This document shows positions 1 to 64,000 of a DNA stretch of 64,000 nucleotides, one piece after another (the first letter of the stretch is position 1; every line of letters starts with the position of its first letter). The position numbers and the translations under genes are program-made. Origin of the DNA: a virus (lineage: Duplodnaviria; Caudoviricetes); IMG/VR virus record IMGVR_UViG_2925282926_000001, positions 32,001-96,000 of that record; one strand, 5' to 3'. The notes under the pieces were generated by a model. The model saw nothing but the letters and a program-made list of their open reading frames with translations, ran no database searches and was not told the origin of the DNA.

Positions 1-978
1 GCGAAGCTTGTTCTTTGCGAGCCTTTGGGCTTCGGCTACAGAAGCAACTTCCTGATTGATCCTCAATACCGGACCATCAACTCCAGGGATTCTGTATGTC
101 GCCGTTATCGGTACCTTTTTCTTGGCTTCCTTCTTCTTGTCCGCTGCTGCTGCGATGGAGAATGTTTTGGGTGTAGGTAAGTCAGGATCAAGAGGAATGT
201 CCGGCTTGTCGGTCTTCCCCTTTTTCTTCTTGTCCGCTGCTTTCTTTTTCTTGGCTGAAGAAACAGGAGGCTTGTAAGTGACCACACAAGCACTGTAAGC
301 CGTGTCGGAATCGGACATTGAAAAGCTCCAACTCAGGATATTAGACTTGCCATATTCAAGTTGCATGACTGGGGTTGTCTTCTCGAACTCTGCTTCATCA
401 AAAAGAACCAGTGACCCGGTTGTTATCTTGATCGCCACACCTTCGTCTGAACAAAGCTTGGTCAGAAAGTCCAGGTCAGTTTGTTCGTTCTGGTCCAACC
501 TGTCGTATGTCGGATTGATCTTGATGTTATAAGACAGCTTGAGTTTGCAACGATTGGCAATCTCCTGGGCTACAGAACGGAACTTAACCTTTTCCCACCC
601 TTTCGTCCTAACCTGTCTGAGTGCAGCCGAACCGCCTTTAGGCAGTGCTGTAGCTGTCAGGGTGACCAGGTTAGGAGGGCCGGACAGGTCAATTGATTCC
701 AATTCAAACGATCCGCATTTGATTTTCCCTTTGTCCTTCGCCTTTTCCCAATCTGTTGTATTGACCTCAGCCACAATCCTATCACCAAGAACAGGTTTCC
801 AGGCTTTTATCCACTTACGTTCCCTGTCGTCCAGGTTGATAGTGATTTTGTCTTGTTCACCTGGGGCAGCATCATTGTAAGAAAATCCAGTTAAGAACGC
901 CGCCAGTTGTTGCGTGACGTTCTTCCCGGCGTATTTAACAGCAACAGTTGCCCTTCGAGCATTTTGGATACTACTCAA
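1..978 (-). CDS. Phage late control D / baseplate hub protein (3' end outside window)
   Basis: Own translation from TTG at 978: MSSIQNARRATVAVKYAGKNVTQQLAAFLTGFSYNDAAPGEQDKITINLDDRERKW...; QTDLDFL motif; follows gpX; absent from the ORF track because there is no stop in the window. Confidence 0.85.
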   Translation of the reverse strand, partial: MSSIQNARRATVAVKYAGKNVTQQLAAFLTGFSYNDAAPGEQDKITINLDDRERKWIKAWKPVLGDRIVAEVNTTDWEKAKDKGKIKCGSFELESIDLSGPPNLVTLTATALPKGGSAALRQVRTKGWEKVKFRSVAQEIANRCKLKLSYNIKINPTYDRLDQNEQTDLDFLTKLCSDEGVAIKITTGSLVLFDEAEFEKTTPVMQLEYGKSNILSWSFSMSDSDTAYSACVVTYKPPVSSAKKKKAADKKKKGKTDKPDIPLDPDLPTPKTFSIAAAADKKKEAKKKVPITATYRIPGVDGPVLRINQEVASVAEAQRLAKNKLR

Positions 979-1189
979 CGCCTTCCGCCTCCGTTCTCCA
1001 TGGTGGAAGGTCAGAAGCAACTTCCACCTCAAAATCAGGAACCTGAAGAACTATTCCAGCCGGGAAAATAACGTACTCAATGTAATCCGGGTTGGATTGC
1101 AGCAGTGCTGTTGTACCAGCGATGGAGCCAGTGAGCTTATACGCTATCTGGTCCCACATGTCGCCTTGAATAGTTGTGTATGTCGTCAT
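971..1189 (-). CDS. Tail protein X (P2 gpX-like, LysM-like)
   Basis: YTTIQGDMWDQIAYK...LLQSNP...FPAGIVLQVP...LPPW motif; position after TMP. Confidence 0.88.
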   Translation of the reverse strand: MTTYTTIQGDMWDQIAYKLTGSIAGTTALLQSNPDYIEYVIFPAGIVLQVPDFEVEVASDLPPWRTEAEGVE

Positions 1190-2739
1190 TGCGATAAGCT
1201 CACCCGCTTTCTATCTCTTTCATATTGGGCCATGTAGTTCTTGAACTCTTGGAATCCTGTGGCGTTAGCCTGAGACAAAGTATTCTTGTCTGCATTGCCA
1301 TGGATAACGATGTTCGGGGCGTATGTGACTTGCATTGGTTCAGAAGAACCGCCACCACCATAACCCATTTCTCTATTGGCAGAAGCCAAGAGAGCATGCG
1401 AACGAGGCTTGTTGTTCATCGGGATAACATACTCTGGATTTCCGCCCTCACCTATCTGAGCGATTTCAGGACCTGATACCCTTCCGCCTTTGGCGTATCC
1501 CTCAATCTCCGGTATCTTCGCCACGCTAACACCAAACGTACCTCCGCCGAGGAAATCAGGTATATCCAGGGAAATAGAGTTAATCCGGTCAATGGCTTTG
1601 TTGATCAACCGAATAACGGCGTTGATAGGTGTTGCCACCAAGCCCTTGAGCGTTCCCCAAATACCGCCGAACGTCTGGACGATACCTTCCCAAGCCGTGG
1701 ACCAATTGCCCGAGAACACGCCTGTTATGAACGTGATTATGCCGCCGAAAGTATCCCACAATCCATTCACAACGTTCATGATGGTCGCTATGGCTGTTGT
1801 TACCGAATATTTAATGAGAGGCCAAGCATAATTAAACGCCGCTACCAGGCTGTCAAGAACAGGCTTTATGGAATTCCATATCGCTGTAATTAATGGCCCT
1901 ATAAGGTTGACCACGTTCTGGATGTGCGGGACCATTCTTCCCCATGCAGCCAGAAATTGCGGTATTACAGACGTTCCAATGAATGTGAAGACCTGTCCGA
2001 TGATCGGACCAACCTTACCAGCGATATAAGTTACGATTGGGGTCAAAGCACCAACAACCTGTTTACCTAGGTTGACAACGACTTTAGCCATCGCTGCAAT
2101 CACTGGAGCCGCGAGCTTGACATTGTCACGGATAACATTGAACACGTTCATAAAGATCGTTTTCGCCTTTTCAAGAGCCGGAGCCGATGCCTTGACAAAG
2201 GATTGGACATCCTTCTTGATCTTGTCGAATCCCCCGCCTCCCCCGCCAAATAACTTCTTGAAATCGATGGCACCTATGAACTTCTTAACCTTCGGCATGA
2301 CATCACCGAACCAGCTCGAAAATGCAGACAAGGCAGGCAAGGCCAGTTCCGTGATCGGGATAATAACAGAGGTGCTTATCTGTCTACCGATCCCCTTGAA
2401 TGCATCTCCCATACTGCTGTACTTGATCTTGGCAATCTCATTCATCGTATCCTTGGTCTTATCAAACTGACCCCCGGCCTCACCCATGGCCTTGATCGCT
2501 GAATACTCCAGGTCTTCAAACTGCGTGCCAAATAGCGCAACACCTGCGGCGTTACGCTTAACTTTGTCATCCACTTTGGATAGGGCTTGGAAAATCTTCT
2601 GCGTCGCAAGCTTGGCGGCATCCCCGCCACCTGCGATGGCTTGTTCATACTGTACGGCATTGAGTCCCAGGGCTTCGTAACCTTCGTAACTTGTTTTAGA
2701 TTGGTCCTTAGTACGGATACCAAGTTCCTTGATCGCGTC
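1186..2739 (-). CDS. Tail tape measure protein, 3' exon (517 aa)
   Basis: GVALFGTQFEDL and W/F-spaced amphipathic repeats; joins exon 1 in frame as FQLDKVG|DAIKELGIR. Confidence 0.9.
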   Translation of the reverse strand, partial: DAIKELGIRTKDQSKTSYEGYEALGLNAVQYEQAIAGGGDAAKLATQKIFQALSKVDDKVKRNAAGVALFGTQFEDLEYSAIKAMGEAGGQFDKTKDTMNEIAKIKYSSMGDAFKGIGRQISTSVIIPITELALPALSAFSSWFGDVMPKVKKFIGAIDFKKLFGGGGGGFDKIKKDVQSFVKASAPALEKAKTIFMNVFNVIRDNVKLAAPVIAAMAKVVVNLGKQVVGALTPIVTYIAGKVGPIIGQVFTFIGTSVIPQFLAAWGRMVPHIQNVVNLIGPLITAIWNSIKPVLDSLVAAFNYAWPLIKYSVTTAIATIMNVVNGLWDTFGGIITFITGVFSGNWSTAWEGIVQTFGGIWGTLKGLVATPINAVIRLINKAIDRINSISLDIPDFLGGGTFGVSVAKIPEIEGYAKGGRVSGPEIAQIGEGGNPEYVIPMNNKPRSHALLASANREMGYGGGGSSEPMQVTYAPNIVIHGNADKNTLSQANATGFQEFKNYMAQYERDRKRVSLSQ

Positions 2740-4096
2740 CATTTCTGTTCACATGGTGTCGCTAATACCATGCCGCCGATCGGCAGCTGTATGTTTCCAT
2801 ACAGATCAGACTATATCTTCATCCAAGCAATAAAAAAAGAAGGCTTGGATGCCTCCCGTTTCGAGCCGCTTGGCCCTACGTCTTTCGACTAGTCGTTGAA
2901 GGTTCTGCCCTCGTTGTATTTAAATAAAAGATCATCCATCGTATCTTTGTCAGTCACATCTTCTCTGAAAAGTTTGTATCCCCTGGTATGACGATACTTG
3001 CCTGTTAAGGCATTATATAAGTTGGAATAACTGGTCTTGGAACCGACTCGAACATCAAACCAACTTTTCAAATCAAACCACGAGTCAAACTTATAAATTT
3101 CTCCGTTTGATACGTCCACAGCATAAGAAGAGACTGATTTTGCATTTGGATGGATACTGCCTTGTCTATGATCTTTTATTACAACTGGTTCAATGATTCC
3201 GTGTTTGAATTTATGTTCAATCTCAGTTAGGACTCGGTGATCTGTGACATCTTGGCGAAAAAACATATGACCTTTAAAAGTCTTTCGACCTTTTCCGCCT
3301 CGCATGACTGCAAGAACACCGCTACGGCTCAATTTTATACCTCTCTTTTCAAATGAATCTCTTAAATCAAAAAAAGAGTTGAATTTCTCAATTAAACCAG
3401 TCGAACACTCCAAGGAATAACATATTACAGCCTTTATAGATGGATTAGCGTTACCTTTTAAGCGTCCTCTATTTGAATTACCGATCTTCTCTTTTGTGTC
3501 TATTGACATCTTAGTTCCAAATAGAGGATGGTTTATTCCGCTAACAAGGTGTCCCTTTCCATACTTAGGATTAGATTCCCCAGACCAGCTTCCGCGCTTC
3601 TTGTGGGTGACGCTGATTTTCTTCCTCGTCTCCTTTGAGAAAACCGCCCCATTCATTCCTTCGCCCCCCAAAGTCGCGTTATATCCATGCGCATCCTTGT
3701 TATGAGCAAAGGTTTTCATTTTTCCAATGAAGTGTTTTTCTCTTTCAGCAGCTTCCGCGAGTGTTTCGACTTGTTCAATTAACTCGGTATAAAATTGGTC
3801 TTTCCCATATTTCCTTATAGCTCGGCAGAGATACCTTTCGCTTGATCCACGAGATTGTTTGATATGATCATTGAATCTCGACTCATATCCCTTTGACGTG
3901 TATCCTACATATCTTTTGCCGTTCACTTTATTTGTGATTACATATATATCATACACGGAATAAATCCCCCTCAGGCAGCTTCCCTGCTGATTGTCTTCCC
4001 TAAACCAATCATACCAAACTTAATTCCTTGATGGTATCTTTTGGATGGGTTAAGACTTCCCAGCATAAAGAGAGGTTTAACGTGAGCTATACGATA
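2740..4096 (-). ncRNA. Group I self-splicing intron (IA-like) in the tape measure gene, 1357 nt
   Basis: P1 exon GUGGGU pairs with intron GCUCAC, with a U-G pair at the 5' splice site; P AUGCUGGGAA, Q AAUCAGCAGG, R CUUCAACGACUA, S AAGAUAUAGUCU; terminal G at 2740; splicing restores frame. Confidence 0.93.
2889..3956 (-). CDS. Intron-encoded GIY-YIG homing endonuclease with NUMOD-type DNA-binding repeats
   Basis: N-terminal DIYVITNKVNGKRYVG...R...H; GYNATLGG; SKETRKKIS / SIDTKEKIG NUMOD3-like repeats; stop codon overlaps the intron R element. Confidence 0.92.
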   Translation of the reverse strand: MYDIYVITNKVNGKRYVGYTSKGYESRFNDHIKQSRGSSERYLCRAIRKYGKDQFYTELIEQVETLAEAAEREKHFIGKMKTFAHNKDAHGYNATLGGEGMNGAVFSKETRKKISVTHKKRGSWSGESNPKYGKGHLVSGINHPLFGTKMSIDTKEKIGNSNRGRLKGNANPSIKAVICYSLECSTGLIEKFNSFFDLRDSFEKRGIKLSRSGVLAVMRGGKGRKTFKGHMFFRQDVTDHRVLTEIEHKFKHGIIEPVVIKDHRQGSIHPNAKSVSSYAVDVSNGEIYKFDSWFDLKSWFDVRVGSKTSYSNLYNALTGKYRHTRGYKLFREDVTDKDTMDDLLFKYNEGRTFND

Positions 4097-5125
4097 ACCC
4101 ACCTTGTCGAGCTGGAATACCCCATCTTTAGCCCCTGCACCGAACATATCAAACATGTCCGTTGCATCATAGCCAAGCGTTTTAAAGTAAACTGAGTATT
4201 CGGAAATGCTATCTAAAAGCTCGCCGGAAGTGTTCAAACCCTGCTGTGTCCCCCGTGCCATGAGGTTAAATGCTTCGTGCTGCGATACTCCAAATTGCTT
4301 GGTCATTTGATCTGCTGCACGTATAGACTGCGTTACATCCTCACCGAACGTATCTCGGTAGGCGATAGCGTCCTTGGTGGCCTGCTGGAGTGCTGCACCG
4401 GACAAACCCGTGACTTGCTTTACCGTGGAGATGGATTGCGCCATGTCGTTCCAATTCTCGCCTAAACTTTGGCTGTACAAGTCTTTGGCGATATTCTTCA
4501 TTTCCTCCAACTCTTTGTTGGACATACCTGTTGCAACTTGCATTTGGTTCATCGCTTTTTGATATTGGTCAGATGCACTAGCGATAGCGAAAGCGCCAGC
4601 ACCTGCAGCAACTCCCGCCATTAATGACGGGTTGCCCAAAGCAACTATTCCTCCAGATCCACCATCATCACTGTTTTCATCGCCTCCACCACCGCCACCT
4701 CCAGGACCGCGGTTTTGGTTGATGCGCCTCATGCGTTCCTCAAGCTCTCTAATTTGACGAACATATCTTTCGATACCATCGTTAAATCTGTTATTAGGCT
4801 GACGGATACGGCTGATCGTTTCCATGGCACGTTGTATCTGGCGCAGCTCAGGCAAGACATGACCGATCTGTTGTTTCAGCTTGGTGAAATAATCGTTAGG
4901 ACCAGGAATGCGGTTGATCTGCCTCATGTCCTGTTCCAGCTTAGCGGTTTCTCGCTGGAGGTTCTGTAGGAGGGTCCCGCTTATGCGTGTTCCCTCGATA
5001 TCTTTTATCTGTCTCTCCAGCTTTTCAAAATCCCGTTCCACCTTGTTAAAGACCGTGTGAAACGTGGAGTCCATAGCCGCTGTCATGTCGAAATTAATCT
5101 TGTATTCCTTGCGACCTCCAGCCAC
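4097..5125 (-). CDS. Tail tape measure protein, 5' exon (343 aa; spliced product 860 aa)
   Basis: PhageMin_Tail-like segment (GELLDSISEYSVYFKTLG...GVFQLDKVG); the ORF-track residues after KVG are intron sequence. Confidence 0.9.
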
Positions 5126-5310
5126 TATTTATCCCCTTCTTTCTTGTCCTCAGGGCTTATGTCATTTATGGCCTTTTGCCACTGCCAAAGTTCCAGGAGT
5201 GGGCAGGACATGAAGTATTCAAATCCGCCGTTGAGGTGGTGAGAACACGAGGCGACAATTTTAAAAGCGTTTCGCCTCGGCTCATCCCCTAACCCCGCGA
5301 GAGCAAAAAA
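5125..5310 (-). CDS. -1 frameshift extension of the tail assembly chaperone (P2 gpE+E'-like)
   Basis: Slippery T TTT TTG at 5310-5304; -1 frame open to TAG overlapping the TMP GTG; reads ...GGFEYFMSCPLLELWQWQKAI... Confidence 0.75.
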   Translation of the reverse strand, partial: FFALAGLGDEPRRNAFKIVASCSHHLNGGFEYFMSCPLLELWQWQKAINDISPEDKKEGDK

Positions 5311-5645
5311 CCTTGCATCTGACCCCCGAGTTCAAGAGCATCAGGTCCGTTGAGGTTGAGCATAACGTCAGGAGTGATTCCAGCAGCGCGAGCCGCCACA
5401 ACCATCTGATAAGCGAAATTCGTTGCCTTGAGGATCATGGTCGCCACCTCTTGTGCAGGCAACACCTGGAGCAAGTCGCTTTCAGCAGCGATGAGGCCGC
5501 GCACATTCAGTTTGCTGTAATCAAGGTACAATTCATTGTGTACTGTGTCGCCATCCACCAAAGGTTCAGATAAGGGAAACTTAATCCCTGGTCGTTTCGC
5601 ATCTTCTACTGCCTGTTCAGGTTGTTTTTTATCCAAGTCGCTCAT
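5289..5645 (-). CDS. Tail assembly chaperone
   Basis: Between tube and TMP; LNGPD...GFLL C-terminus with slippery site. Confidence 0.82.
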   Translation of the reverse strand: MSDLDKKQPEQAVEDAKRPGIKFPLSEPLVDGDTVHNELYLDYSKLNVRGLIAAESDLLQVLPAQEVATMILKATNFAYQMVVAARAAGITPDVMLNLNGPDALELGGQMQGFLLSRG

Positions 5646-5660
5646 GTGTTTACCCTCCGA

Positions 5661-6179
5661 TTAATATCCTAAGATTTTTTTGATATCTGAATTCTGGTCC
5701 TCGCCATTGATCCGGAAGACGTAAGCGAGCTTGTCAACCTCCAGAACAGCAACGCCATCGATAAAGATTTTGATATACGTCATTTCCAATTCGGTCGTTC
5801 CGCCTGTCGACTCATTTTTAGCAAGCGAACCCAGGTTACTGTTTTTGCTGAGTCCACGGAATGTGATTTTGATACCTTCAGCAAGCACCGCACCGGATGT
5901 GTTATCCACGATCTGTTGAGCGGACCGGAATTCCAATGCAATTTGACCGGACTTCATCATGCTGAAAGCTTGCCGCACGATAACGTTCCAGTTGATGGTC
6001 AATGTCTGAGAAGCGAATTGACCAGGGGAAGGTACCTCGATAATACCCATAACCCCTGCGCCGCTGATCTCAGTTGTCAGTGTCTCAAAACCCGGAAGCT
6101 CGATATTTGCGGTTGCGAGACGGTCAGCCTTGCCTTCTTCGAAGACTGAGAAGTCGATTGTTTTCAAAGGAATTTCCAT
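5661..6179 (-). CDS. Tail tube protein (P2 FII-like)
   Basis: IELP...EISGAGVMG...LEVDKLAYVFRINGED. Confidence 0.9.
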   Translation of the reverse strand: MEIPLKTIDFSVFEEGKADRLATANIELPGFETLTTEISGAGVMGIIEVPSPGQFASQTLTINWNVIVRQAFSMMKSGQIALEFRSAQQIVDNTSGAVLAEGIKITFRGLSKNSNLGSLAKNESTGGTTELEMTYIKIFIDGVAVLEVDKLAYVFRINGEDQNSDIKKILGY

Positions 6180-6195
6180 ACTTCGTTAGCCTCCT

Positions 6196-7653
6196 TTATG
6201 CGCCGAAAAAGGCGTTCATATATGATGTGTCGTACTCGAAAATACCTTCGATTTCTTGGAAAGGTCCTGGTGGCGTGATAAAGAAGTGGAACCGTGCTTT
6301 ACCTTGCATCAGGTCCGCGATTGGATTCTCTGTCTCCAGGAACTCAACACGACCCCCAAGCAGGTATCCAGAAGCGACCAAACCGTTAAGCCATATGTTT
6401 GCACCGTCCGTAACTTCTTGGACGACACGAGTGTTCATCATGTCATCAACCTTGCTCCAAAACTGAATTGCAAAGTTGTTTTCCACCCAATCGAACATGC
6501 CTCGAACCGGAATGAAACCGCGCTGCGGGTCACGGAAGTCAGGGAATGCACCAGTCCTATTTCCCCAGGCAACAATGGTACCTGTGAAGTTAATCGCGGT
6601 TACGATACCTTCGGCGTTGATTTCATCGGCAATACTCTTGCCGATAACCATTTCTGTACCATCAGAGTAAATGATTGCATCAGCCATCAAAGGCTTGTTC
6701 GATGCAGATTCAGCAGGTACACCATCGTTACTTGCGTCAGTTGCACATGCAGCGCCGGTGTATAAAGTGGACATACGATACCTGCGACCGGATCGAACCG
6801 CCATCGGGTACGTATTGATCTGGCGTTCATCTCGGTATCCATTATCCTGCTTCCACTGAGCGATGGCATTCCAGCGAACTGAAGCGTCAAGGTCAGTAAC
6901 AGCACGAACCCTGAACATACCATTAAGGCTTTGTGAATTCCGAACCATAGCCGCTGCAACCATAGGCTCTTGTGAATAACCAGGAGCCGCAAGATAAGTA
7001 GGGGCATGTTGAAATCGTGGGAAAACTTCCTCCAGCAAGTCCAGTCCAGAACGGATCCCAGTTTCATCATCAGTACCGCCGATGATGTCAGTCCCGGTTA
7101 CGCCAGAAGCGTCCAATTTACTGAATGCAACACTCAAGGAATTCGCATCGGCTGGAATTGTTCCCGATCCGAGAACCGAGATAACAATTTGTCCATTGGC
7201 ATCGAATTTAACGCCGTAATCCGTACCGAGCGTGTATGTTGAAGCAGCATCGGCGGACTTAACAACCAGGCTGTTACGTAAAACGCCTTGCTCCTCGATT
7301 GTCACTGTCTTTTTAATGATCGGTTTGACTGAAGCAGCAACAACTTCTGTATGAACAGCCGGATCCAGAACGTTGATTAACACAATCGGGCTACCCAATT
7401 TATGCAACTCGAAATGTGAATGGATCGCCTCGGACAGCGTGAAGTTTTCGAAATCGTAAGAGAAACCAAATGCAGCAACAGCTTCGTCATATGAACGAGC
7501 CAACACCGGGACGTTGAGAGCCGATGAAGGATCATTCAACAAGTTCACCGGAGCCGTACCCACGAAAACAGGAGTGCTATACGCTGGCGGTCGTGCAGCC
7601 TGCGGCGACATCGGTTTTTCAGTGAGCGTAAAACCATGTTTTTCAATAGCCAT
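6196..7653 (-). CDS. Contractile tail sheath protein
   Basis: PVFVGTAPVN, LAAPGYS, ESASNK, AWGNRT, ITPPGP motifs. Confidence 0.93.
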   Translation of the reverse strand: MAIEKHGFTLTEKPMSPQAARPPAYSTPVFVGTAPVNLLNDPSSALNVPVLARSYDEAVAAFGFSYDFENFTLSEAIHSHFELHKLGSPIVLINVLDPAVHTEVVAASVKPIIKKTVTIEEQGVLRNSLVVKSADAASTYTLGTDYGVKFDANGQIVISVLGSGTIPADANSLSVAFSKLDASGVTGTDIIGGTDDETGIRSGLDLLEEVFPRFQHAPTYLAAPGYSQEPMVAAAMVRNSQSLNGMFRVRAVTDLDASVRWNAIAQWKQDNGYRDERQINTYPMAVRSGRRYRMSTLYTGAACATDASNDGVPAESASNKPLMADAIIYSDGTEMVIGKSIADEINAEGIVTAINFTGTIVAWGNRTGAFPDFRDPQRGFIPVRGMFDWVENNFAIQFWSKVDDMMNTRVVQEVTDGANIWLNGLVASGYLLGGRVEFLETENPIADLMQGKARFHFFITPPGPFQEIEGIFEYDTSYMNAFFGA

Positions 7654-7982
7654 TAGATCTCACCTCTCTTGATCATGTCTTGTAAATCTTTGTAGCATCC
7701 AGCCTCAAACGAGTCCGGTTCGTAGTTCATCGCGATGCTAGCCGACAGAGATCCCGTGAGGGGTAGCAACAATGCTCTGACTTGATAAAGCTTGTCATAA
7801 AGCGGACGTGCTCTTTCAGGGAAACCGCTCGTCATGTTTCCGGGACGGAGCTTGATGCTGGAGATTTGCGGACCCAACCACGTCCATGTTTCTTTACCTG
7901 TTGCGAACGTCTCCACTGGCGGAGATGCTGTTTTTGTAGCCGGCTTTGTCACCTTTACTTCTTTCTCATCTGGTGTAGCCAT
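7653..7982 (-). CDS. Hypothetical phage protein preceding sheath
   Basis: Translationally coupled ORF in the structural operon. Confidence 0.65.
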   Translation of the reverse strand: MATPDEKEVKVTKPATKTASPPVETFATGKETWTWLGPQISSIKLRPGNMTSGFPERARPLYDKLYQVRALLLPLTGSLSASIAMNYEPDSFEAGCYKDLQDMIKRGEI

Positions 7983-8529
7983 TAATAAAGTCCACCTTTC
8001 GTTCTAAAGTTGGTATCGCCCATGTGGTCATGAACTCACCAGACCAGTAAGGATAGGCTTGTTCCTCATGCAAAACAAAAGAGACGGGCCTTTGTAAATC
8101 GGCAGCCGCCCCCATTGTTCCAGTTGTTATGAAGTTCTGTCTGATCACTTGTGCCAGGTGCATAACATCCCGATACCCATCCTCGTCGTACGAATACGTG
8201 GCAATGAGGATTTTTACGGGAATATCAGCCTGCGCTTGTCCGTCTTGGTCGTATTCCGAGTCATCGACTCCGGTTGCGCGGATGATGATAAACGGGAAAA
8301 CGTCCTTGGTAAGCTCCTTGTCTAATACCTGATTGTTTTTGTTGACCCCGGTGATTGTGACAGGAACAGCGGGATCGGGCGGTTGTTCTTTTGGACCTGA
8401 GATTTTTTGCGGCAAATATCCGATGTGTACATTGGGAGCCTTTTTGTTGTCTCCGATCTGCATATCTCTGGTCAATTCAATCAATCGCTCTTTCATGTAA
8501 TCCAATAATTCAAGTGGCGTAAGGCTCAT
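7966..8529 (-). CDS. Putative tail terminator / completion protein
   Basis: FPFIIIR...EQAYPYWSG motif; synteny. Confidence 0.6.
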   Translation of the reverse strand: MSLTPLELLDYMKERLIELTRDMQIGDNKKAPNVHIGYLPQKISGPKEQPPDPAVPVTITGVNKNNQVLDKELTKDVFPFIIIRATGVDDSEYDQDGQAQADIPVKILIATYSYDEDGYRDVMHLAQVIRQNFITTGTMGAAADLQRPVSFVLHEEQAYPYWSGEFMTTWAIPTLERKVDFINGYTR

Positions 8530-9086
8530 AGGTTAATCCTCCCTAAATTGCGTCCCAATTCGTGCATCATCCTTGTTTCAAAGGCTTCTTTCAGTACCTT
8601 TTCAGTCTCTTCTCGTACCTCTTGCTTGTTGACCATGACAGGGACAGCAGGCCCGAGCAATTCTTTGATCGGTAAGCGTTTCTTAGTCTTCCTTTCAAGG
8701 ACACCGATATGGCTTCCTACCTTGGTCACAAATGCACCAGGAACGACCTTTTTGCCACCGTTTAGGATAGAGGCTTTTAGTACTTTAGGAAGCTTTTTAG
8801 GCGTTGGCTTGCTCGGGTAGGTCTTGAACCTGATCAGAGGCATAGAACCATCAGATGATACCAGCTTAGACCGCAAACTACCTGCGCTCGCTTTGCCTGC
8901 GCTGAACGTCTTGGTAATCGATGCGGCCTTGACTGTGTACTTTTCCCTCACCTTCCGAGAAGCGGCTGTACGAGCCATTTGTGTAGCTCTGTTCATGGCT
9001 GAGGCCGCTGATTTAGGGACGGAAGTCTCTACTTTCGATCCAAAGTTTCTTACTCTACGGGCATTACTTTTAATCCTGATCCTCAT
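8526..9086 (-). CDS. Minor tail protein Z (lambda gpZ-like)
   Basis: Basic protein, AMNRA...RLPIKELLGPAVPVM. Confidence 0.8.
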   Translation of the reverse strand: MRIRIKSNARRVRNFGSKVETSVPKSAASAMNRATQMARTAASRKVREKYTVKAASITKTFSAGKASAGSLRSKLVSSDGSMPLIRFKTYPSKPTPKKLPKVLKASILNGGKKVVPGAFVTKVGSHIGVLERKTKKRLPIKELLGPAVPVMVNKQEVREETEKVLKEAFETRMMHELGRNLGRINL

Positions 9087-9087
9087 T

Positions 9088-9435
9088 TTAAAAAGTCCTG
9101 TTTGCTATCAATGAGATTTTAATGACTCCAAACTCGTTGAATGCGCCCGTAACTTCGTACTGCTGTCCGTCGACTTTGACAATATCGCCATCGGAAGGGG
9201 TGTAGGCCAAATGTTCATGGGGGATATGAACAACGGCGTTATTTACAACAACACCCTCAACCATAACAACAGGTTTACCGCTGAAATCGAATGACTCGAA
9301 GATCATCGGCAGGTTACGGGCAGTCCTCTCGTCTTTCGGATCGTTTTGCCAAGAATGAAGCTCAGCAAACTCCAGCGGATTAAAGAAAACCCTCTGGATA
9401 TCTATCCTCATTTGATCCCTAAGAGACATGGACAA
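9088..9435 (-). CDS. Head-tail joining (head closure) protein
   Basis: DIQRVFFNPLEFAELH motif; synteny. Confidence 0.7.
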   Translation of the reverse strand: MSMSLRDQMRIDIQRVFFNPLEFAELHSWQNDPKDERTARNLPMIFESFDFSGKPVVMVEGVVVNNAVVHIPHEHLAYTPSDGDIVKVDGQQYEVTGAFNEFGVIKISLIANRTF

Positions 9436-9448
9436 TCACCCGCCTTTT

Positions 9449-9661
9449 TTAATCCTCTGTTGCTCCTCCTTCTTCAAGCTGCTTAAGGCGCTCTGCCTCA
9501 GCCTTTTTAACCCGCTCTTTTTCAGCATCAGGATTGATAATCGCCTTTGCTTTGATTAACCGTTCAAGGTCTGCCTTTTCCACACCTTTTGTCGGGAAAT
9601 CAACATCCTTTTCGTACTGAACTCCATCGTGCTTGATTTTCATTGTCGTTTTATATGCCAT
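9449..9661 (-). CDS. Small hypothetical protein after capsid
   Basis: IKHDGVQYEKD...RLIKAKAI; SD present. Confidence 0.65.
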   Translation of the reverse strand: MAYKTTMKIKHDGVQYEKDVDFPTKGVEKADLERLIKAKAIINPDAEKERVKKAEAERLKQLEEGGATED

Positions 9662-9685
9662 GGTTAAATACCTCCGATTTTTTAA

Positions 9686-10732
9686 TTACATTGCCTTAAC
9701 AACGTACCAGCCATTGACGTTTTCCGGGATGCAAAGTGGCTTGGACAGCAGTTCCAATTCTCGTTTGATCGGACGTTTTTGCGTGAATACTTGCGGGTAC
9801 ATGTCTGTGTCTGCGTATTTCACATTACCTTCATCATCCATAACTTCGATTGCGCCGTAGTCAAACCGGAATGGTTCTCCATCAGGAAGCATTGCAAGTG
9901 TTCCCTCTGGAATATAATCAACCTCATTCCCCGCTTCATCCGTATAGGAATTGGTGTAGGACCAGATATGCAGCGCTGCTTGACGCAGGTAACCGTGATA
10001 GATAACACCATTGGGCAGGCCGTCCACTTGCTGATTCAGGTTACCGACATCAAGCGTTTCTTTCTTAGCATCGATTAAAGCGAGCAATGTTGGGTGAGTA
10101 ACGATACGCTGTGCCACCTCGAATGTTGCCAGTACTTTACGGGTCGACAAACCTGAACCTTTCATAACATCCAGTTTCTTCTGTGTAAGGTATCCAACAA
10201 CGTCAAACGAATCGTCAGCAAAAGAAGATGTACCGGACAGGATTTCAATGTTTTCGAATTCCCAATCAAGGATTTGAGATACACCTTCACCGATTTGTTC
10301 TGTTTTACCAGTGAACATGATTTGCGCCAATTGTTGCACTTTACGGCGGTGGATAGACGCTTTCAGATCAGCCAAATCTTGAATGATCAAATCCTCGTAT
10401 CGCTCTGCTGGAGATTTAGGATTAATCAGTGTTTCGTTGACTCCTGCAACCTTCAAATCATGCTTCGAAATGATGCGAGAAGGTCTGAGCATCGCAGGTT
10501 TGAATGTCTTTGCAGACCATTTTCCACGAGCGATAACTTTACCTGGAAGTAGTTCGCTAACATATGGTGCAAGCGGACGGTTACCTTTCTTCGTTCTGAT
10601 TTCCACCTCTTCTGTTTCGAACTTCGTTCCCTCTGTTGAGAAACTGTCGGTCAGGTAAGATGAATCTTGTGGGAAAGATTCCAGAGTTTGAATAAGTGTT
10701 GGAATCTCTAAAATTTCATGATAATCAGCCAT
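9686..10732 (-). CDS. Major capsid protein (lambda E family)
   Basis: LAPYVS, FKPAMLRP, ELLSKPLCIP; 348 aa. Confidence 0.9.
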   Translation of the reverse strand: MADYHEILEIPTLIQTLESFPQDSSYLTDSFSTEGTKFETEEVEIRTKKGNRPLAPYVSELLPGKVIARGKWSAKTFKPAMLRPSRIISKHDLKVAGVNETLINPKSPAERYEDLIIQDLADLKASIHRRKVQQLAQIMFTGKTEQIGEGVSQILDWEFENIEILSGTSSFADDSFDVVGYLTQKKLDVMKGSGLSTRKVLATFEVAQRIVTHPTLLALIDAKKETLDVGNLNQQVDGLPNGVIYHGYLRQAALHIWSYTNSYTDEAGNEVDYIPEGTLAMLPDGEPFRFDYGAIEVMDDEGNVKYADTDMYPQVFTQKRPIKRELELLSKPLCIPENVNGWYVVKAM

Positions 10733-10747
10733 TTTTATAATCCTCCC

Positions 10748-11143
10748 TTATTTAACGATCCGTTTTGTGATGATACCGATGCGGCGCAATGCTTGTTCAT
10801 GCTGTGCCACTTTGTCAGTGCCGCCGAACTTAAGAGCATCGCGGTTAAACTCTCCGTCAAGGTAAACGGAGCAACGAGCATCCGCTGTAGTAGCATCAAC
10901 GACAGTATCAGCCAGGACAGCATAGACATTCTGCGTACCATCCGTTTTAGTGGAGTCAACCGGAGCACCAACAGGTGTACCAGCGTACAAATCAGACTCA
11001 GCAAGCTGCGAAGAAACACCGACAACAGTACCGCGAGTTACAAGCCCGGAGCCAGCCTTGATGATAAAAGCCGTCATACGTTCCGATCTATCACCGCCAC
11101 CTGCAAACAACTCGTCAAAACCTGGGGAAATGTACTCAGCCAT
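10748..11143 (-). CDS. Head decoration protein (lambda D-like)
   Basis: RGTVVG...AVLA...YLDGEFNRDAL...LRRIGI. Confidence 0.85.
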   Translation of the reverse strand: MAEYISPGFDELFAGGGDRSERMTAFIIKAGSGLVTRGTVVGVSSQLAESDLYAGTPVGAPVDSTKTDGTQNVYAVLADTVVDATTADARCSVYLDGEFNRDALKFGGTDKVAQHEQALRRIGIITKRIVK

Positions 11144-12237
11144 TATTTACGACCTCCATTTTTGAACGCTGCTGCTTTTGCTGCCATACGAGCAGTTACA
11201 GCGTCTTTTTCTTCTTTTTTCTTCTGGTCATCGTTCTTAGCTTCCAAGTTCTCTACACCCTCTGCGCCAGAATCCTTTGCATCGTCCTTGCGGTTTTGAA
11301 GCTCGGCTCCGTTCCGCTTCATGGATGCTTCCATGAATTTGAGCGCTACACTAGCAACGTCACCGCCGTTAGCGATAGCCTCGTTCACGAAAGACTCTGC
11401 ACCTGGATGCTTGGCGTAAGCTTGCAGGGCAACCACACGGTCGCGCTCTGCCTTCTCAGCATCGTTTGAAATCTGTGCGAACAAATCAGGATGTTCGGCT
11501 TTAAATTGGTTCATATCCATCTTTTTCGGTTCCTCCTTGTTTTCCGGCGTTTTCTCCGGTTGTATCGTTGTTGGTTTTTCTTGTTGTTCGCTGACCATGT
11601 TTTTAATGTCAGCCGGTGTTAACTTAGCCTGTATAAGCTTGTTTTTGATCTTGTCCATGACCTCATTAGAGAAAAGCGGTGCTGCAAAAGATGCTGCGAC
11701 TTTCTCTGTTTGGGCAAACATAACTTCATCGGCTAAACCGTTGGCTACCGCTTCCTGAGCGTTGAAGAATGTTTCTTTCTTCATCAAACCCATGATTTCC
11801 TCACGGCTTTTCCCGGTTTTTTGCTCGTAAGCGTTAATGATTCCTTCGTCTACACTGTCCAGCATTTGCCCAGCCTGATCCATTTGATCCTTGTTGCCAC
11901 GCGCCACGCTTAACGCCCTGTGGATCATAACCTGCGCTGTTGGTGACATTAGCACAGTGTCAGCTCCACACATTCCTACAGACGCAGCACTGGCAGCAAC
12001 TCCCACAACCTTAGCGACTGTTTTTCCGGTGTACTCCCTTAGAGCTGTGTAAATCTCTGACCCCGCCCAAACATCACCACCAGGAGAGTTAATATATACC
12101 TCAACGTCCTGTCCGGCTGCCTGTTCAAGTTGTTTGGAAACTGATCGAGGTGTGACATGATCCATATCGAACCATTCATATAACCATGCATCATCGTTGG
12201 AAATGATAGCCCCAAACATATTAATCCTAATCGCCAT
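11143..12237 (-). CDS. ClpP-type head maturation protease with scaffold tail
   Basis: INSPGGDV, AASAAS, MIH, ETFFNAQEAVANGLAD. Confidence 0.93.
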   Translation of the reverse strand: MAIRINMFGAIISNDDAWLYEWFDMDHVTPRSVSKQLEQAAGQDVEVYINSPGGDVWAGSEIYTALREYTGKTVAKVVGVAASAASVGMCGADTVLMSPTAQVMIHRALSVARGNKDQMDQAGQMLDSVDEGIINAYEQKTGKSREEIMGLMKKETFFNAQEAVANGLADEVMFAQTEKVAASFAAPLFSNEVMDKIKNKLIQAKLTPADIKNMVSEQQEKPTTIQPEKTPENKEEPKKMDMNQFKAEHPDLFAQISNDAEKAERDRVVALQAYAKHPGAESFVNEAIANGGDVASVALKFMEASMKRNGAELQNRKDDAKDSGAEGVENLEAKNDDQKKKEEKDAVTARMAAKAAAFKNGGRK

Positions 12238-13919
12238 TAGTTTTGTTCACCCCCTTCCCCGTCTTCATCGTCGTTGTCCTCATCGTCTATATTTGATGGT
12301 TCAGAAGGCGTTGCAGGTGCAGCGCCCTCTGTTAATCCAAGTTCTTTCAGGCGCTTTTTCTCGTAGGATCGTTGTTGGACGTTGTCCTCCCACGATCCAC
12401 CGTTGATCTCGGCTGTCTCCCTGGTAGCGGTGGAAAGGTTGTTCTCCATACGCATGACTGAGGCTTGCACTTCCTTGGTTGGATCGAGCAACCCCTGGCT
12501 CGGACCATGCCATTCAGCTTTTGTGTACGCAGCAAAAATAGCCGGATCATCAAAGATTCCCGGCGCACTTATACGTCCTTTTGCTACAGCCTCAACAAAC
12601 CATTCCTCATAGATCGGTTGACAAAAATTCTTTGACAACCAGGCGCGGCGCATGCGGTACATTTTCCAAGCTTCCAGGAGCGCGCCGCGAGAAGCGGAGT
12701 AAGAGCTGGTGAACTGCTTTGTCAAAATCTCATACGGAAGTTCCAGCGCCGCTGCTATTTGCTTAAGCAACGCCCGGACAAACGCCTCGTAGTTCGGGTT
12801 TGGTCGGGTAGGGTCTGCAAACTTAACATCCTCACCCGGATCGGTGCGGACGATAGCTCCAGCTCCCATTTTCAACTCGTTGCCTGTAGCATCTGGCCTT
12901 TCCTGCGCCTCCGGTAATTCATCCATCGGCATACCTACCGTTTCAAACGGATCATCTCCGTCATCCTCGGTTGGGGTTGTAATAAATACGGTGTACATTG
13001 ACGTGACCACCGCGGCGGTCAACTCAGCGTGGGTGTATTGCTCCAGCAGCTTCAAGGATTCAATGATCGGAGACACCACGGGGATACCACGGCGCTGTCC
13101 AGGCCGTTCGGACTCGAACAGGTGGATAACGTTCACCCTTCCGGTCTTGGAACCGTATTTTTGCACCCTCTGCCAGTCATTTGCCCCGGTCAGATTGTAT
13201 CCACTGGCTCCAGGATGTCGATTGCTAAAATGATACGCGACAACCATCCCGTCACTATCTACCTCCACGCCGGATTGAATCTTGTTTCCATCGGTGTTGG
13301 CGCTGCTGTTCGGTGTGTCACAGCGGTCAGCCTCAATCAAATTCACTTTGAGGTCATAAACCGACCACTTACGAGGCAGAAACGGCATAAGCGCGAACAC
13401 ATCACCGCTCATAAGGGTCGAGATAAAGGCCAGGGCTTGAAGCTCATAGAAGTCATTGACCCCGGCTGCATCACATTTGGTTGTCTCAGCCCACAACGCC
13501 CATTCACTTTGAATGGACCGGCGCAATTCCTCGGCCTGTTGTTCATCCAATCCCAACCTCTCAGCATCAAAAGCAGGGCTGAGTTTGAGTCCGGTACCAA
13601 CAATGTTTGTACGTAAACCCTTATGGGCAGCGGCGACGATATCGGAACCCATGTGCAAGTCCCTGGAACGTTCGCGCAGGGTCTTAACATTCTTGTGGAT
13701 ATCCGTATCGGCATCCCCTGCCTTCGCTCCCCAAAAGAACATATTCTTTTTGGTGCGACTGGCTCCATGCTTTCCGTAACCTCTACCATTACTTCCGGCA
13801 CTGTAGTTGTTCGTCACCTTACGGATGGCCTGTTGTCTGACAATTTCTGTACGTGCTATTTCGCGCCTAGCAGCTACACCAGGAGCGAAGGCTGCAATTG
13901 CTTTGTCGATAATATTCAT
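12237..13919 (-). CDS. Portal protein, lambda family
   Basis: LRERSRDL, ERPGQRRGIP, SSYSASRGALLE, DPTKE. Confidence 0.95.
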   Translation of the reverse strand: MNIIDKAIAAFAPGVAARREIARTEIVRQQAIRKVTNNYSAGSNGRGYGKHGASRTKKNMFFWGAKAGDADTDIHKNVKTLRERSRDLHMGSDIVAAAHKGLRTNIVGTGLKLSPAFDAERLGLDEQQAEELRRSIQSEWALWAETTKCDAAGVNDFYELQALAFISTLMSGDVFALMPFLPRKWSVYDLKVNLIEADRCDTPNSSANTDGNKIQSGVEVDSDGMVVAYHFSNRHPGASGYNLTGANDWQRVQKYGSKTGRVNVIHLFESERPGQRRGIPVVSPIIESLKLLEQYTHAELTAAVVTSMYTVFITTPTEDDGDDPFETVGMPMDELPEAQERPDATGNELKMGAGAIVRTDPGEDVKFADPTRPNPNYEAFVRALLKQIAAALELPYEILTKQFTSSYSASRGALLEAWKMYRMRRAWLSKNFCQPIYEEWFVEAVAKGRISAPGIFDDPAIFAAYTKAEWHGPSQGLLDPTKEVQASVMRMENNLSTATRETAEINGGSWEDNVQQRSYEKKRLKELGLTEGAAPATPSEPSNIDDEDNDDEDGEGGEQN

Positions 13920-14155
13920 GAGTCAACAGGGTACAACGATGATGTGCGAGAGCGGCGTTTCCCTCCATTTTCGTAAGCGTCAATGATCCTTCTATATCTC
14001 CGCTTCATCATCTGGATTTCCTCCATACTGGAGTACGTCACACCTCTACCACTAATGTTATAGCTGGCACCTGCTGAACGAGCGTCCTCGGCTTCTGACC
14101 ACATTTGGTATTTCCGCTTTGCGTCCTCGTATGCTTCCAATGTAATCTTTCGCAT
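13916..14155 (-). CDS. gpW-like head-tail adaptor
   Basis: SYNISGRGVTY motif between terminase and portal. Confidence 0.75.
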   Translation of the reverse strand: MRKITLEAYEDAKRKYQMWSEAEDARSAGASYNISGRGVTYSSMEEIQMMKRRYRRIIDAYENGGKRRSRTSSLYPVDS

Positions 14156-14182
14156 TTTCCCTTTTCACCCCCTTATTTTGGT

Positions 14183-16042
14183 CTACACTCCACTAGAAAC
14201 CATGCCGCCTTTTTTCTTTTTCGGCTGCTTCCGTCCTGCTCCTGGTTTACTCGGATCAGGCAAAGGAAGGTTAAAGTTAGGGTTTGCCATCTCGATTGCT
14301 GCTCGGTTATAAACCGCAAGGTCAAGTGCCTCGTTTCGTGCCCTTGTTTGCACCCATGCAGTATATGGTTTTCCGCCCTTGTACCTCGTAACAAGCTGCT
14401 CCGCTGTCATTTGCTTGAAATATTCCTCGTCATAAACGAACGGATCGGGATTGTCGGGGTGAGGCAGAGGGAAACGACACGAACCAAGCTCTCCAGGATC
14501 GAGGCTGAGGGACGCAAAAACTGCCGCCTTACCTTCGGATACCCCAACACGAATAACTGTCGCTTTCGGGACGTTGTTCGTGCTGAACCCGTTCAGTAGC
14601 GGGGTCTGTGTTCCGTCTCCGGCTTCCTCGCCCTTCAAGGCGTAAACGTTCAATGCTTGCAGCGGCCTGCAAAACTTGTACACCCTCAAAGTGTGGTGCC
14701 CCCCGGAGTCTATCAGCGTTCGAACAGATCTGAATGGCCTGCCCTCTGCATCGTGCCACGTCCTGGAGAGAAATTCCCGTAGCTCCTGCCAGACTTGCGG
14801 TTGATTGAGGTCGCCAGGGATGATGTGGCGCTGTATTCTCCAGCTTGTGAAGCCTGAACCCCACCCAACTACATCAATTTCAAAGCGTGTATCCTGCGTA
14901 TCGACCCCGATTGTCAGGAATTTAACCCCTTCCGGCACCCTTGCGCGGTACATTTCGCGGCGATTAAGAAGGATTTCGTGTTCAAGCTTCTGCCCTTCTT
15001 CCTCCCAAAGCTCTGCCAAAACCGTATTTATGAAGACTTTTACGGCTTGTTTCCCCTTCTTATTTGCCGCTACCCACTCCGCTACTGCCATTTTCCATGT
15101 GTAATTGATGGTTGCAGCGAGTGCGGAAAGGTGAAATCCACGAGTTGTGGCGTGTTTTTTCTCGGCTATCCACTGAGTACGATCCGCATAATCTCGCTTC
15201 CACTCGTGTTCATGGTGCATTGCCCCGCATTCCTCGCAAGCGTGTGTCACTTCTGTACACTGGCTCGTTTCTTCATCGTAGGTGTATTTCATCCGTTGCC
15301 AACTCAGCGTTTGAAGGTGGTCGCAGCTCGGACACATGAAGTGCAGGCGCTCTTTGGTGCTGTCTTCATACTGCTTCTCAATCTCCGAGTGATCTTTGGT
15401 TGTTGGAGTGGAAACGAAAATCATTTTCCTGTTGTAAAAGGTTGTCGTCCGCTTAAAAGCAAGATCGATAGGCGAACCCTCGTTTCCTGCCGATGCTGCG
15501 AAACGGTCAACCTCATCCGCTAGTAGGATTCTGATCGGTTTGGATGCCAAAGAAGCCGGAGCATTTGACCCAGCTATATTTATCCGTCCGCCTTTGAAGC
15601 TTTTGTAATAAATAGTGTTCCTGCTGTCTCGCGTCTTGGCGGTTGTAAACAGCCTGTTGAGTTGTGGCGAGTCCCGATACATCGGCATGAGTCGGTCATT
15701 AGAGAAATCCTTGGCGACCCCTAGGTCCGGTTGAACCATCATGATAGGCGAAGGATCGTGACCAGTGTAATATCCAATGACATTGAGTTGAAAGGCTGTT
15801 TTACCAAGCTGCGCTCCCATCATTAAGACAACTTTCTCAACGGTGGGGTCAGATACAGCATTCATCGGCCCAACCATGTAAGGGACACGATCAGTACGCC
15901 ATGGACCTTTTTCCGCCGAGTCCTCAGCAGACAAAACCCTGTGCTCATCCGCCCAATCCGTTAGGTGTAAAGGTTCAGGCGGAGCCACAAGGTACATCGT
16001 TTCCTTCAATAATCCGAGCGTTTGCCGTTTACCTGCATTCAC
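14183..16042 (-). CDS. Terminase large subunit, lambda GpA family
   Basis: Walker A GAQLGKT, LLADEVD, STPT, GVDTQ, RNEALD. Confidence 0.96.
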   Translation of the reverse strand: MNAGKRQTLGLLKETMYLVAPPEPLHLTDWADEHRVLSAEDSAEKGPWRTDRVPYMVGPMNAVSDPTVEKVVLMMGAQLGKTAFQLNVIGYYTGHDPSPIMMVQPDLGVAKDFSNDRLMPMYRDSPQLNRLFTTAKTRDSRNTIYYKSFKGGRINIAGSNAPASLASKPIRILLADEVDRFAASAGNEGSPIDLAFKRTTTFYNRKMIFVSTPTTKDHSEIEKQYEDSTKERLHFMCPSCDHLQTLSWQRMKYTYDEETSQCTEVTHACEECGAMHHEHEWKRDYADRTQWIAEKKHATTRGFHLSALAATINYTWKMAVAEWVAANKKGKQAVKVFINTVLAELWEEEGQKLEHEILLNRREMYRARVPEGVKFLTIGVDTQDTRFEIDVVGWGSGFTSWRIQRHIIPGDLNQPQVWQELREFLSRTWHDAEGRPFRSVRTLIDSGGHHTLRVYKFCRPLQALNVYALKGEEAGDGTQTPLLNGFSTNNVPKATVIRVGVSEGKAAVFASLSLDPGELGSCRFPLPHPDNPDPFVYDEEYFKQMTAEQLVTRYKGGKPYTAWVQTRARNEALDLAVYNRAAIEMANPNFNLPLPDPSKPGAGRKQPKKKKGGMVSSGV

Positions 16043-16590
16043 TCTGCATCACCACCAGAGCCGTTCAACGGATCGTACTTGGATAGAGCGACCAAAGCTG
16101 AGGTTATTCGTTGTTCCAGCATTGTCCTAATCTCTTTTTCGTCTGTCATGTACGTTAACTTAGCAGCAATGGACGGAGGCAAAACCATGAGCATTCCGCG
16201 GAAATTAACCAGCAGGTCGCCCCACGCCTCCTGCACATCTTTGGTGCTGTGAAGGTTCTTCCGCTTTTCCTCCAGTTCCAACATGGCAATCTCTTTCTTG
16301 ATCTGCTCATGCTGGGCTTTCTCGTCGTTGTAACTTATCTTCCCTTCCTCCGCCACGCCTGTAACGTGATTGATGTAAGCCTTGATCGTTGGGCCGAGCA
16401 GGTATTTACCTCTCGATATCTGGCTCAAAACTCCATCCCTCGTAAGCTGCGCAACCCACTGTGTTGTTTTACCAATACAAGCAGCAATATCGGAGGTTCC
16501 AACGATGGCTTCAGAGGATATTTTTTTTTCAATTTCTTTCGAGGGCTGTTTCCTTTTCTTCGTCATCTTACTTTCTGTTTTGAGCGCCAT
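16039..16590 (-). CDS. Terminase small subunit (Nu1-like HTH plus coiled coil)
   Basis: IAACIGKTTQWVAQLTRDG HTH; start moved to the ATG after SD GAGGTG. Confidence 0.85.
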   Translation of the reverse strand: MALKTESKMTKKRKQPSKEIEKKISSEAIVGTSDIAACIGKTTQWVAQLTRDGVLSQISRGKYLLGPTIKAYINHVTGVAEEGKISYNDEKAQHEQIKKEIAMLELEEKRKNLHSTKDVQEAWGDLLVNFRGMLMVLPPSIAAKLTYMTDEKEIRTMLEQRITSALVALSKYDPLNGSGGDAE

Positions 16591-16754
16591 ATTCACACAC
16601 CTCGTCAGACCGATTTTAAGGCGGTTTTCAGGCCGCGCATTAGATGAAGGTAAATTTATATTGATTAGATATAAAAAAGGCGCTCATGACCTAATTATCG
16701 GCCTGTGAACGCCTTTCAAGTGAAAGTGATTTTGAAATTTAAAAACTGGCGGTA

Positions 16755-16805
16755 TTTTGGGCTCGCAAGCACCCGCACTCATTTCCCAGCTCCAGAGGGA
16801 CCCAA
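16755..16805 (-). promoter_or_regulatory. Putative cos site (cosQ/cosN-like)
   Basis: GGGTCCC (lambda cosQ is GGGTCCT) followed about 20 nt later by GC-rich GCGGGTGCTTGCGAGCCC, upstream of terS of a GpA-type phage. Confidence 0.45.
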
Positions 16806-16810
16806 AGTTC

Positions 16811-16999
16811 TCAAAACCTCGGACGTTTCCTGAATTTCTCAGGCAAAATGCTATCAACTGAACCAATAATCTTGTCGTGTTTTCTACAAAGCATCCTCGC
16901 TGTTGGCTTGGCATAGGGCATGGGGTCAAGCTCAACAGGTTCGTTACAGAAGAAGCATAGAGGGACGCTGGTGTTATTGATGAGTACGTATTGAATCAT
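16811..16999 (-). CDS. Small Cys/His protein (CxxC...CxxH)
   Basis: 62 aa ORF with SD. Confidence 0.5.
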   Translation of the reverse strand: MIQYVLINNTSVPLCFFCNEPVELDPMPYAKPTARMLCRKHDKIIGSVDSILPEKFRKRPRF

Positions 17000-17024
17000 T
17001 GATCTATCCTTACATCCTCACCTC

Positions 17025-17522
17025 TCAGAACAATGTGTTGGATGCGTTGGTTATCAACTGATCAGGTGAAACAATGATAACCTCGACACTATCTGTAACG
17101 GATGTGCTACCTAGCTGTACACGCCTGTATGCATGTTCCATAGTCTCGCCTGGCCTAACTTCTACAGGTGACCACTTATATCGACCTATATCACATCTGG
17201 CTATGGTGAACAGCAGCTTGAGTGCCCAATACTTAATCGGTGTACGTGTCTCGATGAGGTACATGATTGCAGCCTGCGCATCTGCCTGGTCTATATCAGG
17301 GTATAGATTGCCACGCTTGATATCCATGAGCCTATCCATAATAGCTGTGTTAATGGTCATATCGCTTAGCGTTACACTATGTGTGTATGAATAAGGCAGT
17401 GGTATAGTTACCTCTCCAGATATAGGCACTTCAGTAGGCCGATATACTTCGAACTCTCCACCATGAGCCATAACATTATTTATGAGTATCTTCAGTGGCA
17501 CTTTGTATGGTTCAAATGGCAT
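17025..17522 (-). CDS. Hypothetical protein
   Basis: 165 aa ORF co-oriented with the late operon, SD AAAGGA. Confidence 0.6.
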   Translation of the reverse strand: MPFEPYKVPLKILINNVMAHGGEFEVYRPTEVPISGEVTIPLPYSYTHSVTLSDMTINTAIMDRLMDIKRGNLYPDIDQADAQAAIMYLIETRTPIKYWALKLLFTIARCDIGRYKWSPVEVRPGETMEHAYRRVQLGSTSVTDSVEVIIVSPDQLITNASNTLF

Positions 17523-17607
17523 TTAAATCACAGTCCTTTTTGTTTAATAAAAAACACCCGCTTTTTATACGAGTGTTTATGCATGGATTGGATATGCAGT
17601 TGGTGAT

Positions 17608-17755
17608 TCTCTTATATATATCTTTATATCTTTTATTCTTTTATTTCTTTTTTCTTTCTTGGGGGTATAATCGTCCACCACTAGAGGGGTACAATTGTCC
17701 ACCACTAAGTATATTTTCATGGTGTTATTTAGTGGTGTATGATTGTCCACCACAA
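17608..17755. repeat. Three iteron-like 22-bp repeats plus an AT-rich tract (ori-like)
   Basis: GGGGTATAATCGTCCACCACTA 17662-17683, GGGGTACAATTGTCCACCACTA 17686-17707, GGTGTATGATTGTCCACCACAA 17734-17755; T-rich tract 17608-17660. Confidence 0.7.
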
Positions 17756-17829
17756 ATATTCATGAATCTGCATAAAACATGAATAAAGTGTATAACAAGT
17801 CCATCATTTTTCGACGGATTCAATTATCT

Positions 17830-18096
17830 TCATTTACTCATGGCCCTATAAAACTCAAGTGCTTCCTTGTCGACCTCAAGGGACTTTTTCTGAACCTCAA
17901 TGGAACGCTGAGACAATTCCTCATTGCGCTTGTTCAGTTCTTTTGTTTGTTGCAGCAGTTCCGTGCTTTCATTGTAGTATTCGATCCTTTCCAGGCGTTC
18001 GATCGAAAACAATATTCCGGAGATGAACCAGCAGACGACGGTTGCAAAGATTACACCTGTCAGCACATGTTGTCTGTACTCTTTCATGCTCTTCAC
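17830..18096 (-). CDS. Small single-pass membrane protein with coiled coil
   Basis: Hydrophobic N-terminal helix then a charged coil. Confidence 0.6.
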   Translation of the reverse strand: MKSMKEYRQHVLTGVIFATVVCWFISGILFSIERLERIEYYNESTELLQQTKELNKRNEELSQRSIEVQKKSLEVDKEALEFYRAMSK

Positions 18097-18112
18097 CTCT
18101 TCATGTAATTTG

Positions 18113-18421
18113 TTAGCAAGTGCTGCGAGCGGTAGCCCGGACTTTAGGGAAATACGTCCGTTTCGGCATGTTGAATTTGGCTTTGAAATACGGAGTTTCC
18201 AGCGCGAACGACGGTACTTCTGGAGTGCTGATATACTCCATGTATTCCTCTTTCATTTCTAAAATACCCGCCGCCATCCTGCGAAGGCGTTCCAACTCCA
18301 CGTCGTAATAGTCCACAAGTGGTTGTAAAGCGACCAACAAGGCTTTCTCTAACTCCCTCATTGATTGCCTGAGATTTTCAAATGCTTCCCCGACCGTGAT
18401 GTCTGCTCTGATAACCTCCAT
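18113..18421 (-). CDS. Hypothetical protein
   Basis: SD GGAGGTG, 102 aa. Confidence 0.6.
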   Translation of the reverse strand: MEVIRADITVGEAFENLRQSMRELEKALLVALQPLVDYYDVELERLRRMAAGILEMKEEYMEYISTPEVPSFALETPYFKAKFNMPKRTYFPKVRATARSTC

Positions 18422-18501
18422 TCCTACACCTCCGATATTTAAGGGTACGCCCTACTTCGCCGCCACCTCTAACAGCTTTTCAGGTATAGATTTACCCTGG
18501 T

Positions 18502-19236
18502 TTAGTTACTCCACAATTCCACCTTAACTTTAGATGTCTTGATGTATCGTTCTGGTTGTTCTGCTGGAAGTCCCAAAGGACTCAGACGAGCTGTGCAAAT
18601 GTATTCTCCTGGTGTAAGTAATCCGGTTATCTCTTCATATGCTCCCACTTGATCGTCATTCATTACCAGTACAAATTGTCTTTCCTGTGCCGCGTTGTAC
18701 TGTTTTCCTGTGAGCAACACCAAGGAAATGTTCTTTCTGTTCTGTCCTTCGTCGCCTGCAAGACCAACCGTGTGCAGTGCCATTTTGATAGGTCTGTCCA
18801 CATTTCCACCTGCTCCTGCTGAACGATAAATCCTGATCACCGCACCAGCTCCCGATGTGTTGGACTGCAACATTGTGATGCCTGCGGTGCTGTCGGATGT
18901 CTTTATGCCTATTTGCGCTGTCTGCCATGTGTTCCCGGCGAACTGCAACGACTCAAGCGTGAATTTAATCGCTGTAAACTTGGTCGGATCGAACTTTACC
19001 TTGGTGCGAATATCTGCGTATGAGTTGTTGGTCCGTGGAGCTGTGACAGTCATTTCACCTCTGCCTGGCAATGGTTCGAATGTCGTACCAGCTCCCACAA
19101 CCTCCGTAGCGTCCGCCGCAAGCTTGGTAGCCGTTTCTAGCCACGCTGGGATTGTACCGTCTGTGAAATCAGCCACCAAAGACTTGTACACCTTACCGTA
19201 TGGGATTAATTTGCCATCAGGTCCAGTAATATGCAT
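18502..19236 (-). CDS. Beta-rich (lectin/ConA-like?) protein; homolog of 44211-44891
   Basis: Shares ADFxDGTxPAWL, AGDEGQNRKN, NDDQVGA and LWSN with the prophage 2 protein. Confidence 0.75.
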   Translation of the reverse strand: MHITGPDGKLIPYGKVYKSLVADFTDGTIPAWLETATKLAADATEVVGAGTTFEPLPGRGEMTVTAPRTNNSYADIRTKVKFDPTKFTAIKFTLESLQFAGNTWQTAQIGIKTSDSTAGITMLQSNTSGAGAVIRIYRSAGAGGNVDRPIKMALHTVGLAGDEGQNRKNISLVLLTGKQYNAAQERQFVLVMNDDQVGAYEEITGLLTPGEYICTARLSPLGLPAEQPERYIKTSKVKVELWSN

Positions 19237-19239
19237 GAC

Positions 19240-20244
19240 CTACACCTCCACTGAGTAGGCAAGGCCCACATTGTTGTCCGTATTGTAATACACATAGATT
19301 GTCCCATCGAAAACCGCGACTGTCATAGACTGCATGTTGGTTGTTTCCCAAGGCAGTGTCGGAATGTCCATAATAAGTTTCGGCTTATCCTTGAGCGTTC
19401 GCCAGTCATCCGATATTAGGGCAATGGCGGGACGGGCTACGGTTGTTACCCCGCCAGAAGCGTATGCGGAAAGCATACCCAACCACCACGTTTGTCCTCG
19501 GTACACAAATAATCCAGCATTGGACCGAGAGAAGTTTTCGGTACTATTGAGGGTTGCATCATTTCCGCCGAGCATCATTCTCGGATCACACAACCATTGT
19601 CTACCGTTGTGGGATACCCACATGGCCTTACGACCAAAGTCACCGCCGCCCATTACAGAAAACCCGTACCATTTTTCTGCTGTGCGGAACACTGCGAAAT
19701 ACCCTGTGTGTCCGTCTCCTGGGAAGTTTGGGGGCTTATCAAGCAAAAGTCCGACTCTTGTCCATGTGATCATGTCCGTAGATGTCGCAAGTGCCGTTGA
19801 TTGATTTATACCAAGTCCACTTTGTTGGTAGTACATGAAGAACAGTTTTTCCGTCTCATTCCACATGACAAAAGGCGTTTCCGTTGAATTACCTTCGACT
19901 GTATCGACGTACACCTCACCATGTCTGATCCACGGCCCTTTAGGATCGTTGGCATAAGCTAATCCGATGCCACCACGGGCATTATGGTTCGTGGAGTACG
20001 TTGCATAAAAACGGCCTTTAGCGTTCGGGATCAAATGACCGACCTCAATAGGTCTGAACCAATATATACTCCCTGTTTGAGCCTTTGCCGCCGTATAGAT
20101 TGGGTCACCCTCAAGCTTTACGAACTTAGGAATGTACTGTTCCCTGCCCCTGGTGTCGGAAAATCCATAAGGAGCAATACCTCTGTTGGCTTTCTGGGCT
20201 TCGCCCATCGCCGCCGCGCCCATCTTATAGCCTTTATCAGCCAT
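19240..20244 (-). CDS. Five-bladed beta-propeller glycoside hydrolase-like protein (GH43/32/117/130 superfamily); homolog of 44891-45898
   Basis: GIGLAYANDPKGPW, TETPFV...FMYYQ, LATSTDMITW blade motifs. Confidence 0.75.
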   Translation of the reverse strand: MADKGYKMGAAAMGEAQKANRGIAPYGFSDTRGREQYIPKFVKLEGDPIYTAAKAQTGSIYWFRPIEVGHLIPNAKGRFYATYSTNHNARGGIGLAYANDPKGPWIRHGEVYVDTVEGNSTETPFVMWNETEKLFFMYYQQSGLGINQSTALATSTDMITWTRVGLLLDKPPNFPGDGHTGYFAVFRTAEKWYGFSVMGGGDFGRKAMWVSHNGRQWLCDPRMMLGGNDATLNSTENFSRSNAGLFVYRGQTWWLGMLSAYASGGVTTVARPAIALISDDWRTLKDKPKLIMDIPTLPWETTNMQSMTVAVFDGTIYVYYNTDNNVGLAYSVEV

Positions 20245-20247
20245 CGC

Positions 20248-20718
20248 CTACACAACCCCCTTGATGGAAAGCGTACCGCCACCTGTTGGCGCTGTGTACT
20301 CAATACGTAGTCTGCAAAGAGCCGGGATAGTGTATGAAACAACGTCACCCACATTGGCTGTATTCACCTGCGAGATACTTGCCCCGTTTTCGCGAATGCC
20401 AGGCAAGGCCGTTTTCCGATCGTTGATGTCGATTAAGCATGATGTAAACGTTCCAGTTGTGCTTGCTCCACCACCAAAATAGATAGTGATATCCGTGTCT
20501 TTGGCTACTGCACTCTCGGCTGTCGGTGGATACGTTGCACTACCTGCCGCCGATCCAGCACCTAAAATAGTCACCGTTCTAGGGCCACCAGAAGAACCGC
20601 CTTCAACTTGCTTCATCGGTAGCGGGAAGTCTGCACCCACCGCCCTCATTTTCCCGTTTTCGTCTCGCGCATAAATCTGCTGATTTGCAAGCAAATGACT
20701 ACCATCATACTTCGACAC
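20248..20718 (-). CDS. Small Gly/Thr-rich beta protein heading the GH-like cassette (156 aa)
   Basis: Start moved to the GTG after SD AAAGGAG; the longer ORF call overlaps the tRNA-like element. Confidence 0.7.
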   Translation of the reverse strand: MSKYDGSHLLANQQIYARDENGKMRAVGADFPLPMKQVEGGSSGGPRTVTILGAGSAAGSATYPPTAESAVAKDTDITIYFGGGASTTGTFTSCLIDINDRKTALPGIRENGASISQVNTANVGDVVSYTIPALCRLRIEYTAPTGGGTLSIKGVV

Positions 20719-20764
20719 TGATACCACTCCTTTGTTATTATTTGTCTGACTCGTCACGTTGTAA

Positions 20765-20832
20765 GGCTCCCTGGTGGAATCGAACCACCACATGCCGGAT
20801 CTCTCCGGACTCTACCGTTGAGTTAAGGGAGC
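20765..20832 (-). ncRNA. tRNA-like element lacking an anticodon loop (GAGA tetraloop)
   Basis: GCTCCCT TA ACTC-AACGGTA-GAGT CCGGA-GAGA-TCCGG CATGT GGTGG-TTCGATT-CCACC AGGGAGC C: perfect acceptor, D and T arms. Confidence 0.8.
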
Positions 20833-20835
20833 GCA

Positions 20836-20862
20836 ATAAAAAAAGCCGCCTTTGGCGACTTC
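20836..20862 (-). terminator. Rho-independent terminator after the zinc-ribbon gene
   Basis: AAGTCGCC-AAA-GGCGGCTT followed by TTTTTATT. Confidence 0.75.
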
Positions 20863-20863
20863 G

Positions 20864-21025
20864 CTACTTACTCCAAACTTTATCAATAACTTTGCCTTTT
20901 AAATCTTCAATAACATTGACCCATACACCACACTTCTTGCATTCGTATGCTGTACGAAACTCACTACCCATTTTATTTGGTCCCGCAAGACGACCCATAT
21001 GTTCGCCACAGTTTTTACATAACAT
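20864..21025 (-). CDS. 53-aa zinc-ribbon protein (not in ORF track)
   Basis: MLCKNCGEHM...YECKKCGVW...; SD AAGGAGG; upstream TTGCAT-16-TATAGT with extended -10 TG. Confidence 0.75.
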   Translation of the reverse strand: MLCKNCGEHMGRLAGPNKMGSEFRTAYECKKCGVWVNVIEDLKGKVIDKVWSK

Positions 21026-21080
21026 GTACAACCCTCCTTATGAATTTCAGGAAGACTATACCACACTAAAATTTACATGC

Positions 21081-21175
21081 AACAAAAAAGAACAGCATTC
21101 CCGCTTTTGCTACCCTTGCGGCTCTGGACCGTCAAACAGGTATTGGTTAGTGTCGGGTGCTGTTCTCTTTTTGTT
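21081..21175 (-). ncRNA. Putative ~100-nt structured RNA closed by a long terminal stem
   Basis: Arms AACAAAAAGAGAACAGCACCC and GGAATGCTGTTCTTTTTTGTT; TATAGT -10 at 21191-21186. Confidence 0.4.
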
Positions 21176-21319
21176 CCATGCTATAACTATAAACTATAAA
21201 TAACCTAACGGTTTATAGGTTTATTAAATAAATCGTAAAACTTTCTTAAATGTTTGTTAATGCGATTTTCTAAGAATATGGCAGGATTGGAACGGTGATT
21301 TATAGAATTACCGTTTGAG

Positions 21320-21538
21320 GTGAACAGTATGAACCATACATATAGGGTGTTGAGAGAGGACATAGATTTTTTTGTTGCAGCGTTAAGTCAGGATCGGGTA
21401 GCGGTTTGGCATGTCTTGGAGGATGAGGATCATCTGATTGACTATGGAGGGATTGTAGAAGGGTATAGTCCAATAGCTGTAAATATCATGGGCAAGAGGT
21501 ATTTGAGAGGAACTTTCGAGTTCAGAATAAAAGGATAA
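21320..21538 (+). CDS. Hypothetical protein
   Basis: SD GAGGTG (true start probably ATG 21329); convergent with SRAP, with a shared terminator between them. Confidence 0.65.
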   Translation: MNSMNHTYRVLREDIDFFVAALSQDRVAVWHVLEDEDHLIDYGGIVEGYSPIAVNIMGKRYLRGTFEFRIKG

Positions 21539-21571
21539 AGAGCAGTGAGGTTAATCCCTCCTGCTCTTTTT
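21537..21571. terminator. Bidirectional terminator
   Basis: AAAGAGCAG-TGAGG...CCTC-CTGCTCTTTTT between convergent genes. Confidence 0.65.
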
Positions 21572-21573
21572 AA

Positions 21574-22245
21574 TTATCCAACATTCTTTATGAGGTCTTC
21601 ACTGTTGTTCCGCACATTACCGACTTCCTTCGGTACCTCGTAAGCTCGCATTTCTGACGCTCGATACGGCTTGAGCATTCCGAGCAATGACTCGACATCA
21701 TCATTATCTTTTCCAAGCCACTCAGCCTCATCCTCGGGCCGCAGTATAACCGGCATACGATTATGAATGTCTTCCATGAGACTGTTTGGCTCCGTTGTAA
21801 TAATTGTACATGTGCTCAGCTTGTTTCCGTCCGGATCCGTCCAGGTATCATACAGACCAGCAAGCGAGAATATACGGTCATCCTTCATCAAGATGCGCAT
21901 TGGCTGCTTTGCCGTTCCTTCTTTCTTCCATTCATAAAATCCGTTCGTGGGGATGATGCAGCGTTTGGAACTGATCAGACGTTTGAAGGCTGGCTTCTCT
22001 GCCAGTGTCTCGGCTCGAGCATTGATCATCTTATTCCCGATCTTGTCATCCTTTGCCCAAACGGGTACCAGGCCCCATCGGAGCGAACCCAATCGATTTC
22101 CTTCCTTGCTGCCTATAATTGTCGGGATGTACTGCATGGGTGCTGCGTTATAATTAGGCTTGTACTCAAATCCTTCAGAAACGGAAGCATAGTACCTGTC
22201 CATTATTGCGTCTAAAGGGTCAGTAATTGTGAATCTACCACACAT
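21574..22245 (-). CDS. SOS response-associated peptidase (SRAP/YedK/HMCES family)
   Basis: MCGRF start with catalytic Cys2, YNAAP, WGLVP, INARAET, GFYEW, IHNRMPVIL. Confidence 0.95.
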   Translation of the reverse strand: MCGRFTITDPLDAIMDRYYASVSEGFEYKPNYNAAPMQYIPTIIGSKEGNRLGSLRWGLVPVWAKDDKIGNKMINARAETLAEKPAFKRLISSKRCIIPTNGFYEWKKEGTAKQPMRILMKDDRIFSLAGLYDTWTDPDGNKLSTCTIITTEPNSLMEDIHNRMPVILRPEDEAEWLGKDNDDVESLLGMLKPYRASEMRAYEVPKEVGNVRNNSEDLIKNVG

Positions 22246-22281
22246 ACAAAGCACCTCCTGTATTGTCTTTACAATATATAA

Positions 22282-23139
22282 TCACACTATAAATTGATCA
22301 AACACTGGGATACGTAGCAAGCCGGATTTGGTCCAGTTTCGTATTTTGACCCTGGCTTGTATCCTTGGCTCCAGGTAAACGTTGTTCTTGTCCTCACCAG
22401 TAACGAGCTGCTGGCATACTCCACGAAACGCCTGCTTATGTTTAGGACTTGGGCCATGCTCGATGATTCCTACCGGACGCATCTTGCCTGACGGATCTGG
22501 AACAGCAGCAAGCCACCCGAATTCAGACTTTTTGTATCCTGTAATGAACACATCAGCATATGACCAGTTAATGACCTTCTGCCACTCTCTGGACCGCCTG
22601 CTGACGTACTGACTGTCCTTGTGCTTGCCAACCACACCCTCCATACCCATTGCCTCTATTTGGGCGTATAGTGCCTCTCCTGCGCCTTCAATATGCGGTA
22701 CCACTCCAAAGCTATTAGACGGTAGTTGGAGCCCTAGCAGAATTGCCTTGCGCTCTATAAGAGGTAGTTTGCGGAGATCCTGGCCTCGAAAAAAGAGAAT
22801 ATCAAATATGGCGAACGTAGCCGGCAATGTCTTGGTGAGCTGCTGAACCTTCGAGTGTTGCCGAGTGCTGAACCGGCTCATGACTGCCTCAAAGTCGTTC
22901 AATCCTGTCTCTGGATCGGTGCAAGCAACCTCTCCGTCCAAGATAATGTCAGAGTCAAAGGGCAGTAGTAATTCAGGGTACTGCCGAGTGCAATCATTGT
23001 TGTGGCGTGTATATAACCGGACGTTGCCGGATTGTTGCGAATATATAAGCCGGTGACCGTCTACCTTCGGTTCAAAGATGTAATCCGAATGCGAGAATGG
23101 ACCCGGTGCTGTTTCAAGTAACATAGGGCTAATAAACAT
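22282..23139 (-). CDS. ATP-dependent DNA ligase (LigD ligase-domain type)
   Basis: Motif I EPKVDGHR, LDGEV, FDIL, EGVVGK, SGLLRIPVF. Confidence 0.92.
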   Translation of the reverse strand: MFISPMLLETAPGPFSHSDYIFEPKVDGHRLIYSQQSGNVRLYTRHNNDCTRQYPELLLPFDSDIILDGEVACTDPETGLNDFEAVMSRFSTRQHSKVQQLTKTLPATFAIFDILFFRGQDLRKLPLIERKAILLGLQLPSNSFGVVPHIEGAGEALYAQIEAMGMEGVVGKHKDSQYVSRRSREWQKVINWSYADVFITGYKKSEFGWLAAVPDPSGKMRPVGIIEHGPSPKHKQAFRGVCQQLVTGEDKNNVYLEPRIQARVKIRNWTKSGLLRIPVFDQFIV

Positions 23140-23202
23140 AAAAAAACACCTCAACCCAATTATAGCGGTTTGCTACAAAGGATTGAGACGGTAAGTTTTG
23201 GT

Positions 23203-23904
23203 TTACTCAGAAAATGCTTTGCGAAGATCTGCCTTCAGTATATCTTTGAATTCATCAAGCAGACCTGGTAAGTTCTCTCTTATATCTTGAGCTTGCTTAC
23301 GAATGTCCGAGTCGAATCTATAGTCAGGATGTAAATCTATCCAATATTCGTACAACTTTTGTAATAAGTTATGGGTAACTGTTGCGATCTCATCAGTTAG
23401 GAAAAGTTCATTTATCTTGAAAAAGTCCAGTGCTTTAGCGTGAATTTCCCCTGCCTTATAATAATTCTGTTCATGTATTTTTGAACGGATTAATTCAATG
23501 GCTTCATCCTTTCTCACTGTGAACAAGGCTTTGATCCGTAAAACATCCTTGCTAATAAAATTATGACTTCTTAAATACTCCTCAATTTCCAATTCATCGT
23601 ATTGGCGTAAATCTACAGAATGGAACACTCCACGCAATCCAATCACTTCTCTATAAGCATGGTCGACTTCCTTATATAGTTCAGGGTAGATCTGATATCG
23701 TTTAGTGGAATATAAATCAAATTCTTTTAGTGCCTTTTGTTGCTTGTGTTTAACACCCTCAATCTCTCTGTTCACATCACCTTTGTGGGATTCTAACTTT
23801 TTTTGAAAACGATTTGTGATGTATAACTGAATAATTGCTACAAGAAGAACTATGATGACACTGTCCTGGTTTCGCTCAATGAACTCTAAAATGTAATTTA
23901 ACAA
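23203..23904 (-). CDS. AT-rich hypothetical protein with N-terminal TM helix (moron)
   Basis: VIIVLLVAIIQLYI followed by a helical domain; SD AGGAGGGG. Confidence 0.7.
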   Translation of the reverse strand: MLNYILEFIERNQDSVIIVLLVAIIQLYITNRFQKKLESHKGDVNREIEGVKHKQQKALKEFDLYSTKRYQIYPELYKEVDHAYREVIGLRGVFHSVDLRQYDELEIEEYLRSHNFISKDVLRIKALFTVRKDEAIELIRSKIHEQNYYKAGEIHAKALDFFKINELFLTDEIATVTHNLLQKLYEYWIDLHPDYRFDSDIRKQAQDIRENLPGLLDEFKDILKADLRKAFSE

Positions 23905-24021
23905 GTGACCCCTCCTGTTCTCTGTACGCTTCCAGTATAATGCAAAAATAAGGAATTATAAATCTTTATTTTGAATTCAAATATTGTTATAATGATTTCA
24001 TAAAATAAAGAGGTGAAATCT

Positions 24022-24204
24022 ATGGAACGTAAAGTAGCAAATGTTTACGAGGATACGCGAGCACTATTGAACCAAGTGAAAGATGAATTTGATTTTAAGT
24101 CTGACGATCAAGCAATTAAGTTTTTATGCCAGATGTTTATGGCGGACAACCGTAATGATGTACTGAAGAAGTACATTGATGTCAAAAGAAAGGTGGCTGA
24201 GTAA
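24022..24204 (+). CDS. Small putative DNA-binding (RHH-like) regulator or excisionase co-transcribed with integrase
   Basis: VANVYEDTRALLNQVKDEFDFKSDDQAIKFLC; abuts int; upstream extended -10 TATAAT with palindrome TTTGAATTCAAA. Confidence 0.55.
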   Translation: MERKVANVYEDTRALLNQVKDEFDFKSDDQAIKFLCQMFMADNRNDVLKKYIDVKRKVAE

Positions 24205-25386
24205 ATGCCTGTCTATAAGGATGAGAATGTAAAGAAAAATCCGTGGTTTTATGTGCTGGAAATTGGCAAGGGGAAAAATAGAAAGCGGACTAAAAAGCGC
24301 GGTTTTAAAACAAAGAAAGAAGCTCAGGCTGCACTTGTTGAAGCCGAAAACAACGTTAACAACGGTACGTTTATAAAACGTGAAAAGACACTCCTTCCGG
24401 ATCTGATGAATCTATGGCTCAAGACCAAAGAACACTCTATAGCGGATGTCACATACAAAACTTATGGACGACACATATCTTTGCACATAAATGACTATTT
24501 CGAAGATTTCCAAGCAATGGATTTGACTGACGAGGACTGTCTTGATTTCATCAAGCATCTGCGTGTTGAGAAGGAACTCGCTTCTCGATCAGTTAAAGAT
24601 GTATTCAAAGTGTTACGCTCGGCTCTTGATTGGGCTGTGCTGAAGAGTAAGCTTCAAAGAAATGTTACCCGCCTCATTGATATGCCAGCAGTCGAGCGTC
24701 AAGAAATCATGGTCTGGAACGCTGATCAGGTTCGGGAGTTTGATAAGCACATACAAGAACATCACGATTATGTTGCCTTCCTTCTTGCTTATGGGGCTGG
24801 CTTGAGACAATCAGAAGCATTGGCACTCAGATTCAAGGATGTCAATTACGAAAGCAAAACTATATCTGTTGTTCAAACCTTATCACATGATGGCAAGAAG
24901 ATCAGAACGGGTGCAAAAACTGCCTCAGGAACGAGATTGGTTTCTGTGGATGATAAAATCATCAAGGAGATTCAAAAGAGAAAGCGGGTGGTTGCTGCTG
25001 AGAAGTTAAAAGCGGGTGGAGTATACCAAGACAACGACCTGATTGTGGCAACCTCTGTAGGAACTCCTGTTACACCCAGAAACCTACTCAGGACGTTCTA
25101 TAGATACATGGAGAAGCTGGAGATACCAAAGATCACAGTCCACGATCTGAGACATACACATGCCACTCTGTTACTCAAGCAAGGTGAGCATCCGAAGATC
25201 GTTCAGGAGCGACTTGGACATGCCAGCGTTAAAATAACAATTGATCTTTATAGCCATGTTTTACCGAATATGCAGAAAGAGACTGCGGAACGATTTGGGG
25301 ATTTCTTGTTTGGTACCAATTTAGGCACCAAAAATACGAATGGCACCATTTCGGCACCAGACACCGAAAATAGAGAACTTATTTAG
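24205..25386 (+). CDS. int: Tyrosine integrase
   Basis: Arm-binding KRGFKTKKEA; catalytic GLRQSE, HDLRHTHAT, RLGH, LYSH. Confidence 0.96.
   Translation: MPVYKDENVKKNPWFYVLEIGKGKNRKRTKKRGFKTKKEAQAALVEAENNVNNGTFIKREKTLLPDLMNLWLKTKEHSIADVTYKTYGRHISLHINDYFEDFQAMDLTDEDCLDFIKHLRVEKELASRSVKDVFKVLRSALDWAVLKSKLQRNVTRLIDMPAVERQEIMVWNADQVREFDKHIQEHHDYVAFLLAYGAGLRQSEALALRFKDVNYESKTISVVQTLSHDGKKIRTGAKTASGTRLVSVDDKIIKEIQKRKRVVAAEKLKAGGVYQDNDLIVATSVGTPVTPRNLLRTFYRYMEKLEIPKITVHDLRHTHATLLLKQGEHPKIVQERLGHASVKITIDLYSHVLPNMQKETAERFGDFLFGTNLGTKNTNGTISAPDTENRELI
25311..25360 (+). repeat. Arm-type integrase binding repeats (GG[T/C]ACCA x4)
   Basis: tGGTACCAatttaGGCACCA...tGGCACCAtttcGGCACCA near att. Confidence 0.55.
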
Positions 25387-25434
25387 ACCCTATAAATAGT
25401 AAAAAACCCTTGTGTACCAAGAGTTTTTCGAGTA

Positions 25435-25507
25435 TGGAGCCTAGGGGGATCGAACCCCTGACCTCATCGCTGCCAGCGATGCGCTCTCCCAGCTGAGCTA
25501 AGGCCCC
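25435..25507 (-). tRNA. tRNA-Ala(GGC), CCA not encoded; probable attachment site
   Basis: GGGGCCTTAGCTCAGCTGGGAGAGCGCATCGCTGGCAGCGATGAGGTCAGGGGTTCGATCCCCCTAGGCTCCA; G3-U70 pair. Confidence 0.97.
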
Positions 25508-25524
25508 GTATTTTACTTCGGAAT

Positions 25525-25583
25525 GTCAACGGTCAGTCAGCGTACAAACCTCGTTGTATCAACGTTTTGTCAGCGTTCAGTCA
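25525..25583. repeat. Second set of arm-type repeats, on the prophage 2 side of the tRNA
   Basis: GTCAACGGTCAGTCA 25525-25539 vs GTCAGCGTTCAGTCA 25569-25583 (13/15 match). Confidence 0.5.
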
Positions 25584-25728
25584 TCCGTTCTTTTTCTTTC
25601 CGCTCGATTAATATAGCATACGGGAGCGCATCGCTGCAACTATTAATTTCGTATATCTGCGCAATTCATTTCGTTCGACGTCGAACGATTTGTCCGCTTG
25701 TATATTCCGCCACTCCCGCGCTATACTA

Positions 25729-25742
25729 AGAACAAACGTTCT
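25729..25742 (+). promoter_or_regulatory. LexA/DinR SOS box just downstream of a sigma-A promoter
   Basis: AGAACAAACGTTCT after TTGTAT-18-TATACT (25698-25727). Confidence 0.75.
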
Positions 25743-25782
25743 ATAACGCTAACTACGAAGGAGAAAGCGAGGCCCGCCGCAA

Positions 25783-26184
25783 ATGATCGACATCACCCCG
25801 CACGACCACGCGCTAATCAAATCGCATATCATACTGCCGCGCGTATTGACCGCATTCGAACGGGACATCGCGCTTATTAACGAAACGCTCAAGACGCCGG
25901 GTCCGTACGTCGACGTAATCGCGGAGGCTCAGCGTAAACTCACCGCAGACCTCTACGAGATCCGCAAGCAGTTCCGTACACGCGGTATCAAGGTCTACGA
26001 AGAGGTGGCGGATAACGACGGCGTAACGGCGCGCTATAAATGCCGCGGCTATGAGTCGGAGAAGCGGATACGGTGGGCGTTTATGGCGGCGGAGGCTGGC
26101 GTGTTGATGCGGAAGTATCTCGGTGTGAGTACGGACCAATACGTGGACCCGTCGGTTCCGGAATGGTTGCAGCGCGATCCGTAA
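25783..26184 (+). CDS. Hypothetical protein, SOS-box controlled
   Basis: 133 aa; own promoter and a hairpin terminator at about 26208-26246. Confidence 0.7.
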   Translation: MIDITPHDHALIKSHIILPRVLTAFERDIALINETLKTPGPYVDVIAEAQRKLTADLYEIRKQFRTRGIKVYEEVADNDGVTARYKCRGYESEKRIRWAFMAAEAGVLMRKYLGVSTDQYVDPSVPEWLQRDP

Positions 26185-26255
26185 ACGTAGCTGGATGCTC
26201 CGCATACAAAAAAAAAGAGCGCCCACCTCCGGAGAGATGAGCGCTAGGTCTTGCG

Positions 26256-26468
26256 TTATGAAGTTACGAGTTCTCCGCTTGCTGCGCGAGTAACACGCGT
26301 TTTACACTTCGGACATTTGACGCTGCCGTCCATTAACCGGAAGGAGTGACCGCAATGTGGACACGATATCTTTTCCGAGCGGAAGTATTTTATGTTTACC
26401 CATATCGCTACTATTGGCGCGGCTACGAAAAGAGTTATAATAAATCCGATAAGAAACATTGCGGTCAC
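26256..26468 (-). CDS. Small membrane protein with C-terminal zinc ribbon
   Basis: TM helix plus CPHC...CPKC; own TG-TATACT promoter. Confidence 0.7.
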   Translation of the reverse strand: MTAMFLIGFIITLFVAAPIVAIWVNIKYFRSEKISCPHCGHSFRLMDGSVKCPKCKTRVTRAASGELVTS

Positions 26469-26502
26469 CTCTCTTATTTACGTTACTTCCAGTATACACC
26501 AA

Positions 26503-26748
26503 CTAATTGCGCGCGTCACGAAGTTTTCTTAATCGCCTTCGCCCGATATCATACAGTTTACACGCGGCCAGTCCCGTCATGAGCCCCGTCATAATTCCGT
26601 CCGCAACGGAGTCCACCGGAATGTAGAAGAGTCCCGCGCCTAATCCGAGCGCCATCGATAACAGCGGAATCCATTTCGCCGCCACGTATAACTTCGCAAA
26701 CTCACCGATCGCAATAATCACCGCAACCACTACGCCGATTTCGTACAT
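26503..26748 (-). CDS. Holin
   Basis: Multi-TM, KWIPLLS...GLAAxxLYD, basic C-terminus, adjacent to endolysin. Confidence 0.8.
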   Translation of the reverse strand: MYEIGVVVAVIIAIGEFAKLYVAAKWIPLLSMALGLGAGLFYIPVDSVADGIMTGLMTGLAACKLYDIGRRRLRKLRDARN

Positions 26749-26749
26749 A

Positions 26750-27655
26750 TTACTTCGCCTCCTTTACGGGAACAGCGTCAACAGCTCCGAAGAATCCGCG
26801 CCGATACATTACGGTAATAACGCGGTAAAAGTCATAGCTTCCGTCGTTCGCGGTATCAATTGCGCCAACCTTTTTCGCAGCCACGCACGCAGCTTCGGCC
26901 CACGCCGGCACTTTCGCCATTTTGTCGCGTCCCTCTAACGTTTCAATCCGTTTGGCCTGCGCGGCTACCGTTTCCTGTAGCGCTTTAAACGCGGCTTTCT
27001 CTTCGATTGTCATCGCGTCATCATCTCCGTTCTTTAATTTCGCAAGCTCGGCCACAATGTCCGGAATGAACGATTTCTGCGCAGCCTCTTTCGAATTGCC
27101 TGCGCCCCAAAACGCTGTGCCCGGACACGTCTTCGATGACTTTCCGGCCGTATAATCGCCGAGCCACGTTCCGTCCGCTTTATACCACGCGTGATAAACG
27201 ATGGTGTTAACGGAAGGCGTAATCGATAACTTTTCGCACAGACAAGCGTACATGTGAGCGATTGTGTCCCGCTGCGCCTCCGTCATCGTATCCGCGCCCT
27301 TATCGAAGTTACCTACATGCTCGATACACAACGCGCCAGTGTTCGCGCCTTTAATGCCGGCTGGCGTTGAGTTGAGATTCCGGTCGAGACTAATCGCAAT
27401 CTTTCCGTCCTCGAACGTCGTGATATTCTGGCCTGTTCCGGACCACCCTTGTGATAAGTGAAACCTCCGCATGCCTTCAAGACAATCGAAATGATCTTGT
27501 TGCGCGAGGCCGGCGACCATTCTACGCGTGATGTAGTTAGGCGCGGCTGTGTGGTGAACTTGGAGGCGTTCAATTTTACGCGTAATATTCTGCGCCTTGA
27601 GCCAATCGCGGAACTCTCGCTGATCCATTAGTAGGAAGTTACCCTTCGTAATCAC
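26750..27655 (-). CDS. Endolysin, N-acetylmuramoyl-L-alanine amidase (Amidase_2)
   Basis: VHHT, IEHVGNFD, YHAW, KTCPG zinc ligands. Confidence 0.9.
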   Translation of the reverse strand: MITKGNFLLMDQREFRDWLKAQNITRKIERLQVHHTAAPNYITRRMVAGLAQQDHFDCLEGMRRFHLSQGWSGTGQNITTFEDGKIAISLDRNLNSTPAGIKGANTGALCIEHVGNFDKGADTMTEAQRDTIAHMYACLCEKLSITPSVNTIVYHAWYKADGTWLGDYTAGKSSKTCPGTAFWGAGNSKEAAQKSFIPDIVAELAKLKNGDDDAMTIEEKAAFKALQETVAAQAKRIETLEGRDKMAKVPAWAEAACVAAKKVGAIDTANDGSYDFYRVITVMYRRGFFGAVDAVPVKEAK

Positions 27656-27656
27656 G

Positions 27657-27965
27657 TTATCTCTCCCCTTTCATTACGGACTTGATCTCCGTTACATCTA
27701 ACGAAAGCCCTTCATACTGAGACGCAAGCGTTTCGAATCGTCCCGTTAAATCTTCCGCCAAACGCATGAGTCGTTCTTCTCTCCGTAGCGCGTCCGAATA
27801 CATCTGATCCTCGCGTTCTTTAGCGGCGGCCATCATGCGGTCTTCCCGTGCGCGCCCGTCGTCTTGTATCCGCGCCATCTGACGCCACAAAAGGAATCCC
27901 GCCACGACGAATAGGACTGCAAATAGGCCCTCTTTAACCGCGCTATTAAATATCGCTTGCTCCAT
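27657..27965 (-). CDS. BhlA/UviB-like holin-like peptide
   Basis: EGLFAVLFV...AREDRM motif. Confidence 0.75.
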   Translation of the reverse strand: MEQAIFNSAVKEGLFAVLFVVAGFLLWRQMARIQDDGRAREDRMMAAAKEREDQMYSDALRREERLMRLAEDLTGRFETLASQYEGLSLDVTEIKSVMKGER

Positions 27966-28161
27966 CGCCGGCCGCCTCGCTTTCCGCCGCCGCTTTTGTT
28001 TCTAACGCAGCTAATGCCGTTCCAATTTCGTAATCTAATGCGCGGAGAATTTCCGCCTGACCGTCCGTATGATACGCAAGGACTGCGGATATGACTGCGG
28101 CAAGCTCCGGTGCCGGTTGCGCCAGGTCTACGGTACATTCGAGTAGTGTGCGTGATTTCAT
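27946..28161 (-). CDS. Hypothetical protein
   Basis: SD GGAGG; coupled to the next gene. Confidence 0.6.
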   Translation of the reverse strand: MKSRTLLECTVDLAQPAPELAAVISAVLAYHTDGQAEILRALDYEIGTALAALETKAAAESEAAGDGASDI

Positions 28162-28237
28162 TGCGCGATTCCTCCGTTTCTATGCAACGCAAATAAGGCC
28201 CCGCCAATGTTGGCGAGACCCTGCGTTATTTATTCGT

Positions 28238-28777
28238 TTATTTTAGCGCGGCGAGTGCGGCTTCGGCTTGCGCGATATCCGCTCTTGTTGACGCGATTCT
28301 TTCGTCATAGCCCGCCAGTTGTGTTTCTCGCTCCTTGATTAGCGCTGAATCTGCGTTATCTTTCTTTAACGTAGCCAACTCCTCCGCGACCTCTTCGCGT
28401 TCCTTAAGATTCGGAGCAAGGATGCGGTCTTGTAGTATCGCCAAAGACTCCTGTATGCTCGCGGCTGATCTTCCGGAGTACTTATTCTCAGTTGCTTCGA
28501 CCGGAGATTCCTCCTCGCTTGTCGTCACGTTTATAGTCTTTCCGCTCACTTTTATATCCGCCCCTAACGCCTCAGATATTCCGCGAACAGGTACGTTGGC
28601 CTTCCCGTCGATAACAACACCTTTGTCAGCGAGCTTTTCCCCGTTAACTATAACGGTATACTCTCCGCTAACCTTCTTGCCGACGAGTGACTTAACGTTG
28701 TCCGCAAACGCGCCGGCGGATGTCGAAAGAACGAATCCGATCAATATACCACCGGCGATGTATGCTACTTTTTTCAT
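28238..28777 (-). CDS. Secreted protein with Cu-amine-oxidase N-terminal (stalk)-like domain and coiled coil
   Basis: Signal peptide ending AFA; IDGKANVPVRGISEALG. Confidence 0.7.
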   Translation of the reverse strand: MKKVAYIAGGILIGFVLSTSAGAFADNVKSLVGKKVSGEYTVIVNGEKLADKGVVIDGKANVPVRGISEALGADIKVSGKTINVTTSEEESPVEATENKYSGRSAASIQESLAILQDRILAPNLKEREEVAEELATLKKDNADSALIKERETQLAGYDERIASTRADIAQAEAALAALK

Positions 28778-28827
28778 GCTTAACCCCTCCGCGAATTGGT
28801 GTATGGTTCATATTTCCTATACTACCA

Positions 28828-30981
28828 TTACGCGGCGGTTGTTGTGAAGGTTCCACCGCCAGATGTAGCGTTATCTGGATTACCGTGGTTGTGGTTCGGT
28901 ACCGATACAGTATGCGTATGCCCAACGGATGATTTCCCGCTTAGTGCGTTCCAGATCGAATCAAGTTCCGCACGCAATCCGGATATGCTTCCGATACCTA
29001 GACTCAATCCATTAACCGCACCGCCAAACGTAACCGCGCCCTGCAGACGGATAGGATTCGCAGTATTATTCGACCCGATTACGATGCTGTTTCCGTACAT
29101 CGTTAGCGTTCCGTTACTCGCGTAGGTGTTGATCTCTCCGACGGACGAACCGTTCGTATCCCGGAATATAAGCGCTGCAGCCGTCGCGTCGTCTGTCGTA
29201 GCGATCTGAATACGTACGCGTCCGGAGGCATCGTATGAACGGAATCCTTGTACGTCCAACTCTACACGACGCCCACTCGCAGCCGTCCGGATGAGCGACC
29301 CGGTTATCGTTCCGCCGACCGTCGTACTTCCCTCCGCGTACATATTGCCCGCGCTATCGACCGTAAACTTCCCGTTGCCGACGTTGATCGACGAGCCGAC
29401 GATCGCACCATTCGTAAAGTTAGACGAGAATATATTCGCTGAGTTCGCGGTCAAACGGTTAGCTGTGACGTTTCCCTGCATATCAACGCGGAAAGGCGCG
29501 GAGTTAAATACCGCGTGGCCTGACGCGATCCCGTTCGTGTTAATCTGCGTGACGTTATTCCCCGCGCCGATCAGTAGCGATACGAAGGAACCGAGTTGAC
29601 CGACAATGGCCGGCGCTGCTATTCCGTTCGCATTGATCGCTGTCATCGCCGTAGCTCCGCCGTCCTTGCTGAAAATGATTCCGTTAGACGTCATGATGAC
29701 TTGATTGCGCGCATCCGTTTTGTCCTGGAGAACGATACCGCGGTTATCGTACTTAACTTCGGTCTTCGAATTGTGTACATCATTAACCGCCGCCTTAGCG
29801 AACGCCTCGAATACATCCGTCCGGATTGTTCCGTTGCTTATCAGATTGCTAACGATATTCTTCGATTTCTCAAGATCCGCGATAATATCCGTCATATCCC
29901 GCAGCATCACGTTAGTAATCGTAACTTGCGATTGCTGCTCGTTACTATACGGGTATTCGACGAGCTCCGTAATCCGCGCACTAATCCCGTCAATGCCAAG
30001 CGCAGGATCAACGCATTTAACCGTATCGCCGAGGCCGGGCGCAGGTTCCGCGCTATCTAACTTGTGAATGTCCGCAGCCGAAACGGATATTTCTAGCGCC
30101 GGTATTTCGCTCTCACGGAGAGCCTTCCGTTGGGCTTCGAGCAATTCCGTATATGACGTAATGTTCTGCTCGATAATCTCTCCGTCATAAAACGTGTTCA
30201 CATCGGTCGCCCAATATTGCGCATACGGAGAAATCAGGTAATTGACCGCGAGATTGCCGCCAACAATTGCGCCAGGCACGGAGTTTAGCAGCGCCCGCTC
30301 ATCAGCCGTTAACATCGACGTAGGCTGTCCGATAAGAGTCCGCCCATCTTTCATCTGCGCAAACATACGCGTCACAAGCGTGTTCGCATCGTCATTGAAC
30401 GTTGATGATACGATATTCTTACGGATGCGGTACTGCAAGCCGACATCTCGGCCGATCTTCTTACGCAAGTGGATCACGTAATTGTCCGGCTCAATCTCCG
30501 CGCCATACATTGATACGACGGAGTTCAGCGCCTCAAGTGCGTTGCCTCGCCCGAAATCCTTAACGTCGAATAGCGGGAATGTATCGTCAATACTAAACGT
30601 GTACTTGCCGCCAGTTGCCGCGCTGATTGCCGTCGTGAGCTGCGAAATGTGAACGCCGTAAGCTTCCGATATATACGATGCGTACGGGTATTTGTAATCC
30701 GCTAGTTTAAATAATACGTGTGAGCAATCGATGCGCGCGGTTAGTTTGCGACCTTCACGCACACGGCTCCGGTTGTTGATTACGTAATACTGGCCGCGAT
30801 CATCCCGAACATGGCCTTTGAGTACGATTTTATCGAGGTAGTCCGCGGATGTCATCGGAACCGTAAACGATAGCGAGTAGTCCGAGTTGATGCGTCGGGT
30901 CCGCTGAATATCGCCCGCGTCTACGAGGATGCCGATACGCTTCCGATTCTTATCGTAGGATTCGAGGTATTTCTTCGCCAA
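28828..30981 (-). CDS. Tail spike / Tal (phage tail endopeptidase family)
   Basis: RIRKNI, LGDTVKCVD...ARITE; beta-helical C-terminus ending HTH..HNH. Confidence 0.85.
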   Translation of the reverse strand: MAKKYLESYDKNRKRIGILVDAGDIQRTRRINSDYSLSFTVPMTSADYLDKIVLKGHVRDDRGQYYVINNRSRVREGRKLTARIDCSHVLFKLADYKYPYASYISEAYGVHISQLTTAISAATGGKYTFSIDDTFPLFDVKDFGRGNALEALNSVVSMYGAEIEPDNYVIHLRKKIGRDVGLQYRIRKNIVSSTFNDDANTLVTRMFAQMKDGRTLIGQPTSMLTADERALLNSVPGAIVGGNLAVNYLISPYAQYWATDVNTFYDGEIIEQNITSYTELLEAQRKALRESEIPALEISVSAADIHKLDSAEPAPGLGDTVKCVDPALGIDGISARITELVEYPYSNEQQSQVTITNVMLRDMTDIIADLEKSKNIVSNLISNGTIRTDVFEAFAKAAVNDVHNSKTEVKYDNRGIVLQDKTDARNQVIMTSNGIIFSKDGGATAMTAINANGIAAPAIVGQLGSFVSLLIGAGNNVTQINTNGIASGHAVFNSAPFRVDMQGNVTANRLTANSANIFSSNFTNGAIVGSSINVGNGKFTVDSAGNMYAEGSTTVGGTITGSLIRTAASGRRVELDVQGFRSYDASGRVRIQIATTDDATAAALIFRDTNGSSVGEINTYASNGTLTMYGNSIVIGSNNTANPIRLQGAVTFGGAVNGLSLGIGSISGLRAELDSIWNALSGKSSVGHTHTVSVPNHNHGNPDNATSGGGTFTTTAA

Positions 30982-31001
30982 GTGTGCGCCTCCTTTCCGT
31001 A

Positions 31002-31523
31002 TTAATAGAGGAATTTATCGCGATGCGTTACGCGTGTCCGAACGTTGCGCGCCGTTTCCGAATCGCTATACGTCAGTTTATTCGCGCCATAAACGAGGTC
31101 GAAGAAGTCGCCGGTCATTAAGTGCAGCGCGTTCTCCCCGTTAATCGTAATCGTCTGACGTGCGGTATCAATAACGATGACGTCGCCCGGTCGAAATGTT
31201 CCCGTTAATCCGATTTCGTTAATATGCGCGTGAGTTACGGTAACGACGAAATCGGTCGCCGTAGTTATGGACGCGCCAAATAACCGCTCACGGACTAATT
31301 GCGCAAGCATCTCGGTGGCTGTCGTTATTTCCGCCGTCATCGCCATTTCGCGGATAAACTCCGCGGTTAAGTCCGTCGCACTTTCGAATGTAACCATAAC
31401 GGGAAAGTCCACGCTGATTCGCGCAGACAAGTCCGTCGCTGATTCGATTGCTACGGTGAATAGCGCCTCGAATGAGAGTGTTCGGTTAAACGGCGAACGG
31501 TTGAACGGCGCGCGATTAAACAT
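31002..31523 (-). CDS. Distal-tail (Dit) C-terminal-like protein
   Basis: MFNRAPFN start; IDTARQTITING...GDFFDLVYGANKL. Confidence 0.7.
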   Translation of the reverse strand: MFNRAPFNRSPFNRTLSFEALFTVAIESATDLSARISVDFPVMVTFESATDLTAEFIREMAMTAEITTATEMLAQLVRERLFGASITTATDFVVTVTHAHINEIGLTGTFRPGDVIVIDTARQTITINGENALHLMTGDFFDLVYGANKLTYSDSETARNVRTRVTHRDKFLY

Positions 31524-31731
31524 CAGGACCGCCACCGACCGTTTCCGCGTATTCATCCTCCGTGATCCATCCGTTAGCGAGAGCGCGGTCGAAATCCGTT
31601 TTGGTATACGTAGCCGACGCGTACTCTTTAACTGGCGTGACGTAGACGGTCATGATGTCCGGAAATGACTTCGTGCCGTGACGGTAGATTGCGGTTGAAT
31701 ACGCGACTTTTAGCGAGTTGATGATAGCCAT
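31516..31731 (-). CDS. XkdX-like small protein
   Basis: GWITEDEYAET motif. Confidence 0.6.
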   Translation of the reverse strand: MAIINSLKVAYSTAIYRHGTKSFPDIMTVYVTPVKEYASATYTKTDFDRALANGWITEDEYAETVGGGPDV

Positions 31732-32036
31732 TACGCAGCACCTCCGTTAGCCAGCGTTTCCCAAATGTCGATGATCGCAAGGTTAAGGCTGGCCGCTTCT
31801 ACTTCAGTGGCAGAAACACGTTGTTCCAACTCCGTTAACCCCTCAACTGGTGTACCCTGCTCTGATTCAGATTTCAACGATTCGTCCAACACCGCTTTTC
31901 CGTTTTGCCAACGAAAGTATCCAGCGTTTATCCCGATGGGTAGCGGTGTTGGGATATCAACTTCCTGGTAACCTACATATTCGTACTCAATAATATCGCG
32001 GATGATGTCGCCATCCAATTTGATATAAAACTTCAT
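31731..32036 (-). CDS. Putative tail fibre assembly/chaperone protein
   Basis: Follows the fibre gene; C-terminal coiled coil. Confidence 0.55.
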   Translation of the reverse strand: MKFYIKLDGDIIRDIIEYEYVGYQEVDIPTPLPIGINAGYFRWQNGKAVLDESLKSESEQGTPVEGLTELEQRVSATEVEAASLNLAIIDIWETLANGGAA

Positions 32037-32046
32037 AAGGCACCTC

Positions 32047-33900
32047 CTATTGAATTAAAGCGATGATCTTACGACTGTCTCCGGATGATCCGCCTTCTTT
32101 GGCGTAACCAATAACTCCAACGTCTGTCTCTGACATAAGAGCACCCATGCTGCCTACCTTTGCGACCTTCTCATTGGGTACTTTAAATACGTTGACATAT
32201 GGAGAAGTATTAGATACGAGAGCTAAGTAACTTCCGTCAGGAGATATCGATAATCGGTTTGCAGATTGACTCTTTGCATCTCTTGAGTCAGTAGCCCGGC
32301 ACACCTGATCTCCTCGTTGGCTATATGTCAGAATGTCTGGACTGTTGTTAGACTGGACTAAGAATAGTTTCATTTTGCTCGGATGATACACTACATCCGA
32401 TGATTGAACAGGAGTTTTAGTCTGAGTATCAGGAACTTTACTGAAAACATCTCCTACACGCTTGTATGTTATTAATGTAGCTCCGCCGAAATGCGCAACT
32501 GTTAGATAATTTTCGTCATATGAAAAATCAAGACCTCCACCTAGTCCGGGAGGAACTATGGAAGGGTCTGTGATCTTTGACAATATGTCACCAGATCGTT
32601 TGTAAATCAAGATATACGGGGCTACTGTGTAAGAAATTGCTATAAATACACCGGAAGGTGAGATTGCAATATTTCTAGGTGTGCTAGAAAGCGGATTAAC
32701 ACTCGGGTCAGCCAATTTTGTGAAAGTGTCACCTGAACGCTTATACATCGCAAAATAAGGAGATACAGAAAGTGTCATATAAATATAAGTTCCGTCGTTA
32801 GCAGCACGGATGTATGTTACAGATCCTCCCGGTAACACTGTCGGGTCAGGCAACTTAGTAAAGGTATCACCAGAACGCTTATAGATCATAAAGTAAGGAG
32901 ATCCATTAACACCTACATAAAGGTAATCTCCATTCGGCGAGAATGCCAATCCGTTTGGTATGCCTCCAGGCAGAACACTCGGGTTGGCTAATTTGGTGAA
33001 TACATCCCCTGAGCGCTTGTATATCAATAGAAACGGGGTAGCATTCGACCCTACAGCCATATAATCGTTTGTCATGGCTATTCCGATGCTTGCCGCAGGA
33101 GGAGTTGTTGACAGAGCTGGTAACAGTTCTAATGGCGGAGTATACATCCTTACCATATCCCCTTGCGCGATATCCTCGCTATAGGTGACTGTCATTTCCG
33201 TCTGACCAGGTATTTCCACCTCCCCTCCGCCACTATCTGCTAAAAAATCCGACCCTACTTTGCGGAATGTGTACGGCTTTCCAACCAACAGATCACCAGA
33301 TCCGTAGGCTGTGCCGTCCTGTTTCTTGAGCGAAACCGCACCTAGACCGTTGATATTGACAGTAGGGTTTGTCGCACTTGCTACGTGTGGTACTAGCGTT
33401 ATCCCAAACCCGTCAGGTAGTGATCCAGGCGCAGGATTTAACGTAACTACATATGCGGAGGACGTTCCGGCAGTCGTGGCGTACCCCGGTTGACGGATGT
33501 AGTTCGCAGTAACCGCGCCAATCTTCTCGTCAGTATAGGTATTAGCGTCGTCCAACGCCTCATCCGCAAAGCTCTGCGCGGAAACGATAACATCCGAAAT
33601 ATTAGCGCGGCCGGCCTCGTAGTCATACGCCGTGTGATTCCGCGCCGCCGGTGATCCAGCCGCCCACCCTTTCGCAGTTCCTTCGAATCCACGCGTACAT
33701 CCGGTGAGCGTGTTGCCCGTTTTCCCCGTATATAAGATCGTTTCGGCAGTCTCATCGCCGCCCACCGTTACGAGGTTCGGAGCCGTCGGCAGTTTAGACG
33801 CGTCGAGTACGTCAATGCTCGTAGCTGATGCGGTAATATCTGCGGCGAGCTCCGTTCCCGGACTGTTTACCATCGCCGCGTACATCGGTAATTGCGCCAT
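32047..33900 (-). CDS. Tail fibre / receptor-binding protein with C-terminal beta-propeller
   Basis: About seven ~44-aa repeats (PYxxIYKRSGDxFxKLxDP). Confidence 0.8.
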   Translation of the reverse strand: MAQLPMYAAMVNSPGTELAADITASATSIDVLDASKLPTAPNLVTVGGDETAETILYTGKTGNTLTGCTRGFEGTAKGWAAGSPAARNHTAYDYEAGRANISDVIVSAQSFADEALDDANTYTDEKIGAVTANYIRQPGYATTAGTSSAYVVTLNPAPGSLPDGFGITLVPHVASATNPTVNINGLGAVSLKKQDGTAYGSGDLLVGKPYTFRKVGSDFLADSGGGEVEIPGQTEMTVTYSEDIAQGDMVRMYTPPLELLPALSTTPPAASIGIAMTNDYMAVGSNATPFLLIYKRSGDVFTKLANPSVLPGGIPNGLAFSPNGDYLYVGVNGSPYFMIYKRSGDTFTKLPDPTVLPGGSVTYIRAANDGTYIYMTLSVSPYFAMYKRSGDTFTKLADPSVNPLSSTPRNIAISPSGVFIAISYTVAPYILIYKRSGDILSKITDPSIVPPGLGGGLDFSYDENYLTVAHFGGATLITYKRVGDVFSKVPDTQTKTPVQSSDVVYHPSKMKLFLVQSNNSPDILTYSQRGDQVCRATDSRDAKSQSANRLSISPDGSYLALVSNTSPYVNVFKVPNEKVAKVGSMGALMSETDVGVIGYAKEGGSSGDSRKIIALIQ

Positions 33901-33922
33901 CTAATCTACTCCTTTCTCCACC

Positions 33923-34321
33923 TTAATTCGTAAATTTAACGGATGTGCCGCCCGTTAGAAACTTCGGCTTGTCGCCCGTTTGAATCGTGCGCGGATTGTC
34001 GACCGCTTTTGACCACAGGAGATTTCCGCCAGTCAACGCGCTCCGTAACCCGACGTGAGTTACGAGGCCCCAATCCGCCGTAGCCGTAGGAAATTCGATG
34101 TCAGCCGCGTTTTTCACCGTTTGATTGCCGGTTTCTAGCGCAGGAGCCGCGAAGGTAATCGGAATCCTTACATAGCCACCGCCTGTTACTTCCGAGCCTG
34201 TGTCCGCCGGAGTTGGGTCGGACTTGTATAACGCGACGTATATCGTAGTGGGCGCAGTAAACGTAATTCCGCGCAATACGTGGTTGAGGATTGCGGCCGA
34301 TAGATAATTCGAAATATTCAA
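33923..34321 (-). CDS. Baseplate / tail fibre-associated protein
   Basis: YVALY..DP...EVTGGGY.R...FPTATADWG. Confidence 0.75.
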   Translation of the reverse strand: MNISNYLSAAILNHVLRGITFTAPTTIYVALYKSDPTPADTGSEVTGGGYVRIPITFAAPALETGNQTVKNAADIEFPTATADWGLVTHVGLRSALTGGNLLWSKAVDNPRTIQTGDKPKFLTGGTSVKFTN

Positions 34322-34332
34322 AGTAACGCCTC

Positions 34333-34875
34333 CTAAATTGTGTATTCGTTCGTAATTCGGAAACTCCGGATCGTTGTCGTGCCGGTATTCGTCAGCGTAA
34401 TGATCGGTTGCGCGTTAACGTCTGCCGCAGAATCAACGGTTATTGTTTCGGGCGACTTTGTGATCTCAACTTCCGTAACTTTCTCCGCGCCAGTCGGCCA
34501 CGGGTCGTTCATCTTAAGTTCAACGGTAAGCTCTCGCGATCCGGTAGCTCCGAGCGCAAGCGTCCCGTTATAAACCGCTCGATAATACTTGCCGGGCATA
34601 TCCGCAAACTCTAACGTAATTTCGCCGCGTTTTGCGTTGAACATACGCGCTAATTGCGCCAGCGTCGCATGGAACTGAGTGCCGGGCGACGTAATAAATA
34701 GCGTCAGTCCGATCGTCCTCGCTCCGTAGGTGCTGCCGAAATCCAATTCGCCGTCCGTGTCTGCAAGCTTAACGGTATAGTCGTCAGACTCTGGCAAAAC
34801 AGGAAGACGCCGCTCAAGAAGAGCAGCGCCTACAGACGATAGCCATACGTTATTCACTTTTACATCCGGTTTCAT
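34333..34875 (-). CDS. Distal tail protein (Dit, N-terminal part)
   Basis: After TMP; DGELDFGSTYGARTI...DMPGKYY...NDPW. Confidence 0.8.
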   Translation of the reverse strand: MKPDVKVNNVWLSSVGAALLERRLPVLPESDDYTVKLADTDGELDFGSTYGARTIGLTLFITSPGTQFHATLAQLARMFNAKRGEITLEFADMPGKYYRAVYNGTLALGATGSRELTVELKMNDPWPTGAEKVTEVEITKSPETITVDSAADVNAQPIITLTNTGTTTIRSFRITNEYTI

Positions 34876-37800
34876 CGCGTTTTCACCCCTTGCGTTTGAA
34901 GACGTTGAGCTACGCGGGCGCGCTCGTTATACAGTGTCTCAGTGTCAGCGCGATCCGTAAGTGTGACGTCATTAACGGACATATCGATATGGTTGACGAC
35001 TTGCGTAGGAGCCGCAGTTGTATCCGAAGGACCTGCCGCAATCATCCGGAAGAGGTTACCGATTTGCGCGTCATTCAAGATCATTTCGCCTGCGTGCGCG
35101 ATTACCGGAACTGCAGAACCTGACGCGCCTTGAACAACGCCGCCTACTTTAAATTGCTGCAGCTTCCCGGTATCCTTGTCGATGCCGTAGAGCTTACGCA
35201 GCTCCTCATTACGGGCCGTCAACCGCGCCATCTCTGCGCTATCACCTTTCGACTTAGCCGCCGCCCACGCGTCTTTATTCGCGTTGTACTCCGTAAGGTC
35301 GGACGACGCTCCTACGCCAGAAGGACCGGCACTGAGCGTAGCCATCTTCGCGTTATACTCGGTGACGAACGAATCTAGCGACGTGAGTATAGTTGCGTTG
35401 GCCTCTGCGTTAGCGTTCTTGCGGAACTCGGAGATTGCCGATTCGATAAACTTAACGTCATCCGCATGATTCTCGAACGCGTCCTTCAAGTTATCGTATT
35501 GGCGCTGCGCCTCCGTTTTCTCATCGTCAAAGGCGGAGCTGCGTTCGTCCTTCGCGTCCTGTAGCGCCTGCTTCTGCGATTCGAGTTCGCGCTTGCGGAG
35601 TTCGCGGTCGTGTTCGAGTTCCATGCGTTCAACCTCTTTGATGAGGTCTTCGCGCTCCTGGATTCCTTCCGGACCAACTGCGGACGACAACAAGTCTATG
35701 CGCGCAAGCTTTTCCGCACGTTGCGTTTCCCAATCCGCGTCAGAGTTGTATTCCGCTTCTTTCGCAAGCAGACGATCGATCGCCGCAATCTTCTCGTCTA
35801 CTTCCGCGATGTACGCCTTCTTACGCTCATCAATCGCAGCGAGGTCGGCCTTTAACGCGGCGTCAATATTCGTCTTCTCCGTTTTCAAGAGCTGATCCGC
35901 AATCTTCTCCGTTTCGCTGACGAGTTTCTTACGCAGATTATAAAGCTGATCCTCCGCCTTCTCGTAGTACTCCGAATCCTTTTTATGGCGATCTCTTACG
36001 CGCGTCCAGGCGTCAATCTTCATCTGCGTAATCTCGAGTTCCGATTTGCCGGCGGTTTCCATACGGCGTTCTTCCTTACCGATCCATTTCTCGGATGCGG
36101 AGTATGCGTCGGCTACCGCTTGCTCGTTTGCCTTAACGAGATCCTTGCGCGCTTTGTACAGCGCTTCGTCAACGTCTTTGTACTCGTCGGAGTCTTTCTT
36201 GTAGCGGTCACGTACGCGAGTGAGGGCGGAGATCTTCATTTCCGCGATTGCTACTTCGGACTTGCCGGAATCCTCCATGCGGCGCTCCTCTTTGTCGATC
36301 CACGTCATCGAGAAGTCATAGCGCGATTTAACACTATCCTCCTGCAGCCGCTTGAGCTGCAAATTGAGTGTACGCGCATCCTCAACCGTTTCCTTGAGGT
36401 GCTGCGCGTGAGCCTTCCGCAACTTCTCGTACGCCTTAATCTGCTGTTCCGCCGACCAATCGTACATCTCCGCTTGATAACGAATAGATGCGAGGTCTGC
36501 ATTATAGGCTTTATCGCGTAGGTCTTGAGCGACTTCCGCAGCGGATTTTTCCTTCTTAGCCTTGCTCGATGCTGCCTTCTTGGATTTCGGGGTCTTCTCC
36601 TTGACCGCGGAGAATTTACCGGTCGGATTCGCTTTCGCGTAGGCTGATCCCGATTTAAGCGACTCTTTTGCACGTGCCACTTCCAGCGCGGCTTGTTGAG
36701 CCTTGACCTGCTGATCGTACAATCCGGATAGCTGCTCTTCCGCCCCTCCGCTCGCAAACGTCTCAAACGACTTGTTCACACTAAATCCACCGACAGCAGT
36801 TACGCTCTTTTTGAAAGGAGCGGACTGTACGCCTGCAACAGCGCTCATCGCTTTCGCAAGACTTTCGAGGTTACTTATCTGCGCCTCAATAGACGCTTTG
36901 TTCGCGTTAGCCATCGCCTGCAGGTTGTCGATATACGCGTTAGCCGCTGCCGCAGACTGATCGATAAACGACCGTTCCGCCGCGATATGATCCTCGATAA
37001 CGTCGATGTTCTGGCCGCGGATTCGTCCGGATTCGTCCATCTTGGCGTTTAGGTCCGGATACTGTTTGCGGAGTGCTTCCGTTGTGTTGATTAGCTCTTG
37101 TTTCTGCGCATCATCCAACGTCTGAGCCGATGACAACGTTTTGAAACGCTCCAGTAACGCTTCCATCGATTCCACTTGACGGTACTTCGCGGCAATGTCC
37201 GCAATCTCCGCCTCTTTCATCGCAAGGAGTGCCGGCGTTGATTCGTTAATTGCGTCATTCATTTCGCCAAGCTTGCTAGTCGCGTCCTCGATTCCGTCAT
37301 ATCCCATCGTGCGAAGCTTATTGTCCATTTCCGACAGTTGATCGTTGATTTCCAGCATCTCCGTTAACAACGCAGGTGTTCCGAGCCCTTGTTCTTGTAG
37401 CGATTCGATTTCAGATAGCCGTTGTTGGAGGTTAGCGCGCTCATCGAGTGCTGTGTTCAAGTCTTCGGTCTTCTCCTGTAGCAGCTCAACGTCCTTAATC
37501 GTACGCTCCATCGGAGACTGGTTAAGCGTCTGGTTCAACGACTTTTGAGCCTCGTCATGTTTACGTGCCGCTTCTGCCGCGGAGTTATTACTGGATACTA
37601 GTGCCGAAATCCCCGCCGCAACAATTCCGAGTGTTACAGATATCGCGAGTAAGATAGGATTCGTGACAACCAAGGCTTTAAGAGCAACCGATAATGCTCG
37701 GATAGCCACAATCGCGCCCAAGATAAGCGGAGTTACCGTTGCAAATGTTACGATTGACGCCTGCATAGCGGGATTAAGGTTGTTGAATCCGAGGAGAAGC

Positions 37801-39137
37801 CCCGTCAACTCTTCCGCAACCTTACGCACGGCCGGCGCAAACATTTCACCTACCGTAATTCCGACGCCTTCAAGCGCGGACTGCATTTCGTCAATGGCGC
37901 CTTTTAGCGTATCCATTTGGATCTCCGCGATCTCTTGCGCCGTACCTCCCGCGTTTAGTAGCGAGTTCGTGAACGAATCAAACGAAGCCTGCCCGTTATT
38001 GATCAGCGTTAATAGGCCCGAAGTTGACTCGACGCCCGCGATCATACCGGCCGCCTGTACTTGTTGCGCTTCGGTCAAATTCGCAAATGAGCGTTCCAAC
38101 TGTCCGATTATGTTGCCGAGTGGGAGGAGGTTACCGGCCGCATCTGCTACGGTTATTCCGAGCTGTTCCATTGCGTATTGCGCCTGTTTCGGCGGCTTAA
38201 CTAAACGAAGCAAGATCATACGTAGCTGCGTACCGGCCATTTCGCCCTGAATACCGGCGTTTGACAGAATGCCGACCGCTGCCGCTGTCTCTTCGATAGA
38301 TGTGCTCAAGGATGCCGCGACAGGTGCGACGTATTTCATCGCGTATCCAAGTTGCTCAATATTCGTATTAGAGCTCGTCATCGCTTTTGCCATAACGTCA
38401 ACTACGCGGCCCGTTTCGCCAGCTTCGAGTTGAAACCCCGTTAATATGTTCGATGCGATATCCGCAGTCCTTGCGATTTCCATCTGGCCCGCCGCTGCGA
38501 GGTTCAATACGCCAGGCATCGCGCTCATAATTTGTTCCGTCTTAAATCCGGCCATAGCGAGAAATCCCTGAGCATCCGCCGCTTGTGACGCGGTAAATAC
38601 CGTTGTCTCACCGAGTTCTAGCGCCTGGTTACGTAAGTTTGCGAACTCATCCGCAGTTGCTCCGGAAATCGCCTTTACCTTCGCCATCGACTGTTCGAAC
38701 GTAGCCGCCGTCTGTACCGCTTTTGTTATTACTCCAGCCATCGCAACGGATAGCGCGGCATACGCAACGCCGAGCGCTTTGACTTCGCCACTTACGCGGT
38801 TAGTTGAGTTTGCGTTCTTCTCTAATTCCTGCGTAACCTTGTCGATCTCCGCGCTACTTGCTCCGAGCCGCTTCATTTCCTCACGTACGGCTTCGAGTTG
38901 CTTGCGTAGTAATTCCGGATTGGCTTTCCGCAGGCTTGCGTTAATCTTCTCGATCTGTTTTGACGACGCGCCGACTTCGGACAAGCGAGAGTTTAGCGCC
39001 CCAAACGATGCGGACGCGGCCTTTCCGGAGTCACCGAGCTCGCGCGCCTTCGACTTCGCCTTATCAATCGCTTGGTTATATCCGTTGACATCTGCGGTAA
39101 TAACCGCGCGTATTCCTCCGACATCTACTGTAGTAAT
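34872..39137 (-). CDS. Tail tape measure protein (TP901 family), probable ATT start
   Basis: FEQSMAKVKAISGAT, GIQGEMAGT; SD GAGGTG lies 6 nt before the in-frame ATT. Confidence 0.93.
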   Translation of the reverse strand: MTTVDVGGIRAVITADVNGYNQAIDKAKSKARELGDSGKAASASFGALNSRLSEVGASSKQIEKINASLRKANPELLRKQLEAVREEMKRLGASSAEIDKVTQELEKNANSTNRVSGEVKALGVAYAALSVAMAGVITKAVQTAATFEQSMAKVKAISGATADEFANLRNQALELGETTVFTASQAADAQGFLAMAGFKTEQIMSAMPGVLNLAAAGQMEIARTADIASNILTGFQLEAGETGRVVDVMAKAMTSSNTNIEQLGYAMKYVAPVAASLSTSIEETAAAVGILSNAGIQGEMAGTQLRMILLRLVKPPKQAQYAMEQLGITVADAAGNLLPLGNIIGQLERSFANLTEAQQVQAAGMIAGVESTSGLLTLINNGQASFDSFTNSLLNAGGTAQEIAEIQMDTLKGAIDEMQSALEGVGITVGEMFAPAVRKVAEELTGLLLGFNNLNPAMQASIVTFATVTPLILGAIVAIRALSVALKALVVTNPILLAISVTLGIVAAGISALVSSNNSAAEAARKHDEAQKSLNQTLNQSPMERTIKDVELLQEKTEDLNTALDERANLQQRLSEIESLQEQGLGTPALLTEMLEINDQLSEMDNKLRTMGYDGIEDATSKLGEMNDAINESTPALLAMKEAEIADIAAKYRQVESMEALLERFKTLSSAQTLDDAQKQELINTTEALRKQYPDLNAKMDESGRIRGQNIDVIEDHIAAERSFIDQSAAAANAYIDNLQAMANANKASIEAQISNLESLAKAMSAVAGVQSAPFKKSVTAVGGFSVNKSFETFASGGAEEQLSGLYDQQVKAQQAALEVARAKESLKSGSAYAKANPTGKFSAVKEKTPKSKKAASSKAKKEKSAAEVAQDLRDKAYNADLASIRYQAEMYDWSAEQQIKAYEKLRKAHAQHLKETVEDARTLNLQLKRLQEDSVKSRYDFSMTWIDKEERRMEDSGKSEVAIAEMKISALTRVRDRYKKDSDEYKDVDEALYKARKDLVKANEQAVADAYSASEKWIGKEERRMETAGKSELEITQMKIDAWTRVRDRHKKDSEYYEKAEDQLYNLRKKLVSETEKIADQLLKTEKTNIDAALKADLAAIDERKKAYIAEVDEKIAAIDRLLAKEAEYNSDADWETQRAEKLARIDLLSSAVGPEGIQEREDLIKEVERMELEHDRELRKRELESQKQALQDAKDERSSAFDDEKTEAQRQYDNLKDAFENHADDVKFIESAISEFRKNANAEANATILTSLDSFVTEYNAKMATLSAGPSGVGASSDLTEYNANKDAWAAAKSKGDSAEMARLTARNEELRKLYGIDKDTGKLQQFKVGGVVQGASGSAVPVIAHAGEMILNDAQIGNLFRMIAAGPSDTTAAPTQVVNHIDMSVNDVTLTDRADTETLYNERARVAQRLQTQGVKTR

Positions 39138-39152
39138 CGTTATCACCTCTCG

Positions 39153-39512
39153 TTAATGGCCGCGCAATTGTCTCCGCATCGCCTCGAATCCTGATTCGTC
39201 AAATTCCGCCTTACTTGCGCCATTCATGCCGGCGCGCTCCCGCAAACCTCCGACCAGCTTCTTCATGTCATCGCCTGTCGCATGCTGAACGGATAAGGAT
39301 GTAAGCCAATCCTCCGCTTCGACTTTGCGTTTAGCTTCCAGCGCGGTAAATAAGTCCATGACGAAATAGCCCGATTCGAACTCGACCTGCGTTTTGCCGA
39401 GACGAACCGCGCACTCTATGAAAAACTCGTCTATCGTTACTCGGCGTTCACTGCGTCCGGAGTCGGTATGCCGCTCAAGCCCGCCAGACTCAGGACGCCC
39501 CGTCCGTTTTTT
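39153..39512 (-). CDS. -1 frameshift extension of the tail assembly chaperone (gpGT-like)
   Basis: A AAA AAC at 39512-39506; -1 frame runs open into ORF 39153-39359. Confidence 0.75.
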   Translation of the reverse strand, partial: KKRTGRPESGGLERHTDSGRSERRVTIDEFFIECAVRLGKTQVEFESGYFVMDLFTALEAKRKVEAEDWLTSLSVQHATGDDMKKLVGGLRERAGMNGASKAEFDESGFEAMRRQLRGH

Positions 39513-39832
39513 AACAGATCACCGAAATTGTTAGCCTTTGCTACCGCGCCATAGAACGCAACTAGTTCGTCAATTGACGCGTTTTGTTCGATGTACTCCT
39601 CGTCAATGCCCGTCAGGACGGCCGTCACGCGCACGATATCGTCAAAGGATTCGCGGATAGCTGCAACGAAATAAGCCGCCTTGTCTCCGGGAGCAGCGGT
39701 CATTACACTCACGATGAGTTGCGGTACTGCGTGGATGCTATCGAAAAGGTCGCGCCACTGTGCAATCGTGATCTTGCGCGGCGTTACCGTCTTACCGCCG
39801 ATCTTGTATTTGTTCGCGCCAATTAGTCGCAA
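39437..39832 (-). CDS. Tail assembly chaperone
   Basis: Between major tail and TMP genes; LLKN slippery site. Confidence 0.8.
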   Translation of the reverse strand: MRLIGANKYKIGGKTVTPRKITIAQWRDLFDSIHAVPQLIVSVMTAAPGDKAAYFVAAIRESFDDIVRVTAVLTGIDEEYIEQNASIDELVAFYGAVAKANNFGDLLKNGRGVLSLAGLSGIPTPDAVNAE

Positions 39833-39898
39833 TATTATCGCCTCCGTTAATTTTAAAAAGACGACTCCGAAGAGCCGTCCCGTATATTTGTCGCGGTA

Positions 39899-40429
39899 TT
39901 AAGGTGTGGCTGTAATAGAGCTGTCTCCCAGAATCGCGACTACTCCGTCTTCGTCTGGAGTTGAGCGGAGCGTAACGTTTGTGATCCGCTCATTATCGTT
40001 ATCGTACGCGTAAGACAGGTCCGTCTCAGAGTACGCAAGCGGCATCGTCACCCAGTAATTCGGGTCATTACGCTTAGCCAGCGGCTTGATTACGGCTTTC
40101 TTCGCGGTATCGATCAAGTTCATGCCGACGCCGGTCATGATTTCGATCTTGGAATCCGTACCATCCGTTACTACTGCCGCGCCCGTCATGATCTTCGGAA
40201 TAACGGACAACTCGTACTCCGCGAACGGAATCGTTACGCTGACATTACGTCCAGTAATCCGCTTGCCGACTACGGTCTCGCCCGTTTGGTCCGTCAGTTG
40301 ATCACGGTACGTTGTCTCAGTCGTGAAAGATACGCCGCCGATCGTAGTTTCAAACGTAATCATGTCTACGCCGGTACCGTACTCAACGATTGCAGGACCG
40401 AGTTCAATCTTCGAAAAATCTTGTGCCAT
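39899..40429 (-). CDS. Major tail (tube) protein
   Basis: IELGPAIV...TIGGV...DQTGET; size and synteny. Confidence 0.8.
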   Translation of the reverse strand: MAQDFSKIELGPAIVEYGTGVDMITFETTIGGVSFTTETTYRDQLTDQTGETVVGKRITGRNVSVTIPFAEYELSVIPKIMTGAAVVTDGTDSKIEIMTGVGMNLIDTAKKAVIKPLAKRNDPNYWVTMPLAYSETDLSYAYDNDNERITNVTLRSTPDEDGVVAILGDSSITATP

Positions 40430-40484
40430 TTATACGTCCTCCTCGATTTTGGACAACGCAAAAAGGCCGCCCACTAGGACCGCC

Positions 40485-40859
40485 TTAGATTGTTGTCAAT
40501 GTGAAATTAAGTGAAAACATCGTGCGCTCATTCGTGTCTTTGCCTAGATAGATAGGAGATGACTGATTGGCGCGGCATTTAACTATGCGAATAGCTCCGA
40601 AGTTAAATTCGCTCTTACTCGCCAGATCATCGAATATCGCGTCTGCTATTTGCGTAGCCTTAGCCGGTGACTTGGCGCGCACTAATACCTGAAACGCCGG
40701 CCTTCGTTTACTCGTCCATTCGCTTGGTTCATATCCGCCGCTCATACGCACGTAGGCGCAGTCGTCCGGATTGCCTGCTGCAAACTCGTTAGCTACGTAG
40801 GTAAATGGCACCGATACGCGCAAATATGAGGTAATGTCCGGTATCCCAAGGGTCGCCAT
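40485..40859 (-). CDS. Tail terminator / minor capsid family protein
   Basis: PAFQVLVRA...PIYLGKDTNERTMFSLNF. Confidence 0.75.
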   Translation of the reverse strand: MATLGIPDITSYLRVSVPFTYVANEFAAGNPDDCAYVRMSGGYEPSEWTSKRRPAFQVLVRAKSPAKATQIADAIFDDLASKSEFNFGAIRIVKCRANQSSPIYLGKDTNERTMFSLNFTLTTI

Positions 40860-41263
40860 TACTTCGCCAGCCCCTTCCGTATCGCGTCCGCAATCAGGCG
40901 CTGATATAGCGACGCGTTTTGCGTTAACGGATCTTCGAGGTACTTCGGCTTCGTTCCGGGCGTAGTCGGATTCTGATAACCGCTCATTTCGTGAACAATC
41001 AACGCATAGTTAACGCGTCCTCCTCCAGTGCCTTTCTCGACTGCGGAAAAGTAAACCTCCCCGCGTACACCGGTCGCATTCGCAGTAACCCGTTTACCTG
41101 ACGTTTCCCTCAGCGTACCTTTATCTAGCGGTGCCTCATCGCGCGACTCCGCAAGCAGCGCGTCTGTTGCATCGTGCATCCCAAGGACAGCCGCCGCCTG
41201 TACGTTTGCTTTCGAAAAGTCCATCGCCTTAAAAAATCCGTCCATATCGAACTCGATCGACAT
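40859..41263 (-). CDS. HK97 gp10-like neck protein
   Basis: APLDKGTLRET, YALIVHE, KYLEDP. Confidence 0.8.
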   Translation of the reverse strand: MSIEFDMDGFFKAMDFSKANVQAAAVLGMHDATDALLAESRDEAPLDKGTLRETSGKRVTANATGVRGEVYFSAVEKGTGGGRVNYALIVHEMSGYQNPTTPGTKPKYLEDPLTQNASLYQRLIADAIRKGLAK

Positions 41264-41583
41264 TACACGTTCACCTCCGTCAATATCGGCTTACCGTTGA
41301 TCCACCGCTTTACGCTTATCGATATGGGTGTGTACGTTATCGTCCGCATATTTTCGTCTGTGTACGTGAGTCTGTCCGAGATACTAATGCGTGGCAGCCT
41401 ATCGAAGAGGAACGAGCCTATGCTAGCAACTTCCTCTCCGCGCAGGTTACGAACAAGATTGACGCCTTCGGAAAAGCGGCATTTCATTGCGTAATCGTCT
41501 CCGTAGATAGGCTCGTTGTAATCCGGATCATTACCGAGAAAGGGCGACACAATAACGGTTTGTTTGAGTTGAATAAACCCCAT
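41263..41583 (-). CDS. Head closure protein
   Basis: Synteny; TAATG coupling gives the start at 41583. Confidence 0.7.
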   Translation of the reverse strand: MGFIQLKQTVIVSPFLGNDPDYNEPIYGDDYAMKCRFSEGVNLVRNLRGEEVASIGSFLFDRLPRISISDRLTYTDENMRTITYTPISISVKRWINGKPILTEVNV

Positions 41584-41969
41584 TACAACGTCACCCACTT
41601 CGCGGTTTTACGGCCGATCTTAACGCCGTTCTCCGCGCCAATAATATCGAGAGCTGCGTCAGGTATCCACGCTTCCTCTCCGTTCTTTGACCAGTCCTTA
41701 AACGTAAAGTTAGCGACACCGGTTACTCCGAATGACGCTACACCTTGTTGCTGCAGGCGGTTCGTATCGTTAAATGCCGTTGCGAGTGCGTTAGCAAATT
41801 CGTATACGGCTGCGTCAGGTATCGTATACTTCGGATATTTGTTCGTTAGCACGAAGGAAGCGCGCGTAACAATTCGTTGTTTTTTCGCGTCTTCTGCTTC
41901 CGCCCAATCTTCAATATCGATGCAATTCGCGTTGATATACTCATTTGCGTCGTCTACCGTAATTGCCAT
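41583..41969 (-). CDS. Head-tail adaptor
   Basis: TVDDANEY...W...QQGVASF. Confidence 0.7.
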   Translation of the reverse strand: MAITVDDANEYINANCIDIEDWAEAEDAKKQRIVTRASFVLTNKYPKYTIPDAAVYEFANALATAFNDTNRLQQQGVASFGVTGVANFTFKDWSKNGEEAWIPDAALDIIGAENGVKIGRKTAKWVTL

Positions 41970-41984
41970 CCGTTACACCTCCGT

Positions 41985-42224
41985 TTATTTTGCGGAGGAC
42001 GCAGCGTTAGCTTTGCGCTTAGCCGGAGCTTTAGCGGGTTTGTCTTCCGCATCCACTTCGTCTACTTGCGCAGGTTCCTCCGTATCTGGTTCAGCGTCAG
42101 ATAAGCGGTTAAGTACCGTCACTTCTTCCGCAGTCTTTGCTTCGTATGCGCCACCGGAAAACTTGCGCTCTACGCCGTTAACGTAAAACGCGAGTTCCAG
42201 ATAGCGCGATTTATACTTTGCCAT
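41985..42224 (-). CDS. Small hypothetical protein after capsid
   Basis: SD GGAGG. Confidence 0.65.
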   Translation of the reverse strand: MAKYKSRYLELAFYVNGVERKFSGGAYEAKTAEEVTVLNRLSDAEPDTEEPAQVDEVDAEDKPAKAPAKRKANAASSAK

Positions 42225-42284
42225 CGTAAAACCTCCGTATTTAACGGGAGCTCCCGAAAGAACTCCCGGTTATTTGCGGTCGGC

Positions 42285-43376
42285 TTACGCCAAACCTTTG
42301 ATGCGTGCGTGTGCTTGTTCTTGGTGCAATTCGAACGTGTACTCTCCGACGATCATACCTTGGTAGTAGTCGCCTTTTTTGCCGAGGTACTCGTGTTGGA
42401 AGTCACGGCCGTTCAGGTTACGGATGCTCGCGCGGTTTTTATCGACGATGAATACTTCGTTGGCCGCGAGGTTGTCGTTAATGGACACCGGGAACTCACC
42501 GAAGTCGGTAGTCAGTTGTGATACAACGGTACCGCGACGTTTGTCCGCTTGGTCGATGCGGATCTTATCGTCTCCGAACGAGGAAACTACGCGTTTTTGT
42601 TTCGCAGGAACGACGATTTCGTACATGCCGCCTGTTGCGAATCCACCTTTCGTATAAATCGCTTGCAGGCTATCGTTGACCATGTCCAGACTCAGCGCCG
42701 CACCTGCCGCGTCCTTAACGTTGGTATTGATCAAGCTACGTAGACCGGCCATTTGGCGAACGTTTCCGTTCTCATACTTGATACCGTTGATCAGCGCTTT
42801 TTCCAGTTGCAACGCGAGTTCCAACTGTTTCTTCGATTGCTCGTACGTGTACATGTCGGAAATACCGTAGTTAGCGACTGCTGCGGCTGTACCTGTGATC
42901 TCCACAGTATCCGTAAAGATTTGCGTCAGGTTCGACTTGCGCTCTCTACGCTTGAATCGCGCGTCGATTGCGTCGCGACCTTCTACGGATTCCGTGAACT
43001 GGAACTCGATTACGTCGCCAGTTACTCCGGCTGCTGCGGTAGTACCTGCGTATCCGCGCGTTACAGTCAACGTTTTAGTACCCGTGTTGATCGCGGTAAC
43101 TTTCAGCAGCTCATCGCCGAGTTTTACTACGTCGTTAACGCGGAAAGGCTCTACGGACGCGACAACGACTGCTGTTGCGCTGTTTGCAATGTCCGCTGTG
43201 ATTGTGGACTCCGTCGAGAACATTGCGTCCTCATACCAGTTGTGTTCAACCTGGCTAACGGCACCGGCGAATCCGAGCATTGCCAACATTGGCGTTTGGT
43301 GTGGGTTGAGTAGCAAAATCTCTTCTGTTACGGATTCCGGTTTACCGATCAGGTCTACGTTAAAAATCTTAGTCAT
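42285..43376 (-). CDS. Major capsid protein (DUF5309/SU10-like) with inserted beta domain
   Basis: PHQTP, NLTQIFTDTVEITGT, LEKALING, KKGDYYQGMIVGEYT. Confidence 0.88.
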   Translation of the reverse strand: MTKIFNVDLIGKPESVTEEILLLNPHQTPMLAMLGFAGAVSQVEHNWYEDAMFSTESTITADIANSATAVVVASVEPFRVNDVVKLGDELLKVTAINTGTKTLTVTRGYAGTTAAAGVTGDVIEFQFTESVEGRDAIDARFKRRERKSNLTQIFTDTVEITGTAAAVANYGISDMYTYEQSKKQLELALQLEKALINGIKYENGNVRQMAGLRSLINTNVKDAAGAALSLDMVNDSLQAIYTKGGFATGGMYEIVVPAKQKRVVSSFGDDKIRIDQADKRRGTVVSQLTTDFGEFPVSINDNLAANEVFIVDKNRASIRNLNGRDFQHEYLGKKGDYYQGMIVGEYTFELHQEQAHARIKGLA

Positions 43377-43442
43377 TGTTTAGTTCCTCCGTTTATGTGG
43401 GTTTTTGAGTAAACAAAAAGGCTGCCCAGTTTTGGACAGCCC

Positions 43443-44132
43443 TTAGCTCAGTTCTCTTTTTAATTGTGTAAACTTAGCGATTACTTCTGGTGTTGGATTC
43501 TCGCTGGCCTTTGCTTTGGCTTCCGCCAGGATCTGCTCTTTTGTCTTCAAAGGTTTTGCTTCGCCTCCGGACGGCGCTCCGATTGTTAACGGTTCGACCG
43601 GTGCCTGTTCGACCATGTACGGATTATCTTCGATCAGCGCCTTAACCGCGTCCTGTAGCCCTTTTACGTTGCCGTCACCGTCTACTTCTACCGCGGATAG
43701 ATCGACGAGTTTCAGCGCAGATTTAACGGCTTCCGGACGAAGTTTAAGCTCGCGGGCAACATCCCGGAACTCCGCTTTGATAAGGCGCTGGTTAGCGGCT
43801 GACATCGCGTCTTCCTTCGCTTTCTCGGCTTCTGCTGCGCGTTCTAACGCTTGAGTCCGTTCAGCTTCGGCTCTCTCTGTTGCGGACATCTCCGCTTTTT
43901 GCCGTTCTTCCTCCGCGCTCTTTAACTTGGCGAGCTCGGCCTTCAAATCGTCGTAGTCTCCGTACTTCTTGCGTTCTCTCGCAAGGCGCTCCGTCACTGT
44001 CCGGTCCATATCCTCCTGCGTAAATGTCTTCGGTGGCTGCGGATCAGCCTGCGGGTCTTGCGGAGTTGGTTCCGGATTCGGGTCTTCATCTGCGAAAAGT
44101 TGCAAGTTCATCGGATACTTAACGTTTGTCAT
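43443..44132 (-). CDS. Capsid scaffolding protein
   Basis: MNLQLFA (Prp-cleavage-type motif), KTFTQED...RLARE. Confidence 0.88.
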   Translation of the reverse strand: MTNVKYPMNLQLFADEDPNPEPTPQDPQADPQPPKTFTQEDMDRTVTERLARERKKYGDYDDLKAELAKLKSAEEERQKAEMSATERAEAERTQALERAAEAEKAKEDAMSAANQRLIKAEFRDVARELKLRPEAVKSALKLVDLSAVEVDGDGNVKGLQDAVKALIEDNPYMVEQAPVEPLTIGAPSGGEAKPLKTKEQILAEAKAKASENPTPEVIAKFTQLKRELS

Positions 44133-44210
44133 ATTGTTTCCTCCCGCGTTTTAGCGCCGCGTAGCGCATAGTATCCGTCAGTTTAGCGACTTATCGTAGG
44201 TCGTGTTGCG

Positions 44211-44891
44211 TTAATTGCTCCATAAATCGATCTTGACTTGCGATGCGACCAACGTCTTAGCTGCGGCAGCGCTTGTAGTGAGCCGCGCAATACACTGTAA
44301 GTCCCCGTCGGTAAACGAGTCGGTTACGTCCGCAAGGGCTCCGACCTGGTCGTCATTTTGTACGTAGACATAAACGCGCCTACCGGTTGACGTTGCGTAC
44401 TGCTGTCCGGTAAAGAGGCGGACCGTCAAATTCTTGCGGTTCTGTCCTTCGTCTCCCGCCGTGTTAACCGTGAAAAATACCATCTTCGTAGGGTAATCAG
44501 TATAGGTCCCGTCCGCTTTGTATGCGCGGATAATGCCACTCGGCTGATTGACGTTGTGGAAAAACGTTATCCCCGCCTTGCTGTCCGCGCTCTTAATACC
44601 TATCTGCGCCGATATCTGGATGTTCCCGTTAAACTGCAGACCTTCGATTGTGTACGCAATTTCAGTAAACTGCGTACTATTGAACACTGCCGTCGATTTT
44701 AACTCTACGGAACTGCCTGCGGTTGCGGCCGTCGTCAGGCGAAGTAGCCCACGACCTGGTGGCGGCTCAAATGCCGGAGTTCCTACGGTTGTCAGCCACG
44801 CCGGCAGCGTGCCGTCTAAAAAGTCAGCGCAGAGTTGTTTGTGTATCTTACCGCTCGGTATCTCTTTACCGTCTAGTCCGCGATGTAACAT
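44211..44891 (-). CDS. Beta-rich (lectin/ConA-like?) protein; homolog of 18502-19236 (226 aa)
   Basis: True start MLHRGLDG at the TAATG overlap; shared motifs with the prophage 1 protein. Confidence 0.75.
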   Translation of the reverse strand: MLHRGLDGKEIPSGKIHKQLCADFLDGTLPAWLTTVGTPAFEPPPGRGLLRLTTAATAGSSVELKSTAVFNSTQFTEIAYTIEGLQFNGNIQISAQIGIKSADSKAGITFFHNVNQPSGIIRAYKADGTYTDYPTKMVFFTVNTAGDEGQNRKNLTVRLFTGQQYATSTGRRVYVYVQNDDQVGALADVTDSFTDGDLQCIARLTTSAAAAKTLVASQVKIDLWSN

Positions 44892-45898
44892 TACGCCACC
44901 TCCGTATGAACAAGTCCGACATTGTTGTCCGTGTTGTAGTAGACGTAGATGTTTCCGTCCAATACGGATACCATCATCGATTGCATATTCGTCGTCTCCC
45001 ACGGTAAAGTCGGAAATGGAACGAGATCTATCGGACGGTGAAGGAGCTGCCGCAAATCAGGACTTATGCGTGCAATGGCCGGACGGGCTACGGTTGTGAC
45101 TCCGCCAGAAGCATACGCGGACATCATTCCGATCCACCACATTTGTCCGCGATACATGAAGAGTCCGGCGTTAGAGCGTGAGAAATTCTCACCGTAGGAT
45201 AGCGTTGCGTCATTACCGCCGAGCATAGCGCGAGGATCAGAGTACCAAAACTTTCCGTCGTTTGAGTACGATATCGCTTTACGGCCATAATCTCCGCCGC
45301 CCATAACGCTGTATCCGACCCACTTTTCCGCGAACTTGAATACGGCAAAGTAACCGGTGTGTCCGTCTCCTGGGTAGCCATCCGGTTTGTCGAGTACGAT
45401 TCCTATCCGCGTCCACGTCAACATATCGGGAGAGGTCGCAAGTAGCGTAGACTGGTTGATTCCTGCTCCTGATTGCTGATAGTACATATAAAACAGCCGT
45501 TCTTTTTCGTTGTAAATTACGAACGGTGTCTCGGTCGAATCTCCCACAACGGTATCAACGTAAATCTCACCGTAGTTCTTGAACGGACCTTTCGGATCGT
45601 CTGCGTAAGCAAGTCCGATACCGCCCCGCGCATTATGGTTAGTAGAGAACGTCGCGTAGTACTTGCCGAGTGCATTCGGGATCAGTCCGTCGACTTTAAT
45701 TACGCGGAACCAATATATACTTGGCTTCCCGGACATCGCCGCAGTAAATATCGGTTGTCCGTTCAGCTTCGTAAACTTCGGCGCGTACGACTCAACTTGC
45801 GCACCAAATCCGTATGGCGCTACGCCATCATTCGCTCTCTTAGCGGTGAGGGCCGCCTTTCTTGCGCTATTCCTTGCGATCGTGTCACGTCCGGCCAT
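44891..45898 (-). CDS. Five-bladed beta-propeller glycoside hydrolase-like protein; homolog of 19240-20244
   Basis: Long identical blocks such as STNHNARGGIGLAYA, PGDGHTGYFAVF, SAYASGGVTTVARPAIA. Confidence 0.75.
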   Translation of the reverse strand: MAGRDTIARNSARKAALTAKRANDGVAPYGFGAQVESYAPKFTKLNGQPIFTAAMSGKPSIYWFRVIKVDGLIPNALGKYYATFSTNHNARGGIGLAYADDPKGPFKNYGEIYVDTVVGDSTETPFVIYNEKERLFYMYYQQSGAGINQSTLLATSPDMLTWTRIGIVLDKPDGYPGDGHTGYFAVFKFAEKWVGYSVMGGGDYGRKAISYSNDGKFWYSDPRAMLGGNDATLSYGENFSRSNAGLFMYRGQMWWIGMMSAYASGGVTTVARPAIARISPDLRQLLHRPIDLVPFPTLPWETTNMQSMMVSVLDGNIYVYYNTDNNVGLVHTEVA

Positions 45899-46152
45899 TA
45901 GCCGACACCTCCCGGAATAACGCGAACATAACCTCGGTAGGCTGAATTTCCGCTAATAGAAAGCGTTGTGAACGGATCAACGCGCTCATCCAATGCGTCC
46001 CCGCCTTTTACTACTGTTACAAACTTTCCGGCTGTCACGGTAATGTCCGCTGTCCCATCGTTAAAGACAACGATGTAATTTGCGGTGTTCTTGATTGGTA
46101 CGTTCGCCGTCCCCGTTCCTGAAAACGGGTCTCTTGCGATTGGGTCCGCCAT
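45898..46152 (-). CDS. 84-aa beta protein heading the cassette (spike-base-like?)
   Basis: VFNDGTADITVT, beta-rich; SD GGAGG; lies in the head module. Confidence 0.65.
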   Translation of the reverse strand: MADPIARDPFSGTGTANVPIKNTANYIVVFNDGTADITVTAGKFVTVVKGGDALDERVDPFTTLSISGNSAYRGYVRVIPGGVG

Positions 46153-46995
46153 CTAAATTCCTCCTCCGATATTTTCCGGATTGCGGACCGGAGTCAGTAC
46201 GTGACGGCAACGTGGGTGAAATATTTCGCGACGAGGTAGGAAGCCTACGTAAGGATACTCTCCGGGAGCATCCGGTATTAACTTAACGATGCGTCCTTCC
46301 CATTGAGCACACGCATCGTTCGCGCCATGGCTTGATATCCTGGCGTAATATGCTTCGCGTCCGATCGCTTCGTTTATCGTTGCGTCTCGGTGCGCGGAAT
46401 TCAGTTTAGTTCGCGTCACGGTATCGACGTATACTTCCGGCTTCCAGCGCCGTCCAGCCGCGTCAATAATGCCGGTGTCTGTCGCACTGCCTAGAGTCTT
46501 ACGGATGCCTGCGAGCGTGTCCGCATTAATCGTACGGCGCCCGTTAATGCCTGACGCCATATTAGCGCGAAAAGATTCCGCAGTTGCTTGGCGGACGGCT
46601 TGACGAACTCGGCGGTCGATGTTTTGGGTTACCGCAAGTAAATCCGCCTGAGTATCCGCAATCGCCGACGCAACAAGTTCACGATTGATTCGATTAAACT
46701 TAACGATTTTCTCCGCCTCGACTACCGTCTTAGCAACGCCGAGTTCAACGATTGCCCGCGTTACTCCGTCTATTGCTGCCTTCGGAATGTGCTCCGCAAC
46801 CCAGGCGGCCGACTCCGCGTTTAGTTCACGCAAAATAACCGCAACCTCAGCGAGGGCGGCCTTTGCGTTTGCGCGTGATATATCGGATATGTCTAAGCGT
46901 GATAGCTCCGTTGCGATGGCGAGGATTCCGCGTTTGTATGCGTCGACGAGGCGGGCGATGTCGCGGTCGTAATTCGGATCTGGTAGGATCGCCAT
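46153..46995 (-). CDS. Minor capsid / head morphogenesis protein (SPP1 gp7-like)
   Basis: DAAGRRW, ISSHGA...C..W.G, FHPRCRH. Confidence 0.88.
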   Translation of the reverse strand: MAILPDPNYDRDIARLVDAYKRGILAIATELSRLDISDISRANAKAALAEVAVILRELNAESAAWVAEHIPKAAIDGVTRAIVELGVAKTVVEAEKIVKFNRINRELVASAIADTQADLLAVTQNIDRRVRQAVRQATAESFRANMASGINGRRTINADTLAGIRKTLGSATDTGIIDAAGRRWKPEVYVDTVTRTKLNSAHRDATINEAIGREAYYARISSHGANDACAQWEGRIVKLIPDAPGEYPYVGFLPRREIFHPRCRHVLTPVRNPENIGGGI

Positions 46996-48581
46996 TATAC
47001 GGTGACCTCGTTAAATATTTCGCTATCGACCGTTCCGTTTACGCGTTTCTCATCGTCGTCAATACGGCGTATCGTTTCCTCCGCCTCTGCGTCGGTTACT
47101 CCGTCGAGGTCTTTGATTGCGTCTGTTACGGACCATGTCGGTTTGTTACCTGTACGGATGCCTGCGACCTCAGCCGCTTCTTTCTCGTTGCGCGGTATTC
47201 CATCGCGCCACCCTATCGTCGGGTAAACTTCATCGTACTTTTCGAACGTTGGAACGCCTTTATTCGCGATATTTTCAAGTAGCATCGCTTTCCAAAGTGC
47301 GTTTCTAACCGCGCGATCTACATGAGTGCGGATACGTTCGACTTTCTTGAGTATCGGCATGAAACGAGCTTTAATCGCCGCACCGTCAGTGTGAGACGTG
47401 CCTGTTCCGCCGCTATCGGAAGTGATTGTCGTCCCGAATAACCATTGCGGAGTCTCTGCCATTTGGTAGATAAGTCCGAGAAGGAGCTCAAGCTCTTTAA
47501 ACGCGCCGTCTAGTTGCGAGTTCCATGTCATGTAGCCCGGCGTGACGTCGTCTTTCTCAAGCGGAATGTACTTGCCACCAAACCGTACAGATCGGTCGTC
47601 CTCTTCGTCGATGTCCGGACCAAAAGCGGTCGGATCGGAATGCTTCCAGAGAATATAATCGATCTGCACGAGGCGGTCGTTAATCGCGGCCAGCTTACTT
47701 TCCATTTTCTCAACTGTCGAGATACCGGCCCAGTGGTCATCCGTTGTCTTATGCGGAATATGATCGATGTTCAAGTGTGGCGTTCCGGTCTTCATGATGT
47801 TTACTTCGCGTCCTGTCTCGACCTTCTCTCCGACGATATATAGCGGAATTGGGACTCCTTCTGACGTATCGACTCCGTTCGGAATGAGCTTGTAACGTTC
47901 GAATACGATGTAACCGGGAATGTGTCTTTCAACGTTCAGAAAAGGCGCTTCGTTCAGCGTAACTTTACCGCGAATATACGACATAATGCTCCGGGTCTGC
48001 TCAATCTCCCACTCTACCCACGCAACGTTAACCGCCTTAAACCGTTTCTTTGATCCGCGCGCTAATTCCGGAAATACAATCGACGGGTCAACCGTTTCGA
48101 TGATCGGTTCCTTCTTCGTAGGCGGACGTTCGAGTTCGAGCTGATCCGTTTCCGTAAAGTCGTCGCGGTAGTCATACCGGACTTTCACGAACGAGTCTCC
48201 GCGATAACCGCCACCAACCGTAGTCTCGTGAATCATTTGATTTAAGTCGTTTTCCTCTACGATCGAGTTTAACCGTGATTGCTCGGTCGAATCCGGCCCC
48301 TTTCCGCTGTTGTACGTAGGTTTTTCGCCGACTAATAGGTCCGCGGGCTTCGTTACGAGTACGTCCACGATATTCACCGCGATAAACAACGTCTTAAGTT
48401 GCGGTGCGTGTGGCGTATCTTTCAATAAAGCGGATGCTCTATCGTATATTTCAGCGTGTCTGCCTTCGAATATCTTACGTCCGCGTTCGTACTTAGCTAA
48501 GCGTCGTATCTCCGTTTGTGGCGGATATTGAGCGCCTGGGTAAAACAGCTTCGTTTCCTTCACCGTATAAAATTCGGTCAA
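46995..48581 (-). CDS. Portal protein (SPP1 gp6-like)
   Basis: 528 aa after terL; KPADLLVGE, PGYMTWNSQL. Confidence 0.85.
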   Translation of the reverse strand: MTEFYTVKETKLFYPGAQYPPQTEIRRLAKYERGRKIFEGRHAEIYDRASALLKDTPHAPQLKTLFIAVNIVDVLVTKPADLLVGEKPTYNSGKGPDSTEQSRLNSIVEENDLNQMIHETTVGGGYRGDSFVKVRYDYRDDFTETDQLELERPPTKKEPIIETVDPSIVFPELARGSKKRFKAVNVAWVEWEIEQTRSIMSYIRGKVTLNEAPFLNVERHIPGYIVFERYKLIPNGVDTSEGVPIPLYIVGEKVETGREVNIMKTGTPHLNIDHIPHKTTDDHWAGISTVEKMESKLAAINDRLVQIDYILWKHSDPTAFGPDIDEEDDRSVRFGGKYIPLEKDDVTPGYMTWNSQLDGAFKELELLLGLIYQMAETPQWLFGTTITSDSGGTGTSHTDGAAIKARFMPILKKVERIRTHVDRAVRNALWKAMLLENIANKGVPTFEKYDEVYPTIGWRDGIPRNEKEAAEVAGIRTGNKPTWSVTDAIKDLDGVTDAEAEETIRRIDDDEKRVNGTVDSEIFNEVTV

Positions 48582-48599
48582 TTTGCGTCCTCCTCTCCG

Positions 48600-50366
48600 T
48601 TACATTCCGCGTGGTTTATTGCGGACTTTCTTGCGTCCTGATTTCGATATGCTGATCGCCATTTCCGCCGCATCCGGTAAATCGTCATGGCTACCGGTTC
48701 CGTAATACTCGAATTGTTCTAGTAACAGCGCGTGCCTCTTCGAAAACTGTATCGCGCCGCCTTCGATATCCGGCAGCATCGCCTCAATCCGAAGCTCTTT
48801 ACGCGACCGCTGATGTATCTCCTTAACGCGAGTTCCCGCCGGATATCCCGCAGCTCTCAGCGCCTCTTTTAGCTTCTGTACGAAAAATTCCTGCGCTGCT
48901 TGTGCCTCAGCCGCGATTCCAACCGGCTGAAACCGCACGACCTTTTCGACGATTACGCGAATAAACTCGTCAGGCTTAACGCGTTCCCCGTAAGCATCGA
49001 TAACGTACTTCGTGCCGGTCTTCTTGTGCCGCGCGATCGTAACAATAGCGGAATAGTCTCCACGCTGTTTACCCATCGCAAAGTCAACGCCGGTGTAGAC
49101 GTCTGATTCTCGCAGGATCGCGTCAAGCTCCGTCTTTCCGTCCCAATACGTAAATGACTCCGGGTTAAACACCATCGATTCCTCGTCAACCGGATTGTTT
49201 TGATACTCCGTGTTAAACGCCTTCGATCCGTTGTCCCATTTGAATTTCATCAAGCGCCATATCGGTTGTGCTTCCGGCCACAGTACGCTGACTCCGCGCT
49301 CCATTTCCTCGCGATTCGCTTCGTAAAGTTCGACCGCATCCTTTGCGCGTTCTTCCTTCGGCCTGTCCGGATCTTTATAGACGAGCCGACACGCTTCCCA
49401 CAAGTCCATCCGTTCAGGCCAATCGATAACTGCGCGATATATACGGCTTTTAAAGTCTGCGCGATTATAAAGCACGTCGACGAGGAGAGCTTCGTGGTGG
49501 ACCGTTGTTCCCATGTAAACGAATGCCGTCCGTTTACCTTTCGGATCTCCGAGCGGTACGACCGTTTGAGCGAACCAGTCCCGCAGCTTCTTACGCAAGT
49601 CCGGCGTTGATGCGTTACCGCCTGGCCGCGCATCCTCTAAGTCGTCACATACGATCAAGTCCGGACGCACGCCGTTCCAGTTACGTCCACGGAGCGCCTG
49701 GCCCGTTGATGCCGCTTCAACCTTCGTAAGTAGCTTCTTAGTACCGTCTTCGCGCGGCTCCCATGCGATAAACTCCGAGCTGTTGTCCTTCGGATTCTCC
49801 TGCTGCTTCGGACTCAACAACGGACCGAAGTCTGCGCGCAGTTTAACGTTGCTTTTAAGCTGCATCGCGATCCAATCGAGGTTGCCGGAGCTGACCGTTG
49901 GCGTATCCGAAATAATGATCTCGTACTTACGCTTCCTGTACGCAATCTCCCGCAAAGGGAAGCCCTTGGATAAATACGTTGATTTCGCGTGAGAACGGGG
50001 CGCCGCCACCGCGACCTTATCGTTTGTCGTAACGTTGGAGACATCGTCCATTATCACGGCAATTTCACGGTGAAATACAGGCGCTAAGTCCGCGTCCGTA
50101 ATATCGAAGCCGTCCCAGTTTCCGTCGTTGCCGGGATTCCGCGCTTCCGAGAAGTACTCTAGCGCAAATTCGATCAGATCCGTTTCGCATCGGTGAATCC
50201 GTTCCAACCGCTCATACTCCGCAAGCTGAGCGTCAATGTCCGCCGCGTCATCCGCTGAAAGTTCGGCGATATCTACGCCTTCGAGAACGTCTAATAGCGC
50301 GGACAGCTCGTTAAGCTTCGTCGCGCGCTCGTCTCGTCCGATCCATTTTCCGTTAGTCCATGCGAT
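48600..50366 (-). CDS. Terminase large subunit, probable ATC start (588 aa)
   Basis: APRSHAKST, IVCDDLED, GVDFAMG, HDDLPDA; frame open for 53 codons upstream to ATC after SD AAAGGAGG. Confidence 0.92.
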   Translation of the reverse strand: MAWTNGKWIGRDERATKLNELSALLDVLEGVDIAELSADDAADIDAQLAEYERLERIHRCETDLIEFALEYFSEARNPGNDGNWDGFDITDADLAPVFHREIAVIMDDVSNVTTNDKVAVAAPRSHAKSTYLSKGFPLREIAYRKRKYEIIISDTPTVSSGNLDWIAMQLKSNVKLRADFGPLLSPKQQENPKDNSSEFIAWEPREDGTKKLLTKVEAASTGQALRGRNWNGVRPDLIVCDDLEDARPGGNASTPDLRKKLRDWFAQTVVPLGDPKGKRTAFVYMGTTVHHEALLVDVLYNRADFKSRIYRAVIDWPERMDLWEACRLVYKDPDRPKEERAKDAVELYEANREEMERGVSVLWPEAQPIWRLMKFKWDNGSKAFNTEYQNNPVDEESMVFNPESFTYWDGKTELDAILRESDVYTGVDFAMGKQRGDYSAIVTIARHKKTGTKYVIDAYGERVKPDEFIRVIVEKVVRFQPVGIAAEAQAAQEFFVQKLKEALRAAGYPAGTRVKEIHQRSRKELRIEAMLPDIEGGAIQFSKRHALLLEQFEYYGTGSHDDLPDAAEMAISISKSGRKKVRNKPRGM

Positions 50367-50479
50367 AGATACCGCCTCCTTTCATAATTACGTTGATTTA
50401 GCGTGAAATTAGCGTGTTTAGGCGCTGACCCCAACGGATACACTCCGTACGGGTGAAACGCGCTATTTGTACGGTGATT

Positions 50480-50599
50480 CTACGTGAATACTACGTACAG
50501 TAACCACGCAATCAGTCCGATAGGCACCGTGACGACTACGATAGCTCCCGTAATCAGCATAAACGCGATAAATCTCCAGACGTCTTTATCCGTTCCCAT
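50480..50599 (-). CDS. 39-aa membrane peptide
   Basis: MGTDKDVWRFIAFMLITGAIVVTVPIGLIAWLLYVVFT; SD GGAGG. Confidence 0.5.
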   Translation of the reverse strand: MGTDKDVWRFIAFMLITGAIVVVTVPIGLIAWLLYVVFT

Positions 50600-51177
50600 C
50601 CACGAGCACCTCCGTAAAGTCCAAAGTTCAAATTTGATACGCGGATTTTAAATGTACCTGACCGGCCGTCCAGCGCAGGCCCCCTTGGGGGTCACGCAAG
50701 CACCGCCGCCCCTCTCCGAAATCCATCCGCCTCGCCCCGTTTATTCATCCGTACTGCATAATCGTAACGATCCCGTTTAATCACGGATATGCACGGACAT
50801 GTGCACAAAATCCCGTATACGGTGCAATAGTCCGCTCCGCAAACCCGCGCCCCGCCTACGTTTATTTCCGCTGCATAAACGCACCTTATACATCGCATAT
50901 ACATTTCCAGTTATTAACGCGTGCAACCCGCATTCCTACGCGGATTATGCCCGTTAGTAGCTGGAAGGTTATGCGCCTATTTCCCGGAGCCTATCGCGCC
51001 TATTATACGGGCAATATACAGCGAAAAATAAGCGCTATGTATAAACCTTTGTGCTTTACCGTGATGAAGCGAAAAGTTTCGGGGAGGCTGCGTGGAATGA
51101 GCGGCTTGTAGGTTATTCGGACCTATCCGAAAGCATCCGAAGTCCCTCCGCGCATCTTCCTTCATATAGTGCCCCAC

Positions 51178-51567
51178 CTACTCCGCCATTTCGGATCTCA
51201 CCTTCGCGGCCTCTATCCGTGCCTTCAACGCAGCCAGATCCGTTCCTTCGCCATCCTTCGTTTCCACTTCGATCTTGTCCGTCAACATACCGCTGATCTG
51301 TAGCGCTAGCTTCGCCATTGCCGCATTGCCATCCCGTATAGCTATCGTGGATAACGAGTCGACTAACTCCGGTAACTTAGCGCTGTTCTCACGCACAATA
51401 GCACGCTTAAACTCCGCTTCGAACGTCGCATCCTTACGCCAGTTCTCCAGTGTGCGCGCTGTTACTCCGCATATAGAAGCGATCTCCTCATACGTCTTAC
51501 CGCCCTTACGCGGCTTAGCGAGCCATTCAATCGCGATGAACTGTTCAGACGTTAATTGCTTTGCCAT
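51178..51567 (-). CDS. Terminase small subunit-like HTH protein
   Basis: TYEEIASICGVTARTLENWRK HTH upstream of terL. Confidence 0.78.
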   Translation of the reverse strand: MAKQLTSEQFIAIEWLAKPRKGGKTYEEIASICGVTARTLENWRKDATFEAEFKRAIVRENSAKLPELVDSLSTIAIRDGNAAMAKLALQISGMLTDKIEVETKDGEGTDLAALKARIEAAKVRSEMAE

Positions 51568-51661
51568 AATTACGTCAGGCTCCTTCCGTGTATTTAACGC
51601 TAATAACGCGCCATCCCACGCTCAGGCAAGGCGTAAGATAGACGCGCTATTTGTACGTTGT

Positions 51662-51862
51662 TTAATCGATATTTACCGTGATAAACGCAGGACCTACGAT
51701 TGTAAATTCACGCGGCTTATCGCTTTGCATTTCGATATGACCTCCGAATTGGCCCGCAACAGTAACGCGAATATCCGGACCTACATAGAGCGGATCAACG
51801 CTTACTCTACGTAACAGTTCCGCTTGTAAATCACGCTTACTTACCGTTGATAAATCGACCAT
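51662..51862 (-). CDS. Small hypothetical phage protein
   Basis: LSTVSKRDLQAELLRR...GPAFITVNID. Confidence 0.6.
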   Translation of the reverse strand: MVDLSTVSKRDLQAELLRRVSVDPLYVGPDIRVTVAGQFGGHIEMQSDKPREFTIVGPAFITVNID

Positions 51863-52223
51863 ATACGCTCACTCTCCGTTCGCTTAACGTAATTTAATCC
51901 GCGTAGTTAGATGTTTGACTACATGAGGGACTTCGAAGAGTACGCTTCATGCTTCTTACAGACAAAGGTTTGAGATTAAAGAATGCTGCGGCTTCGCCTT
52001 GCCCATCGCCTAGCGGCTCTGGAACATATATTTGATTACGCGTTATTCCTTATTCACAAGGACATGTTTTAAGTCCGAAGTGTCGGGCCGCTCTTGCCCG
52101 AATGTCTGTATTGTCTCGCATATCTAACTGCGCGTTAAATCCGTTATCTAAAGACTAAGAATAAATTTGACCCCATAAAACGCGCAAACCCTTGCGGCAG
52201 TAAGGCGGAGGCCACTTTTTTCG

Positions 52224-52278
52224 TGTTCGCGTTTTTACCGATAGATGCCCGTTTTTGTTCGCGTTTTTACCGATAGAT
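52224..52278. repeat. Two perfect 23-bp direct repeats (iteron-like) after the rep gene
   Basis: TGTTCGCGTTTTTACCGATAGAT at 52224-52246 and 52256-52278. Confidence 0.8.
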
Positions 52279-53097
52279 TCACGCTGAGCGCTTCGCAAAG
52301 TTGTTTCGGATAGAGAACATCTCACGGAGTGTAGCGTCTGGTTGTCCGGATTTACGGTAGAATACGAACGGGTTAATCTTGTAATAACGCGCATTCCCGT
52401 AACTCACTTCGGCAAATACGTATTGATCGCCGAATCGCAAGTTACGCAACTTCGTATATACCGATTTCTCTGTAACACGCGTCAACTGTGCGATATCTTC
52501 TTTCGTAAGCGGCAGCGTATTCTCAACGTCACGCTCGTAAGGATTTGCGCAGATCGTATTCGTTTCGAGGTGCACGTGCGGAAGCAACTTATACACGAAG
52601 CCGAGATCCTTCGCGTTAACTTCCGTATACAACTCCTTCACCTTCGCAACGAACGTCTTGATTACCGCAGTGTTATCCGTTTTACCCTGGAAGTGATAGC
52701 GCGGATTAAGGCGGTATTTATCGCCGTCCTCCTCAATCACGCCAGCCTCCGTTGTCTCCCGCAGGAAGTGGTGCAGCGTAGTTCGGCCGATCTTGAGTGT
52801 ACGCATCATGTCCTCGCGGCTCATAGCGGATTTGTCCGGATTCTCAAGGATCGCGTCGTAATTAACGAAGCATTGCAAATAAAGAAGGTACCCGCAGTGT
52901 TTATCGGATACCCTCTCGATTACTTCGTCAATATTGCGCATCTGAGTCACGGTAAACTCCGCTGTGCGCCCGCTCTGTTTCTTTGCGTAAGACTCTCGTT
53001 GTGCGGCGCTGGTAACACGGTCACCGTCCGCAAGTACCGCTGTTCGATCGTATATTTCGCCCGTTTCCGGGTCCATTAAGCGTTTATATTCGGCCAA
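52279..53097 (-). CDS. Replication initiator-like protein (RepL-like, tandem winged helix)
   Basis: DPETGEI N-terminus; two wHTH units ending YRLNPRY and YKINPFV. Confidence 0.65.
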   Translation of the reverse strand: MAEYKRLMDPETGEIYDRTAVLADGDRVTSAAQRESYAKKQSGRTAEFTVTQMRNIDEVIERVSDKHCGYLLYLQCFVNYDAILENPDKSAMSREDMMRTLKIGRTTLHHFLRETTEAGVIEEDGDKYRLNPRYHFQGKTDNTAVIKTFVAKVKELYTEVNAKDLGFVYKLLPHVHLETNTICANPYERDVENTLPLTKEDIAQLTRVTEKSVYTKLRNLRFGDQYVFAEVSYGNARYYKINPFVFYRKSGQPDATLREMFSIRNNFAKRSA

Positions 53098-53660
53098 TCT
53101 TATCGTCTCCTTAACGTTGGATTAACGTAAGGGCGTGCGGAATATACCCGCATCGTTCGTTCCCCAAACGGGATGAGCCGCTCAGTGGCGGCCCCTATCT
53201 TCTAAGTCCGCAGAATGCGTAAAAAACAACCTCCCAAGAAGGATTTTCCGCCAATTTGACGAATTTATTTTCGTATGAAAACGCTAATTACAGACCGCCG
53301 CCCTCGCACAAGTCCGCGTTACTATTTACGAACCCGGCGCACATACGATCGCAGATTACGGAGGTACAGTCGAAAAGTATACGCCAGATTACGTTAAGAT
53401 CGCCGGCACGTATTTCAGGCGCGATATCTTCGTATTTAAGGCGCAGCAGGCACGAAAAAGACCGGATTAGCTCCGGTCCCACCTTCGTATCAATCGCAAT
53501 ATCCTCCGCCATTTCCGCGCCAATCCCGTCTGCCTAGCGATCTTCCGCACATCAACGCGCTTTTTCATCCGACACCGCCGCTTTAACCTCACGCCACTCG
53601 CCGCCTGCTACCCGTATATAGCTCCGCCCACCTATACGTTTGCCTGCCGCAAACATCCGC

Positions 53661-53867
53661 TTATTCATACGCAAGTACCTCCTTGCGCGCATCGTTTAAG
53701 TTACGTAATTTCGCTATCTTTTGGTCGGTTGTATAGTCCGCTTGATTCACGATAGAGTCAACGATACCGATGAATGTCGCGGAGATTAGCGAAATGCGCT
53801 CTCTTTCGCTGGGATCGAACGCATAAACGTGTTGTAATAAGATTGACGCGTACATTTCTTTGCTCAT
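53661..53867 (-). CDS. Hypothetical protein
   Basis: SD GGGAGG. Confidence 0.55.
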   Translation of the reverse strand: MSKEMYASILLQHVYAFDPSERERISLISATFIGIVDSIVNQADYTTDQKIAKLRNLNDARKEVLAYE

Positions 53868-54138
53868 CTTCCGCCCACCTCCCGAAAGTATTCGTTAACC
53901 TGGCGATCAAGTAACGTATGGCCGCGGATGATCCAGCGAGTCTCACCGGTGTAAGCGGCCGGCGTTGTCATGCGGGCGATTGCGAAGGTGCGCGGCGGGA
54001 ATCCGAATTTAGCGAAAGGCTTAACGCAGATAACGCGCTTAGTCGGCGTATTAGCGTTGCCTGTGCCGGCGCATCCGTAGCATACGTAGGTTTCGTTGTA
54101 GCGGCCGGTTCCGTTGCATCGTTCGCAGCGTACGTAGG

Positions 54139-54231
54139 CTACTTCCGCCGACTGTTCCGAATTGATAGCGTCAGAGCTACGATGGATATCACCAATCCGA
54201 CTACTCCGATGATCGTTATTACCGTTGTCAT
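54139..54231 (-). CDS. 30-aa hydrophobic peptide with basic tail
   Basis: MTTVITIIGVVGLVISIVALTLSIRNSRRK; SD GGGAGGT. Confidence 0.65.
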   Translation of the reverse strand: MTTVITIIGVVGLVISIVALTLSIRNSRRK

Positions 54232-54325
54232 ATCGATTACCTCCCATATATGTTTAACATGCGCGGTTCATTGTGGTATATTGGAGTGAGAAGGCGCTGT
54301 GTTAGCCGCCCTCTTTTGGAATCCC

Positions 54326-54457
54326 TTAACGCTTGCGCCGTTTACGCTTGTTTCGGGTTCCATTCTTCTTGCTCTTAGCAGTACTTCGTAAGTTGACGAT
54401 AGCCGTCGTCATGTTTACGGTTGCCGTTAGGAGCAAGACCCACTCTAAAACCTGCAT
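54326..54457 (-). CDS. 43-aa hydrophobic peptide with basic tail (type I toxin-like)
   Basis: MQVLEWVLLLTATVNMTTAIVNLRSTAKSKKNGTRNKRKRRKR; SD AAGGAGGTG. Confidence 0.7.
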   Translation of the reverse strand: MQVLEWVLLLTATVNMTTAIVNLRSTAKSKKNGTRNKRKRRKR

Positions 54458-54565
54458 GTTGTTCACCTCCTTATATACTAATTATACACTAGTGTATATT
54501 CAATAGTCAATAGTTTGACTAAAATTAAATAATAGTTATAATTGAGGAGAACGGAGGTGTCACGT

Positions 54566-54787
54566 ATGTTAAAAGTAACGCCACGCCTCGACGAACTACG
54601 CAAAGCCGCCGGCATGACACAGGTAGAACTCGCAGAAAAGGCCGGGATACCGCAGGCCGCAATATCACGTTTTGACCGCGCGTCACAAGGTTCATACGCT
54701 AATATTATCGCAATAGCCCGCGCGTTGAACGTTCCGGTCGAGGCGCTATTCCATATCGAAGAAACCGACGAAAGCGCCCCGGAATGA
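54566..54787 (+). CDS. XRE-family HTH regulator
   Basis: LRKAAGMTQVELAEKAGIPQAAISRFD. Confidence 0.88.
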   Translation: MLKVTPRLDELRKAAGMTQVELAEKAGIPQAAISRFDRASQGSYANIIAIARALNVPVEALFHIEETDESAPE

Positions 54788-54801
54788 GGCGCTTCTTTTC
54801 G

Positions 54802-55608
54802 TTATGCGGCCGTTAATAGCTCGGCAACTTCTTCCGCTTCCTCACGCACTATCTCCGTTTCATTCATCGCGCCCATCTCGGTAGCCCAACGCTTGCCAAT
54901 GCCGACGCAATTAACGAAGGGCTCCGTAAGTTCGCCGCCATTTTCGTAGAGATTATACGTAACTACTTTACCAGGCGCGATGTCGCGTAAGTATTGGATC
55001 GCACGTTTCCTATTCCGTATCTTAGCGGACGAGTCCACGTGTAACAGCTCGCTCATTGAACGAGTCCTGCGAATGGGTCTTCGGTAATCCTTTCCGTCAG
55101 TAGCCAGGTGTACGCCTGTTTTAGAGTGCATCTCCGCCGTCCCACCATCTCCTTCAACATTAAGACCGGTCTCCCCGCCCATATTGGTATCCTCGGTTCC
55201 TCTCCTCCCTTCTCTTCTGCGCGCCATCATTGTATCAGAGAATATCGGGTACTCATTATGCTCACATTTATAAGGGTCTTCGTCTACAAGCTCTTCGTGG
55301 AGGACGATGTTAGTTAGCCGATCCATTAGCTTCATATCAGTTGGTACTGCAGCAGGACGCTCTCCTTTAGCGCCCGCAGCGAACCACTCATCGACAATCC
55401 GTTGATTAAACTCACCATGACTGCCGTAGTATTCTTTTTGAATAGCAGCAACCAGTAGCATCCGCGTCTCCCGATCCCGCAAGTCATGCGTAATCCCTCC
55501 GTACTCGAACGGAATTTGCGGACAACCCGCAGCTTTGAACCTTGCGCGTAGTATAAACTCCATAGCCTCCGTTGCCTGTACCGTATCCTCGCGATATGTT
55601 GTTGTCAT
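54802..55608 (-). CDS. Hypothetical phage protein
   Basis: 268 aa, SD GAGGAGG; HEEL...EYPIFS motif. Confidence 0.7.
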   Translation of the reverse strand: MTTTYREDTVQATEAMEFILRARFKAAGCPQIPFEYGGITHDLRDRETRMLLVAAIQKEYYGSHGEFNQRIVDEWFAAGAKGERPAAVPTDMKLMDRLTNIVLHEELVDEDPYKCEHNEYPIFSDTMMARRREGRRGTEDTNMGGETGLNVEGDGGTAEMHSKTGVHLATDGKDYRRPIRRTRSMSELLHVDSSAKIRNRKRAIQYLRDIAPGKVVTYNLYENGGELTEPFVNCVGIGKRWATEMGAMNETEIVREEAEEVAELLTAA

Positions 55609-56015
55609 TAAACCGCCTCCTCTTCGTTATCTTCGATTTCTCCGTCAAACTCAACGCTAACCTCTCCGTACTCCCAACGCTTATAAACCGCCGCCATCTT
55701 CTCCGCCGCGTCATCGATCAACTTGGCGACTCCCTGCTGCGTAATTCCCATCTGACGCGCTGCTTCCGCTTGTGTAACGTCAATTCCGTATACAAACGCA
55801 ATCGCTTCCGTCTGGCGATCTGTCAAGGCAGCGCTGTTAATTGCGCTATGCAAATCAACGAGGATACAGACCGCGTCATAATCGCCGCGAAAGCGAGCCG
55901 AGCTAATCCGGTGGCGATCGCGTAATAACGCCTTAACTCCGGCCGCGTCGTTTAGCGAGTATCTAACGTTGTAGCTGCGCGAACCCTTTTCTATGTCAAT
56001 CTTCACATGACCGAT
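55608..56015 (-). CDS. Sigma-70 region 4-like HTH regulator (candidate late activator), probable ATC start
   Basis: LTDRQTEAI...TQAEAARQMGITQQGV; SD AAAGGGAG 9 nt before the in-frame ATC. Confidence 0.75.
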   Translation of the reverse strand: MGHVKIDIEKGSRSYNVRYSLNDAAGVKALLRDRHRISSARFRGDYDAVCILVDLHSAINSAALTDRQTEAIAFVYGIDVTQAEAARQMGITQQGVAKLIDDAAEKMAAVYKRWEYGEVSVEFDGEIEDNEEEAV

Positions 56016-56133
56016 GGTAATCCGCTCCCTTTTAACGATGAGAAGGCGCAGGCCGAGCGGATGATCTCACGTTAACAAGACACCGCCCGAGCCTGCCGCT
56101 CCTCTATCGTGAATTTTTTGAACACTTACGTTT

Positions 56134-56334
56134 TCATACGTATGACCGCGTAATCCCCAACTCGTTCTCTACGTACTGTACCTCGCAAAATCCGTCGTGT
56201 GTCTTCGCACCGCTTGCGTAAGATGTAACCGGATGACTGCGCTCAATCGGCTCGCCGCAATATACGCAGTAACCGACGATATCCACACGTTCATCTGGCG
56301 GCTGGAAACGGTCAAGGCTCACGTTCATCATCAC
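56134..56334 (-). CDS. Small zinc-finger-like protein
   Basis: CVYCGEPI...HDGFC. Confidence 0.6.
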   Translation of the reverse strand: MMMNVSLDRFQPPDERVDIVGYCVYCGEPIERSHPVTSYASGAKTHDGFCEVQYVENELGITRSYV

Positions 56335-57335
56335 GCAGCCTCCGGCAAGGATCGCGCCAAGGCTGCGTTAAGTTGCTCCGCAAGCGCGACTCCGATCAGG
56401 TAAGAGACGCGCGATGCGACTCCGTTGCCAACGATGCGGTATTGCGCGGATAGCGAGATTGTTTCCGGAAGCACGTACGAGTCAGGTACGGACTGGATGC
56501 GGAGGCATTCGCGGACGGTGAAACGGCGCGGCTGTAATTGCGTAGTAATCTCCGATTCAAATAACGCATCCAAAGGATTTGAAAATCGAGTTGTAACTGC
56601 TGAGCATGGTTTGTTCATTTTCTTGACCGGATGTTTTTTGATAAAAGAAGCATATCCGCCATTGTTGTAACGGCTTTGCACATGAGTAGTTAAGGGAAGA
56701 CCTGGGTCCGGCAAATCTCCGATCACGTCACGCAATACCTGCGTACGATAATCCTCCGGTCTCGGCTCCGGAAACTTGAACGTAATTCCGATATCTCTAC
56801 GCACACCTACGATAAACACGCGCTCTCTTTTCTGTGCAACTCCGTAATCCCATGCGTTGATTAAGCGCCAGGACACGTTATATCCGATCTCCGCGAACTT
56901 TTCGATAAGCGCGTCAAATGTCGGGCGGTGCTTCTTCGTAATCAAACCCTTCACGTTTTCGAATACGAAGGCTTTCGGCTGCTTCCGTTCGATAATATCG
57001 AGGTACGTCCATACGAGTTTACCTCGTTCGCCCTCTTCGCCGGCTCCTGATCCTGCAACGCTATAGTCCTGGCATGGCGGTCCTCCTGCGAATATGTCCG
57101 CGTCAGGTATCTTCGCCTGAATCTCGTCGCTCGTAATGTCGCCGCAGACTACGTAATCTCCGAGGTTGTGTGCGTAAGCTTCTGCCGCGCGTTTATCGAA
57201 GTCATTTGCGAATGTGATATCGTAGCCGGCCGCCTTGAGTCCAACGGCCATCAGACCGCCGCCACAAAAGAACTCGGCGACCGTAAGGCCATTCGGCGGT
57301 AATTGCGGAGTAACGTTATAATTTCGGATGGTCAT
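56331..57335 (-). CDS. C5 cytosine DNA methyltransferase (orphan)
   Basis: FCGGG, GPPCQ, ENVKG, QKRERVF, YRIVGNGV. Confidence 0.95.
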   Translation of the reverse strand: MTIRNYNVTPQLPPNGLTVAEFFCGGGLMAVGLKAAGYDITFANDFDKRAAEAYAHNLGDYVVCGDITSDEIQAKIPDADIFAGGPPCQDYSVAGSGAGEEGERGKLVWTYLDIIERKQPKAFVFENVKGLITKKHRPTFDALIEKFAEIGYNVSWRLINAWDYGVAQKRERVFIVGVRRDIGITFKFPEPRPEDYRTQVLRDVIGDLPDPGLPLTTHVQSRYNNGGYASFIKKHPVKKMNKPCSAVTTRFSNPLDALFESEITTQLQPRRFTVRECLRIQSVPDSYVLPETISLSAQYRIVGNGVASRVSYLIGVALAEQLNAALARSLPEAA

Positions 57336-57488
57336 CGTCTCCTCTCGTTTCTTCCGTATCCTTCCGCTTCTGCAGCGGAGTCCGATCGTCGTATTCGCGT
57401 CCTTCTAACGCGTCGATCCGCCCATTTACGTAGCCGGCCTCGTAGCCTTTTCGCCACTCTTCCGCGATGTTAAGCGTCGTTTTCGTAC

Positions 57489-58046
57489 TCATGCGGCATC
57501 ACTTCCGGATAACTGGCGTACTATCTCGTCAATCTGCGCATAAAGCTCCGGCAGGCCCGCATCGTTAACGACCGTAAAGTCCGCCGCGTAATCGTCGAGC
57601 GCCGTCTCCGTGCCGTGCGTAAGGTCGCGCAGGTTAAATCGGTCGCCTGACGTGATGGCGCGTTGGATGCGGAGGGCTTCCGGTGCTTCGACGCGGATGA
57701 GAACGTAGCCTTCCGATTTCAACCGTTCAGCCTCGTTTAACTGACGCGTGTCTGTAATAACTGCGCGGATGTCCGCATTATGACGCGCTAACTCAATCCC
57801 TTCGAGACATTCGTTGATCCAAACGTCTTCTCCGTAGTATTCGCGCATGAGCTGTCCGTGCATTTGGTAGCCGACGCGTGGTTTAGGTTCGCGTGGAATC
57901 TCGCGGTAACGGCGGTGGAAGTCGCGCTTAAGCTCGTCGCCGAATGCGAACGCGGTGTAGCCGTATTTTGACGCGAGGTAATCTCCCGCGGCCGACTTCC
58001 CTGAACGAAGCTTTCCGATCAATCCGATGTTAGGCAGCGCGCCCAT
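57489..58046 (-). CDS. Deoxynucleoside monophosphate kinase-like P-loop protein
   Basis: GKLRSGKS, ITDTRQLNE, HGTETALD. Confidence 0.78.
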   Translation of the reverse strand: MGALPNIGLIGKLRSGKSAAGDYLASKYGYTAFAFGDELKRDFHRRYREIPREPKPRVGYQMHGQLMREYYGEDVWINECLEGIELARHNADIRAVITDTRQLNEAERLKSEGYVLIRVEAPEALRIQRAITSGDRFNLRDLTHGTETALDDYAADFTVVNDAGLPELYAQIDEIVRQLSGSDAA

Positions 58047-58047
58047 A

Positions 58048-59274
58048 TTACGCCACCTCCTTCCGTGGCTCTGCGCTGTCTGACTCGCGGCTGTCGTCGA
58101 TAATAGATGCGTCGCATGAAATAGCCGTTGAGAGATACGTAAATTTACGCGTATCTAGATTAGTGAACGGAAAATCAGCGACTACGGCAGCGACACGCGC
58201 TGTATTACTTGCGCCATATTTAACGATATCCCCAACGCGTACTTCCGTAGGTTGCGGCGCGCTAACGTACTCTTCCGGAATCTCCAAGCCGAGCGCACGT
58301 CTTAACGCTACCACTTTACCGATCCACACGTTGAATACGTCGCCTGGCGCACATTTTGCGAAGCCTAACGCGCGTTTCTTTCGATTGCCGTACGCTTCAA
58401 ATCCGAGAACAACGACCGTACGTTTACCCCGGTTAACTACGAACTCTTCGATAACAACGGTGTTAAACGGACCTCCACGTCTATGAGCGAATCCGTCTTC
58501 GTCGATAAGGCGTGACACGTCATCCTTCGCACGCTTAACGATGTCATCACGGATTTCTTGCGGAGACTTAATCGTGCATTTTGTAAACGAAGGATGTGAC
58601 GCTGGCTTATCGGCTCTCCGCGGAGTAGGCTTAGCGTTGGCAACTTCGAGCAGGGACACACGTCTTTCGAGCGAAGCCACTCGCGTCGTTAAAGCCGCGA
58701 TAATCTCGGCCGCTTGTTCAGGCGCGGGCTTGGCGGAGAGAGGTTCGGGTTGTTGTGCGGATTCTGCGCTTTCTACCGGTTCAAGTACGCGGTATTCACT
58801 TCGATAAACGAACACCCACGTTTCGTCCGTATATACGCCGTCTTTATAGTTCCCAAGCCGATTGACCGTCATAATATTACCGTTCCGATACGCGTCTGTA
58901 GCGGTCTTTGCGTCAATGATAATAACGCGCTCGCCCACCGTGGCTTTCCGATCGACCATGCGGAAGCGGGCGCCGTTGATGCGAATGATGTCCGATGGTT
59001 CGAGCGTTACGTACGAAGTGTGGTCCGTGTTAAGGAACCCGTCACTGTCGTGTGTTAGCGTCGTGTCGATAGAACCGTCATCGAACTGGTCATTGCGCGT
59101 ACACTTTCCGATCGAATCTACGACAGCCGGACCATAATCCTCAGCAACCGTGGTCACCTTAACGTACTCACCAACGTCTGCCCACCGCTTAACCTCGCGA
59201 TACTCACGCTCAACGACGCGTCCTGCACCGCTGAGGTTTTCGTCTTTCAATACGGTAATATTCGTCATATACAA
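58048..59274 (-). CDS. Hypothetical multi-domain phage protein
   Basis: Repeated R.A.VGE...EY.VLEP units plus AKCAPGDVFN..IGK..AL.RALG. Confidence 0.7.
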   Translation of the reverse strand: MYMTNITVLKDENLSGAGRVVEREYREVKRWADVGEYVKVTTVAEDYGPAVVDSIGKCTRNDQFDDGSIDTTLTHDSDGFLNTDHTSYVTLEPSDIIRINGARFRMVDRKATVGERVIIIDAKTATDAYRNGNIMTVNRLGNYKDGVYTDETWVFVYRSEYRVLEPVESAESAQQPEPLSAKPAPEQAAEIIAALTTRVASLERRVSLLEVANAKPTPRRADKPASHPSFTKCTIKSPQEIRDDIVKRAKDDVSRLIDEDGFAHRRGGPFNTVVIEEFVVNRGKRTVVVLGFEAYGNRKKRALGFAKCAPGDVFNVWIGKVVALRRALGLEIPEEYVSAPQPTEVRVGDIVKYGASNTARVAAVVADFPFTNLDTRKFTYLSTAISCDASIIDDSRESDSAEPRKEVA

Positions 59275-59291
59275 ATCCGCTCCCTTATCGT

Positions 59292-59741
59292 TTAGTTATC
59301 GATTTTAACGCGTACTTTCTGGCGACCGAACTGGCGCGCTTCCTTCTCCGACGCGACTAATACGTCAAGCTTGCGGCCTTTAATCAAACTTCCGGTATCC
59401 TCCGCAATCGCTGCGATCTCCGTACCGTCTGCCAAACGGATCGTTAGCGGAGTATGAAGCGGGATCACGCGCTTATCAACGGCCACAACGCGCCGCCCTT
59501 CGTGTGTGATCGTGTTCCTTACGTCGAGCTCCGTATAAGTCCAACCGCTGCATCCTTCGGAACATAGCGCAATATAAGCGGTCGCTTCGTACGTTGTCCA
59601 CACGTCTTCCTTCGCAGATTTGCCTGTTACCTGCGAAGATTTTTCGGCCGGTTGCGTAGGTTCGTTCGGAGGGATTCCGTTAACTGCGTTCAATCCGATT
59701 GACATTGCGAGTATGATTTGCGCGATTATACTTAGCGAGAT
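59292..59741 (-). CDS. 3D-domain (lytic transglycosylase-like) secreted protein, probable ATC start
   Basis: ATAY, VAVDKRVIPL, AEDTGSLIKGRKLDV; the ATC extension supplies a hydrophobic N-terminus. Confidence 0.85.
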   Translation of the reverse strand: MSLSIIAQIILAMSIGLNAVNGIPPNEPTQPAEKSSQVTGKSAKEDVWTTYEATAYIALCSEGCSGWTYTELDVRNTITHEGRRVVAVDKRVIPLHTPLTIRLADGTEIAAIAEDTGSLIKGRKLDVLVASEKEARQFGRQKVRVKIDN

Positions 59742-59760
59742 TAGTTCGCCTCCTTGGTTG

Positions 59761-60051
59761 TTAAACGTCGTAATCGTAAAAGTTAGCTATGCGCAGCTCC
59801 TCGATCAATAACGTTGCCTCACGTGGATTGACGCCGGAGCTTTCCGCCATGATTTCGCCGTTCAATACGTCGTCAGGCGTCTTGGCTGCGATAACTACTC
59901 CGGTGACTTCGCCAGCCCGCGCTAACTCTGCGTAACGTTCGAGCAGCGAAATGACGGCGGCCTGCGCCTCTTGTTCCGGAGTTGGACGTGGTACGAACGG
60001 GAGGACTTCGGCTAGGCGGCGCGGTTCATCCGTTTTGATTTCGTTTGTCAT
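59761..60051 (-). CDS. Hypothetical protein
   Basis: SD GGAGGTG. Confidence 0.6.
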   Translation of the reverse strand: MTNEIKTDEPRRLAEVLPFVPRPTPEQEAQAAVISLLERYAELARAGEVTGVVIAAKTPDDVLNGEIMAESSGVNPREATLLIEELRIANFYDYDV

Positions 60052-60192
60052 CCGCAGGCACCTCCGCCCATATTTGTTTCGCGAGGATAATTCCGACTAG
60101 GTAAGCGATAAAACTTTCCGCAGGGCTTGCGTCAAATACGATGAATGCGAACTGTTGCGTAATTGTGCCGAGCAATAACGTGGCGATCAGTT

Positions 60193-60915
60193 TCATTCCG
60201 CGTCCTCCTTTTTCGTAAGCAACTCGCCAATTGATACGGGGAACCGCGCCTCAATCAACGTGAGAACCGCCTTGGCGTACGCTTGAATTTCAGCCTGCGC
60301 ATCATGTTCGAGACGTTGCGCCAGGAAATGCGCGATACTCTGCAGGCTCGCGGTCCAGTACCAGCGGACGTACATTCCGTAAGCGGGAAGGAATAAGCGC
60401 GCTTGCTCTGCGCAGATACCATTCGCAAGAGCCCATTCGTAAAACTCCATACCCATCGCGACTGAATCGTCAAGCTTCTTCATCGCCTCACTTCCGATCC
60501 GCGTGGCGACAGGTTCTCCGCTTCCTTGCTTCGAGTTTTCCGGAGCGCCGCGCCACTGACCAGAGGTAGGTACGTAGAACACCGGCTCCTCCGTAATGTA
60601 ACGGCGGCTACTCTCGTTCCAGGCGTCAAGACTATCGCCGGCACCTTCTTGATGCGCGGAGCCTATAATGTATTTGAACCACTGACGAGCAACCATTAGG
60701 GGCGCATAAACCTCGAATTGAGCGATCGCGTGGCGGAATGGACTCGTGTGTCCTTCGCGTGCCAGGAACTTAATAAGGCGTACGTCGCGTTCCGTGAGTA
60801 CCTGCGATTCCTTTGCGTATGAGACGCGGGCGGCATTAACCGGAGTCAAGTCCGTTCCCATTGCGTCGACTAAGCGAACATATCCGTTATCCAAAACGTT
60901 GATTTTAGCGGTCAA
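60193..60915 (-). CDS. thyX: FAD-dependent thymidylate synthase
   Basis: AARVSY, HTSPFRH, WNESSRRY, EQARLFLP, AQAEIQ. Confidence 0.88.
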   Translation of the reverse strand: MTAKINVLDNGYVRLVDAMGTDLTPVNAARVSYAKESQVLTERDVRLIKFLAREGHTSPFRHAIAQFEVYAPLMVARQWFKYIIGSAHQEGAGDSLDAWNESSRRYITEEPVFYVPTSGQWRGAPENSKQGSGEPVATRIGSEAMKKLDDSVAMGMEFYEWALANGICAEQARLFLPAYGMYVRWYWTASLQSIAHFLAQRLEHDAQAEIQAYAKAVLTLIEARFPVSIGELLTKKEDAE

Positions 60916-61139
60916 TTAGCGTCATCTCCCTTGCGTGTGATTTTAAACTTCGCTTTAATCCCACCAAACAGGACGAGCGGTAACCAAAGTAGCGCGACAA
61001 TTACCAGGAACATGCGTTGAATTAGCGGCGATCTTTCTAGTTCCCCCGCGCCTTCCATATCCGGATCAATTACGCCGAACTTTGCGAAGGCAATCGCGAT
61101 AATCATTCCTATCGCTAGGTAAACGCTGATTACGATCAT
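60912..61139 (-). CDS. Small two-TM membrane protein
   Basis: Two hydrophobic segments, LLWLP. Confidence 0.6.
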   Translation of the reverse strand: MIVISVYLAIGMIIAIAFAKFGVIDPDMEGAGELERSPLIQRMFLVIVALLWLPLVLFGGIKAKFKITRKGDDAN

Positions 61140-61232
61140 GAGCTACCTCCTATCGTATAATCGTCCGGACTATGAGTCCGATCCAAACCGTCGTACAGTA
61201 TGCGGTGATGATTGCGTAGGTGTAGCGTTTAG

Positions 61233-61589
61233 TCAAATTGCGTAACCTTCCTTCGCGCTTGTTCCGTCCTGCCGCGCATGATTCTCCGCGTTCTTTTCGA
61301 GGTAGATAGCGTAGACATCCTCCGCCGTGAGTCCGACTTTATCCGAGAGGCTGACGAGGAAATGCCACATATCGATTACTTCGCCTTTTAGCGCGTCACC
61401 ATCGATCGGCTTCGGATTCTTCCACCACTTCCAGTTAACTTCGCGCCGGATCTCGTCGATTTCCGATTCCATTGCGAGCGTGATTCCGATTACCCATTCG
61501 TCAACCGTCTTTTCGATTCCGCGCTCCTGGGTAATACGTCGATCAAGCGCGTTCTGCATTGCGAAAATGTGCGTTAGTTTGTCGTTCAA
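61233..61589 (-). CDS. Dimeric (all-alpha) dUTPase
   Basis: NWKWWK, EVIDMWHF, KNAENHARQ. Confidence 0.88.
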   Translation of the reverse strand: MNDKLTHIFAMQNALDRRITQERGIEKTVDEWVIGITLAMESEIDEIRREVNWKWWKNPKPIDGDALKGEVIDMWHFLVSLSDKVGLTAEDVYAIYLEKNAENHARQDGTSAKEGYAI

Positions 61590-61771
61590 ATACGATCACT
61601 CCTTCGTTATAGTAACGTCCATACCACGATTAATCCCGCAACCACTACCGCAATCGCCGCCCAATCACGCGCATCCTGTTCGCGTTCAATGCGTTCGGCT
61701 GACGTTGTTCTGACGCTGTAACCGGTCGGCGTGCGTTCGAATTTATACGCCATGGGACGCGCCTCCTTTCG

Positions 61772-62293
61772 TTATCCGGTATCCTCCGCTAATGTAACTT
61801 CTTCGTTGAGGCGGTCTTCTGGGATTTCGTTCAGAATCGCAAACTCTCCGAAATACATCCTAGCCGCGTTGTTATAAGCGATAGCTGCCTCTACTGGGTC
61901 GTCAAAGCACCCTAAATGAATCTTCCTGTAGTTGACAGTGATCTGAGCGGTATATCCTGGGTTTTTGCGAGCTTTGTAGACTGCTACTCCCTTAAAACCA
62001 GTTTTGTTAGTTGATGATATTTGCGTGTTAAAGGAGTTCTGTTGGTCTGTGACTACGCGAAGGTTATCCCGCCTGTTGTCCCATGGAACGCCGTTGATAT
62101 GGTCTACGATTTGCCCAGGATTTGCTCCAACAATTAGTCGATGCATCTTCTCGGTTGTATTCCTACCATCCCTCACTCTCCGGATAGCGTAACCTCGTGA
62201 ATCATCAGACCACTTTGTCTCGCTAAGCCAGCCGTAGTCCTCATCGTCGACTAGTGCCTTCTTACCGTTAGAGAGTTCTATTTCCCTTACCAT
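61772..62293 (-). CDS. HNH homing endonuclease with AP2 domain
   Basis: ALVDDEDY, MHRLI, VDHING...DNRRDNLR, TGFKGV, IHLGCF...AAIAYNNAA. Confidence 0.9.
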   Translation of the reverse strand: MVREIELSNGKKALVDDEDYGWLSETKWSDDSRGYAIRRVRDGRNTTEKMHRLIVGANPGQIVDHINGVPWDNRRDNLRVVTDQQNSFNTQISSTNKTGFKGVAVYKARKNPGYTAQITVNYRKIHLGCFDDPVEAAIAYNNAARMYFGEFAILNEIPEDRLNEEVTLAEDTG

Positions 62294-62940
62294 GCTAATT
62301 CATCCGCCTTTTGGGCAAGTTGACCTCGGAAGTTTACGGTAAGTTCGCAAACATTCGCGTAAGGCTCGTTACGGAAATGGTCAATATATGGAGAGAAACC
62401 GGACTTACTCTCGTCTGGCAAATCGCACTGGATCGTTGATCCTTCGACCACAACTGTGCACGAATCATGGCAACGGGTTAATAACTTTTTGAGTTCCCCT
62501 CGAGTAAAGTTCTGCGCTTCGCTGATTACAACCGTCTTATCCTTGATATTTATTCCACGCGCAAATATATGGCTCATCGGATACACCCAGTGGTCTCCGC
62601 GCTTCATAGCCGCAAAGTCTTCCGGATTAAATATCGCTTTCTCCGGAGTCTCGCCGATCTCTGCCAGCGCATCGGTCAGCGGAGTGATATACGCGGCTTC
62701 CTTTTCGCGCTGTGTGCCGGGACGGAATCCCATGCGGCCTTCTTCGACCGGAGAGAACACGTATACTAGCGGCTTGCCGATCAACTTCGCGGCAGCTACG
62801 GCGAGCGTCGTTTTACCCGTGCCGGACTTCGCGTTAACGAACGTGATACGGTTATCGAAAATGCTATCGACGTATATGCGTTGCTCAGGCGTTAACTTAT
62901 CGCGGAATCCGAAGAACATCGTATCTTTTGGTAGCGGCAT
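62287..62940 (-). CDS. phoH: PhoH-family ATPase
   Basis: AKSGTGKT, GFRPG, RGINI, EAQN, LLTR, QCD. Confidence 0.9.
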   Translation of the reverse strand: MPLPKDTMFFGFRDKLTPEQRIYVDSIFDNRITFVNAKSGTGKTTLAVAAAKLIGKPLVYVFSPVEEGRMGFRPGTQREKEAAYITPLTDALAEIGETPEKAIFNPEDFAAMKRGDHWVYPMSHIFARGINIKDKTVVISEAQNFTRGELKKLLTRCHDSCTVVVEGSTIQCDLPDESKSGFSPYIDHFRNEPYANVCELTVNFRGQLAQKADELAW

Positions 62941-62960
62941 GGATTGTGGCCTCCTTAGCG

Positions 62961-63104
62961 TTATTTGGCTTCGAGTACAACGTCTCCGTCGTATTTAACG
63001 TCAATATTAGTCGTCATCGTTCCAGCGTCATAACCTTCCCACACGTAGACTTTCGCGTCTGGCGGAAAGTCCGCTAATTCTTCGATCAATTCTGCGATAG
63101 TCAC
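62961..63104 (-). CDS. 47-aa hypothetical protein
   Basis: MTIAELIEELADFPPDAKVYVW; SD GAGGAGG. Confidence 0.55.
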   Translation of the reverse strand: MTIAELIEELADFPPDAKVYVWEGYDAGTMTTNIDVKYDGDVVLEAK

Positions 63105-63259
63105 GCGCCCACCTCCTCGATTACGATTTGACCTTCGCCAACCTCACGCAATTGAATATCCGTTGTTAGACGTTGTCCTTCCGGCCGCCATACGAGGATT
63201 TGCGCACCGCCCGGGAGATGTGAGCGTGTGAGTGCGATGATGAGATCGTCTTTGGTCAC
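63101..63259 (-). CDS. 52-aa hypothetical protein
   Basis: MTKDDLIIALTRSHLPGGAQILVW; GTGA coupling on both sides. Confidence 0.5.
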   Translation of the reverse strand: MTKDDLIIALTRSHLPGGAQILVWRPEGQRLTTDIQLREVGEGQIVIEEVGA

Positions 63260-64000
63260 GCGGCTTCACCGTCCTTAGCGCCTTCTTGCGTGTAGTCAGC
63301 GTCAGTGTCGTCGATGATTGCGCAGTTCTTTACCTCCGAGTTATATCCGTTAGTGAACACGTATGCCTTACCGTCCATTAAGGTACGTTCAACAACGCGA
63401 GTCGTACCGATGTGCGCGCCGCTAACCTTACGGATAATAACGCCGGCTACCGCTTTCTCCGGCTTCGGCGCATTCACAAACGCCTCCGTCAGCGTCAGTC
63501 CGAGCGCACGTTCTGCCGCGATTGCCTTGCCGATGTCTGCGTTGAATACGTCGTCAGGCGCACACTTTGCGATGCCTACTGCGTCGGGCTTGCGGCGGTT
63601 ACCAGAAACGTGTACGAGCGCTGTTACGGTGCGCTTGTCGCGATTAACGTGAAACTCTACGTTGAAGTAGCGGTAATGAAACGGAGTACCCTTCGGAAGG
63701 TCTTCGTGGAGCGAGTTACCGATGCGTTTTAACTCCGCCACCCTTTCGCGAGCCATTTCGATAACCTTGGCGCGAGTTAAGGACTCCGTTACCTCTACGG
63801 CCGGCTCCGCTTCCTCCGCACTATCAACCGGATCGATCTCCGCCAAGTATTTACGTACGGCGCCGGCATTGTCACGGATGAATTGCGCGAAGAGGTCCGG
63901 GAGATTTGCGGTTGTCGGCGCGATCGGTTCGAGTACTACGTATTCGCGGTGGAAGATACCGGCACGCTCACTTTTCGATGTGACTGCGCGTACTCCCGAC
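63256..64000 (-). CDS. Hypothetical protein, paralog of 58048-59274 (5' end outside window)
   Basis: Frame open to window edge; EYVVLEP and AKCAPDDVFNADIGKAIAAERALG. Confidence 0.7.
   Translation of the reverse strand, partial: SGVRAVTSKSERAGIFHREYVVLEPIAPTTANLPDLFAQFIRDNAGAVRKYLAEIDPVDSAEEAEPAVEVTESLTRAKVIEMARERVAELKRIGNSLHEDLPKGTPFHYRYFNVEFHVNRDKRTVTALVHVSGNRRKPDAVGIAKCAPDDVFNADIGKAIAAERALGLTLTEAFVNAPKPEKAVAGVIIRKVSGAHIGTTRVVERTLMDGKAYVFTNGYNSEVKNCAIIDDTDADYTQEGAKDGEAA

Follow-up and report, generated by a model that had tools for sequence, protein, structure and literature searches.

A candidate adaptor, arm and exchangeable carbohydrate-active cargo module in two Paenibacillus prophages

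Two adjoining prophages in a Paenibacillus genome each carry a three-gene module in which the same propeller and lectin-like sandwich genes stand behind unrelated first genes. The window is a 64,000-nucleotide stretch, positions 32,001 to 96,000 of record IMGVR_UViG_2925282926_000001. We give about an even chance to the reading that the module puts swappable polysaccharide-active cargo on the virion by means of a lineage-specific adaptor and a docking arm. A small beta-sandwich adaptor from the phage backbone (YomS/XepA-type in prophage 1 and an unrelated 84-amino-acid protein in prophage 2) would form the first layer. The second would be a short, lineage-specific helical arm at the N terminus of the next protein, docking onto the adaptor or the particle, and the third would be the exchangeable cargo, here the propeller with a ConA-like sandwich acting in trans as its second domain. 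As a whole, this accessory unit would be expressed late and would act during adsorption on a glycan of the host wall or capsule/EPS, by binding, cleaving or modifying it. We infer the presence in the particle, the docking, the substrate and the choice between enzyme and lectin alike, and attachment could be at a capsid vertex or on the tail.

The preliminary description of this DNA had listed six open reading frames, three per prophage, in the order small beta protein, propeller and beta-rich protein, and all six are present on the minus strand. It had also given prophage 1 a myo-type tail and a lambda-type head and prophage 2 a sipho-type tail and an SPP1-type head, and the gene content agrees. 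Prophage 1 encodes a gpE capsid protein, gpD, ClpP, a lambda-type portal, a gpA terminase and a tail sheath; prophage 2 encodes an SPP1-type portal, an SU10 capsid protein, minor capsid protein 2 and a scaffold. The propellers (19240 to 20244 in prophage 1 and 44891 to 45898 in prophage 2) are identical at 222 of 316 positions (70%; E = 6e-169), and every identical block quoted earlier was found in their alignment. Between the third proteins identity is 44% (E = 1e-64), and the motifs reported for them occur in both. The first genes, which had been said to differ, are unrelated by BLASTP (E = 2.3) and by hhalign (probability, 0.3%). When the proteins of the entire 123-kb provirus record were compared all against all by BLASTP, no other strong match between the prophages appeared, and the sole blastn match pairs 19260 to 20070 with 44911 to 45721 at 68%, so the claim that they share no other homology stands. 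Weak integrase and amidase-type matches were the sole extras in the BLASTP comparison.

Synonymous sites are saturated between the two module copies (pS, 0.79), and the GC content of each copy is that of its own prophage. Therefore, the module is not a recently shared cassette. Recent exchange between the co-resident prophages is ruled out, and the two copies, judged from their sequences, diverged long ago. Neither this old divergence nor the chromosomal copy discussed below was part of the preliminary description. Searches against PHROGs, PADLOC and NCBIfam gave no family for any of the module proteins, and genes 1 and 3 are absent from cultured phages by tblastn; the module proteins thus have no proteomic precedent. 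As had been described, none of them has a signal peptide.

Gene 2 of prophage 1 (19240 to 20244, minus strand) encodes 334 amino acids, with an N-terminal helical arm (residues 2 to 22) followed by a five-bladed beta-propeller. The AF2 model (pLDDT, 85.7; pTM, 0.83) and its structural matches support the fold proposed earlier, a five-bladed propeller of the glycosidase superfamily. The best match is the GH130 structure 9fj8 (VIA Z, 23.7; 21% identity), and GH32 7znr (Z, 22.9) and GH43 8hcj (Z, 22.7) align with an rmsd of about 3 Å over 250 to 260 residues; overall, the matches have Z-scores of 22 to 24 over about 260 residues at 10 to 21% identity. Because the scores are tied across GH130, GH159, GH32 and GH43, the modeled propeller belongs to the GH130/GH43/GH32 fold group, with no family or mechanism assignable. 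The Pfam GH43 model (PF04616) covers about one blade of the window propellers (residues 74 to 140) and falls below its gathering cutoff (28.6 and 30.2 bits versus 32.2), and a distant family member, P0029, reaches 38.3 bits. Among 64 sequences of 25 to 40% identity, the invariant polar residues are H87, E122, Q148, H179 and Y182. E122 is the only invariant acid, D114 is kept in 92%, and the canonical glycosidase triad of carboxylates (Asp/Asp/Glu) is not evident in this alignment. A profile alignment pairs the propeller's FPGDGHTGY with the FPEKINGKY region of 9fj8. One might speculate that the H/E/H/Y set performs deacetylase-like chemistry; a literature search on the propeller-fold GalNAc deacetylase (6n1b-type metal site) returned nothing usable.

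Gene 3 of prophage 1 (18502 to 19236, minus strand) encodes a 244-amino-acid protein predicted to be a ConA-like lectin/glucanase beta-sandwich (AF2 pLDDT, 93.3; pTM, 0.91). Its matches, at a Z-score of about 15, are L-type lectins (Emp47p), GH16 and PL7, which fits the earlier view of the third protein as lectin-like. The family comprises 327 representatives at 50% clustering. In 81 aligned members, only G8, G14, P30, W32, G48 and G119 are nearly invariant and no acidic residue is conserved; gene 3 is therefore not a GH16-type enzyme with an ExDxxE motif. Propeller and gene 3 adjoin in about 27 of 30 loci and are fused in four proteins (P0074, P0170, L029 and L038), which makes gene 3 the propeller's obligate partner and argues that propeller and sandwich make up one split two-domain unit. 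Longer fused homologs did not turn up in a word-based search, a negative that carries little weight. In GH32 and some GH43 enzymes the propeller is followed by a C-terminal beta-sandwich. The module's propeller and ConA-like sandwich mirror this two-domain layout, and natural fusions exist; unlike GH130, GH43, GH32 and GH159 enzymes, however, the module has its domains on separate, phage-borne polypeptides and has the invariant H, E, Q, H and Y.

Structurally, the propeller comes closest to cytoplasmic GH130 mannoside phosphorylases, and the pair could instead be a cytoplasmic GH130/GT108-like phosphorylase or transferase with a lectin-like subunit, acting on sugar phosphates, nucleotide sugars or wall-polymer precursors. 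Such an enzyme might remodel the host surface (superinfection exclusion), glycosylate virion proteins or feed metabolism. Some GH130 enzymes double as transferases (PMC12814180), and the lack of a signal peptide would suit a protein that stays in the cell. We consider this cytoplasmic role improbable, however, given the tie in Z-scores among four families and given that fusions to phage fibers and depolymerase-type alternative cargo, both described below, fit an extracellular target.

The prophage 1 module sits in a moron-like unit with terminators at both bounds and a weak promoter-like site, an arrangement that speaks for the cytoplasmic enzyme. An intrinsic-terminator-like hairpin with a T run (20842 to 20862, minus strand; 9-bp stem with 5 GC pairs) ends the upstream unit just before the module, and a downstream terminator (17578 to 17552) closes the module's own unit. 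Two small genes for proteins of 102 and 88 amino acids lie in the same unit (17830 to 18421, minus strand). No family was found for either protein, and neither has homologs beside other modules, so they are not conserved with it; the 88-amino-acid protein has one hydrophobic segment and a coiled-coil-like tail. Gene 1, the proposed adaptor (20248 to 20718, minus strand), encodes 156 amino acids and starts at GTG 20718, with the ribosome-binding site AAAGGAGTGG upstream. The end coordinate of 20718 reported before is thus the correct start, and the 156-amino-acid form was found letter for letter in a protein atlas. Upstream lies a tRNA-like element (20765 to 20832, minus strand) that scores 42.7 bits with the Rfam tRNA model (gathering score, 29), has a 4-nucleotide loop in the place of the anticodon loop and was not called by ARAGORN. 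A 181-amino-acid reading of gene 1 from ATG 20793 was rejected because its first 25 codons run through this element.

A profile of the YomS-like genes (A6) matched YomS (6i5o; E = 9.8e-17) and XepA (6i56; E = 4.9e-15), the only significant E-values among solved-structure sequences. Additionally, precomputed Pfam annotation places PF27453 on the neighbors in L008 and L086 and, weakly, on the neighbor in L007. By these sequence comparisons, gene 1 of prophage 1 is a member of the YomS/XepA family (PF27453), as a C-domain homolog, and gene 1 of prophage 2 is not. This membership was missing from the preliminary description.

[quoted passage not shown] These observations raise a second alternative, a soluble enzyme that is produced late and leaves the cell at lysis or through export aided by the XepA-like protein. 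By removing EPS, capsule or secondary wall polymers, it would let progeny escape and keep them from sticking to debris, and its proteins would not be in the particle. The membrane/coiled-coil nature of the 88-amino-acid protein in the prophage 1 unit fits such an exit, canonical endolysins likewise have no signal peptide, and in two loci (L011 and L009) the propeller and its partner adjoin endolysin genes. Both window modules, however, are distant from the lysis genes of their prophages, N-terminal arms common to unrelated cargo point to a phage-specific docking partner, and fusions to fiber N termini elsewhere show display on particles. We therefore judge the soluble enzyme unlikely, although marginally the likeliest of the alternatives. 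Also, whereas the Bacillus genes precede holin and amidase genes, the module adaptors precede polysaccharide-active cargo, and the pentamers are known only from the Bacillus crystals. The reported absence of XepA from mature PBSX, the moron-like prophage 1 unit and the cytoplasmic GH130 neighbors in structure space all count against a place on the virion.

In prophage 2, gene 1 (45898 to 46152, minus strand; 84 amino acids) is a small beta protein of the phage backbone, encoded between the minor capsid protein and scaffold genes. Its atlas model most resembles cupin-like and small viral proteins. Comparison with YomS profiles by hhalign showed no relationship (probability, 0.3%). Gene 2 (44891 to 45898, minus strand) encodes the 335-amino-acid propeller with its lineage-specific N-terminal arm (MAGRDTIARNSARKA); this propeller is 96% identical to that of L039, which has the same head-module position. 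Gene 3 (44211 to 44891, minus strand) encodes the ConA-like partner of 226 amino acids from ATG 44891. Genes 1 and 2 overlap as TAATG, as do the propeller stop codon and the start of gene 3, which implies translational coupling. The genes are thus coupled within the head operon, and neither a promoter nor a terminator separates the module from the head genes, which points to late expression in prophage 2 and speaks against the cytoplasmic enzyme.

Relatives of the two prophages suggest which parts of the module are fixed and which are exchanged. The 84-amino-acid gene is kept in L075 (95% identical) and L073 (88% identical) with cargo different from that of prophage 2, and the arm of the prophage 2 propeller is also found on the unrelated 169-amino-acid cargo of both. 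DNA homology between prophage 2 and L075 ends at 45894 and returns at 44219, shortly ahead of the stop codon of gene 3, so that the homology of relatives breaks exactly around genes 2 and 3. In L074 and L085 the slot holds a Golvesin_C/CelD_N protein, and in L076 it is empty. In L080 and L086, relatives of prophage 1, the region upstream of terS has a XepA-family gene and, behind it, genes for an SGNH esterase and a pectate-lyase-like beta-helix, and the slots of some other relatives hold cargo of no recognized family. The 224-amino-acid protein of L075 and the 222-amino-acid protein of L080 are not related to the partner-family profile; an exact lookup of the former gave no record, and the 759-amino-acid protein of L074 and 381-amino-acid protein of L080 had no match among solved-structure sequences. 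Lineage-specific N-terminal arms common to unrelated cargo were seen in alignments A7 and A8; a conserved N-terminal anchor with exchangeable distal domains thus occurs between related phages. The earlier suggestion of a phage-specific adaptor with a portable enzyme/lectin pair is much strengthened by these comparisons, in which relatives appear to keep adaptor and arm and to swap carbohydrate-active cargo.

Whether the module belongs to the head was examined through its neighborhoods. In prophage 2, L039, L060, L032 and L016 it is embedded in blocks of head genes, a placement that arose at least twice according to the tree; in L021, L025 and L020 it comes after tape-measure or tail-fiber genes. 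A PHROG tally over 109 neighbor proteins was too diffuse for use alone. The head-block loci and the backbone gene between minor capsid protein and scaffold are consistent with a capsid-vertex spike, in which the adaptor would sit on pentons and bear the propeller/lectin pair. Its grounds are gene position and the YomS/XepA pentamers, for which a vertex position was raised by the authors, who drew the analogy to the PRD1 vertex (PMC6834076). We think a capsid spike unlikely. Gene position is a weak guide, as the tail loci show, one virus has one module copy in a head block and another in a tail block, and XepA was not found in mature PBSX (PMC6834076). A broader form, in which YomS/XepA pentamers and small jelly-roll analogues such as the 84-amino-acid protein are penton-binding bases of tailed phages that bear swappable polysaccharide enzymes on the capsid vertices through the arm, and in which the host domesticated one cargo pair, seems to us a little less likely still; it would amount to a head-borne depolymerase/lectin system and would give the XepA/YomS family a function. 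Like the head spikes of the Rhodobacter capsulatus gene transfer agent and the PRD1 vertex (P31 penton, P5 and P2), the module would combine a proposed fivefold base with a polysaccharide-binding distal part; the profile of YomS-like genes gave no sequence link to the gene transfer agent spike or to the PRD1 complex among solved structures.

Elsewhere, the propeller is part of tail fibers. It forms the C-terminal domain of proteins of 558 to 647 amino acids encoded directly after a gpJ-like tail-tip protein (in a Klebsiella phage and a bat-feces siphovirus), and it is also fused to an Mtd_N fiber domain. A homologous propeller at 34% identity (E = 3e-27) occurs in Klebsiella phage ST846-OXA48phi9.2. 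Under the virion reading, these fused propellers would do the same job in other phages. Propeller folds were found in 18% of prophage depolymerase candidates, and their properties in phages were called unclear (PMC12491483). Klebsiella prophage fiber propellers are encoded in the tail module as fusions to fiber N termini; those of Paenibacillus are separate proteins whose genes follow that of an adaptor.

The pair also exists apart from phages, as a copy kept by the host's species group. Propeller and partner occur at a syntenic locus without phage structural genes in at least 14 Paenibacillus chromosomes, where median dN/dS values of 0.06 (propeller) and 0.045 (partner) indicate strong purifying selection, and the YomS-like gene beside them is truncated. 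The pair thus works without a particle, and a purely virion role leaves the chromosomal copy unexplained. This selected copy with its decayed adaptor favors the cytoplasmic enzyme.

In modular phage receptor-binding proteins and depolymerases, such as those of branched tailspike systems, the N-terminal anchor is conserved and the C-terminal domain, whether enzymatic or binding, is exchangeable. The module resembles them in its lineage-specific arm before exchangeable carbohydrate-active domains, in the recombination boundaries that flank the cargo and in alternative cargo that includes an SGNH esterase and a pectate-lyase-like beta-helix. It differs from them in that its cargo is split in two genes, its adaptor is separate (YomS/XepA-type or the 84-amino-acid protein) and its slots are found upstream of terS or within the head block rather than at the end of the tail genes. 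If our reading is correct, an uncharacterized and widespread phage family would be defined, with the layout of a split two-domain carbohydrate-active unit, and the XepA/YomS family, structurally solved and functionally orphan, would be assigned the role of a platform onto which exchangeable polysaccharide enzymes dock. Cargo slots for host recognition would then lie outside the tail-fiber region, upstream of terS and inside the head block, which would bear on host-range prediction and depolymerase mining. Furthermore, the chromosomal copy under purifying selection would show a host that has retained a glycan tool of phage origin.

The window lies within a 123-kb IMG/VR provirus record, is placed by homolog names in the Paenibacillus amylolyticus/xylanexedens group and contains a tandem pair of prophages; a plus-strand integrase gene (24205-25386) and a tRNA-Ala(GGC) gene (25435-25507) separate the two and mark their junction. 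The head of prophage 1 is of the lambda type, with a gpE capsid protein, gpD, ClpP, a lambda portal, and a gpA terminase, and its tail has a sheath. In prophage 2, the portal is of SPP1 type and the capsid protein of SU10 type, and minor capsid protein 2 and a scaffold are also encoded. The tail region of prophage 2 also encodes a 617-aa protein (32047-33900, minus strand) with a weak match to a seven-bladed lactonase-type propeller family, which may serve as the tail receptor-binding protein of this phage itself.

Each prophage carries a three-gene module on the minus strand: an adaptor gene (gene 1, 20248-20718 in prophage 1 and 45898-46152 in prophage 2), a five-bladed propeller (gene 2, 19240-20244 and 44891-45898), and a ConA-like partner (gene 3, 18502-19236 and 44211-44891). 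All six open reading frames of the preliminary description are present, and its claim of a pair shared by otherwise dissimilar phages was borne out. The propellers are homologous (70% identity, E 6e-169), the third proteins are alike (44% identity, E 1e-64), and the first genes are unrelated; all-against-all BLASTP across the complete record found nothing else notable in common between the prophages. By blastn, only the propeller genes matched between the prophages, at 68%. Because the synonymous sites of the propeller copies are saturated (pS 0.79, pN 0.24) and the GC content of each module copy equals that of its own prophage, the two copies are, judged by their sequences, old, long-resident homologs; the same observations rule out a cassette passed recently between neighboring prophages.

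In prophage 1, gene 1 starts at GTG 20718 with the ribosome-binding site AAAGGAGTGG ahead of it and encodes 156 aa, the same form as its protein atlas entry. An alternative start at ATG 20793 was rejected as a spurious 25-codon extension that begins inside a tRNA-like element (20765-20832, minus strand). This element scored 42.7 bits with the Rfam tRNA model, shows a loop of 4 nt at the anticodon-loop position, was not called as a tRNA by ARAGORN, and is flanked by a terminator-like hairpin upstream and module gene 1 downstream. Terminator-like hairpins at 20862-20842 and 17578-17552 enclose the module and two small genes for which no family was found. Between the integrase gene and the module lie genes for an SRAP (YedK-like) peptidase and an ATP-dependent DNA ligase (21574-23154, minus strand); in P. 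amylolyticus PAE4 (L056), a 93% identical SRAP gene adjoins the module. The minor capsid gene and the scaffold gene flank genes 1 to 3 of prophage 2, which are linked through TAATG overlaps; neither promoter nor terminator signals were found in between.

The gene 2 model has an N-terminal helix (residues 2 to 22) followed by a five-bladed propeller (pLDDT 85.7, pTM 0.83). Foldseek ranked GH130 mannoside phosphorylases first, and VIA-align gave a Z of 23.7 to 9fj8 (21% identity), tied with GH159, GH32, GH43, and a GalNAc deacetylase; Pfam GH43 matched one blade with a score under the cutoff. Across 64 propeller family members, H87, E122, T123, Q148, H179, G181, and Y182 vary little or not at all, which points to a predicted conserved active or ligand site. 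An Asp/Asp/Glu triad was not evident among these conserved residues, and we therefore assigned no enzyme chemistry to the propeller. The gene 3 model is a ConA-like lectin/glucanase sandwich (pLDDT 93.3) with a Z of ~15 to L-type lectins, GH16, and PL7; its family comprises 327 representatives in an exhaustive profile search and has no conserved acidic residues. Because gene 3 directly follows the propeller in ~27 of 30 loci and the two are fused in four cases (P0074, P0170, L029, and L038), they are predicted to be one functional unit. Such an arrangement resembles that of GH32 and some GH43 enzymes, which combine a propeller with a sandwich. Gene 1 of prophage 1 is a homolog of the C domain of the Bacillus subtilis phage proteins YomS and XepA (PDB 6i5o and 6i56; E 9.8e-17 and 4.9e-15); that of prophage 2 encodes an unrelated small beta protein of 84 aa.

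The proposal of a phage-specific adaptor with a portable enzyme/lectin pair was supported and extended by slot swaps and shared N-terminal arms. Of the prophage 2 relatives, L075, whose portal and capsid protein are 97% identical, and L073 both retain the 84-aa gene (95% and 88% identity, respectively) but have unrelated genes of 169 aa plus 224 or 217 aa in place of genes 2 and 3. Along the window, DNA-level homology to L075 extends up to 45894 and picks up again at 44219, a break that falls exactly around genes 2 and 3. Although unrelated, the 169-aa cargo starts with an arm shared with the prophage 2 propeller (MMARDTIARNNSRRA and MAGRDTIARNSARKA, respectively). The slot holds 87-, 198-, and 759-aa genes in L074/L085, the last of these matching Golvesin_C and, weakly, CelD_N, and one 319-aa gene in L077; in L076, the minor capsid gene directly precedes the scaffold gene. 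In a relative of prophage 1 (L080/L086; terS 73% and terL 79% identical), a XepA-family gene (PF27453), an SGNH/GDSL esterase, and a pectate-lyase-like beta-helix lie upstream of terS. Both enzymes start with MDLGK(V/I)A, an arm pattern common to propellers behind YomS-like genes, and in L008 a beta-helix protein comes after the pair. By gene content, other putative carbohydrate-active cargo occupies the same slots in relatives of both prophages. Modular receptor-binding and depolymerase proteins are typified by this combination of conserved adaptor, lineage-specific N-terminal arm, and exchangeable polysaccharide-active domains, and the analogy is the principal argument for a role on the particle. 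We give a particle-borne accessory glycan module roughly an even chance, a figure that includes any placement at the capsid vertex.

That vertex placement is a hypothesis we consider unlikely. YomS and XepA crystallize as pentamers, and their authors themselves suggested the position (PMC6834076). The module also lies within head blocks: in L039, a close relative of prophage 2; in P. thailandensis L060 (MuF, propeller, scaffold); in L032 (portal, protease-like gene, pair, capsid protein); and in L016, following the capsid protein. In the tree, such head-block copies are split over two or more distinct clades. However, the same module is also placed in tail blocks. In Klebsiella phage ST846-OXA48phi9.2 and a bat-feces siphovirus, the propeller makes up the C-terminal domain in a 558- to 647-aa protein immediately downstream of a gpJ-like tail-tip protein, followed by a small protein bearing the gene 3 N-terminal motif. 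Other members are fused to an Mtd_N fiber domain, follow tail-fiber or tape-measure genes, or lie in lysis blocks ahead of endolysins. One 47-kb viral contig (IMGVR_UViG_3300049189_000021) carries the pair twice, in diverged copies (42% and 33% identity), L032 in the head block and L025 downstream of a tape-measure gene, behind a YomS-like 137-aa gene. XepA was, moreover, reported absent from mature PBSX (PMC6834076), which counts against the vertex. That the module is instead a soluble exit enzyme seems rather doubtful, and a cytoplasmic enzyme is quite improbable. Separately, a Rhodospirillaceae MAG contig (PBMU01000004.1; L061 to L063) carries the same phage-like region three times, ~45.6 kb apart (terL, portal, capsid protein, 500-aa propeller protein, partner), a pattern that a tandem prophage, a concatemer, or an assembly artifact could each produce.

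At least 14 Paenibacillus genomes have a syntenic module locus that lacks neighboring phage structural genes (L040, L041, L044 to L055, L057, and L058). It consists of a 61- to 90-aa YomS-like remnant, which retains AANVGNVVD.S and in some genomes also the TL.VK.VV end, an intact 332-aa propeller, and an intact 228-aa partner, flanked by an M1 peptidase (variably present), a chromate transporter, OsmC, and TetR. A serine recombinase is variably present beside it. In one genome (L058), the copy is broken into 240- and 87-aa pieces. The chromosomal clade is nested inside the prophage clade in a midpoint-rooted tree, which suggests that the pair was domesticated from phage. Median dN/dS values were 0.063 for the propeller and 0.045 for the partner (dS ~0.35), so the pair is under strong purifying selection. 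Therefore, in a way that all of the proposed readings explain poorly, the intact propeller/partner pair has a selected function without a particle.

What the first reader, a model, noticed from the sequence alone, without database searches (positions are those of the whole stretch)
20765..20832. tRNA mimic whose anticodon loop is replaced by a GNRA tetraloop
Seen (minus strand): perfect 7-bp acceptor stem GCTCCCT/AGGGAGC, U8-A9, D arm with GG (ACTC-AACGGTA-GAGT) and canonical T arm (GGTGG-TTCGATT-CCACC). The anticodon arm is CCGGA-GAGA-TCCGG, with no 7-nt loop and no nucleotide 26, and CCA is not encoded. All 21 stem pairs are Watson-Crick, which random decay would not easily give. It starts a few nt after a terminator and ends 46 nt before the glycosidase-like cassette. 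Inference: it cannot decode. It could be an RNase P/Z processing signal for the late mRNA (mascRNA-like) or a decoy for tRNA-binding defence nucleases, synthetases, T-boxes or Rel.
Basis: partly seen in the sequence, partly recalled or inferred. Interest (0 to 1): 0.78.

Follow-up and report, generated by a model that had tools for sequence, protein, structure and literature searches.

The report
Anticodon-less tRNA relic heading phage late genes
A Paenibacillus prophage carries a tRNA-shaped RNA gene that has lost its codon-reading loop yet is kept by selection in many related phages, always just after a terminator and ahead of cargo and DNA-packaging genes, so it most likely now marks an RNA-processing site rather than acting as a tRNA.

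Summary
Window 20765-20832 (minus strand) is a 68-nt cloverleaf with 21 Watson-Crick pairs and a 4-nt loop where the anticodon loop should be. It scores 42.7 bits on Rfam tRNA, and ARAGORN misses it.

It belongs to a family of about 20 distinct sequences in Paenibacillus prophages, in three clades.
- The acceptor, D and T arms stay 95-98% paired, with compensatory changes.
- The anticodon arm has shrunk to a 2-5 bp hairpin with a 3-6 nt loop. GNRA loops are common but not universal.
- The element is 84-97% identical between phages whose adjacent gene is near saturation at synonymous sites, so it is under selection.
- One relative (L206) has a genuine tRNA-Ile(UAU) in the same slot. The family is therefore an ex-tRNA.

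The element always follows a hairpin and T-run and precedes variable sugar-enzyme-like cassettes and/or terminase genes. The gap to the next ORF is often too short for a promoter.

A second, fully armless family sits 18-36 nt before terS in 23 gut-type phage contigs.

Best reading (about 0.5): an exapted RNase P/RNase Z processing module for late transcripts. No RNA data were available, so this function is inferred.

This scan had earlier noted sealed-anticodon tRNA mimics on other phage DNA. Those are a different family.

The parts
20842..20862 (-). Terminator-like hairpin ending the upstream 55-aa Zn-ribbon gene. Its T-run (about 20835-20841) ends 5 nt before the element.
   Evidence: An equivalent hairpin and T-run directly precede most family members.
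20765..20832 (-). Anticodon-less tRNA-derived cloverleaf (clade A of the family), discriminator included.
   Evidence: Rfam tRNA 42.7 bits; MFE is the cloverleaf, z = -3.57; family model R1 96.8 bits.
20826..20832 (-). Acceptor stem, 5' strand (pairs with 20766-20772).
   Evidence: Pairs 1, 2, 3 and 6 vary while remaining paired in relatives.
20809..20823 (-). D arm: 4-bp stem and 7-nt loop with A14, G18, G19 and A21.
   Evidence: 97% paired across 18 sequences.
20795..20808 (-). Remnant of the anticodon arm: 5-bp stem capped by GAGA (20800-20803). Nucleotide 26 is absent.
   Evidence: Length and sequence of this arm vary among relatives.
20790..20794 (-). Variable loop, 5 nt.
   Evidence: Two sequence versions occur within clade A.
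20773..20789 (-). T arm: 5-bp stem and canonical 7-nt T loop.
   Evidence: Three of its five pairs show changes on both sides; 98% paired.
20766..20772 (-). Acceptor stem, 3' strand. Discriminator C is at 20765, followed by the conserved TTAC trailer; no CCA is encoded.
20719..20764 (-). 46-nt leader with a ribosome-binding site, running up to the GTG of the first cassette gene.
   Evidence: Only a weak promoter-like match (9 of 12) lies here.
20248..20718 (-). First cassette gene: 156 aa, family F2, no Pfam hit.
   Evidence: An F2 gene also follows the true tRNA-Ile in L206.
19240..20244 (-). Second cassette gene: 334 aa, with a weak GH43-like match.
18502..19236 (-). Third cassette gene: 244 aa, no Pfam hit.
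14186..16042 (-). Terminase large subunit (gpA type), downstream on the same strand. The lambda-type portal is at 12240-13919.

Best explanation
The element is an ex-tRNA. A phage tRNA-Ile(UAU)-type gene stood at the head of the cargo and packaging (late) genes. It lost its anticodon loop but is kept by selection as a structured RNA.

Shown:
- It is a conserved family.
- It works on the gene strand at the RNA level.
- The acceptor, D and T arms and the elbow nucleotides are under purifying selection, while the anticodon arm is free to shrink.
- It cannot decode.

Inferred:
- The parts kept are those recognised by RNase P (leader/acceptor junction plus the D/T-loop elbow), by RNase Z and by the CCA-adding enzyme.
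- When late transcription reads through the upstream terminator, the cloverleaf would be cut at its 5' end by RNase P and, lacking CCA, after its discriminator by RNase Z.
- These cuts would detach the terminator-containing upstream RNA and give the cargo/terminase mRNA a defined 5' end with a short leader and a strong ribosome-binding site.
- A roughly 70-nt uncharged tRNA-like RNA would be released as a by-product or co-product.
For: Family and structure:
- About 20 distinct members fall in three clades.
- Across 18 sequences the acceptor, D and T helices are 95, 97 and 98% paired, against 30-53% for slid controls.
- Seven pairs change on both sides, and 0 of 500 shuffles reach the observed covariation score.
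- G-U pairs (T-stem pair 2 in 10 of 18; acceptor pair 6; anticodon stem) work only on the gene strand.
- U8, A14, G18, G19, A21, G53, T54, T55, C56, A58 and C61 are invariant.

Selection:
- The element is 84-97% identical in phage pairs whose adjacent F2 gene has 29-62% synonymous third-position identity.

Origin:
- L206 has a true 73-nt tRNA-Ile(UAU) with the same acceptor and D stems as clade B.
- It sits directly before an F2 gene, a GDSL-like gene, TerS, TerL and portal.

Position:
- The element always follows a hairpin and T-run.
- The gap to the next start codon is 30 nt in L014 and L207 and 46 nt in the window.
- That is too short for a separate promoter, so the ORF must be transcribed through the element.
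- Clade B lies upstream of HNH, TerL and portal. The window's copy lies upstream of the cassette, then gpA terminase and portal.

Convergence:
- A fully armless family (Rfam tRNA 50.5 bits) sits between a hairpin with T-run and terS, 18-36 nt before its start codon (measured in 12 loci).
- It occurs in 23 viral contigs.

Established knowledge:
- RNase Z cuts CCA-less precursors after the discriminator, and CCA is then added (PMC10424219).
- The host uses this route: its tRNA-Ala here also lacks an encoded CCA.

Known layout analogue: phage 933W has Q, pR', terminators, tRNA-Ile(AUA), cargo genes and then late genes.
Against: - There is no transcript evidence of any kind, so cleavage by RNase P or RNase Z is untested.
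- The terminator 5 nt upstream could stop most transcription. The model needs read-through or antitermination, and no antiterminator was identified.
- The same GH43-like cassette in the co-resident prophage 2 has no such element, so the cassette does not need it.
- Some members carry a mismatch in a stem (pair 1-72 in clades B and C; a mid-T-stem mismatch in L189 and L193). L010's second copy has a decayed D arm. Constraint is therefore not absolute.
- High sequence identity could partly reflect recombinational spread rather than selection alone.
Confidence: 0.5

Rival explanations
1. The released RNA is the functional product. It would be a stable, uncharged, CCA-tailed tRNA look-alike acting in trans as a decoy or sponge for a protein that binds the acceptor/T-arm side of tRNA. 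Candidates are a host defence or toxin acting on tRNA 3' ends, or a modification or processing enzyme.
For: The same conservation pattern fits this reading. GNRA caps arose in two clades, with only N varying in one subclade, which suggests selection for a tightly closed, nuclease-resistant stub. Phage tRNAs are known counter-defence tools (PMC10264068, PMC11464382, PMC11555353). mascRNA shows that a CCA-tailed, uncharged tRNA-like RNA can act through protein binding (PMC10424219).
Against: The tRNA-targeting defences documented in the papers read here cut the anticodon loop or arm (PMC10264068; PMC13056530), which this RNA lacks. The strict position (after a terminator, tight against the next ORF) is not needed for a trans-acting RNA. 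No partner protein gene co-occurs consistently: neighbours are variable, and the nearby ligase is a DNA-ligase type.
Confidence: 0.17
2. The selected function is at the DNA level. The conserved block would be a junction where gene cassettes are exchanged between phages by recombination, or part of a packaging or recombinase site. The cloverleaf would then be inherited baggage.
For: At least five unrelated cassettes, or none, follow the same element in clade A. Homology between phages often starts and stops at the element's edges. L010 has two tandem 'element plus gene' units, and the second unit's gene (52% identical to F44) is also preceded by an element in clade C. High identity could reflect homogenisation. 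The element lies near terS in family 2, where pac or cos sites often lie.
Against: Compensatory changes keep four RNA helices. The G-U pairs would be C-A mismatches on the other strand, and the tRNA tertiary nucleotides are invariant. A DNA site requires none of this. The element is not a repeat of the integrase-adjacent tRNA-Ala, and no att-like direct repeat of it was found. An independent, convergent armless family is hard to explain by recombination alone.
Confidence: 0.1
3. It is a decaying tRNA pseudogene with no present function, shared by descent.
For: The anticodon arm differs in length among clades. A few members have stem mismatches and one copy is badly decayed. Prophage 2's cassette does without it.
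Against: It is far more conserved than synonymous sites of the adjacent gene. Stems are kept by compensatory change in three clades. Substitutions fall at positions that vary in real tRNAs (16, variable loop, 57, 73). A second lineage reached the same armless state and keeps it in 23 of 23 contigs.
Confidence: 0.06
4. It still decodes in an unusual way, for example with a 6- or 7-nt loop formed when the closing A-U pair opens.
For: ARAGORN can force L010 into a 4-bp stem with a 7-nt loop ('Leu-GAG') and L203 into a 7-nt loop ('Phe-AAA').
Against: The inferred anticodons differ between close relatives. U33 is absent in L010. In L203, positions 32 and 38 form a Watson-Crick pair, and the hairpin folds to an 8-bp stem with a triloop. 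Most members have 3-5 nt loops or stems of only 2-3 bp. The window's copy has a GNRA-capped 5-bp stem as its MFE.
Confidence: 0.03

Closest known systems
Functional tRNA genes at the head of phage late regions, e.g. ileZ (tRNA-Ile, AUA), argN and argO of phage 933W; also the true tRNA-Ile(UAU) in locus L206
   Same: The same layout: late-region terminator(s), then tRNA-Ile reading AUA, then cargo genes, then late or packaging genes. L206 shares its acceptor and D stems with clade B and precedes the same F2 gene family.
   Different: Those are decoding tRNAs with a 5-bp stem and 7-nt loop. Here the anticodon loop is gone and no anticodon is conserved.
mascRNA, the tRNA-like structure at the 3' end of MALAT1 (and the MEN-beta tRNA-like structure)
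   Same: A cloverleaf without a working anticodon that serves as an RNase P/RNase Z processing signal in a longer transcript, receives CCA and is not aminoacylated (PMC10424219). This is the proposed working analogy.
   Different: It is eukaryotic, lies at the 3' end of a long non-coding RNA, and is unrelated in sequence. No Rfam hit to that family was found here. In the present case processing has not been shown, and the element lies 5' of ORFs.
tRNA-Other, the pseudo-tRNA of Bacillus cereus (PMC3399842)
   Same: A Firmicute tRNA-derived element that does not act in translation, is part of a longer transcript and lies next to mobile DNA.
   Different: tRNA-Other keeps a full anticodon arm (a Trp anticodon) and is chromosomal and regulatory. 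It is unrelated in sequence.
Sealed-anticodon tRNA-Glu look-alikes of huge phages, noted earlier by this scan (unpublished AI notes e1-5374152, e1-5653207, e1-5345864)
   Same: Phage-borne tRNA-shaped genes whose anticodon loop is closed into a tetraloop while the tRNA fold is kept.
   Different: Those occur as arrays of 4-8 copies in jumbo phages, derive from tRNA-Glu, have UUCG caps and co-occur with a phage GluRS. Here the element is single-copy, in temperate phages, tRNA-Ile-like and tied to the start of late or cargo operons. I did not re-examine those loci.
YrlA-type bacterial and phage Y RNAs (Rfam RF02553)
   Same: Non-decoding RNAs with tRNA-like acceptor, D and T modules.
   Different: In YrlA the tRNA-like domain sits on a long Ro60-binding helix. 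Here the flanks do not pair, no Rfam hit other than tRNA was found, and no Ro60-like gene was seen among the neighbours examined.

Membership tests
Canonical tRNA (Rfam RF00005) | Cloverleaf with a 7-bp acceptor stem, D arm and T arm, scoring above the family threshold | tested here: met
   42.7 bits against a gathering score of 29, model positions 1-71; MFE is the cloverleaf.
Canonical tRNA (Rfam RF00005) | Conserved tertiary and elbow nucleotides (U8, A14, G18, G19, A21, G53, T54, T55, C56, A58, C61) | tested here: met
   All present in the window copy and invariant across the family.
Canonical tRNA (Rfam RF00005) | 5-bp anticodon stem with a 7-nt loop carrying U33 and an anticodon that is conserved among orthologues | tested here: not met
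   A 4-nt loop here and 3-6 nt loops in relatives, with no conserved triplet. ARAGORN does not call it.
Canonical tRNA (Rfam RF00005) | Aminoacylation and use in translation | not testable with these tools
   No RNA or biochemical data. IleRS depends strongly on the anticodon (established knowledge, from memory), so charging is unlikely.
tRNA-like processing modules (mascRNA type) | tRNA-shaped element lacking a functional anticodon, embedded in a longer transcript | tested here: inconclusive
   The shape and the missing anticodon are shown. Co-transcription is inferred only from gaps of 18-46 nt to the next ORF.
tRNA-like processing modules (mascRNA type) | Cleavage by RNase P at the 5' end and RNase Z at the 3' end, followed by CCA addition | not testable with these tools
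   No RNA-seq run holds this DNA.
tRNA-like processing modules (mascRNA type) | Sequence or structure match to the Rfam mascRNA/menRNA model | tested here: not met
   The permissive Rfam scan lists only tRNA as a meaningful hit.
tRNA-gene attachment-site remnant (att duplication beside an integrase) | Partial 3' tRNA fragment matching the tRNA targeted by the adjacent integrase, present as a direct repeat | tested here: not met
   The cloverleaf is complete and differs from the tRNA-Ala beside the integrase. No matching direct repeat occurs in 14-30 kb.
YrlA / Y RNA | tRNA-like domain closed by a long helix that binds Ro60, with a Ro60 gene nearby | tested here: not met
   No flanking helix, no Rfam hit, and no Ro60-like Pfam hit among the neighbours.
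tmRNA | tRNA-Ala-like domain plus a tag-peptide reading frame | tested here: not met
   ARAGORN finds no tmRNA, and there is no G3-U70 pair.

The most novel reading that the evidence does not exclude
Anticodon-less tRNA modules would be a general, repeatedly evolved 'start signal' of late or packaging operons in phages of Firmicutes. A tRNA gene placed after the late terminator becomes an obligatory RNase P/RNase Z punctuation mark. It then survives loss of its decoding arm, independently in Paenibacillus phages (stub retained) and in gut Lachnospiraceae-type phages (arm deleted entirely, 18-36 nt before terS). If so, host tRNA-processing enzymes would control phage late gene expression, and some 'pseudo-tRNAs' in phage annotations would be functional mRNA-processing elements.
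Probability: 0.35. Interest if true: 0.8.

Novelty: new variant of a known kind. Interest (0 to 1): 0.7.

Why it matters
Phage tRNA genes are usually explained by codon supply or by escape from anticodon nucleases. This family shows that a phage can discard the anticodon and still keep the rest of the tRNA under selection, at a fixed place in front of cargo and packaging genes.

That points to a second job for tRNA genes in phage operons, most plausibly transcript processing by host RNase P and RNase Z. It also gives a simple, testable system: one small element, inducible prophages and natural variants with compensatory changes.

Two practical points follow. tRNA finders miss these elements or mislabel them (Leu, Phe or 'undetermined'). 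And they mark the boundary of highly exchangeable carbohydrate-enzyme-like cassettes.

Tried and rejected
- A near-identity search of the phage collection found nothing. A distant search matched only the SRAP gene of SPbeta-like Bacillus phages, so the SPbeta similarity rests on that one gene.
- The first strict DNA pattern found nothing in viral contigs.
- RNA evidence: no RNA holder is listed for this DNA, so expression could not be examined, and read laying was not used.
- The att-site idea was rejected.
- L031 (a jumbo-phage hit) was dropped because it has no acceptor stem.
- L195-L197, L199 and L210 are ordinary or long-arm tRNAs, not members. L197/L206 is kept as the true-tRNA relative.
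- No other viral tRNA-Ile(UAU) shares the acceptor stem.
- Bacterial Schlafen was considered as a decoy target and set aside, because it cuts the anticodon arm.
- A promoter-like match starting at the discriminator (9 of 12 positions) and a possible weak promoter inside the element were judged unconvincing.
- Literature searches for anticodon-less or tRNA-like elements in phages or before terminase genes found no description. The primary RNase Z paper (PMC202377) is not held, so my recollection that U after the discriminator favours cleavage is not used as evidence.
- The family-level genome search found no member outside the genus among those sampled.

Full report
**1. The observation**

On the minus strand, window 20765-20832 reads as a complete cloverleaf.
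- It has a 7-bp acceptor stem, U8-A9, and a 4-bp D stem with a 7-nt loop carrying GG.
- A 5-bp stem capped by GAGA stands where the anticodon arm should be.
- It also has a 5-nt variable loop, a 5-bp T stem with a canonical T loop, and discriminator C.
- No CCA is encoded, all 21 pairs are Watson-Crick, and nucleotide 26 is missing.

Independent tools agree on the shape.
- ARAGORN reports only the tRNA-Ala(GGC) at 25435-25507.
- Rfam with default filters also lists only that tRNA.
- With permissive filters the Rfam tRNA model aligns the element end to end at 42.7 bits (gathering score 29), with 4 nt in place of the 7-nt loop (same hit).
- The minimum-energy fold is exactly the cloverleaf, and no shuffle of 200 folds as well (z = -3.57).

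A terminator-like hairpin (20862-20842) and its T-run end 5 nt upstream. The next ORF starts 46 nt downstream, at GTG 20718 with a ribosome-binding site.

**2. Setting**

The window is part of a 123-kb viral record. DNA similarity to known phages is limited to an SRAP gene shared with SPbeta-like Bacillus phages. Protein homologues of the downstream gene place the host in Paenibacillus: xylanexedens, pabuli, amylolyticus and taichungensis.

On the element's strand the order is:
- tRNA-Ala and, on the opposite strand, a tyrosine integrase;
- ATP-dependent DNA ligase and SRAP;
- small genes, then a 55-aa Zn-ribbon gene and the terminator;
- the element itself;
- a three-gene cassette of 156 aa, a 334-aa GH43-like protein and 244 aa;
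- small genes, then a gpA-type large terminase and a lambda-type portal.

The element is not a copy of the tRNA-Ala, and no att-like repeat of it exists nearby.

**3. It is a family**

I fetched the DNA around homologues of the 156-aa protein. I then scanned collections with patterns that leave the anticodon-arm length free, and searched 93 Paenibacillus species genomes with a covariance model built from the first ten members. This gave about 20 distinct sequences.

| Clade | Acceptor 5' strand | Length | Anticodon-arm remnant |
|---|---|---|---|
| A (includes the window) | GCUCCCU | 67-69 nt | 4-5 bp stem; loops GAGA, GAUA, GGAGA, UAUAU, UAUGU or CAACGU |
| B | AUUCCCU | 62-65 nt | nucleotide 26 kept; 2-3 bp stem; loops GAAA, GCAA, GGAA, AAAU or UAU |
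| C | ACUCCCU | 70 nt | 5-bp stem with a 5- or 6-nt loop |

No member has a canonical arm. The two that ARAGORN forces into a 7-nt loop get different 'anticodons' (Leu-GAG, Phe-AAA). One lacks U33, and the other has a Watson-Crick 32-38 pair that closes the loop.

Fourteen of the 93 species genomes had strong model hits (E <= 1e-9), and about eleven of these are family members. None of about 148 other genomes sampled from the same bacterial family had one.

**4. Selection at the RNA level**

On a structure-blind MAFFT alignment of 18 distinct members:
- The acceptor, D and T helices are 95, 97 and 98% paired. Slid controls give 30-53%.
- Seven pairs show changes on both sides.
- No shuffle of 500 reaches the observed covariation score.

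The anticodon helix scores lower (74%) only because the clades use different registers.

Other features point the same way.
- Several pairs are G-U (T-stem pair 2 in 10 of 18), which fits only the gene strand.
- Variable positions are the ones that vary in real tRNAs (16, variable loop, 57, 73), and the elbow nucleotides are invariant.
- Between clade A phages whose adjacent F2 gene is near saturation at synonymous third positions (29-62% identity), the element stays 84-97% identical.

Recombinational spread could add to this identity, but the pattern across all pairs argues against a neutral relic. Constraint is not absolute. Pair 1-72 is mismatched in most of clade B and in clade C, two members have a mid-T-stem mismatch, and a second copy in L010 has lost its D arm.

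**5. Origin**

In one Paenibacillus genome (L197/L206) the slot directly upstream of an F2-family gene holds a genuine 73-nt tRNA-Ile(UAU).
- It has a normal 5-bp stem, the loop CUUAUAU and discriminator A73.
- It has the same acceptor and D stems as clade B, and no encoded CCA.
- It is followed by F2, a GDSL-like protein, TerS, TerL and portal.

The family is therefore best read as descended from a late-region phage tRNA-Ile reading AUA.

This layout is known for working tRNAs. The annotated record of phage 933W shows Q, pR', terminators, ileZ (tRNA-Ile, AUA), two tRNA-Arg genes, cargo genes and then late genes.

**6. Position and neighbours**

In clade A the element holds a fixed backbone position. 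What follows it is highly variable:
- F2, a GH43-like protein and a 244-aa protein;
- F2 and a 560-aa protein;
- a 218-aa protein and a 923-aa GH9/CelD-like protein;
- a 144-aa protein, a GDSL-like protein and a pectate-lyase-like protein;
- or nothing at all.

Further points on position:
- Clade B lies 2-3 kb upstream of HNH, TerL and portal.
- Clade C precedes a pectate-lyase-like gene next to what looks like host lacZ.
- L010 has two tandem 'element plus gene' units.
- In most members a hairpin and T-run abut the 5' end.
- The distance to the next start codon is as short as 30 nt, or 29 nt for the true tRNA. That leaves no room for a separate promoter, so the downstream ORF must be transcribed through the element.
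- The copy of the GH43-like cassette in the co-resident second prophage has no such element. The element therefore belongs to the phage backbone, not to the cassette.

**7. A second, convergent family**

The broader pattern scans turned up a different element.
- It is 56-62 nt long, with acceptor, D and T arms. The whole anticodon arm is replaced by an 8-13 nt linker.
- Rfam scores it as tRNA at 50.5 bits.
- It occurs in 23 viral contigs, all armless, with no normal-length parent found.
- Each copy follows a hairpin and T-run. In the 12 loci mapped it lies 18-36 nt before terS, followed by terL and portal.
- The terminase resembles that of Roseburia phage Jekyll, and one locus is from a human-gut assembly.
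- A further independent armless example is L240.

**8. Mechanism**

The retained parts are the leader/acceptor junction, the acceptor-T coaxial stack, the D/T elbow and a CCA-less 3' end with a conserved trailer. These are what RNase P, RNase Z and the CCA-adding enzyme recognise (PMC12630138 abstract; PMC10424219). The part that is free to decay is the one used only for decoding and for anticodon-dependent charging.

The element also has a fixed place between a terminator and tightly following ORFs at the head of the cargo and packaging genes. Together, these facts make an exapted processing module of late read-through transcripts the best-supported reading. Release of a small uncharged tRNA-like RNA would be a possible second output.

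I put this at about 0.5, because no transcript or cleavage data exist. The rivals are:

| Rival | Confidence | Main argument |
|---|---|---|
| Trans-acting decoy | 0.17 | The known tRNA-cutting defences read here act on the anticodon arm |
| DNA-level junction for cassette exchange or packaging | 0.10 | Supported by mosaic boundaries, contradicted by strand-specific RNA covariation |
| Neutral relic | 0.06 | Contradicted |
| Odd decoder | 0.03 | Inferred anticodons disagree and the loops are too short |

**9. Novelty**

tRNA-like processing signals and pseudo-tRNAs are known, for example mascRNA and B. cereus tRNA-Other (PMC3399842). This scan has also noted sealed-anticodon tRNA-Glu mimics in huge phages on other DNA (unchecked notes).

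I found no description of anticodon-less tRNA modules at the head of late operons of temperate phages. I therefore class it as a new variant of a known kind.

Noticed in passing
L378:1190-1250 (also L388, L404, L405, L351, L216, L239, L276, L331 and others): A second family of 56-62-nt tRNA-like elements with no anticodon arm at all (an 8-13 nt linker instead). Each follows a hairpin and T-run; in the 12 loci mapped it lies 18-36 nt upstream of terS-terL-portal. It occurs in 23 viral contigs of gut Lachnospiraceae-type phages. Rfam scores it as tRNA at 50.5 bits.
   Followed up: partly
L240:3914-3969: An independent armless tRNA-like element with a different acceptor stem and an 8-nt linker, in a metagenome contig. 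Its context was not examined.
   Followed up: no
L010:4741-4801: A degenerate 61-nt second copy of the mimic (D arm decayed, T arm and acceptor kept) between the GDSL-like and pectate-lyase-like genes, giving two tandem 'mimic plus gene' units in one prophage.
   Followed up: partly
L203:6001-6070 and L204:6001-6070: Clade C copies lie next to a GH2 beta-galactosidase gene (probably host) and before a pectate-lyase-like gene. Their 3' half and 3' flank resemble clade A while the 5' half differs, as if produced by recombination within the element. In G077 an integrase-bearing element of about 21 kb, with its own clade A mimic, lies just beyond.
   Followed up: partly
window 44211-46152: A second copy of the small-protein, GH43-like, beta-rich cassette in the co-resident prophage, embedded in an operon with no mimic upstream (best model score 6 bits).
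   Followed up: yes
window 24205-25507: A tyrosine integrase reads towards an intact, CCA-less tRNA-Ala(GGC). Earlier scan notes take this as the junction between two prophages.
   Followed up: partly
window 2787-3135: Group I intron (Rfam 68.9 bits) on the minus strand. Earlier notes place it in the tape-measure gene.
   Followed up: no
L206:4370-5014: A 215-aa protein with a BURPS668_1122-type toxin-deaminase/APOBEC-like domain lies about 1 kb upstream of the true tRNA-Ile(UAU).
   Followed up: no
L378:1958-3448: The large-terminase ORF shows a sub-threshold intein-splicing-domain match at its C-terminal end, and the terminase may be split by an intein.
   Followed up: no
L015, L045, L055 (viral contigs): tRNA-like genes that ARAGORN reads with a 6-nt anticodon loop and a two-base 'anticodon' (at), unrelated to the present family.
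   Followed up: no
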